Positions 1 to 33,188 of a stretch of DNA of 33,188 nt are shown here, in pieces. Where the stretch lies: positions 1-33,188 of IMG/VR virus record IMGVR_UViG_3300012953_007088; one strand, given 5' to 3'. The stretch is from a virus (taxonomy: Duplodnaviria; Caudoviricetes). The translations under genes were made by a program, and so were the position numbers. How positions within the stretch are numbered: the first letter of the stretch is position 1; each line of letters begins with the position of its first letter. The notes under the pieces were generated by a model. That model was not told the DNA's origin, did not search any database, and was given only the letters and a program-made list of their open reading frames with translations.

Positions 1-383
1 CTCAAGGTCCTGAAGGTGCTAAGGGTGATCAAGGTGATCAAGGTGCTAAGGGAGATGTAGGTAATACTGGGGCTACTGGGGCTACTGGTGCTAGCGGAGG
101 ACCTGTTGGTCCTACTGGAGCTCAAGGTCCTGAAGGTCCTCAAGGTCCTCAAGGTCCTGAAGGTCCTCAAGGTCCTGAAGGTCCTCAAGGTCCTGAAGGT
201 GCTAAGGGTGATCAAGGTGATCAAGGTGATCAAGGTGCTAAGGGAGATGTAGGTAATACTGGGGCTACTGGGGCTAGCGGAGGACCTGTTGGTCCTACTG
301 GAGCTCAAGGTCCTGAAGGTCCTGAAGGCCCTGAAGGTCCTCAAGGTCCTCAAGGTCCTCAAGGCCCTCAAGGCCCCGAAGGT
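1..383 (+). repeat. Coding tandem repeats: 9-bp GGTCCT(C/G)AA units nested in an ~183-bp higher-order duplication
   Basis: The block starting ctcaaggtcctgaaggtgctaagggtgatcaagg at 1 recurs at 184. The copies differ by one GDQ and one GAT triplet. Confidence 0.9.
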
Positions 384-1094
384 TTAATTTGGCGAGGTAG
401 TTGGAACGACACCACTGAGTATTTAGTTGACGATGCAGTTAATCACAATGGGTCATCTTACATTTGCATTTTACAACATGAAGACGAAGAGCCACCGAAT
501 GTTACATACTGGGATTATCTCGCGTTAGAGGGAGCAACTGGAGCTACTGGACCTGTTGGTGATATAGGTCCAATAGGGCCTGTTGGTGATATAGGTCCAA
601 TAGGCTTAACTGGAGGTATTGGTCCCAGAGGCGATGTTGGAAATCTTGGTCCTAGAGGCAATGTTGGCCCACAAGGTGACCCCGGAGCTAAGTATGCAAT
701 TGTTGAATCTTCGCTAACAGAAGAACACCTCGGTCTTTATTGCACTGAAATGCCAGAAGCGATATTCGAAGATATAATTTCCGTTTCAATCAAAGGAGAT
801 AAATCAGCAGAAGAAATAAAAGTTGAGGTTGACATAGACCCTCTATATTTAGACGTATGCGAACCCAATTCATTAAGAGTGGTTAGCATGATATGTAATA
901 CTCCTTGCGCGTTCGGGGCAGAAATAAATAAAAATAAATTAATAATCAAGGTGGCTGCATGGGGCAATGAAGCACCTTCAACAGCTAACCTAAAACTAGC
1001 GGGCGTGAGAAAAGGGATTACATCAAGATTCCCGAAATACTCTTCTCAAGAAGCGTTGCGAAATAGAGAGTTTTGGGATAGTTGGAAGAAATAA
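3..1094 (+). CDS. Collagen-like (Gly-X-Y) fibre/tail protein, 5'-truncated by the window edge, with a CBM5/12-like module and a C-terminal globular domain
   Basis: Frame 3 is open from base 3 to the TAA at 1092-1094 and is in frame with ORF 750..1094. It reads [13 protein letters not shown]...GPQGPEG, then [43 protein letters not shown] (CBM5/12-like), a second collagen tract, then [23 protein letters not shown]. The supplied 750 start is internal. Confidence 0.9.
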
Positions 1095-1160
1095 TAAAAA
1101 TTTTCATTTCTAAAATACGTTTTTTTTGCAATATTTGTAGGAATGTAAGTTTTTTAAAAA

Positions 1161-2291
1161 ATGAATTTTGACTTTCTTTTAAAATTAAACAAAGGGGGCT
1201 TTTTGGGGTTAGTAGAATCTCAGGTGCAGCACGGGGATCATAAAGTCTTAGAGGTTCCTAATTTAACGTTTTTGGAAAAAAAGCCTAAATTCTTAATAGA
1301 TTTAGAGTCCAAAGACTTCACAGAATCTCAAAAAAAACTTCAAGAACTTTTAATTCATGGAGTTACCGCCGAAAACCCAAATCAAAAAGAAGAAAAGCAA
1401 AAAAGAAGGCTCTATTATTTAACTGAATACATCTTGCAGCTTGCTGGGGAAAAAAGCTCTTCTAGCAAGCAAATAGAATCTTTTTCCTTAGTGATAAGCA
1501 AGGAAGTCATGAGGGAAGGGTTGGTTACTTTGCGGACTATCAGAATATTTCACGACCAACCAATTTACGTTATAGCTGACCAAGAAACTAAAGAGTTCTT
1601 AGAGCAGCAAGGTATATCTAATTTAATAATAAAGATAGACATATCTGAAGCTTCCAAACAGAGGATAATGCGAAGGTTTTTTAAGAAACGTTTCGTTCAC
1701 CTACAAACGTTTCATAGAGAAGAGTACATATTTAAAAAAATGGACGCGATGTCTTTCGCACTAAAAAATCATTCAAATACTTTCTTTTTGGATGCTGATA
1801 TTATTCTGTGCGAGAAGTTAAGTATACACTCAGATAGAGAAATAATACTTTCTCCTCATTATTGTCCTGCTAGAAGATTCTATCAGACTTTTGGGAACGG
1901 CTTTTTTAACGCTGGATATGTTTTCTGTTGCGATAAAACTTTTCCAAGATTTTGGAGGAGGCTATACTTAAAGGATTCCAGATTTTACGAACAACAAGGA
2001 ATGGATTATATCCCAGAAAAATATAGCACCCATATATTCGACGCCTCCCACAATATTGGGTGGTGGAGGAACAAAAACGACAACTTCAATGAGCCTTTAA
2101 ATATATCTATTCCAGAAAAAACTTGGTCTTTCCATTTACATTTAGAGCCTAATTATGACTATGGAAACAATTCAATTGTAAAAAGAAAAAACCAAGAAAT
2201 TAAAAGTATAATGCTTAACTACTTAAGGGGTAATAAAAAAACGGAGGTCATCGATTCGATAGCCTCCGTGTTTAGCGATATTAAGAGCTAG
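1161..2291 (+). CDS. Putative GT-A fold glycosyltransferase (nucleotide-diphospho-sugar transferase-like)
   Basis: FFLDADII (DxD), FNAGYVF, FYEQQGMD and late SFHLH motifs; N-terminal ~100 aa unassigned. Confidence 0.65.
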   Translation: MNFDFLLKLNKGGFLGLVESQVQHGDHKVLEVPNLTFLEKKPKFLIDLESKDFTESQKKLQELLIHGVTAENPNQKEEKQKRRLYYLTEYILQLAGEKSSSSKQIESFSLVISKEVMREGLVTLRTIRIFHDQPIYVIADQETKEFLEQQGISNLIIKIDISEASKQRIMRRFFKKRFVHLQTFHREEYIFKKMDAMSFALKNHSNTFFLDADIILCEKLSIHSDREIILSPHYCPARRFYQTFGNGFFNAGYVFCCDKTFPRFWRRLYLKDSRFYEQQGMDYIPEKYSTHIFDASHNIGWWRNKNDNFNEPLNISIPEKTWSFHLHLEPNYDYGNNSIVKRKNQEIKSIMLNYLRGNKKTEVIDSIASVFSDIKS

Positions 2292-3034
2292 CTAATTGCT
2301 TGTATACGGCTGATTAAATTAAATACTTTTGGCTTGGGGATATCTTTTAGGTTTTCGATTTCTTCCGCGCCATCATACCCTTCTTTAACCAACACTTTCT
2401 TGACCTTATCCAGAGAAACCCCTTTTTGAGACATCACTTTTTCGAGTAAGAAATGAGGGTCGCTTTCGCTTAAATTGCTGGAGCTTTCTTCTCTAGTTGA
2501 GGGGGTTGTTGATGTTGGCTGTGAGGTTCTCACTCCAGCTAGTTCATCACCTCCTACGATATTAATTCTAAGGAAACTCCTTACGCATCTTACAAAAGCG
2601 CGGTTTTCTGCTGTGGCAGCTAAATAATTTCTAGCAAAGTCTGAAGTGTTCGACATTGAGGCGTCACCTATTGCTGAGAAAGTAACTGGTTTGTTTTCTG
2701 TTTCATAATTCGGTATCCAAGTAATTTTACAGGTAGCAACTACATAATCAGGGCTGGGGCAGTTGACTTCGTAAGTTAAATCAGTGTATCCCCTTATTTG
2801 AGCTAATTCTTTGATACCGCCGAGTAGGATAATGAGTTCTGTGTCTTTGAGCTTAGAAACATCAGCCACGTCTGTCTTATCTCTGTTGGGGACAAGCCAC
2901 TTCTTATCAATCATTCCCCTCCAGTTTACTAAGCCGTTCTCCTCGAATTTGTAGTCAATGTCGTCTGAAACAAGTAAGCCAGAGTTATCTCTAGAGACAG
3001 TGGGAGAGTTAGCATCATTGCTTTTTTTAGGCAT
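2288..3034 (-). CDS. Putative Rad52/Sak-like ssDNA annealing protein
   Basis: VVATCKITW...FSAIGDAS...YLAATAENRAFVRCVRSFL resembles the beta-beta-beta-alpha core of Rad52-superfamily annealing proteins; Ser/Thr linker and helical C-terminus; replication context. Confidence 0.5.
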   Translation of the reverse strand: MPKKSNDANSPTVSRDNSGLLVSDDIDYKFEENGLVNWRGMIDKKWLVPNRDKTDVADVSKLKDTELIILLGGIKELAQIRGYTDLTYEVNCPSPDYVVATCKITWIPNYETENKPVTFSAIGDASMSNTSDFARNYLAATAENRAFVRCVRSFLRINIVGGDELAGVRTSQPTSTTPSTREESSSNLSESDPHFLLEKVMSQKGVSLDKVKKVLVKEGYDGAEEIENLKDIPKPKVFNLISRIQAIS

Positions 3035-3040
3035 AAAACG

Positions 3041-3069
3041 ATATTATGTTTTTTCTGCGTTCTAGTCAA
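3041..3069 (-). promoter_or_regulatory. Sigma70-like promoter, probably leaderless, for the annealing-protein gene
   Basis: TTGACT-17 nt-TAATAT, 6 nt before the ATG at 3034. Confidence 0.6.
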
Positions 3070-4204
3070 GTATCTTCAGGATATATAAGTTATCAATACT
3101 TCTCCATATAAGCGGATCATCCTTGAATTCTACGACTTCGCCTTTGCCACCTATCTCCTGATTGTTTCTCCAAGCAGACTCGCTTGGAAAAGTTTTGCCG
3201 TTAGAGAGGGTAAATTTGTTGGACTTATAATAAAGTTTATCTACTCCGTGCGATAAGATTTTTTTCTTTTGTTCCTCTTTGTAGGACTCTGTGAAGATAA
3301 GATCAATATCTAGATAATTTATTTTCTTTTTATTTAATTGTTTTGAGTCCATTCTAGAAAACAAAAACAGGCTAATACCTAAGTTTTTCACTGACTCTGC
3401 AAATTTGTGATCATCATCCTCCTCGACTACGTAGACTAACTGAGGAATGTTTTTTCTGTATTTTTTTAAAATTTCTAAATCAATAGCTTTATTGGTTATG
3501 ATGTTTACGTTGCCTATCCTCAATTGTTCCTCTAACTTTTTTTCGTCAAAAAGTAAGTCCATTCTAAACATAATCGACTTTATGTTCATGGACTCTATGT
3601 TTACAGATTGATCTGGAAGCGTTTCTACAAACTCTTGTCCGTCTACGAACTTTTTTCCTATGTGAATTGTTTCGAATTTAGACTCAAAATCTATCATTAG
3701 CTTATCTAGCACTTTCTCGGCTATCGCTTCAGGTTTAATTATTCCTAGTTCTTGAGTTGATTCAAATAGAGTTTCGCTTTTTACGTTGTCAGTCCAGTAA
3801 GGAGCGTGGCTGGCGTTTTCAGGCTTATCAATCATACAAATAGTCTGCACGTTGAAGGTGTTGGCTATGTGGGCTGAAACAGCGTCAGTGGATAGATGTA
3901 GTAAACTGTTGTTGAGTACGTATGCAGCCTGTCCAAGGTTTATTTTTCCGTTTAACCTGATTGCGCCGTTCATTTCTGGCGCAGCATCATCTCCTAGTTG
4001 TACGATAGAGATTCCGTGCTTAGAGAGTGGTCCGTTAAGAAAATTGCATATTTCTTGCCAGTTTTGAAAGTCAGGCGGACTGTTTTCTCTAGTGTTATCT
4101 ATGGTTATATACTTGTCGCATCCTACGGGAAAATATTTTTCATAAATAAAAGGCTTGGACAGCTTGAGCCCTGTCGATGTAGAGAATGATTCTAATACGT
4201 GCAT
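3062..4204 (-). CDS. GT9 (heptosyltransferase-like) C-terminal domain fused to an unknown domain
   Basis: MHVLESF...WQEICNFL...IVQLG...LNGKINLGQAAYVLNNSLLHLSTDAVSAHIANTFNVQTI matches the GT9 C-lobe pattern (L.GKT.L.E....I......GNDSG..H.A...). Confidence 0.6.
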   Translation of the reverse strand: MHVLESFSTSTGLKLSKPFIYEKYFPVGCDKYITIDNTRENSPPDFQNWQEICNFLNGPLSKHGISIVQLGDDAAPEMNGAIRLNGKINLGQAAYVLNNSLLHLSTDAVSAHIANTFNVQTICMIDKPENASHAPYWTDNVKSETLFESTQELGIIKPEAIAEKVLDKLMIDFESKFETIHIGKKFVDGQEFVETLPDQSVNIESMNIKSIMFRMDLLFDEKKLEEQLRIGNVNIITNKAIDLEILKKYRKNIPQLVYVVEEDDDHKFAESVKNLGISLFLFSRMDSKQLNKKKINYLDIDLIFTESYKEEQKKKILSHGVDKLYYKSNKFTLSNGKTFPSESAWRNNQEIGGKGEVVEFKDDPLIWRSIDNLYILKILD

Positions 4205-4207
4205 ACG

Positions 4208-6082
4208 TTAACTTTTTAGTGCGAAGGAGATTTCATCTTTCTGATTGTGCTTATAGTCGTATGTATTTAAGTCAAATACTATTTCGAAGTCTTGTTTTTC
4301 AAGGTTATCTATATATCCTTCTGCGCGTTCATAGGGCGGTAAGATTTTGTGTATAAGCTCATTTGGGGCAAAGAAGTCTCCGAACGGTTGCTCTGTTGAG
4401 ACGTAAATATTGTGATTCGGGTAAGTTTCTTTCGCGCTTTTTAATAGACTTGTCGCTAGTACTGCCTCCGAGAGATTTTGAGGGAAAACAAATAATATCC
4501 TTCTTCCTTCGTCGTCTTTAGAGAGAAACTGATTGAATCCAGCTTCTTTTATGTTTTCTTTAGCTGCTACTTGTCTGAAATATTGCTCGACTCCTGCTGG
4601 AGGCATCCCTTCTTTAAGCTTCTTAAGCCAGTGAACTAGCCCCTCGTCGTCGTCATCGACTTTAACTTTTAATATATCTCTGTATAAATTTTTTACCCAC
4701 GTAGCTCCGTTTTCATTGAACTCAACTTCGGCATTGGGGTCTTTCTTTTCTGGGGTAGGGTAATTTTTTTCATCTATTAATGGGGCGTTGTCGATGAAGG
4801 ATTCAAGAGCTAAGCCTATTCTTGATATAGAAAAGTTTTCTATCGTCCACTCTCTGGCTTTTTCGCCCATTTCTTTCCTTGAAGCGGGACTCATCTTGTA
4901 AACTTCTTCTAGTTTTTTAGATATAGACTCATGTCTGGTGTTAGCTTTTTTAAAGTTAGTTCCGATTTCCCTATATTCATCCCATTCTAAGGCTAATGAA
5001 TTAGCCTCAGGCTCACACATCTCTTCTCCGCAGCTATAGTTAGTAACTAAGGTTATTAACTCAGTGAGTTTAGCTTCTTGAATTGGTATTTCTTGACCTC
5101 CAGATGTAAACGGATGGCAATAAACATCCATCAAATTGTATACTTCGTTTAATTGGCTTTCAGTTACGCCTTTGCCTACACTGACTGTTTCTAGGGAATT
5201 TTTTTCTCCGCATGATTTACATTCGCAGTCGGAGTTTATGAATGGTCTCACTTCGTAGCTAGAGCATTCTTCACATATATAAGTGAACAAGACGTCATTT
5301 GGGTTAATGTTGCTTTCCTCGATTAGCTGACGAATATTCCAACCTTCTTTTAGGTGAGTGTGGAGTAATAATTTTGCTTTCGAGGAAGGATTGTCGGACT
5401 TGAACTGCTTAAAGCCTTTTATCAGGTTTGGGACAGATTTTCTTAGTTGGTTCCTGAATACAAATCCTACTACAAACTCATCTTTTCCTATGTTGTTTTT
5501 AGACCTAAGGGATTGCCTTTCGGAATCGGTTAGCCTGTAGAAATCTTTTTCTTCTAGGGCTCCGTGGAGCGTCTTTACATTCTTAATGCCCATTTTTTGC
5601 ATTTCTTTCTGGGCAAAGTTGCTCCACACCCAGAAGTTTTCGCATTTATTAGCTGCCTTTATTGCTGCTGGCAGTATTGGTAGTGAGTCTAAGGTGGTCC
5701 ATATGGCGGAAGTGATTTTATCAAACCAGCTTCTCTGAGTTGCAAAGTCTACTCCCCATATGTCTTGAGCGGAGATGTAGACATCGGGTCGCTCTTTTTC
5801 TATCACTTCATCAAGTTTAAATGCGCCGTATGGGGTAAGGTATTTAAGCTTTGGGTCTTTTTCTATTAGTTCCGATTTTTCTTTATCAGTAGGTATACAT
5901 CCGATTGACTTCCAAGGAGTTTTTTGTAGTTCGTAATAATTTTCTACTATGCCGACACAGTAATTTACTAATTCGTATTTATCAGTTTTGTACAGATAAG
6001 TTAAAATGGCTTTGGCGTTTCTGCCAAAACCAGATTTAACCACTGCGAAATCGGTTTGAATTAAAACCTTTTTCTTTCTCAA
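4208..6082 (-). CDS. Multidomain GT4 (group 1) glycosyltransferase with Zn-ribbon insertion, DUF4214-like helical motif and GT9-like N-lobe
   Basis: SGFGRNAK, VFRNQLRKSVP, YNLMDVYCHPFTSGGQEIPIQEAK (GT4 E-x7-E region); CEEC...CECKSC; WVKNLYRDIL...DDEGLVHWLKKLKEG; RILFVFPQNLSEAVLATSLLKSAKETYPNHNIYV. TTG start overlaps the upstream TGA. Confidence 0.8.
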   Translation of the reverse strand: MRKKKVLIQTDFAVVKSGFGRNAKAILTYLYKTDKYELVNYCVGIVENYYELQKTPWKSIGCIPTDKEKSELIEKDPKLKYLTPYGAFKLDEVIEKERPDVYISAQDIWGVDFATQRSWFDKITSAIWTTLDSLPILPAAIKAANKCENFWVWSNFAQKEMQKMGIKNVKTLHGALEEKDFYRLTDSERQSLRSKNNIGKDEFVVGFVFRNQLRKSVPNLIKGFKQFKSDNPSSKAKLLLHTHLKEGWNIRQLIEESNINPNDVLFTYICEECSSYEVRPFINSDCECKSCGEKNSLETVSVGKGVTESQLNEVYNLMDVYCHPFTSGGQEIPIQEAKLTELITLVTNYSCGEEMCEPEANSLALEWDEYREIGTNFKKANTRHESISKKLEEVYKMSPASRKEMGEKAREWTIENFSISRIGLALESFIDNAPLIDEKNYPTPEKKDPNAEVEFNENGATWVKNLYRDILKVKVDDDDEGLVHWLKKLKEGMPPAGVEQYFRQVAAKENIKEAGFNQFLSKDDEGRRILFVFPQNLSEAVLATSLLKSAKETYPNHNIYVSTEQPFGDFFAPNELIHKILPPYERAEGYIDNLEKQDFEIVFDLNTYDYKHNQKDEISFALKS

Positions 6083-6564
6083 GATTTTTCCTTACGTTTC
6101 ATAGTGAAAGATTGTCTTAGAGCGGTTTCTAAGTACAGGGAAAGAAGCTTGGCTTCATTAAAGTAAAATCCAATAACGTAACTTTGTTTATTAGTGGAGT
6201 CTTCCTTGTCTTCCTTTTGCACGGACAAAGAAAACCCTACTTGTTCTCCTTGTTTTAGGTATGGGCCAAATCTGTACTTTACCACTTGATTCTGGCTTCC
6301 GTGGTAGCCTGTGTATTCTACGTTTCTGTCTATTGCGTCAGCAATACCAGCGTATTCAGTGTCGCTGAATTTTATGATTACTCTTTTATCTTTATTGTCT
6401 TTATTTTCAATAAAAGACCCAGTTCTTCTTTTAGCGTCCCAAGAGTGTTGCTTGATTAAACTACACCAAAAAGTCATTCCTTCTTTGTCGTCGGGCTTAA
6501 TCCAGAACGAAGAAGCTGCTCCGGTTGATTTTGGGGTTGGCTTGTAGAATTGTAGCTGATTCAT
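6079..6564 (-). CDS. Putative Whirly/PC4-fold ssDNA-binding protein
   Basis: Two beta-sheet/helix repeats; QFYK, KRVIIKFSDTEYAGI, TGYH, GFSLSVQK, YVIGFYFNEAKLL parallel plant Whirly motifs as I recall them. Confidence 0.5.
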   Translation of the reverse strand: MNQLQFYKPTPKSTGAASSFWIKPDDKEGMTFWCSLIKQHSWDAKRRTGSFIENKDNKDKRVIIKFSDTEYAGIADAIDRNVEYTGYHGSQNQVVKYRFGPYLKQGEQVGFSLSVQKEDKEDSTNKQSYVIGFYFNEAKLLSLYLETALRQSFTMKRKEKS

Positions 6565-6566
6565 TG

Positions 6567-7505
6567 CTATATCGTACTATTTTTAATCTTAAAGTCAATT
6601 AAGTACTTTTCTAGTTCGTAAGTGGGTGACCAATTTAAAATTTCCTTAGCTTTAGAGTTGTCAGCTAATGTGGCTCTAGCTTCTCCTTGTCTTTCCGGTA
6701 TAAACTCTATTTTTTTGCTTATCTTTTCAGCTATACTCAGTATAGAAAAAGATTTCCCAGTTCCTATGTTAAATATTTCGCCAAATGCTTTATCATTCTC
6801 ACAAGACGCGCTTAGTATATTAGCTTCAACAACATCTCTTACGTCGGTGAAATCTCTAGTCTGCAAGCCATCGCCAACCACTGTAAGAAGTTCTCCTTGT
6901 AAAAATTGTCTTTGGAAAAGGCCAATAACCGGAGCGTAGTGTCCTTTTATTGGTTCCCTGTTTCCGTAGACATTAAAATATCTAAGGGTTATTGTGTTTA
7001 ACCCGTATATGTCATTGTATACTTTGCAAATCTCTTCTCCAGCGGTTTTGGATACCGAGTATGGGTTTAGGCAATCCTTGGGCATATCCTCCTTCAAAGG
7101 GGGGACGTTTTTTCTGCCATAAGCAGAAGATGTAGATGAGTATATAACTCTGTCTACATTATTCTCTCTACTGGCCTGAAGTACGTTGCACGTTCCTACA
7201 AAATTGGTGCTACATGCTATCTGGGGTTGGTTTATAGTTGGTTGTATTCTGGCTTCTGCTGCTAAGTGAAATACAACATCTGGCTTCTCGTGTGAGAAAA
7301 TCCAATTCAATGTGTAGGAATCATTTACGTCAGTACAATAATTCCTAGCTTCTTCGTTCCAGTAAAATTTTTCGTTACAGTCTGCTGATTCATTATCCAA
7401 GCAAACGACGTTAACCCTCATGCTAATGAGCTTATTCACTAGGTTGCTTCCTATGAACCCTGCTCCTCCTGTTACTAGAGCGGTGGTTGAGCTATTTAAA
7501 ATCAT
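6567..7505 (-). CDS. NAD-dependent nucleotide-sugar epimerase/dehydratase (extended SDR)
   Basis: VTGGAGFIGS, FHLAA, SSTSSAYG, PYSVSK (YxxxK), LRYFNVYG, GDGLQTRDF; ATGA overlap with dnaE core. Confidence 0.93.
   Translation of the reverse strand: MILNSSTTALVTGGAGFIGSNLVNKLISMRVNVVCLDNESADCNEKFYWNEEARNYCTDVNDSYTLNWIFSHEKPDVVFHLAAEARIQPTINQPQIACSTNFVGTCNVLQASRENNVDRVIYSSTSSAYGRKNVPPLKEDMPKDCLNPYSVSKTAGEEICKVYNDIYGLNTITLRYFNVYGNREPIKGHYAPVIGLFQRQFLQGELLTVVGDGLQTRDFTDVRDVVEANILSASCENDKAFGEIFNIGTGKSFSILSIAEKISKKIEFIPERQGEARATLADNSKAKEILNWSPTYELEKYLIDFKIKNSTI
6571..6598 (-). promoter_or_regulatory. Sigma70-like promoter, probably leaderless
   Basis: TTGACT-16 nt-TACGAT, 6 nt before the ATG at 6564. 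Confidence 0.5.
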
Positions 7506-10066
7506 TTTTTTAATTCAGACAGCTTGGAGTATATTTTCGTGTTTTGAATCGAGATAGAGTCCGCGAAGACAACTTCATCTTGTTTCGTGCCAGAAACTAT
7601 AACTATGTCGTTCTCTTTTGGTAAGACACCGTTTTCTTCCTTACATATCTCTAGTTTCTTTGAGAAAATCATAGTCTTAGTTGTTCCGGTTTCGTCTGAG
7701 CAAAAAGTCATTAAGTATTTATTACCATTCCTGCTTCTGCTTTGGACTACTTTGTCTCCAATATAAGAAATGAATTTTACTCTAGTTCCTGCGACCATCT
7801 CGTTTATTTGTCGAACAGTATTTAGGTTGCGCGTGGTGTTTGAGAAACAATCTCTCAAGGTACGATTGTAGGTATAGCCTAGCAGGTTCTTTTCGTAGTA
7901 CCAATTTGCAAAGCTTTCTGATTTTCTGTTTTGAGCGTAAATGTCTTTGTACCCTTTCGCTTTTTTCTTGATAGTTTCCATTCTGCTTTCCTTGATGACT
8001 GGCTTAGCTTCTTTTGCGGTTTTGGCTTTCACCATCGTCTGGGAGAGGTGGGTGATTATCCTAACTAAATCAAAGTCAAACTCTTCTCCTTTCTCGAGTA
8101 CTAGGGTTTTTTCCCTTTGAGTGAGTATGTTCCACACTTGAGCTTCGTAAGCGACTTTCGTTCTACTCTGTTTAAATCCTTCTAAAGCACCAGCTTGTAT
8201 TAGTGCGCTAAGGATTCCTATGGGGATTTCGCAGTGATTAGCTGCTTCGAATATTTGAAATTTGTTTGTGTACTCTCCTTTGAAGTTCATTAACTTGTCC
8301 AAGGATTTGTCTGAAATGCCCTTGATTGATAATAAGCCGAACCTTATATCGTTGCCCTCAATACTGAAATCTGTTTTTGATTTAATTAAATGGGGCGGTA
8401 ACATTTTAATCCCAAAGTAATCCATTTCCTTGTGTATTTTGGAGATTTCAGAAATTGGGTCAGGTTCGTGCCTAGACATCTTTAGTAAACTTAAGAAAAA
8501 CTCTTTTGGGTGCTTGAATTTTAAGTAAACTGTCGCAGCAGCTAGTGCTGCGTAGGAGATAGAGTGTGATTTATTGAATGAGTAATTTGCTGAGTCCTCC
8601 AAAACTCTCCATAGAACATCTCCAACTTTTTTAGCTAGATTGTTTTCCGCGACTTTATCTTTAATTTTTTTCTTCCACTTTCTAACTTCTGAAACTTTCT
8701 TTTTACCCACAATTCTTCTGAGAATCTCGGCTTCATCAAGGGTGAAGCCAATTTTGTGAGCCATTTTCATTAACTGTTCTTGGTACAAAGCAACGCCACC
8801 AGTGGATGATAGAATGTCGTCAAAGAAAGGTTCAACGACTTCCTTCTCTCCATTGTTTGTGTACTCCGCGTACTGGTCTACAAAAGCTAAAGCACCGGGA
8901 CGAGCCAACGCTAAAACAGCACTTAGTTCATCCAAGTCTTTAGGCTTAACTTTCTGACAAACTCTGAAGTTTGTGTCGGCCTCGATTTGGAAAAGGCCAT
9001 GCGGTGTTCTGAGGTACTGTAGGTTTTCGTAAATTATTTCGTCGTTAAAATCTATTTCGTGAGCTTTTATGCCGACCTGCTTACAGACATCATCAACCAC
9101 TGATACGGCCCTGAGTCCAAGTATGTCCAGCTTTACATTGAAGATAGACACCCAATTCATATCGTAAGAGGATACGAAGCCGTCTTTTTTCGATGTGAGT
9201 TCTGTCGGGTAAGACTCCTCCATGTTTCCGTAGGAAATCGATATGGCGGACGGGTGAACACCCTTATTTTTAACTAAGTTACTTATTTTGAGAGCCACTT
9301 TGTAGCAGTCTTCATTCTCGTCGCACCAAGATTTGAAGTCTGCAACTTCATCATAGGCTTCTTCCAGCGTCTTAACTTGGCCAAAAACTTTGGGTATCAT
9401 CGCTGAAATCATATTCATTTCTGATTCAGTTTTTCCTCCTACGATTTTACCAGCCTCTTTAATGCAAAGCTTACCTGTAAACGTATTGAGGGTTAAGATT
9501 TTAGATGTTCTGCCGTGGTATTTTTCTTCTAAATATTTAATTACTTTATGCCGATTGTGGTAACATATATCCATATCAACATCACACATTAAGGCCCCGT
9601 CTAAGTACGTAACTCCATCGACCACTTTTTTCTTAGCGCGAACTTTCGAGACAAATCTTTCAAAGAATAATTCATGTTTAACTGGGTCTATTTTCGTTAC
9701 TCCCAGCAGGAAAAGAACTATACTTCCAGCAGCACTCCCTCTTCCTAATCCAATTGGTACATCTTCTCTTTCACAGAATTTAACTACATCCCAAACCATT
9801 AGTATGTAGTCGATAAAACCTAATTCCTTTAAAGTGTCTAGTTCGTATTTAATTCTTTCGCAGTACTTTTTGTAGAGTGGGCTATCTTTTTCTAATTGAA
9901 GCGATTCAAATTTTTCTAAACAAGCATACCGCAGAAAATTAAAATTATTAAACTCCCCTTTTAGCTGACTCTTATTTACGTAATCTTTGGAAACCTCAAA
10001 CCTAGGCAGTCTTACGCCGTGTATCTCTAGGTCTATTTCTTCAAAGTTTTTCGAGAAGTTATTCAT
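7502..10066 (-). CDS. dnaE: DNA polymerase III alpha (family C) catalytic core, lacking the PHP domain
   Basis: GRGSAAGS, FERF, DVDMD (catalytic), KLDILGL, GLFQIE, RPG, YQEQLM, YSFNKSHSISYA, IRFGLLSIKGI and C-terminal OB fold. Confidence 0.95.
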   Translation of the reverse strand: MNNFSKNFEEIDLEIHGVRLPRFEVSKDYVNKSQLKGEFNNFNFLRYACLEKFESLQLEKDSPLYKKYCERIKYELDTLKELGFIDYILMVWDVVKFCEREDVPIGLGRGSAAGSIVLFLLGVTKIDPVKHELFFERFVSKVRAKKKVVDGVTYLDGALMCDVDMDICYHNRHKVIKYLEEKYHGRTSKILTLNTFTGKLCIKEAGKIVGGKTESEMNMISAMIPKVFGQVKTLEEAYDEVADFKSWCDENEDCYKVALKISNLVKNKGVHPSAISISYGNMEESYPTELTSKKDGFVSSYDMNWVSIFNVKLDILGLRAVSVVDDVCKQVGIKAHEIDFNDEIIYENLQYLRTPHGLFQIEADTNFRVCQKVKPKDLDELSAVLALARPGALAFVDQYAEYTNNGEKEVVEPFFDDILSSTGGVALYQEQLMKMAHKIGFTLDEAEILRRIVGKKKVSEVRKWKKKIKDKVAENNLAKKVGDVLWRVLEDSANYSFNKSHSISYAALAAATVYLKFKHPKEFFLSLLKMSRHEPDPISEISKIHKEMDYFGIKMLPPHLIKSKTDFSIEGNDIRFGLLSIKGISDKSLDKLMNFKGEYTNKFQIFEAANHCEIPIGILSALIQAGALEGFKQSRTKVAYEAQVWNILTQREKTLVLEKGEEFDFDLVRIITHLSQTMVKAKTAKEAKPVIKESRMETIKKKAKGYKDIYAQNRKSESFANWYYEKNLLGYTYNRTLRDCFSNTTRNLNTVRQINEMVAGTRVKFISYIGDKVVQSRSRNGNKYLMTFCSDETGTTKTMIFSKKLEICKEENGVLPKENDIVIVSGTKQDEVVFADSISIQNTKIYSKLSELKK

Positions 10067-10719
10067 AGGTCAATCTGATATTTTATTTTATCCCAAACTT
10101 TAATATTGAGTTCTAAGTCTACTAAGGCGTCGTGAAGCTTGTCGTAGTCATGTTCTATTCCGAATTCTTGCCCCATAGCTTTTAGGTTAGTCTTAACTCC
10201 TCTAACTCTCCGGTTATTCATGCAGTATTGATACTCCATTAAGCTTGAGTTTTTATCGTACTTAAAGTTGGTTTTAACGCCACGAGCTAAAGCGTTGGTA
10301 TCTAATATTTTCGGCACTAAATGTTTGTAGCAAAGATTGAAGTGCTTATAAAGTTCTTTTATTAAATATAAATCAAAACCTAATACATTATGGCCAACTA
10401 TGTAGTCTGACTTGTCCAACCAATCTCTTATAGTGGCGAAGACTTCCTCTGGCTTTTTTCCCAGCTTGTCCAACTTCTCTTGGGAAAATCTAGTTATCCT
10501 AGCAGCATCGTCGCTTATTTTAAGATTAGTATCCCATTTAATTAAAAAGTCTCTGGAATCAGAGACTTCTGAGTCGGGTCCAGATTTTCCGTTTTGGCAC
10601 TTTATCATGGCAATCTGCCAAGGGAGGTTGTGACAAGAGTTCAGACATAGATTAAGCGTTTCGCAGTCTATAAAGACATAAACGCTTTTCTTGTCGTACC
10701 TTAAAAGTCTATCGTTCAT
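10063..10719 (-). CDS. DEDDh 3'-5' exonuclease (DnaQ/PolC-type proofreading domain)
   Basis: FIDCETL (Exo I), VGHNVLGFD (Exo II), LHDALVD (Exo III). Confidence 0.9.
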   Translation of the reverse strand: MNDRLLRYDKKSVYVFIDCETLNLCLNSCHNLPWQIAMIKCQNGKSGPDSEVSDSRDFLIKWDTNLKISDDAARITRFSQEKLDKLGKKPEEVFATIRDWLDKSDYIVGHNVLGFDLYLIKELYKHFNLCYKHLVPKILDTNALARGVKTNFKYDKNSSLMEYQYCMNNRRVRGVKTNLKAMGQEFGIEHDYDKLHDALVDLELNIKVWDKIKYQIDL

Positions 10720-11465
10720 TCGGGCAAAGCCTCCCAGCAGAATTCGTTGCTACTCATGTGTTCTAAGTTTGGTTTATCTAAGGAGCTTCTTGAGTTGATG
10801 CACCTAAATGATAAGTAGGACTTGAAGTCTTCCTTGTTTTTGTAAAAAACGCTTTTTACTTTCAAGAGTTCATCTTCTGGTTTTGCGTAGTTTTTAATTG
10901 CGTTCTCGATAAGATAATTGAAAGGTAGGTCGTTCTCTTCAATCATGAAGACTGGGTTGCAGAAAGATAAATCTGGCACACAAGATTTACAGTTTAGCGT
11001 GTTTTCGTGTATGAAAGAATCGTAAAAAGGTATGCCAACCACGATATCTTCAGGGGAGTACAGTTGCTTAATCGAGGGGTAGTCAAGTCTTGGCGTGTAA
11101 TAAAACCCTTCTATGCTGGCCTTCGTGTATAACTTGATTAGCTTCTTGTATCCTTCTTTGTTTTTAGCGAATAGGATAAGTTTCGAGGTCCCCTGAATGG
11201 ACTCGTCGTCTTTTTGATTTAAGTCGGGACAGACGTTAATTCTGAGGCCAAAGATGAATTTAATTTTATTTTCGCGACAGTTTTCGTAAGCCTCCAGAAA
11301 CCCACTCATATTGTCGTCTACCAAGTAGAGTTCTTTGAGTTTATTGTCTACGCAGATGTCTATTATTGAGTCTGGGCCAGTGCTTGGTTCAGGAGAGCGT
11401 TTGTTGAGCGTTAAAATAGATTTACCTAAGCTATAGTGAGATTTAAACAAAGGTATGGTATCCAT
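10716..11465 (-). CDS. Stand-alone PHP domain of DNA polymerase III alpha
   Basis: KSHYSLGKSIL, LVDDNMSGFLE, IKFIFG, LILFAKNKEGYKKLIKL...GFYYTPRLD match the DnaE N-terminus. Confidence 0.9.
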   Translation of the reverse strand: MDTIPLFKSHYSLGKSILTLNKRSPEPSTGPDSIIDICVDNKLKELYLVDDNMSGFLEAYENCRENKIKFIFGLRINVCPDLNQKDDESIQGTSKLILFAKNKEGYKKLIKLYTKASIEGFYYTPRLDYPSIKQLYSPEDIVVGIPFYDSFIHENTLNCKSCVPDLSFCNPVFMIEENDLPFNYLIENAIKNYAKPEDELLKVKSVFYKNKEDFKSYLSFRCINSRSSLDKPNLEHMSSNEFCWEALPE

Positions 11466-11473
11466 AGGTTACG

Positions 11474-11502
11474 ATATTATGAATTTTCTGATTTGGGTTC
11501 AA
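11474..11502 (-). promoter_or_regulatory. Sigma70-like promoter for the PHP-exonuclease-polymerase operon
   Basis: TTGAAC-17 nt-TAATAT, 8 nt before the ATG; shares CAGAAAA..CATAATATCGT with the promoter at 3041-3069. Confidence 0.6.
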
Positions 11503-11503
11503 G

Positions 11504-12547
11504 CTAAAAATCAAAGTCATCTTTGAATTGTGACTTTTCTGGTTTACTCTGCGTGGCTTCTTGCGGGTGAGCGGGGCATCCTGTGTAGTGTTTTTTTACT
11601 ATTTTGCCATTTAAGTTTATGATGTCATCTCTGTTTTTCGATGAGGCTATCTGCTTTCCTTTTTCGTCTAGACAAGCATAGTAGTCGAATGCAAATTTGT
11701 GTTCGCAGTGCCACATCAGAGTGCCGTCTTTCTTTAGTTGACCGGGGTATTTAGCAAAACCGCAGTTGAGAGGACCCTTGAAGCCTTCTTCTTTTTTTGG
11801 GAAGGGCTGACGTGCAGCGAAGTTAGACTTTGCTTTGTGTTCATCATAATTATTGATTAATTTAAATACATGTTCGAGGAAGTATTCGAATCCTTCAAGT
11901 TCTTCGTCCTGAGCAGTAACTGTGATGTTTGGGTCTTCAGGGAATCTTAAAAACTGAAACTTAATGGAGCATTCTTTAACTTCTGGCCAGATTTCTTTTG
12001 CTGCAAGTAGGTAGACAAGGGCTTGAATGTTATAATCAACTTCACTTTTGGTAAACTTAGACTTACTTGTTTTGTAATCAACAATAACTAGCTTTTTACC
12101 GTTTTTATAAACTTCAGGCTTATCCATATAGCCTAAAACTTTATAATTAGGAGAGGAGTTATCTAATAAAAATTCTTTTTCAGGTTCAGTTATTTTGGCC
12201 CCTCTAGCACCAAGAAAGTCGCAGTTTAACGCAACCAAAATCATTTCGTCGCACATCTGCAAATTTTCGTCAGACAGATACCCTTCTTTTTTTAAGTTTT
12301 TTTCGGTTAGTCGGTATACTGAAGGAACAGCTTTCGTGGTAGCGTGTTTAGTTATTTTTTTAATGTGCTTTCTGTGGCGCGGGTTAAGCAGCACTTCTAG
12401 CACGGTATGACAAACAGTACCCCTAGAACTTCCGGGATTTTTCGACCTTGGCAACCCAAGGTGATACGTACCCCAGTACTTCCAAGAACAACTATCTAGT
12501 GTTTTAATTCTAGAGGCAGATAGGATACTTTTAGTTTTATTAGCCAT
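11504..12547 (-). CDS. PD-(D/E)XK nuclease (RecB/Cas4-like exonuclease), possibly Fe-S bound
   Basis: LSASRIKTLDSCSWKY, GTVCHTVLE, EKEF, GYMD, IVDYKTSK, QALVY; several C-terminal Cys. Confidence 0.85.
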   Translation of the reverse strand: MANKTKSILSASRIKTLDSCSWKYWGTYHLGLPRSKNPGSSRGTVCHTVLEVLLNPRHRKHIKKITKHATTKAVPSVYRLTEKNLKKEGYLSDENLQMCDEMILVALNCDFLGARGAKITEPEKEFLLDNSSPNYKVLGYMDKPEVYKNGKKLVIVDYKTSKSKFTKSEVDYNIQALVYLLAAKEIWPEVKECSIKFQFLRFPEDPNITVTAQDEELEGFEYFLEHVFKLINNYDEHKAKSNFAARQPFPKKEEGFKGPLNCGFAKYPGQLKKDGTLMWHCEHKFAFDYYACLDEKGKQIASSKNRDDIINLNGKIVKKHYTGCPAHPQEATQSKPEKSQFKDDFDF

Positions 12548-12551
12548 AATT

Positions 12552-13130
12552 TTATCTAAATGGATGACCTGACACCCATAAAACTAGAGAGTTTCTTTTA
12601 CCCTTGGTGACGGGCGTAACCTTGTGCAGTAAAAACGAAGGGAAAAGAACGCAGGAACCCATTGTTTTGTCTGAGACGAAAGGTCTATCCCAAGTGTAAA
12701 TTTCTAATTCTCCGCCTTCGTATTCCTCTGGGTCAGTTAGTTGAACTACAATGCTGATTTTTCTAGTGCAATTGCCGTCGAAGTCCAAGTGAGCACCATA
12801 GTGGTCACCTTTCTTTTTGCCTTTGCCGTTGTAGGTGGTGTATTGCAGGTCTTCTAAAAATCCAGTTAGTTCAAAGTTCCATAGTTCGTCATTGGCGTCT
12901 TTGACCATCGTTACAAGCTTTTGGTAAATCCATGACGTTTCTTCGGTTTGGGGAATCCAAGCTGTTGAGCCCTGCCTCACTGGGCTGTTCCCGCCGTATG
13001 TAACCGCGTCATTTTGAGTTATGCTATCGCCTAGTTTTTTAATCTCTGCAACTTCTTCTGCGGAGAAGGCTATTCCTCCGTAGAATCTACAGAAAGCTAA
13101 CTCTTTTTCTGGTTTAAATATGTATTTCAT
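12552..13130 (-). CDS. 2OG-Fe(II) oxygenase (PKHD/prolyl-hydroxylase-like)
   Basis: HLD (HxD), RKISIVVQL..PEEYEGGEL, FPSFLLHKVTPVTKGKRNSLVLW. Confidence 0.9.
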   Translation of the reverse strand: MKYIFKPEKELAFCRFYGGIAFSAEEVAEIKKLGDSITQNDAVTYGGNSPVRQGSTAWIPQTEETSWIYQKLVTMVKDANDELWNFELTGFLEDLQYTTYNGKGKKKGDHYGAHLDFDGNCTRKISIVVQLTDPEEYEGGELEIYTWDRPFVSDKTMGSCVLFPSFLLHKVTPVTKGKRNSLVLWVSGHPFR

Positions 13131-14082
13131 TTTTAAGTCTCCAATTCTCTATGTTTTCTTTTTTCATCTCTCCAAAGTCATTAGCCGACTCAGGGAGAGC
13201 TATTTTAATTTTTTCTGGGTTAATGATTTTTTGTAGTTCTTGCTTAGCTTTGCTTGCAGCAAGGTTGCCAGCTTCATTCCCATCCGCATCATTATTGAAG
13301 GATATAAATATATCACTTACTCCAGAGTTAATCAACAGGCTTCTTATTCGCGGTGATACACTCAACCCAAAGGTGACAATAGAGTTCATTATTCCATTTT
13401 CCCACAGAGCAAGCATGTCTCCTATGCTTTCGACTAATATTATTTGGTTTGTTTTTTTAATATATTTTTTATTACAAAAGAATGGGTATAACCAGTCCGT
13501 TTTCTTGCCTAAAATTTTCCACTTCAAGGGGTGTTTATTGCTTATGTCTCTTCCGGTAAATCCGAGTATGCGAGATGTGTTTACGTCCCATATAGGGAAC
13601 ACGTATCGGTTATATAACTTTCCCCCCTCTATTCCGTTGTCTATTCCTCCTTTGAAGTTCTCAAGTGTTTTTTCGCTGATGCCTCTTTGCACCCAATAGG
13701 AGCTATCCTTAATTAAGCCTTTGGCTTCTGAAGGACGAAAGGTTTTTTTAAGTTCTAAAATTTTTTCAGGCTTAGTTACTTCGTCAGTTCTTTTGAATTC
13801 TTCTATATCAAGCCACTCTAAGGCTTTGCCTCTGTTGCAGTCTAAGTGGAGCGATACAAGTTTTACGATATCCCCTTTATAAAGGGGGTCTCCTGCGCGA
13901 GCCCAATCGTTAAAAGAGCCCGTGTCTTTATTTATGCTTAACACTCCTTTCGAGCTAGACTTTCTGTATTGAGGGTTTACGCGGTAATAACCTCCAGAGT
14001 GACTTAGATTTCCGTACCCAAGTTTTACTAGGATTTCATTAATATCCAAATCAGTTACTTTATTTTTAAAGGAGGTCTTCAT
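13114..14082 (-). CDS. DnaG-type DNA primase (Toprim)
   Basis: YWVQRGIS, NRYVFPI, GFTGRD, ILVESIGDMLAL, FNNDADGNEAG, NDFGE; adjacent to the helicase. Confidence 0.85.
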   Translation of the reverse strand: MKTSFKNKVTDLDINEILVKLGYGNLSHSGGYYRVNPQYRKSSSKGVLSINKDTGSFNDWARAGDPLYKGDIVKLVSLHLDCNRGKALEWLDIEEFKRTDEVTKPEKILELKKTFRPSEAKGLIKDSSYWVQRGISEKTLENFKGGIDNGIEGGKLYNRYVFPIWDVNTSRILGFTGRDISNKHPLKWKILGKKTDWLYPFFCNKKYIKKTNQIILVESIGDMLALWENGIMNSIVTFGLSVSPRIRSLLINSGVSDIFISFNNDADGNEAGNLAASKAKQELQKIINPEKIKIALPESANDFGEMKKENIENWRLKNEIHI

Positions 14083-15694
14083 TTTCTTGAGCGTAGTTTC
14101 TGGCGTTGCCTCTTTCTTCTGGTCCAGCGTTTGGGCTGTTTTGATTTGCGTCTGGATTATTGTCTCTCTGGTATTCTATAACATCTTCAAGAGAACCTTT
14201 CTCGACGATGCTTCCTCTTGAGAGGCACAGGTTTATATAGAATGGGGTTAGTTCAAATGTGCCGTTGTATTTTCGTTTTGAAGCTTGGTACATTTGGCTT
14301 CTCCATCTTTTTCCGGGCCATCTTACTTTGTGTATCAAGAGCTTATGGGTTCCAAATTGGAAAAGAGAATGGTCTCCTGTTTGGTGGAATTCAGTAAGTA
14401 GTTCGTGAACCGCGTCTAGAGTAACGCATTCATCTTCGGCTATTTCTTCTGGCCCTTTGGGTTCGAAGAAAATGGAATGGTTGGCGTCTTCACATGCCTT
14501 AAAAGAGCCTCCAATTGAAGCTGAAGCACCGGAGTTATTGTTTCTGTTTCGGACATCTCCAGAGCGGTTTGTTTGCATAGCTGTAACAACTATAATGTTG
14601 AGTTCTTTCGCTACTGTCATGACCTTGTTTATTTGGTCAGACATGTCTAAATGGGTTCCCTCGTTTTTATTTCTTTCTCCTGCTATATTTAAGTAGTCAT
14701 ATATCAGCATAGCGGGTTGAGTCATGTCGGTGTGTTTCATTCTCCACACGCGCATAAAGTCTACTTTTTTATCTATGGACATACCTTTGCAGAGCTTGTG
14801 GGCTAACTTTGAAAGGTGCGTTGCTTCCCTTATAGAGTCTATGTATGTTTGAACTTTGTCAGAGTCTTCTTGCGAAATGTATTTACCTGACTGGATATCT
14901 TCGTGGTGAATCCCTGTGTTAGCCATTGTGGTTCTGACTATTTGGTCGTGGAAGGATAACTCTGTGTCTAAGTAAAGGCAGTTCAGTCCAGTGTTTTTTA
15001 CGAACTCCATTCCTATCTGCATCATCAAGCTACTTTTTCCTACGCCTTGATTGGCGTGAAAAATATGCAGGTCGCAGGGGCGAAAACTCCCAAACATTGA
15101 GTGGTATATAGAAAGAGAAGAACGAAAGCCTACATCATCTATAGGGTTGTCCTTTCTTTGCTGCAAGACCCCCGCGCTGTCTTGAAAGGTGTTAAAGTCA
15201 TGTTCGTCTGAGCCGAAACTAACTGCGTTTATTAAGCTGCCATTGAATTTGCTGATTTGTTCTCCGAGAACTTTATGAGAGCTTCTTTTGCCACTTCCAC
15301 TGAGCCAGCCATTCATCTTATCCATTAAATTTTGAGTCGTATATATTTTATACTTTAACAGAAGAGAAGAAATTGAAGCTTGCAGTTCAGGTTTAGCTAT
15401 CGACCATTCCACTGCGTCGTCAATGAAGTCAGATGATTCAACTCCATGAACGAACTTTATGTTATGATTTAGAACTTTATCTTTAAACGCTTGAACTGAG
15501 AAAGGAGCACCGTTTAGGTTTAGTAATTCGTTCCTTAAAATGCCGAAGACCTTACTGTTCATCGGGTCAAAGAAGTGACCCTCTTCTAAGCTTGAGTATT
15601 TAAAAAACTCATTTGGGTTTTTTATTAAACACCCAATTATCTTATTCTCTAATTCAAAGTCGTGAGTTTCGTAAGACTCCTGCGAATTTCCCAT
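14066..15694 (-). CDS. DnaB-like (SF4) replicative helicase
   Basis: Walker A HANQGVGKS, LDTEL, IYDYL, TAMQTNRSG; N-terminal ELENKIIGCLI like the DnaB N-domain. Confidence 0.85.
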   Translation of the reverse strand: MGNSQESYETHDFELENKIIGCLIKNPNEFFKYSSLEEGHFFDPMNSKVFGILRNELLNLNGAPFSVQAFKDKVLNHNIKFVHGVESSDFIDDAVEWSIAKPELQASISSLLLKYKIYTTQNLMDKMNGWLSGSGKRSSHKVLGEQISKFNGSLINAVSFGSDEHDFNTFQDSAGVLQQRKDNPIDDVGFRSSLSIYHSMFGSFRPCDLHIFHANQGVGKSSLMMQIGMEFVKNTGLNCLYLDTELSFHDQIVRTTMANTGIHHEDIQSGKYISQEDSDKVQTYIDSIREATHLSKLAHKLCKGMSIDKKVDFMRVWRMKHTDMTQPAMLIYDYLNIAGERNKNEGTHLDMSDQINKVMTVAKELNIIVVTAMQTNRSGDVRNRNNNSGASASIGGSFKACEDANHSIFFEPKGPEEIAEDECVTLDAVHELLTEFHQTGDHSLFQFGTHKLLIHKVRWPGKRWRSQMYQASKRKYNGTFELTPFYINLCLSRGSIVEKGSLEDVIEYQRDNNPDANQNSPNAGPEERGNARNYAQENEDLL

Positions 15695-15700
15695 ATCGCA

Positions 15701-15728
15701 ATTATCTACATTACTGGAATTAAAGCAA
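15701..15728 (-). promoter_or_regulatory. Sigma70-like promoter, probably leaderless, for helicase-primase
   Basis: TTGCTT-16 nt-GATAAT, 6 nt before the ATG at 15694. Confidence 0.5.
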
Positions 15729-15989
15729 GCCTTCGTTTTCGTCGTCGTCTTCGGGGGGCATCGGAGGCTGCATTTCAGACAATGCGCTTTCTATGTTATA
15801 GGCTTCCATTGCTCTATTATAGTTCTCTATAGAAAATTGTAAGCCTAATTCGTGAGCAGTGCTTTCAAAACCGCAGTGCATATTCGGTTTTCCGTTACCA
15901 TCATAGTTAAAAAGGATGTAACCGCCGTTGCTGCATTCGGAAATTTGATTGAGAAGACTTTTGGGGAACTTGAAGCTCTTTTCGTTCAT
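15720..15989 (-). CDS. Hypothetical protein with acidic C-terminus
   Basis: 89-aa ORF that fills the gap in the operon and is preceded by GTGTATATATAAGT. Confidence 0.65.
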   Translation of the reverse strand: MNEKSFKFPKSLLNQISECSNGGYILFNYDGNGKPNMHCGFESTAHELGLQFSIENYNRAMEAYNIESALSEMQPPMPPEDDDENEGLL

Positions 15990-16003
15990 ACTTATATATA
16001 CAC

Positions 16004-16423
16004 TTATAACTCGATGTTAAAATTTTTTTCTATAAAATCTTTACTTATAGAAGTTAAATCTTCGGGGTAAATTTCTATTAAAATAAATCCATTTTTTTCA
16101 AGCCATTTTCTTTTATCTATATCTCTTTTAATAGACTTAAGGAAGTTAGCTCTAGATTTGCCGTGAAAAAAGGGGTTGTATTTTACGTGCTGCTCGCCAT
16201 TAACTTCTACAGCAATCTTGGTAGTTGCATTCAGTAAGTCAACCTTAAGTCGTGTACCGTAAACAGGAAACTCTTCATAAACTATATGACTAGACCAGTA
16301 TTCGTGAAAAAAATCTTTTATGGATTTTTGAAATTTAGACCTGCAAGAACCATCCCAATCAACCAAGAACTTAGATACATTTTTGTAAATTGGAGTTTTG
16401 CCGTTTAACGTATACAGTCTCAT
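16004..16423 (-). CDS. Vsr/DUF559-like PD-(D/E)XK endonuclease
   Basis: EEFPV..TRLKVDLL..IAVEVNGEQH..RDIDKRKWLEKNGFILIEI. Confidence 0.75.
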   Translation of the reverse strand: MRLYTLNGKTPIYKNVSKFLVDWDGSCRSKFQKSIKDFFHEYWSSHIVYEEFPVYGTRLKVDLLNATTKIAVEVNGEQHVKYNPFFHGKSRANFLKSIKRDIDKRKWLEKNGFILIEIYPEDLTSISKDFIEKNFNIEL

Positions 16424-17508
16424 TTAGACTCTTTGAGTATCTCTTTAAATTTTTCGTATAAATACTCTGCGACATCTTGATTGTCTTCGAAGTATTGGTA
16501 GAACTTATCCATTCCGTGATGTTGTTTTGGGATTTCTTTCTTAGTAGCTTTTTTAACTTCTTCTACGAGGTCGTCAGATACTGTTATCCATGCGCCTTTT
16601 GCCGTAGCCAGCGTCCAAGATAAGAGCATATCTACGATTTCATACTCCACCCATATGCTTTTGCCGTCTTCTCTGCCGTATCTGATGGGATATCTAACTT
16701 CTACTCCTGTTTTTTCGTTAGGGCTTTTCCTGAATATAACTTTGCAGTGATGACCTAGTTGTTCTTTTTTGTCGTTAGACAATATAGCGTCCTTAACCCA
16801 TCTTGGTTGGAACTCTAGAATCCAGTCGCTGTAGTGAAGTATAGCGTTTCCTCCTGAAGCGTTAGTTACCTTAGGGTCACCTTTTTCATATGGATTTATT
16901 TTTACCGCACTTCTTACTTGAGATATCATGTAGCATATATGCCCTCTGGTTGCTAAGCCTAGGGCCATTTTTCTTAAAAAATCCGAGCTAAGCAAAGAGC
17001 CTCCAGCAACTTTTAGTGCATCATCAGAGCTTTTAGCTAAGTCTCCTTTCGGAACTAGGGCATCCATAGAGTCTACTATGAACATATATTTTTTGCCCTC
17101 AGGGTTGTTTTTTACCAGTTCCCGCATGAAGTCAATTACGGTTTCGTAAACATTACATTTAAATACAAACCATTTTTCTTCGGATGTATCCACTCCAGCC
17201 CTTTTAATCATGTCAGCAGAAAGTCTTCCTTCTGATTTTATGTACATAACCATTGAGTTGGGGATTTTCTGAAAATTTCTAGCGAAAGAAAGTCCGCAGG
17301 AGGTTTTTCCTCCTTCTGTTACTCCAGTTGACCTTATTACCCCCGGTTTTATACCTCCGCCCATTTCTACATCGAGCAATAAACTTCCGCTCGATACTGT
17401 GTAGTGATGTTCCGATTCAAAATTATAGTGATAGTCCTTGTTTTGCTTTAAGTAATTCTGTACTTGATTAAGGGTTTCGTTTGTCGTTTTCTTCTCAGTT
17501 TTTTTCAT
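16420..17508 (-). CDS. recA: RecA/UvsX-like recombinase
   Basis: SSGSLLLDVEMGGGI, Walker A GVTEGGKTS, IVDSMDALVP, ISQVR, SGGNAILHYS, KGAWI. Confidence 0.88.
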   Translation of the reverse strand: MKKTEKKTTNETLNQVQNYLKQNKDYHYNFESEHHYTVSSGSLLLDVEMGGGIKPGVIRSTGVTEGGKTSCGLSFARNFQKIPNSMVMYIKSEGRLSADMIKRAGVDTSEEKWFVFKCNVYETVIDFMRELVKNNPEGKKYMFIVDSMDALVPKGDLAKSSDDALKVAGGSLLSSDFLRKMALGLATRGHICYMISQVRSAVKINPYEKGDPKVTNASGGNAILHYSDWILEFQPRWVKDAILSNDKKEQLGHHCKVIFRKSPNEKTGVEVRYPIRYGREDGKSIWVEYEIVDMLLSWTLATAKGAWITVSDDLVEEVKKATKKEIPKQHHGMDKFYQYFEDNQDVAEYLYEKFKEILKESK

Positions 17509-17930
17509 AGAAAGTCAAATTTGCTTTTAGGCTTAAATACGTCTCCGAGTTTGGTGGAAATGGACTTAGGATAGTCAACTGTATCAGTTTTCTTGGATTT
17601 TTCAAGGGAATTGAAAGACTTGAAGGATGCGTATTTCTCTTTTAAAACCTCACTCCACTTCGACTCTTTTTTAATTATGAACTTAAAACTAGGGAAATAA
17701 TCCCCCATATCCAATGTTTTCCAAAAATCAAACTCAGGGTATGTTTTAAGTAGTTTTTTTGCTATCCCCAACTCCGCGACTCTTTCTTTGTTGGGAAGCT
17801 TAAAGAAAAGGTAGGGGTCGCGTATTAAAAGCCAAACAAGAAATTGGACTTCGCTGTTTATAGCTGGAGGAGTTTTGAACCTTTTGAGTATTTGTGCGGA
17901 TGGTTCAATTTTTCCTTTGCATTTCCTCAT
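17505..17930 (-). CDS. Hypothetical protein
   Basis: 141-aa ORF overlapping both neighbours (ATGA with recA). Confidence 0.65.
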   Translation of the reverse strand: MRKCKGKIEPSAQILKRFKTPPAINSEVQFLVWLLIRDPYLFFKLPNKERVAELGIAKKLLKTYPEFDFWKTLDMGDYFPSFKFIIKKESKWSEVLKEKYASFKSFNSLEKSKKTDTVDYPKSISTKLGDVFKPKSKFDFL

Positions 17931-19020
17931 CTATGTCATGTTTTACCATTTTTTCTACAAGTCTGTCAAAGGAATTATTCGGCTTCCACCCTAACTCCTC
18001 TCTTATAGGGGTAGAGTCCCCCAGTAAAAGGTTAACTTCTGCGGGGCGGTAAAATTTTTCATTTATCGTCACGTAGTTTTCTTTGGTGGTTCTGTCTACG
18101 TATTTTGTTTGCTGAGGAATCCTAACGTAATGGCCGTCTATTGATTCTTCGACATGAGACCATTCTCCTAAGATGCCAGCCTTGGTGAAAGCTTTCTCTA
18201 CGAATTCTTCTATAGAGTGAGTTTCGTTGCTCGAAAGCACATAATCTTTAGGTTCACTTTGATTAAGCATTAGCCAGACCCCTTTCACGAAGTCTTCGCT
18301 ATCACTCCAGTCTCTGCGGGGAGATAAATTTCCTAGTTCTATTGGTTCAAATTTTCTCTTATCTTTGATGGACTTATAAATTCTAGCTACTCCTTTGGTA
18401 ATTTTTCTAGTAACAAACTCTTCCCCTCTTTTTGTGCCTTCGTGATTAAATAGGGTTCCGTGGACTGCGTATAGGTTATAAGACTCCCTGTACACTTTAA
18501 CTAAGTGCCGTGCTGCTGCCTTAGAAGCTCCATAGGGGCTTCTGGGCTTAATTGGATGCTTCATATCTTGAGGGACATAATCAACATCTCCGAACTCTTC
18601 GCTGCTACCAGCACTGTAGAACCTGCAATCAGGAGCATGTTCTTTAATCGCTTCTAGACACCTTAGAACGCCCATAGCGTTTGTGTCGAATACATGCTCG
18701 GGCATTTTCCAGCTTACGCCTACAAATGAATTTGCAGCAAAGTTTATGAAATAATCTGGCTTTATTTCTTTTACTAAACCAGTGATACTAACTGAATCGG
18801 TTAGGTCTCCCTCTACGAATTGAAAGTTCTTGTCGCGTTTAAATAATTCACAGTTTTTGAAGTTGGGCGTAGCCGTTCTTCTTATCATTCCGAATATGGA
18901 ATGCGGTTCTTCTGGCGCATCATGCCCTTCTTCCTCGCCCGAATTAATGCGGGTAAGAAATTCGCACATGTTTGCCCCATCTTGACCAGTAACCCCTGTA
19001 ATTAGTATTTTCTTCCCCAT
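17905..19020 (-). CDS. gmd: GDP-mannose 4,6-dehydratase
   Basis: LITGVTGQDG, SSEEFG, PRSPYGASK, LFNHEG..RGEEFVTRKIT, LGNL..RDW, YRPAEVNLLLGD. Confidence 0.95.
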   Translation of the reverse strand: MGKKILITGVTGQDGANMCEFLTRINSGEEEGHDAPEEPHSIFGMIRRTATPNFKNCELFKRDKNFQFVEGDLTDSVSITGLVKEIKPDYFINFAANSFVGVSWKMPEHVFDTNAMGVLRCLEAIKEHAPDCRFYSAGSSEEFGDVDYVPQDMKHPIKPRSPYGASKAAARHLVKVYRESYNLYAVHGTLFNHEGTKRGEEFVTRKITKGVARIYKSIKDKRKFEPIELGNLSPRRDWSDSEDFVKGVWLMLNQSEPKDYVLSSNETHSIEEFVEKAFTKAGILGEWSHVEESIDGHYVRIPQQTKYVDRTTKENYVTINEKFYRPAEVNLLLGDSTPIREELGWKPNNSFDRLVEKMVKHDIDEEMQRKN

Positions 19021-19039
19021 AGCGAAGGGAAAAATACTT

Positions 19040-19324
19040 CTATTTTTTCAGTTCGTCAATTTTTTCTTCAATTCGGTCAAAACGGTGGTGAACCACTTTA
19101 ACAAGGTTTTCGAAGTCGTTTTTATTGACGTATTTTTCGGGTATAGTGAGGGCTAAGCTGGTTATTTTTTCGTTTAATTTACGGTAGTCTTCGGCTTGCC
19201 TGTCGGCACTAGCAGAACAATCTTCTTTTATTTTAGTAAGATAAGAGAAAAGTATCTTTAACGCCCATCCTGCCCCAAATGATATGATGGAAAAGGCAAT
19301 ATTGATTATGCTTTGATTATCCAT
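19040..19324 (-). CDS. Small membrane protein (N-terminal TM helix plus coiled coil; holin-like)
   Basis: MDNQSIINIAFSIISFGAGWALKILF then heptad-rich ...RFDRIEEKIDELKK; ATG at 19324 preferred over the TTG at 19348. Confidence 0.6.
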   Translation of the reverse strand: MDNQSIINIAFSIISFGAGWALKILFSYLTKIKEDCSASADRQAEDYRKLNEKITSLALTIPEKYVNKNDFENLVKVVHHRFDRIEEKIDELKK

Positions 19325-19328
19325 TTCT

Positions 19329-19344
19329 GTGTAGATATATACAC
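19329..19344. promoter_or_regulatory. Quasi-palindromic GTGTA element between divergent genes (candidate late promoter)
   Basis: GTGTAGATATATACAC; GTGTA plus an AT tract also lies 9 nt before the ATGs at 15989(-) and 20758(+). Confidence 0.4.
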
Positions 19345-19371
19345 CCAATAAAATTATTCTGGAATAAAAAT

Positions 19372-19905
19372 ATGAACCGAATAAGCAAAAAAAATGTAAG
19401 AAATATAAGAATAACTGTTTTATTCTTTATTTTTTCTTTGGTTTTAAACTGGGGTTACAAGCTTTACATGATATCTGGCGACTCAATGAGTCCGTCGGTT
19501 GATTCAAGTGATTTAGTATGGGTAAGTAAGGTTAAAGCTGATGTCGATGATATAAGTCGTGGGGATGTGGTTGTTTTTTGGGATTTGAAAGACGGAGACT
19601 TTTTATTGAAAAGGGTGATAGGAGTTCCGGGAGATGCGATAAAGGTAGTAGATGGTAGGATTATTTTAAATGATGTCGTTTACGAAGATGAATTTTCCGA
19701 GCAAAGATTAGGCGTTATGCTTGTGAATCCTGATGGTGAACCGCTTAGAAGCTGGACTACCGGAGAAATTGTTTACGAATACGACAATATTGACTATGGT
19801 TTCTTGCAGGAAGATGAGTTTTGGGTTATTGGGGATAATAGAACTGAATCTTGGTATGGCGTTGTTTCTAGAGAAGAGATATTAGGTGTGAGCAGTGTTG
19901 ATTGA
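19372..19905 (+). CDS. lepB: Signal peptidase I (S26)
   Basis: N-terminal TM helix, ISGDSMSPS (catalytic Ser), RGDVVVF, LLKRVIGVPGD (catalytic Lys), GDNR..S. Confidence 0.92.
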   Translation: MNRISKKNVRNIRITVLFFIFSLVLNWGYKLYMISGDSMSPSVDSSDLVWVSKVKADVDDISRGDVVVFWDLKDGDFLLKRVIGVPGDAIKVVDGRIILNDVVYEDEFSEQRLGVMLVNPDGEPLRSWTTGEIVYEYDNIDYGFLQEDEFWVIGDNRTESWYGVVSREEILGVSSVD

Positions 19906-20709
19906 GTGCGTGTAATGGTTAATCTTTTTATTATAGGTGAAGCAAAATGTGGAACCACTTTCCTGTGGTCTGTGCTGCAAAGGTTGCCTGAAACTATTCA
20001 TGCCTTTAGCGAAGCACGTATGTTCGGGAAAAAAGATCATCCTTATCACGATTTGTTCGCCAAAAAAGAACTTCATTTTTTTGATGGAATGAATATTAAG
20101 AAGGGTTTGGGTTGGTATAATGGCCTATTCAAAGAAGATGATGGTATAAAAATTGACGCTTCTCCTTCGTATCTATCAAACCCATTCTCGCCAAGGTTAG
20201 TGCATGAATACAATAGTCAAGCTAAGATAATAGTTATGGTTCGAGAGCCAGTGGAGAGAGTTGTTTCTCATTATAATTGGTTGGTTAGACGAAAAGATGT
20301 GAATGAGGCGGAAGAGTCTATCGAGAGTATGATAGAATTTGAGTTTAAAAATATAGATAAATTAATTAAGGAAAAGCTGACGAAGCCGATACATTTTTCG
20401 AGAGACCCCGAAGGTGCAACCTTCAGGAAGTATTCTTTAGTGCGTAGAAGTAGGTATATCAATAACATAAGGAGTTGGCAAAAATATTTCAAAAAATCCC
20501 AAATACTAGTTGTAGACTCACGAGAAATATTCAAAGGCGACTTTAGTAAGGTATTTGACTTTCTAAATGTAGACCCCTTAGAGAAGATTCTTGAGCTACC
20601 TCACAATAAGAATAAGAACCCAGACAAGAAAACCTACAGCCCGTCTATAGCTGGGTACTTTGAACAGAGTAATTTAGAGCTAAAAAACGAATTCGGCATT
20701 GAGTATTAA
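19906..20709 (+). CDS. PAPS-dependent sulfotransferase (heparan-sulfate sulfotransferase-like)
   Basis: IIGEAKCGTT (5'-PSB), KELHFFD, DASPSY, REPVERVVSHY (3'-PB); start may be the ATG at 19915. Confidence 0.88.
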   Translation: MRVMVNLFIIGEAKCGTTFLWSVLQRLPETIHAFSEARMFGKKDHPYHDLFAKKELHFFDGMNIKKGLGWYNGLFKEDDGIKIDASPSYLSNPFSPRLVHEYNSQAKIIVMVREPVERVVSHYNWLVRRKDVNEAEESIESMIEFEFKNIDKLIKEKLTKPIHFSRDPEGATFRKYSLVRRSRYINNIRSWQKYFKKSQILVVDSREIFKGDFSKVFDFLNVDPLEKILELPHNKNKNPDKKTYSPSIAGYFEQSNLELKNEFGIEY

Positions 20710-20757
20710 TTTCATATTAAATATAACTTTACTGGAATAAATAGTGTAGTTATATGT

Positions 20758-21036
20758 ATGAAAAAAGACAGAAAAATCGTGGAGCTTAACGACGATTCGC
20801 GCAAGTGGTGGGGAAAAGAGGAAGTAGAATGGGCGGTAAGAGATAAAAGTGGTGATTGGTGGCTTGTTGCTGGATCAGAATTCCCAGAAAAAAGAGCGGG
20901 GGAACAGTCAAAAACAGAAACTAAAACCGTTAAGCAAAATAAAAGCGGGTTAGTTGTGCTATTAAGTGCTCTTCTTGGGGCTAGCGCGGGTTTGAACGCA
21001 GCGTTTCTTTATTTTTTATTTAAAATAATACTATAA
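20758..21036 (+). CDS. Hypothetical protein with C-terminal transmembrane anchor
   Basis: Trp-rich N-terminus; hydrophobic GLVVLLSALLGASAGLNAAFLYFLF tail. Confidence 0.6.
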   Translation: MKKDRKIVELNDDSRKWWGKEEVEWAVRDKSGDWWLVAGSEFPEKRAGEQSKTETKTVKQNKSGLVVLLSALLGASAGLNAAFLYFLFKIIL

Positions 21037-21064
21037 GGGGTTTTCTTTAAAATGAGGAGCAATC

Positions 21065-21268
21065 ATGCATTCAAAAATATGCCCTTATTGCTGGGAGTCA
21101 GACCAGAAGGAATATCCACTTACCCAAAAAAAAGTGGATTATTTGCCATGTACCGGAATTACTTTCTTAGGAAAGTATTTAGGTAAGAAAGGTTCCTGTG
21201 GCGATGCAGAGTCTGACTGCTGTTCAGTTTGGGAGTGCAATCATTGTGGGGAAGCTTTTAGGGGTTAA
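21065..21268 (+). CDS. Small Cys-rich (Zn-finger-like) protein
   Basis: CPYC...CNHC plus additional Cys; GAGGAG Shine-Dalgarno upstream. Confidence 0.55.
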   Translation: MHSKICPYCWESDQKEYPLTQKKVDYLPCTGITFLGKYLGKKGSCGDAESDCCSVWECNHCGEAFRG

Positions 21269-22275
21269 AAGTCATCCTCTAGCACTCCAGAGTTTTGGTA
21301 GTCTTTAACCTTTCTTTCAAAAAAGTTAGTCATTGCGCCCGTGTCTACTACTTCCGAGAGCCAAGGGAATGGGTTGTTATCGCTTTCAAAGCGAAAATCT
21401 ATACCAATTCCTTCCAGTCGGCGGTTTCCGATGTATTGCATGTACTCAACGAACATTTCGGCATTTAAGCCAAGAATGCCTCTCGGAAGCACATCATGAG
21501 CGTATGCTATCTCAAGTTCTACAGCTTTTTTAATATGTTCTACGGTTTCTTCTTCGAATTTTTTAGTCCAAACAGTTGGGTACTGTTCTTTAATTGTGTT
21601 TATTAGGTATGTGCCAAATTTTATGTGAAGGCTTTCGTCTCTTAGCGTGTATTTGATTTGGTCATTGAGTCCAATCAGTTTCTTTTGCCTACCTAAGGCT
21701 AGCAGCATTGCGAATCCACTGAAGAAGAAGGTTCCTTCGCATACTATGTAGTAGCTAATTAAGTTACGTAGAAACTCTCTTTTGCCTTCGAGCGTTTTAG
21801 TAGAGAAACCTTGCCTGTTAACATCAGATGTAATTTCCATTAAGAAGTCATCTTTTGCTTTTATCGAAGGGATATTAATGTAGGCTTCGTAAACCTCGTT
21901 AATTTTTAAGGAGTAAGAGTCGCAACAAGTCACCACTGTCCAGTTGTGAAGTGATTCTTCATAAGCTTGCCTCATTATGTATTGACCGCACTCAGCGTCT
22001 GTTATCCACTTTGCGACATTAAGTAGTAGATTATTGCCAACCAAGGACTCGCTTCCAGCAAAAAACCCAAGGCATCTTTTAACGAGTAATTTTTCATCTT
22101 TAGATAGGTCGTCTCCTTTCCATTGCTTTACGTCGTCAGACATATTAATTTCAGAAGGTGACCAGCTATTAGCTACTCCTTTCTGAAATAAGTCCCAAGC
22201 GAATGGGTGTTTGTGCGGTAATATTTGGTTAACTCCAGTAGTGTTTTCTTCTAGTAATAATCCTGTTTTACTCAT
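21265..22275 (-). CDS. nrdB: Ribonucleotide reductase beta subunit, class Ic-like (no radical Tyr)
   Basis: W.PSEI.M..D, FFAGSESLVGNN, QAYEESLH, EGTFFFSGF, RDESLH, NFFERKVKDYQ; ATG at 22275 (MSKTG) is the likely start. Confidence 0.95.
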   Translation of the reverse strand: MSKTGLLLEENTTGVNQILPHKHPFAWDLFQKGVANSWSPSEINMSDDVKQWKGDDLSKDEKLLVKRCLGFFAGSESLVGNNLLLNVAKWITDAECGQYIMRQAYEESLHNWTVVTCCDSYSLKINEVYEAYINIPSIKAKDDFLMEITSDVNRQGFSTKTLEGKREFLRNLISYYIVCEGTFFFSGFAMLLALGRQKKLIGLNDQIKYTLRDESLHIKFGTYLINTIKEQYPTVWTKKFEEETVEHIKKAVELEIAYAHDVLPRGILGLNAEMFVEYMQYIGNRRLEGIGIDFRFESDNNPFPWLSEVVDTGAMTNFFERKVKDYQNSGVLEDDF

Positions 22276-22286
22276 AGTTGCCCCCT

Positions 22287-24728
22287 TTATTGACAGCTTT
22301 CGCATGTTGGGTCGAGAATTGAACAGGCTGATGGTAGGGACTGTTCATTTTCGACGGTGTTGCTTGTTGAATTTGATTTTTCGATAGTGCTTGCACTTTT
22401 GTTCCTTAAATAATATGTGCTTTTCAGACCACTATTTCTCGCATGAATATATAAGTCATTCAAATATTTCAGAGAAGTTTCTTTGTTGAAAAGGTTCAAA
22501 GACTGGCCCATATCAATCCATTTCTGACGGGCAGCAGCCGAGTCAATTAATTTAAATTGGTCTTGGTCAAAAGAAGTTTTAAACAAGGATTGCATGTCTG
22601 GCGGTAGGTTAAGAGACGAAACATCTCCGTCTACAGCTTTAAGTGCTTCAATTAACTCTGGCTTCCATAAATCTCTTTTCTTGCACTCTTTAACGAACCA
22701 CTCGTTTACTATACTCAAGTTTCCGCTTTTATTTTCATAAACGAAATACATAGAGAAATCTGGTTCGATACACGGAGAACATCCTTGTATGTAGGATATT
22801 GTCGCGGTGGGAGCAATAGCCATAGTGTTGCTGTTTCTCATGCCATGTTCAGAGATATGAGACCTAAGTTCTTTCCATTGAACTTCAGGGCAGAATTTTT
22901 TACCCCTGTGAATCATTGGTTTTTCACCCAAGTAAGACATCAGATTTTTATAAGTGTCTATCGGGAGGGTGGACTGGTCCCATAAGGAGCCTTCGTAGGT
23001 TTCGTAAGTCCCTCTTTCTTTTGCTAGCTTACTTGAGTTTAGTATGCAGTGGTATGAGATAAATTCGTACAGTTCGTCAGAGAACTTAACGGCGTCTTCA
23101 GATGAGAAGTCTACATTGTAGCAATAAAACACGTCAGCCCAACCCATACTTCCCGCGCCGACTGGGCGATGGGCTAAATTAGATTTTGAAGCTTCTTTAG
23201 TTGGGTAGTAGTTTATGTTTACTACGTTGTCTAGCATCCTCATTTGAGTCGCTATTGTTTTCTCTAGCAGTTTAAAGTCTAGTTTCCCTTTTTCATTTAT
23301 GTGTTGTTTTAAGTTTAGTGAGCTAAGGTTGCAGACAGCCGTTTCTCCTACCTCTGTTTTTTCTCCGTCATCGAATAGAGATGGTTTTGTGTGTAGGAAG
23401 ATTTCAGTGCAGAGGTTTGAGCTATGCACTACGCCTTTGTGTGAGTTGGAGTAACGAATATTAGCACTGTCCTTGAACGTCATCCACGGATGGCCAGTTT
23501 CAAACAAGGTTCTTAGCATCTTCTTCCATAAATCTTTAGCCTTTATTACCTTGTGGTTAGTGAGTTCCCCCTCGTCTGCTAATTTACAGTATTTTTTGTA
23601 AGCTTTATCAAATTTTTCACCATATAACTCGTGAAGGTCTCTTGTGTCTGATGGAGAAAAAAGATACCAATCTTCACCTGATTGAACTTTGCGTATGAAC
23701 AGGTCGGGTAGCCAGTTCGCTGTATTCATGTCGTGGCAACGTCTGCGTTCGTCTCCCGTGTTTTTCTTTAGTTCTAAAAAGTCTTCTATGTCTAAATGCC
23801 AAGGTTCTATGTAGGCACACCCAGCACCCGGACGCTTTCCTCCTTGGTCCACGGCTATTAGGGTGTCATTATAGATTTTAAGCCAAGGAATAAGTCCTGA
23901 AGACTTGCCGTTTGTGCCTTTGACGTAGGAGTTAGCAGCCCTAAAGTTAGTAACGTCAAACCCTAGTCCTCCTGCGAACTTGGACTTTCTAGCTTCTTGC
24001 CACAAACCCTCAAAAATTCCATCAATTGAATCGTCAAAAGTATTAAGATAACAACTGGAAAGCTGACTGTGAGTACTACCACTATTAAACAGGGTAGGAG
24101 TAGAGCAACACAAACGAAACTCAGAAAGCGCGTTGTAAAATTCAATAGCCTTTTCATTTTTATCCTCCTCCTCTATAGCAAGTCCCATAGACACTCTCAT
24201 CCAGAAGGCTTGAGGTGTTTCCATTATGTGGTCATCAACTCGGTGTAAGTACCTATCTTTTACGATTTGTAAGCCTAGGTATTTAAATTTAAGGTCTCTG
24301 GAGGGCTTAATTGCCTCGGATAGTTTGAGTAGGTCGAAGGATAGTAATCTTTCGTCTAGGATTTCTTCGCTTGCCAGCTTCTTAACATTTTTAATAAAGC
24401 AGAGTCTGTATTGATGGTCGAAACTATCCTTATCTCTGCTTTCTTTGAAGACCTCCTTATGTAAGGTGGCTAGCAGTAATCTTGAAGCAGCGTATGAATA
24501 GTTCGGTTCTTTTTCAATTTTTTCCCTAGCTGACATTATTAAGGCTTTGTCAATCTCCTTTGTGGTTATTTTGTCGAATAACTGAACATGTGCGTCTAGG
24601 ATGATTTCGCTTGCTGAGACGTTCTCCAAGTCTTCCACTGCGCGTTCTACGCAAAGGTTGATTTTGTTTATGTCTAGCTTTTCAAGCCTTCCGTTCCTCT
24701 TTTTTACATTAAAATTTTGAAAACTCAT
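22287..24728 (-). CDS. nrdA: Ribonucleotide reductase class I alpha subunit with N-terminal ATP cone
   Basis: VKKRNG ATP cone, STPTLFNSG, QLSSCYL, SSNLCTEI, VCNL, APTATIS, KSTYYLR, C-terminal C..C..C redox tail. Confidence 0.97.
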   Translation of the reverse strand: MSFQNFNVKKRNGRLEKLDINKINLCVERAVEDLENVSASEIILDAHVQLFDKITTKEIDKALIMSAREKIEKEPNYSYAASRLLLATLHKEVFKESRDKDSFDHQYRLCFIKNVKKLASEEILDERLLSFDLLKLSEAIKPSRDLKFKYLGLQIVKDRYLHRVDDHIMETPQAFWMRVSMGLAIEEEDKNEKAIEFYNALSEFRLCCSTPTLFNSGSTHSQLSSCYLNTFDDSIDGIFEGLWQEARKSKFAGGLGFDVTNFRAANSYVKGTNGKSSGLIPWLKIYNDTLIAVDQGGKRPGAGCAYIEPWHLDIEDFLELKKNTGDERRRCHDMNTANWLPDLFIRKVQSGEDWYLFSPSDTRDLHELYGEKFDKAYKKYCKLADEGELTNHKVIKAKDLWKKMLRTLFETGHPWMTFKDSANIRYSNSHKGVVHSSNLCTEIFLHTKPSLFDDGEKTEVGETAVCNLSSLNLKQHINEKGKLDFKLLEKTIATQMRMLDNVVNINYYPTKEASKSNLAHRPVGAGSMGWADVFYCYNVDFSSEDAVKFSDELYEFISYHCILNSSKLAKERGTYETYEGSLWDQSTLPIDTYKNLMSYLGEKPMIHRGKKFCPEVQWKELRSHISEHGMRNSNTMAIAPTATISYIQGCSPCIEPDFSMYFVYENKSGNLSIVNEWFVKECKKRDLWKPELIEALKAVDGDVSSLNLPPDMQSLFKTSFDQDQFKLIDSAAARQKWIDMGQSLNLFNKETSLKYLNDLYIHARNSGLKSTYYLRNKSASTIEKSNSTSNTVENEQSLPSACSILDPTCESCQ

Positions 24729-24744
24729 TTCGTGAAGTGTGTCG

Positions 24745-24788
24745 GTAGATTACTCTACGTTTTTTCTGATTCTTTGGGAACCAGAAAA
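24745..24788 (-). promoter_or_regulatory. nrdA upstream element: two inverted repeats overlapping a candidate promoter
   Basis: TTTTCTGGTTC-ccaaa-GAATCAGAAAA (11 bp with one G-U pair) and GTAGA-gtaa-TCTAC; TTCCCA-17 nt-TAGAGT. Confidence 0.45.
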
Positions 24789-24822
24789 TCGTTAGTTGTG
24801 ATTTTTTTTTGAAGAGGTGGGG

Positions 24823-25173
24823 TTAGCCTCCTCCGAGAGAGCCCCTTTTAAGACCTTTTCGGTCTTTGCTGTAAGTTTTTTCTGATTTTCGCTTGATAGG
24901 ATCGACTCCACCATTTTCGCTGGCTCTTTTTCGAGATAACTCAGCAGACTTATCAAATAAATCCCCTAAAGTTCCGCCTTTATTTTTGGTTTTGTCTACA
25001 AAATCTTTGGTAGACCAAGGGTCTATTTGTGTATCAATTGATGTGTTAGGGTTTACCCATACTCGATCCCACGCGACTCCGTTTTCATCTGTGTATACGT
25101 GGTCGTCTTTCATTGACTGTAACACTTCAATGGTCTCCTTTGTCTTAGGGTGTTGAAAGACGTATAGGGGCAT
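24823..25173 (-). CDS. FmdB-like small protein (Cys-less ribbon)
   Basis: MPLYVFQHPKTKETIEVLQSM..WDRVW resembles the FmdB MP.Y.Y.C..C ribbon without its cysteines. Confidence 0.55.
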   Translation of the reverse strand: MPLYVFQHPKTKETIEVLQSMKDDHVYTDENGVAWDRVWVNPNTSIDTQIDPWSTKDFVDKTKNKGGTLGDLFDKSAELSRKRASENGGVDPIKRKSEKTYSKDRKGLKRGSLGGG

Positions 25174-25174
25174 T

Positions 25175-26260
25175 TTAAGAAGCTAAATTATCTTTGATCA
25201 CATCAATCGTTTTATCTAGAGAAAAATCCTTAGGAATGTTTAACCCTTCTTTGTTTACTCTAGATTCTTCCACTCTTGCGATAGCTGTCTCACATGCGTG
25301 AATAAATTCGTCTTCTTTCCAAGAGAAGATTTGTCCTTGGTTCCAGTCTTGACCTTTGTGAAAGAAGATATTGTCGTATACGTCTTCTTTTCCTGAAGGC
25401 TCAACTAAAACTGAATTCTTGTCATTAGCCCATTCTTTGTAGGAGTGTGCATTAAGTATTACTGCATGTTTGCCTATGCCAAGTGAGTGAAACTCAGGTA
25501 ACCCCCAGCCTTCTCCCCCAGACATGCCTAAAATTATGTCCCCAGAGTTTAGGTAGTCGTTGTAAGTCTTGTTTTGAGGAAGGAAGTTTACAAACTGAAC
25601 ATTCCAAGGAGCTTCGGGTCCTATCGCTTCTCGAAACAGGGCTTTGTTTTGGTCTTCAGACATGAAGCTGTTGTAGAGAGCGCATTGCAGGTTGTACTTT
25701 TTGTCGTTTCCAAATCTTTTTATCCAAGCTTGAATTGTCTTTTTGTGGTGTTTTCTTTTTTCGAACTTTCCACATAGATTAAAAACAATCCTTTCGTCGC
25801 TGTAATATTTTTTATTTAAATTAAAGAAATTAAATTTATCGAAAGCCAAAGGTACTAGAACTGAATCGATTTCGTTAGACTTCAAAACCTCCTTAGAAAA
25901 GTTGGACGTAATAAATATTCTATCCATGCTTCGACATACGTTTTTTTCTACGTTTGTCAGGGAGTCTAGCTCGTGAAACGTGAGTAAGTTAGTGGTTTTA
26001 CTCGGGGAGTCAATAGCACCGTTTAAGTGCCATAACTTTAAACACGCTGTATTCCTGTCGTGAAGGGCTAGGAATTTTTTTACACAATCCTCAAGTGAGG
26101 ATTTGAATTTTTCATCAACTGATTGCGAGGAAAGATCAACCTGTCCTCCTATGGGGTATACAGAGGGGGGTATGTTATTGCGAAAAAAGCCCCTTAATAG
26201 GTGCGTGGCTACTTGGCCAAAGGACACGCTATTAAGAGGTGCGTTAAAGCAGAAGTTCAT
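25175..26260 (-). CDS. GT4 (group 1) glycosyltransferase
   Basis: SVSFGQVA, GKFEKRKHH, SGGEGWGLPEFHSL. Confidence 0.8.
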   Translation of the reverse strand: MNFCFNAPLNSVSFGQVATHLLRGFFRNNIPPSVYPIGGQVDLSSQSVDEKFKSSLEDCVKKFLALHDRNTACLKLWHLNGAIDSPSKTTNLLTFHELDSLTNVEKNVCRSMDRIFITSNFSKEVLKSNEIDSVLVPLAFDKFNFFNLNKKYYSDERIVFNLCGKFEKRKHHKKTIQAWIKRFGNDKKYNLQCALYNSFMSEDQNKALFREAIGPEAPWNVQFVNFLPQNKTYNDYLNSGDIILGMSGGEGWGLPEFHSLGIGKHAVILNAHSYKEWANDKNSVLVEPSGKEDVYDNIFFHKGQDWNQGQIFSWKEDEFIHACETAIARVEESRVNKEGLNIPKDFSLDKTIDVIKDNLAS

Positions 26261-26267
26261 AAATTAT

Positions 26268-26597
26268 TTACAAAACTTCTTCGTTTTCTACGACTTCAAC
26301 TCTCGAGTTGTCGGTAGTTTCTGCGTTGGACTGTGATTCTTCCGCAGGGTCTTTAGATAGGTACATTTTGTAGTCTGGAGCCTTTTCGTTGTACCTTTCC
26401 GAATTTGGGTCTTTGTCCTTGTTTGAGAACATGACTACTTTCTGTCTTTTTTCCATACCGAACTCATCTACAGTTACGATATGTCCAGACAGATATGTCT
26501 GTGAGCCGTCGCGAGATTTACGACGCCAAAAGGCCCCTCTTTCACGTTTGGCCCATTCGCCCTTTTTGGGGCTTTGTTCATTATTATTATCACTCAT
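26268..26597 (-). CDS. DUF736-like protein (possible ssDNA-binding)
   Basis: GAFWRRKSRDGSQTYLSG...FSNKDK...EKAPDYKMY; acidic tail. Confidence 0.55.
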   Translation of the reverse strand: MSDNNNEQSPKKGEWAKRERGAFWRRKSRDGSQTYLSGHIVTVDEFGMEKRQKVVMFSNKDKDPNSERYNEKAPDYKMYLSKDPAEESQSNAETTDNSRVEVVENEEVL

Positions 26598-26638
26598 AGT
26601 TTTACAGTGTTATGCACTCTTACTGAGTACGGTTTTTG

Positions 26639-26667
26639 ATTATCGTTTTTACTTGGAAAAAGGTCAA
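26639..26667 (-). promoter_or_regulatory. Sigma70-like promoter
   Basis: TTGACC-17 nt-GATAAT; shares TCCTTGACCT and CAAGTAAA with the promoter at 28186-28214. Confidence 0.6.
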
Positions 26668-26672
26668 GGATA

Positions 26673-27344
26673 TTATTCCGAGAAGTAGTTTAATTCTGAT
26701 TTAATTTTATTCCTTCTGTTTGCCTCTGCCTTCATGAATATCCAGTCGTGAACTTTTCTGGATATTTTTTTCTTCATAACGCTTTTGGCTACCTCAGTTT
26801 CGCACTGCTCCCACCTTATTTCTAGGTCGCTTTTGTTTTGTAGCCTTGGGTCGTTGATTGCTTCGTCGGAGTTAACAGGGGGGTGGAATGCGGTTCCTCC
26901 GCCTTCGCTCATTTTAAACTTACTTAAATGGATTAGATATCCACCTGTCTCTTCAATTAACCAATTCACCTCGTCTTTGGGGTATTCGTCGTATCTTATA
27001 TCAGTTATGCATATAGTGTTAACTTCTTTATTTGACCTTAAATCTTCTATAATGGGTGATACTTTTTCTATCCAGTATCTGCCGTTAGTTTTCTTACGCA
27101 TTATAGTGCCGTGAGCTACCATCATTGGCCTTACTAAGTTTTTGTCCTTCCTTGAGCATGTAGCTATGTCTATGCCGTAATGCTCTTTTATGGTTGGAGC
27201 GATATTATTTTTTAGTTCTTGAGCTAATGATACTTTCTCAACTCTACCGAAGAGAGGGTTTTCTGATATAGATTCAAACAGTAAGTCTTTACCTGCGCCA
27301 GCTACGCCAGCTATACCTATCACTGTTCCTTGTTTAATTTTCAT
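26673..27344 (-). CDS. Deoxynucleoside monophosphate kinase-like P-loop kinase
   Basis: IGIAGVAGAGKD, SLAQELK, KNLVRPMM, YWIEKV, ITDIRY..EV. Confidence 0.75.
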   Translation of the reverse strand: MKIKQGTVIGIAGVAGAGKDLLFESISENPLFGRVEKVSLAQELKNNIAPTIKEHYGIDIATCSRKDKNLVRPMMVAHGTIMRKKTNGRYWIEKVSPIIEDLRSNKEVNTICITDIRYDEYPKDEVNWLIEETGGYLIHLSKFKMSEGGGTAFHPPVNSDEAINDPRLQNKSDLEIRWEQCETEVAKSVMKKKISRKVHDWIFMKAEANRRNKIKSELNYFSE

Positions 27345-27353
27345 TTTTTTATA

Positions 27354-28178
27354 TCAAGGCGAGGAAAAAGCTTCGCACATTTTTTTAAGTTCAGAAGTGT
27401 CTGGCGGAAATCCAAGTCTTCCGTAGTGGCTTAAACTTATTTCTGGGTCGAGCCATATTTTGCCTCCGATATCAGTCCATCTTTTGCAAAAAGTATAATC
27501 TTCAGAGAGGTAGTGGTTATCTTCTGTATCATCATGGCAGGTATCAAAAAGACTGTAAAGGTTCTCTCTGCATCTTTGTATGCCTTCTGGGGATTCATGC
27601 CCAGTCCTCAGGAGACCCCTATCTATGTCCGTGGTGTAATGTAATTCAGGGTGAGCTTTTTGCAGTTCCCGTATAACTTTCCTGTTTATACACATAAAGC
27701 CAGTGCCGGAATTCTTAACTGGATACACTGTCTGTGACTCAGAGACAACTGAAGGGGTAACACCTTCTAATGCGTTAACAACATAACGCTGTTTATTGCC
27801 ATCAGCCTGTTGAGGGAGCATTTTTAGCGGGTAAGCCCCTACCGATACACCTTTATTACAAGTAATCAATCTAAGTAAATGAGACGGATGCCACTCTATA
27901 TCTCCATCAATAAAAACTAAATGGGTAGCCTCGCTCGCCATAAAGAACGAGCATAAATGATTTCTACCTCTCGTTATAAGGCTTTCTCCTCCTATGAATC
28001 TGACTTCACACTTTATTCCGTTATTATGTAAGAAAAATACGCTTGAAAGGAGAGACATTACATACTCTTGCATCATGTTACCGCCGTAACAGGGCGTAGC
28101 TATATAGAGCCTTACGTCTTTAAGTTCTTCGTTGGATAAAGCAATTGAATTTTGGTCGTTTAAGACATCTAAGTCCAT
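27354..28178 (-). CDS. GT-A fold (GT2-like) phage glycosyltransferase
   Basis: IATPCYGG, ESLITRGRN, LVFIDGDI, GTGFMCI, YLSEDYTFCKRW..IGGKIWLDP..L.H.G; ATG at 28178 preferred because the one at 28187 lies within the -10 box. Confidence 0.8.
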   Translation of the reverse strand: MDLDVLNDQNSIALSNEELKDVRLYIATPCYGGNMMQEYVMSLLSSVFFLHNNGIKCEVRFIGGESLITRGRNHLCSFFMASEATHLVFIDGDIEWHPSHLLRLITCNKGVSVGAYPLKMLPQQADGNKQRYVVNALEGVTPSVVSESQTVYPVKNSGTGFMCINRKVIRELQKAHPELHYTTDIDRGLLRTGHESPEGIQRCRENLYSLFDTCHDDTEDNHYLSEDYTFCKRWTDIGGKIWLDPEISLSHYGRLGFPPDTSELKKMCEAFSSP

Positions 28179-28185
28179 AATCAGC

Positions 28186-28214
28186 ATAATGCACTTTACT
28201 TGTTAGGAGGTCAA
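28186..28214 (-). promoter_or_regulatory. Sigma70-like promoter, probably leaderless
   Basis: TTGACC-17 nt-CATTAT, 7 nt before the ATG at 28178. Confidence 0.55.
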
Positions 28215-28246
28215 GGATGGTGTGTTAATTTTTCTTCTAGAAGTAT

Positions 28247-28277
28247 ACAACACCCCCCAAGAAGGGGGAAGTGTTGT
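28247..28277 (-). terminator. Strong hairpin closing the structured element (terminator-like)
   Basis: ACAACAC-ttCCCC...GGGG-GTGTTGT; only a weak U-tract follows. Confidence 0.45.
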
Positions 28278-28591
28278 TAAGCGTGTGCTGCTTTTTCTCC
28301 TTAGCCCAGTGTTTTTGACATGGATGGGTCATTCCACAACACGCTGCAAATCAGTTTAAAACTGAACCTAACTACCTTTCAGGCGGGAGAGACTGTACCA
28401 CAGAAAACTCCTCTTACATTAGGTCACCTAGCTTTCGCTAACGATGGGGTCACACCTTGGTAATCAACCAAGTGTCTTTTGATTACATGCAGTTTGCAAT
28501 CGGTCATCCCTTGATTCAGAGGTAGACTAGCCTCCACTCCTACTTTACTTCAGATATCTCAGGGAAACTCCACTGATTACTCCCAGCGAGC
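28247..28591 (-). ncRNA. Candidate large structured non-coding RNA, family unknown
   Basis: Only long non-coding gap in the window; at least eight stems including a GAAA tetraloop, a multibranch junction and G-U pairs that favour the minus strand. Confidence 0.6.
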
Positions 28592-29026
28592 TTAACTCAA
28601 AAGTTCGTCAGCATCATCAGTCTTTTCTTTGTCTCCGTCAAGAAGGAATGTAGCCATCAATGCCAATGTCCTTAAATCCTTAACTCTTAAATCTAATGCG
28701 TTTACATCATTATCAAAAGTTTCAGTTTTCGCGCAGAACTGATTAATGCTGCTGGCGATAAGATTTGCGGTTTCCAAGTCTATCTCCATATCTTGAGACA
28801 TTGATTGGAGGGATTTGTTTAAAATGAAGTATTCATTACCAGAAACTTCCTCTCGGCTAATAACCTTATGCTCCTCCATTTGATTTAAAGCAGCCCTTAT
28901 AGCTGCTAATTCAGCATCTTCATCTTCGGAGATCAGAAGAACCTTTGAGACGTCCTTGCTGAGAACGAATACGTCGTTATCTTTATAGTACTTTAAAAGC
29001 TCTTCGGTTGCCTCGCATACGGTCAT
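28592..29026 (-). CDS. Hypothetical acidic protein, possible winged-helix N-terminal half
   Basis: AAIRAALNQMEEHKVISREEVSGNEYFIL helix-wing pattern; AGGAG upstream. Confidence 0.65.
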   Translation of the reverse strand: MTVCEATEELLKYYKDNDVFVLSKDVSKVLLISEDEDAELAAIRAALNQMEEHKVISREEVSGNEYFILNKSLQSMSQDMEIDLETANLIASSINQFCAKTETFDNDVNALDLRVKDLRTLALMATFLLDGDKEKTDDADELLS

Positions 29027-29081
29027 TTAAGAACATTCTCCTAATAGCAGTCGATGTCAAGAATCCAAAGACTTTTATAAA

Positions 29082-29110
29082 TTGACATTGTTCCAAAAAA
29101 TACTTATTCT
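29082..29110 (+). promoter_or_regulatory. Sigma70-like promoter at the strand switch
   Basis: TTGACA-17 nt-TATTCT, 9 nt before the ATG at 29120; a second TTGACA faces the other way at 29055-29060. Confidence 0.6.
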
Positions 29111-29119
29111 AGAAGAATC

Positions 29120-29362
29120 ATGGATACAGAAATCTCAGAAAAATCAAAAAGAGGACGAAAGCCAATTAAGGTTTCATGGCCAGAAGGCGAATTTACCGCC
29201 CAAGACTTCCTAAAGTTAAACGATGGCCGTATGTCTAGGGCCAGTGCTCACAGCAAAATTAACCAAGCGGTAGACTTCGGTAAAGTAAACTTAATCCGCA
29301 AAGAAAACCCCGCTATTGGTAGACCTATAAATATTTACAGAGTTAACACAAAATCCGCTTAG
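29120..29362 (+). CDS. Small basic winged-helix DNA-binding protein
   Basis: KRGRKP, FTAQDF..MSRASAHSKINQAV..GKV...GRPINIY. Confidence 0.6.
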   Translation: MDTEISEKSKRGRKPIKVSWPEGEFTAQDFLKLNDGRMSRASAHSKINQAVDFGKVNLIRKENPAIGRPINIYRVNTKSA

Positions 29363-29364
29363 TA

Positions 29365-30273
29365 ATGCACTATCTTAGCATATGTGCTTGTGTGAACTTT
29401 GATAGGGAATGGGAGCTCCTACAGTGGTATAAATACCACCTAGCTACGGGTGTAGAGCATTTTTACTTAATAGATGATTCTAGCACTGTCGACATAAGAG
29501 CTTACTTCGACCCTAAGCACCTTACGATTGCCCCTAGGGAGCTATTTCCTGACGGCAGAGAAGTCTCTGGTCAAGAAACCGAAGACTGGCAAGATATAAT
29601 GATCAGAGATTATATCCCCCTGATCAGTGGTGAAAATAAATGGATAGCTTACATTGACTCTGATGAGTATCTTTTCACGAAAGAGGAAACTTTCGTAGAT
29701 TATTTGTCGACAATGGAGAGCTACGAAGGGATCGAATTGAAGCATCGCAGATTTCTTTGCAAAGGTCATTTTGGGCCTAAACCAAAACAACACTACCTCG
29801 ATTATTTAAATAAATACCACAAAAGTTACACGACTAAATGCGTAGTGAATCATGAAGTATACAAGGGGACACCATCAAATATAAAAGAAACGCTCCCCTT
29901 CTTCGCTCCATGCATACACAGAATTACCCCCAACTCTGTTAACGCTTCAGGGAATAAACCTTTTCGGCCAATTCATCGTAAATCAGCGCGAAGACTTGGC
30001 GGGCCTGACAACGGTGGTCGCATATATGCTGTTCATGATAAGCCAGAACCAAAAGACCACCCAGCTTGGACCCAGCATTACCCTATTAGAGACAAAAGAC
30101 AAATAATGAAAAAACATTCGCAGTTTAGCAATGCACATGTATGTAGGAGTAGTAAGTACCTACTAACACAAATGTGGAACTGCTTTGCTGACCCTAATAA
30201 TTTTGCTTCGGATTTTGACTTCAAAAAAGAGCACCCCTATGTTTACAAAAAATTCATAGAGCTTTATCATTAA
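29365..30273 (+). CDS. Glycosyltransferase (GT92/GT2-like)
   Basis: LSICAC..ELLQWYKYHLATGVEHFYLIDDSS, WIAYIDSDEYLF, TKCVVN, HY. Confidence 0.75.
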   Translation: MHYLSICACVNFDREWELLQWYKYHLATGVEHFYLIDDSSTVDIRAYFDPKHLTIAPRELFPDGREVSGQETEDWQDIMIRDYIPLISGENKWIAYIDSDEYLFTKEETFVDYLSTMESYEGIELKHRRFLCKGHFGPKPKQHYLDYLNKYHKSYTTKCVVNHEVYKGTPSNIKETLPFFAPCIHRITPNSVNASGNKPFRPIHRKSARRLGGPDNGGRIYAVHDKPEPKDHPAWTQHYPIRDKRQIMKKHSQFSNAHVCRSSKYLLTQMWNCFADPNNFASDFDFKKEHPYVYKKFIELYH

Positions 30274-30278
30274 TTTAA

Positions 30279-30683
30279 ATGAAAATTTCTTGGGAAACTT
30301 ACGCTTTGAATCTGGCGGAGGCAGCTTCGCTTAGAAGCGAGGACCCTTATGTTAAGGTAGGCGCGTGTGCTTTAGATGTCGATAATCGGGTACTAGCGGT
30401 TGGGTATAACGGCCTAGCCTCTGGCAAGGATTGCGATGATGCATTCTGGAAAGACAGAGACCTTCGTCGTAAATTCATGATTCACGCTGAGGCGAACTGC
30501 CTATCTATGTGCGTTAAGGGTGAAGTAAACTTAATCGCAGTAACTCTTCTGCCCTGCTCTTATTGCGCTACAATGATAGCTTCATATGGGGTTAAAAAAG
30601 TTGTCTACAGGGAAGAGTACGAAAGAGACACGAAATCGAAAGAAATTTTCGACTTTTATGGGATTTTATTAGAAAAAAAATGA
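30279..30683 (+). CDS. dCMP deaminase
   Basis: RSEDP..KVGA, GYNG, HAEAN, PCSYC. Confidence 0.93.
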   Translation: MKISWETYALNLAEAASLRSEDPYVKVGACALDVDNRVLAVGYNGLASGKDCDDAFWKDRDLRRKFMIHAEANCLSMCVKGEVNLIAVTLLPCSYCATMIASYGVKKVVYREEYERDTKSKEIFDFYGILLEKK

Positions 30684-31192
30684 AAAATAACGAACAAGAA
30701 CTTATTATACCTATATCAAGTATAAATGAAGAGACGACACTTCCGACGAGAGCGCATAGTTCGGACGCAGGTCATGATCTTTATAGCTTAGAGGAGTGTA
30801 AGCTCAAGCCCTTGGAAAGGAAGCTGATTAAAACTGGGGTAAAAATAGCTATCCCAGAGGGTTTTTATGGTAGAGTTGCGCCAAGGAGTGGACTCGCGCT
30901 AAAGAAGGGTATAGATGTCATGGCTGGCGTTATAGACTCTAGCTACAGAGGAGAAATCGGAGTAATATTAATTAATTTGTCTTCGGACGAGGTTGTTCTA
31001 GAAGCCAAATCAAAGGTTGCCCAGTTAATAATAGAGACCTGCTACGGCGCAGTGTGGCATGTTTGCGACAACTTGGAAGACACCGAGAGAAGTAGTGGTG
31101 GTTTCGGAAGCACGGATAATCAACTACCCCCAGATATATCTACTAAAATTCCAGTTAACCTAGATAATTGCTTAGGAAAAAATGGAAGTTGA
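30680..31192 (+). CDS. dut: Trimeric dUTPase
   Basis: AGHDL, PRSGLA, GVIDSSYRGEI, AQL, RSSGGFGST. Confidence 0.96.
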   Translation: MKNNEQELIIPISSINEETTLPTRAHSSDAGHDLYSLEECKLKPLERKLIKTGVKIAIPEGFYGRVAPRSGLALKKGIDVMAGVIDSSYRGEIGVILINLSSDEVVLEAKSKVAQLIIETCYGAVWHVCDNLEDTERSSGGFGSTDNQLPPDISTKIPVNLDNCLGKNGS

Positions 31193-31535
31193 TATTTTAA
31201 TAAGGCCAATTGGCTTAGCTTTATTGTTGAATGTCTGGTTTAACACCAAGGCTTTCGTAGAGTATTTAGATTATTTTGGTTTATTTATACATTCATTTCT
31301 GATTTACAAATTCAAAAACAAACAAGAAGAAGGTTCGCTACTTAGTTATCCAGCCTTTTTAACTTCAGAGTTTCCAGATTCTTTCTGTTTAAAGATTCTA
31401 GCTTGCCCTATTTGTCTGGCAACTTGGTTGAATATTATAGTTTTTACAATAGACTTAAGCTTCGACAACTTTATAGTATCGTACTACCTAACTTTAGTTT
31501 TTTACTACTTCTTGCGAAAGTTGCAAAATGCATAA
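31182..31535 (+). CDS. Membrane protein with CxxC motif (DUF1360-like)
   Basis: Hydrophobic segments; KILACPICLATW. Confidence 0.6.
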   Translation: MEVDILIRPIGLALLLNVWFNTKAFVEYLDYFGLFIHSFLIYKFKNKQEEGSLLSYPAFLTSEFPDSFCLKILACPICLATWLNIIVFTIDLSFDNFIVSYYLTLVFYYFLRKLQNA

Positions 31536-32391
31536 AAATAATCAAATAGGGATAATTGGAAACGGGTTTGTCGGAAACGCAGTAAGATACGGATTCTCTT
31601 CTAATGTCGGCGTTGACTACAATGTAAGAGTTTTTGACCGTGAACCCTCGAAGAGTACACACTCTTTATCGGACGTAGTTAACAAATCTTCTTTTGTCTT
31701 TGTTTCAGTGCCTACTCCCTCTAGAAGAACTGGGGAGATAGATACATCAATTATAGAGTCATGCTTTGAAGAAATATCAAAGGTTAGCTCAAACGAAAAT
31801 ACAATATTCCTGCTAAGATCAACTGTAACTCCGGGGGTCACTAGAAAAATTTCATCTCAAAACCCCAGCTTGAGGATAGTATTTAATCCAGAGTTCCTTA
31901 CTGAAAGAACTGCTAAATTTGACTTCATAAGCCAAACTAGGTTTGTAGTTGGCGGAGAAGCTTGCAACACGTCGCAAGTAAGTCAACTTTTCAAAGGTCG
32001 CTTTGGCAAAACCATCTCCATTCTTGAAACTGATTTTGAATCAGCAGAAATGGTAAAGTATATGACTAACTCTTTCTTGGCCACCAAAGTATCTTTCATG
32101 AACGAGATGAAAGCTCTATGCGATGCATGTGATGCAAGATGGGAAGATGCTTTAGAGGGATTCCTAAGAGACGGAAGAGTTGGCCACAGCCACACTCAAG
32201 TTCCGGGGCCAGATGGAAAATTTGGATTTGGAGGAAGTTGCTTTCCTAAAGATATTCAAGCTTTAATTAATTTTTCTAAAGACTTGAACATTGATTTAAA
32301 TACAGTTGAAGGTGCTTGGTCAACCAATCTTAAAGTAAGACCGGAGCAAGATTGGCTAGAGCTAAAAGGCAGAGCTATATCGGAGGAATAA
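31528..32391 (+). CDS. ugd: UDP-glucose/GDP-mannose 6-dehydrogenase, short form lacking the C-terminal domain
   Basis: GIIGNGFVG, SVPTP, RSTVTPG, FNPEFL, AEMVKY..NSFLATKVSF.NE, GFGGSCFPKD. Confidence 0.88.
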   Translation: MHKNNQIGIIGNGFVGNAVRYGFSSNVGVDYNVRVFDREPSKSTHSLSDVVNKSSFVFVSVPTPSRRTGEIDTSIIESCFEEISKVSSNENTIFLLRSTVTPGVTRKISSQNPSLRIVFNPEFLTERTAKFDFISQTRFVVGGEACNTSQVSQLFKGRFGKTISILETDFESAEMVKYMTNSFLATKVSFMNEMKALCDACDARWEDALEGFLRDGRVGHSHTQVPGPDGKFGFGGSCFPKDIQALINFSKDLNIDLNTVEGAWSTNLKVRPEQDWLELKGRAISEE

Positions 32392-32393
32392 TA

Positions 32394-32699
32394 ATGATTT
32401 TTAAAATAAAAAACTACCACCACTTTTTAAACTTCCTAAGAGAGCAACAGGTTCACCCAGAACTTAAAGAAGAAGAAATTTTCATTAAACTTGATAAAAC
32501 AAGCAAAGCGATGTCTTCAAGCTGCTGTAATACTGTTAGAATACTCCAAGAAGAGCTAATACAAACTTACAATAATTACGCGGAAAATGTACCTGAACAT
32601 ATAATGAAAAAAATAAAAAAAATTTGTGGCGTAGATAAGATAGTTTTTTGTTGTACTAACTCCAGAAATGAAATAGAAAAGGAGATACCTTATGAATAA
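32394..32699 (+). CDS. Hypothetical protein
   Basis: ATG at 32394 follows GGAGG and the ugd stop; in frame with the supplied 32352 ORF. Confidence 0.6.
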   Translation: MIFKIKNYHHFLNFLREQQVHPELKEEEIFIKLDKTSKAMSSSCCNTVRILQEELIQTYNNYAENVPEHIMKKIKKICGVDKIVFCCTNSRNEIEKEIPYE

Positions 32700-32976
32700 G
32701 CAACAAGAACTAGACGCAATTCAACTCAAATCCACCAAAACAGAAGTCATGGAAGCTAATAAATCCATACTCGGTCAACCTGTCTGGGTGACGCTTCCTG
32801 CTCACATGACTGACTACCTCCCTTGGAGGGGGACCGTCACTAAGGTAGTTGACGAAGAGTATTTCATGGTAAAACCTTTTGGTAAAAACCGAAAAGAGGA
32901 GTCGGTGAGTATGTATAATATTCGGTCTGTCACCAAAAAACCCAAGCAGACCTCTAGTGCCAAGCTGCGAGTATAG
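32692..32976 (+). CDS. Hypothetical protein (small beta-barrel-like)
   Basis: AGGAG Shine-Dalgarno; LGQPVWV..WRGTVTKVVDEEYFMVK; the last 10 nt overlap tRNA-Gly. Confidence 0.6.
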   Translation: MNKQQELDAIQLKSTKTEVMEANKSILGQPVWVTLPAHMTDYLPWRGTVTKVVDEEYFMVKPFGKNRKEESVSMYNIRSVTKKPKQTSSAKLRV

Positions 32977-33042
32977 CTCAATCGGTAGAGCATCTGCTTG
33001 CCATGCAGAAGGTTGTCGGTTCGAAGCCGACTACTCGCTCCA
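32967..33042 (+). tRNA. tRNA-Gly (GCC)
   Basis: Acceptor GCGAGTA/TACTCGC, anticodon arm TCTGC-TTGCCAT-GCAGA, T arm GTCGG-TTCGAAG-CCGAC, discriminator T plus encoded CCA. Confidence 0.95.
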
Positions 33043-33046
33043 ATTT

Positions 33047-33123
33047 GGACAAGTAGCTCAATTGGATAGAGCATCTGCCTTCTAAGCAGAGGGTTCTGGG
33101 TTCGAGTCCCAGCTTGTCTACCA
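33047..33123 (+). tRNA. tRNA-Arg (TCT)
   Basis: Acceptor GGACAAG/CTTGTCT, anticodon arm TCTGC-CTTCTAA-GCAGA, T arm CTGGG-TTCGAGT-CCCAG, encoded CCA. Confidence 0.95.
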
Positions 33124-33126
33124 ATT

Positions 33127-33188
33127 TGACCCGTAGCTTAATTGGTTAAAGCAGCGAACTCATAATTCGTTGAGTCAGGGTTCGAGTC
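33127..33188 (+). tRNA. tRNA with CAT anticodon (elongator Met or Ile2), 3'-truncated by the window edge
   Basis: D arm GCTT..AAGC, anticodon arm GCGAA-CTCATAA-TTCGT, GGTTCGAGTC; lacks the initiator GGG/CCC stem. Confidence 0.85.

Follow-up and report, generated by a model that had tools for sequence, protein, structure and literature searches.

A conserved ~390-nt non-coding element of large uncultured phages, with a fold held by compensatory changes and a purine-rich repeat that changes in concert

Large pseudoknot-rich RNAs of bacteria and phages are, to our knowledge, rare, the few that are understood being catalysts or molecular machines, and we know of no explanation yet for ROOL, GOLLD, and raiA. 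Similar lengths and a similar richness in pseudoknots are found in tmRNA, in the RNase P RNA, whose hallmarks are a helix closing the 5' end on the 3' end and the conserved motifs of the P4 pseudoknot, and in the group I intron, recognized by an invariant G-C pair and a bulge in P7, by the order of P3 and P7, and by the gene that it interrupts. Decoys of the CsrB/6S type are stand-alone RNAs with a repeated purine-rich motif and are proposed to titrate a protein. Ornate phage RNAs that remain unassigned have precedents (PMC5737381; 10.1101/2024.12.08.627333). In the available portions of these sources, ROOL averages 581 nt, contains six junctions, and lies near tRNAs (Weinberg 2017, PMC5737381), GOLLD exceeds 800 nt, and the loop pairings of ROOL and GOLLD found by covariation proved to be intermolecular (10.1101/2024.12.08.627333).

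The element described here was found in a window of 33,188 nt, the whole stretch of DNA analysed (IMG/VR record IMGVR_UViG_3300012953_007088), which is a 33-kb piece, 20% complete, of a large uncultured phage encoding a split DNA polymerase III, a helicase, a primase, a RecA-like protein, a ribonucleotide reductase, sugar-modifying genes, and tRNAs. The DNA polymerase III alpha subunit is distributed over separate PHP, exonuclease, and catalytic genes (7502-11465, minus strand), and the tRNA cluster (32967-33188, plus strand) comprises Gly, Arg, and a third tRNA truncated by the window end. Since the polymerase is at most ~31% identical to GenBank phages among the tblastn matches listed, and since blastn of the gap region against 50,697 GenBank phages returned zero matches, this phage group is seemingly absent from the GenBank phage set. 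A skew analysis of the window gave only the gene-strand signal. As the first-pass annotation had pointed out, there is a single long gap, of 404 nt (28188-28591), the next-longest between the 40 called ORFs being 94 nt, and it is less AT-rich than its surroundings (GC 46% versus 39% for the window). It is preceded by the gene of a 144-aa protein (28592..29026, minus strand) and followed by a phrog_1574 gene (27354..28187, minus strand), which lies outside the element and has its own promoter-like site at 28214-28186. Replication and nucleotide-metabolism genes form the block downstream, with kinase, sigma-like, and SSB-like genes also present there in relatives.

Homologues were collected from several anchors. 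Starting from the neighbouring 80-aa gene, three syntenic phages were identified in which the gap is 78-88% identical and the upstream protein 33-73% identical, the RNA still being 78-81% identical where that protein is only 33-35% identical. Pattern scans recovered true loci in 8 of 26 cases, then in 26 of 70 (metagenomes), 13 of 13, and 22 of 24, while a scan with a single 14-mer returned mostly chance matches (3 genuine loci out of 120) and the upstream-protein alignment was too divergent for a locus scan. A further scan, anchored on a glycosyltransferase gene and blind to the RNA, retained 80 of 294 loci, 23 of them carrying the RNA. After removal of duplicates, of three partial copies, and of one locus without a hairpin arm (L179), the final set contains 46 distinct sequences, which are 49-99% identical to the window copy and fall into 20 lineages below 80% identity, with element lengths of 353-459 nt. 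These searches were of the sequence-profile type and may miss remote members, and some invariant alignment columns are imposed by the search patterns themselves. A weak scan of a genome collection with one exact pattern gave one chance match and no cellular copy. Natural variants include the loss of most of P2a/P2b (L254:2358-2632), a 16-nt insertion within the P5a loop (L168:724-1058), and a long insertion in the P2 domain (L337:3798-4225); in L179 (2236-2870), the last hairpin has no 5' arm and the 3' segment is duplicated, which may be an assembly artefact.

The first-pass annotation had proposed a highly structured RNA at 28247..28591 on the minus strand, and all the stems that it listed are present at the positions given. 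Exceptional stability was not observed: the minus strand folds with an MFE z-score of -0.89, 22 of 100 shuffles folding equally well, and the plus strand with a z-score of -1.73 relative to dinucleotide shuffles. Single-sequence folding appears uninformative more broadly, with z-scores of -0.5 to -3.5 in the 12 of the 20 lineages tested. The folding energy of the window copy, which the proposal had itself named as a possible refutation, is thus no better than that of dinucleotide shuffles, but this result is overridden by covariation: the window copy alone would be dismissed, and a structured RNA is accepted because the 46 homologues covary.

For this analysis, 34 homologues were aligned from sequence only, and 88 pairs were named by means of RNAalifold, an exhaustive helix scan, and inspection. 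In this alignment 93.2% of the cells are paired, and two-sided change is seen in 50 of the 88 pairs (270 cells), as against 29.7 pairs and 75.5 cells in a column-shuffle control that ignores relatedness (0 of 500 shuffles reaching the observed values) and 12-21 pairs and 33-51 cells when the partner strands are slid. In 13 protein-anchored sequences outside the alignment, which had been inspected beforehand, 75.6% of the cells are paired versus 33-51% after sliding. Pseudoknot 2, P3b, P4, P5, and P5a are kept there at 93-100%, and the lower pairing of P2 (42%), P2a (54%), P3a (49%), and P6 (56%) is partly due to register slips in variable domains. Conservation at 97% or more concerns 47 columns among the 46 sequences, and a conserved ORF was looked for in the homologues and not found. 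The helix pairs of the 46 sequences contain 304 G-U cells and 111 A-C cells, which designates the minus strand as the selected one, in line with the strand first proposed. The locus is therefore a conserved phage non-coding element of ~390 nt whose fold is held by compensatory changes, and it is almost certainly a real structured RNA under selection.

The limits proposed at first were too narrow, as conservation extends from ~28606 to 28217. The whole element is accordingly placed at 28217..28606 on the minus strand, the 5' end being deduced from promoter spacing and the 3' end corresponding either to the last hairpin at 28247 or to the second copy of the repeat described below. A sigma-70-type promoter-like site (28613..28641, minus strand), with a -35 box at 28641-28636 and a weak -10 box at 28618-28613, is located within the last codons of the upstream ORF. 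In 38 of the 46 sequences and 16 of the 20 lineages, the box TTGA[CT] precedes the core by 38-60 nt (shuffles: mean 0.96, maximum 5), lying inside the upstream ORF in some homologues and past its stop in others, and is followed ~17 nt further by a -10-like hexamer in most of them; four lineages are devoid of the -35 box. Judging from promoter spacing, transcription would start near 28606, and a stand-alone transcript made from its own sigma-70-type promoter is likely. A short AAAAGG..CCUUUU hairpin is found at the predicted start in most homologues (e.g., L270:3885-3903), with a weak version in the window. At the other end, the last hairpin (28247..28277, minus strand), GC-rich and terminator-like, is present in all members; a clean U-tract is usually missing, at least five U in the next 8 nt being counted in 6 of the 20 lineages, a count that is sensitive to the choice of the stem end.

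From 5' to 3', the fold comprises a 5' hairpin (P1), a three-way junction (P2), a junction of P3a and P3b, P4, a second three-way junction (P5), P6, P7 arranged around an H-type pseudoknot, and the last hairpin, that is, three multi-stem junctions and three pseudoknots in total, all features being on the minus strand. P1 (28565..28593), drawn from the covariation alignment, belongs to the most sequence-conserved domain, with 14 of the 47 columns conserved at 97% or more lying within 28595-28565; overall, the invariant positions cluster in the 5' hairpin and in the linkers. The P2 junction (28509..28563), with P2a and P2b (28535-28518), is variable in divergent members, P2 being paired in 32 of 77 cells of the 13 additional sequences; its GAGG/CCUC stem shows two-sided change in 4 of 4 pairs among the 34 homologues. 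The P2a loop carries GAA..AGUA, which we take to be a bulged-G-like motif. P3a (28481..28501; GAUUGCA/UGUAAUC, two-sided change in 7 of 7 pairs) exposes in its loop the 5' strand of pseudoknot 1, in which 28492-28488 pair with 28348-28344 (28344..28492), a site 140 nt distant. All five pairs change on both sides, 95% of the cells are paired, and the duplexes reach -4.2 kcal/mol with their own partner versus -2.2 kcal/mol with permuted ones (0 of 5000). A second GCAG was considered as an alternative partner in pseudoknot 1 and dropped, not being conserved. P3b (28456..28472; CUUGGU/ACCAAG, 4 of 6 pairs two-sided) has a conserved U-A-x-x-U loop and is paired in 74 of 78 cells of the additional sequences.

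Pseudoknot 2 (28390..28477) is formed between 28477-28474 and part of the P5a loop (28393-28390), with 99% of the cells paired, two of four pairs changing on both sides, and 51 of 52 cells paired in the additional sequences. P4 (28427..28447) has an invariant CC/GG base and an optional distal GNRA hairpin (28440-28429). The P5 junction (28366..28424), closed by 28424-28418 with 28372-28366, contains P5a, P5b, and a conserved GUAA linker; its pairs change on both sides in 7 of 7 cases, in the GACCUAA/UUAGGUU register, and 85 of 91 cells are paired in the additional sequences. P6 (28351..28365; UCAGU/ACUGA) shows two-sided change in 4 of 5 pairs. P7 (28282..28343) pairs 28343-28339 with 28286-28282; two-sided change affects 2 of the 5 pairs of this CGUGU/ACACG stem, and its own pairing beats permuted pairing (3 of 5000). 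It encloses pseudoknot 3 (28305..28337), of the H type, in which 28337-28333 pair with 28324-28320 and 28328-28326 with 28307-28305 across an A-rich linker. Both stems covary, CCC/GGG becoming CUC/GAG in L238 and L250 and GGC/GCC in L280 and L337. A candidate fourth pseudoknot between the P2b loop and GCY at 28305-28303 is a lead only, being paired at 98% in the 34 homologues without two-sided change and at 62% in the 13 others. Two nearly invariant occurrences of GAGUUU, each paired to CUC, are found in the core, in P1 (28570-28565) and in P5a (28410-28404), possibly as an internal duplication or as twin binding sites. With regard to the stems first listed, most covary in the 34 homologues; the GNRA hairpin, absent from 9 of the 34, and the CUGU-ggu-ACAG hairpin, which shows two-sided change in 0 of 4 pairs and overlaps a pseudoknot, are not general, and an ACA/UGU extension at 28473-28475 is incompatible with pseudoknot 2. 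That description included neither the dedicated promoter nor any of the three pseudoknots, and it overlooked both the strongly conserved hairpin at the 5' end and the direct repeat with its concerted changes.

This repeat is a purine-rich motif of ~22 nt that flanks the last hairpin on both sides, with copies mostly 53-78 nt apart. Copy 1 (28282..28304, minus strand) provides at its 3' end the 3' strand of P7, copy 2 (28217..28240, minus strand) changes in concert with it, and the window contains no other exact match to the motif. Across the 20 lineages, the score of copy 2 against its own copy 1 is 16.4, versus 12.7 +/- 0.3 for permuted pairs (0 of 2000), and the concerted change includes the leading trinucleotide and the variable tail. 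Pairing of copy 2 with either the 5' strand of P7 or the tail of the hairpin was rejected as the cause, its own partner being no better than that of other lineages (1417 and 1953 of 5000). That the copies co-vary without preferential pairing within a lineage favours recognition by a shared partner over base pairing, the simplest reading being that one co-evolving partner recognises both; repeated gene conversion between the two copies is possible as another cause. Copy 2 persists where no co-directional gene follows, and is thus part of the element, not of the next promoter. Should transcription end at the last hairpin, this copy would lie outside the RNA and act as a DNA site. In L280:4455-4480, and likewise in L287:4480-4530 (a locus of the second element described below), the last copy of the repeat reaches up to or into the start codon of the downstream kinase. 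On the other side of the locus, and divergent from the 144-aa gene, an 80-aa protein with an RGR motif and a probable helix-turn-helix (29120-29362, plus strand) is conserved in relatives and is a candidate binder of the repeats.

The surroundings of the element are variable. The upstream gene encodes the 144-aa protein in 40 of the 46 homologues, and a dUTPase or another product in the other six. This protein, with a predicted N-terminal winged helix (pLDDT 92), gave winged-helix matches with a best E of 0.017 and none at E <= 0.001, and belongs to a family of 547 clusters; Pfam searches on 123 of its homologues gave nothing consistent, and the Atlas values of 0.80-0.85 obtained beside these searches are a lead only. 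It is best regarded as a neighbour and not as an obligate part. The next gene is usually a nucleotide kinase, or else phrog_1574, a membrane protein, or others (at least four classes), and is co-directional in 42 of 46 cases, convergent in three, and missing within 700 nt in one. Given these classes and these four exceptions, the earlier opinion that the element is not a riboswitch for the next gene holds. A phage sigma-70-region-2 protein is encoded between the kinase and SSB-like genes in many relatives (L138:2044-2649, L139:3303-3905, L140:1202-1831) and is absent there in the lineage of the window. Two near-complete relatives have no detectable copy: G002 (95% complete) contains the 144-aa gene but neither a gap nor a detectable RNA, and G001 (86% complete) shows neither that gene nor the RNA, the second element described below being also undetectable in both, so that the element may be accessory. 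As it moves among gene neighbours, the RNA appears to be neither a leader nor tied to the upstream winged-helix gene.

Another conserved non-coding stretch, of ~400 nt, was found in 20-21 other loci of the 80 anchor loci, mostly in the same place and also behind TTGAC (L281:3985-4440, L332:3660-4100, L302:3105-3545, L287:4110-4530, L299, L307, L285, L278, L339, and L294, with a variant in L310:4690-5090 and L312-L316). As judged by eye, it has adjacent helices of its own that covary and are arranged in pseudoknot order, as well as, in most members, its own concerted two-copy purine-rich motif, and most of its copies are also preceded by the 144-aa gene. None of the 80 loci carries both elements, and ~36 have neither in the DNA examined. 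Homology or circular permutation between the two types was considered and rejected, short words being shared with no profile cross-match (best E 4.5). In L299, L307, and L310-L316, both repeat copies of this second family have apparently been lost together. Rfam searches on five of its loci and on L310 gave no match.

The first element, whether in the window copy or at 17 homologous loci (13, then four more of type 1), matches no Rfam 15 family: the gathering-threshold scan of the window gave three tRNAs only, and an E-value scan of 28000-28800 gave four weak matches with E of 2-10. A literature search found no description of this RNA, most subscription papers lying outside its coverage. Together with the covariation and the lack of a conserved ORF, the absence of an Rfam match strongly supports the earlier suggestion of a novel phage non-coding RNA. 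The element displays the structural marks of ornate large non-coding RNAs, namely covarying junctions and pseudoknots and several nucleotides conserved at 97% or more, and the best reading is that of a new class, like ROOL and GOLLD in kind without being a member of either. With ROOL, as far as the available part of PMC5737381 describes it, it shares a phage-borne location, a large size, multiple junctions, three pseudoknots, and few invariant nucleotides for its length, but it differs by its ~390 nt, its three junctions, its position 4.4 kb from the tRNAs in the window and next to a kinase/sigma-like/SSB-like block, and the absence of a model match; a terminal concerted repeat is not mentioned for ROOL in that part of the source. 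With GOLLD, as portrayed in the portions at hand, it has in common an aquatic phage context and covarying long-range loop pairings; GOLLD, located near tRNAs, has a conserved 3' and a variable 5' domain, whereas the 5' hairpin is the most conserved part here and no Rfam match exists. The viral RNA candidates of Fremin 2023 (PMC10690425) were likewise mined from IMG/VR intergenic regions by covariation, but measure 29-151 nt in the part of that article available, so that the whole element cannot be among them while a fragment may be.

Neither a tRNA-like domain nor a tag ORF characteristic of tmRNA is present (ARAGORN returned none, and no ORF is conserved). RNase P RNA is set apart by the lack of a cmscan match and of a covarying 5'-3' helix among the top core helices, and the resemblance of pseudoknot 3 to P4 is not maintained among members. 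A loose likeness to the P7 strands of group I introns is seen in one helix; this assignment was rejected, the P7-like G-C pair being A-U in 4 of 34 sequences, with no bulge, an intergenic location, varying neighbours, and a different helix order and pattern of invariance. With respect to retrons, DRT, and DGR systems, the window and all 10 records searched were negative for reverse transcriptase genes; among these records one, carrying the RNA, is at least 90% complete (96%). CsrB/6S-type decoys differ in that the present element has two copies only, mostly lacks a GGA loop motif, is not rod-shaped, and has far more tertiary structure.

What the RNA does can be approached from these features, and the preferred reading, to which a probability of about 0.4 is given, is that of a trans-acting RNA serving during infection as a compact protein-binding scaffold or decoy. 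The host RNA polymerase would start near 28606 from the sigma-70-type promoter, and the RNA would fold while being transcribed, pseudoknots 1 and 2 tying it into a single particle. A protein-binding face might be formed by the junction linkers together with the invariant 5' hairpin, and the two repeat copies, brought side by side by the last hairpin, might offer two sites to one co-evolving partner, which would explain their concerted change without base pairing. This partner could be a phage or host transcription or translation factor, the RNA acting as scaffold or decoy early in infection. The repeat and the size also bring to mind a new ribozyme, a possible but rather doubtful reading, in which the repeated motif would be the place where the pseudoknotted core cleaves or rejoins RNA, copy 1 being docked within that core and copy 2 serving as a processing site for freeing the RNA from a read-through transcript or excising the last hairpin. 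The size, the three pseudoknots, and the 47 columns conserved at 97% or more fit the criteria for biochemically sophisticated RNAs given in the accessible part of PMC5737381, the poor U-tract suggests that the 3' end may need processing, and words of the P7 5' strand recur in the tail that follows the hairpin (50 of 5000); on the other hand, no Rfam ribozyme is matched, copy 2 has no preference for its own P7 5' strand, the most group-I-like helix has A-U for G-C in 4 of 34 sequences, and the invariant positions sit mainly in the 5' hairpin and linkers. Equally tentative is the corollary of a large phage ribozyme class acting at a co-evolving two-copy motif, the slot holding elsewhere a differently folded RNA of the same two-copy design. 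An RNA-only oligomer or nanocage like those of ROOL and GOLLD, with covarying long-range pairings formed between molecules, seems unlikely. Such intermolecular pairings are documented in the available part of 10.1101/2024.12.08.627333, pseudoknot 1 spans 140 nt from a hairpin loop, and the P3b loop is near-palindromic in many members, but its central self-pair is broken in 7 of 34 (by eye), the element is far shorter than ROOL or GOLLD as measured in the sources at hand, and the repeat would be left without explanation.

The remaining readings fare less well. Its own promoter, the terminator-like hairpin, and the usual co-direction of the next gene would suit a cis-acting leader, that is, an attenuator or a processive antiterminator acting on the downstream genes for a nucleotide kinase, a sigma-like factor, an SSB-like protein, and a glycosyltransferase; L280 and L270 leave no space for a second promoter, and copy 1 has two possible pairing partners, upstream in P7 and in the tail of the hairpin, the value for the latter being confounded by the hairpin arm. 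Such a leader is nonetheless distinctly unlikely, as 4 of 46 homologues have a convergent next gene, or lack one, with copy 2 still present, the identity of that gene varies, and a -35-like box comes after copy 2 in 11 of the 20 lineages. A role as replication primer RNA or as DNA-level site, with an R-loop formed through an invariant G-run and repeats working as protein-binding DNA boxes, is quite improbable: the position upstream of replication and nucleotide-metabolism genes, the conserved G-run, and two adjacent winged-helix-type genes (the second by motif only) agree with it, but the G-run is paired in a hairpin that covaries, the element changes location and escapes detection in two near-complete relatives, and no skew signal exceeds that of gene strand. 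Finally, the idea first put forward, a ribonucleoprotein with the upstream 144-aa protein, has been weakened, and such a dedicated partnership, or a mere 3' UTR, is now very improbable. The gene precedes the RNA in most homologues and most second-element copies as well; against this, the two are uncoupled in six of 46, G002 has the protein with no detectable RNA, the RNA has its own promoter, and the predicted fold of the protein, with no match at E <= 0.001, resembles DNA-binding winged helices.

Whichever of these functions applies, the element adds a compact class of RNA with unusually strong covariation, a predicted promoter, and natural deletions that mark dispensable parts. The co-evolving repeat provides a precise place to seek its activity, and at less than 400 nt the RNA is easily transcribed, probed, and imaged. 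That the same slot is filled by either of two RNAs, or by none, suggests that a widespread group of phages has an exchangeable RNA function so far unrecognised, the extent of this group being gauged from the 547 protein clusters of the neighbouring gene.
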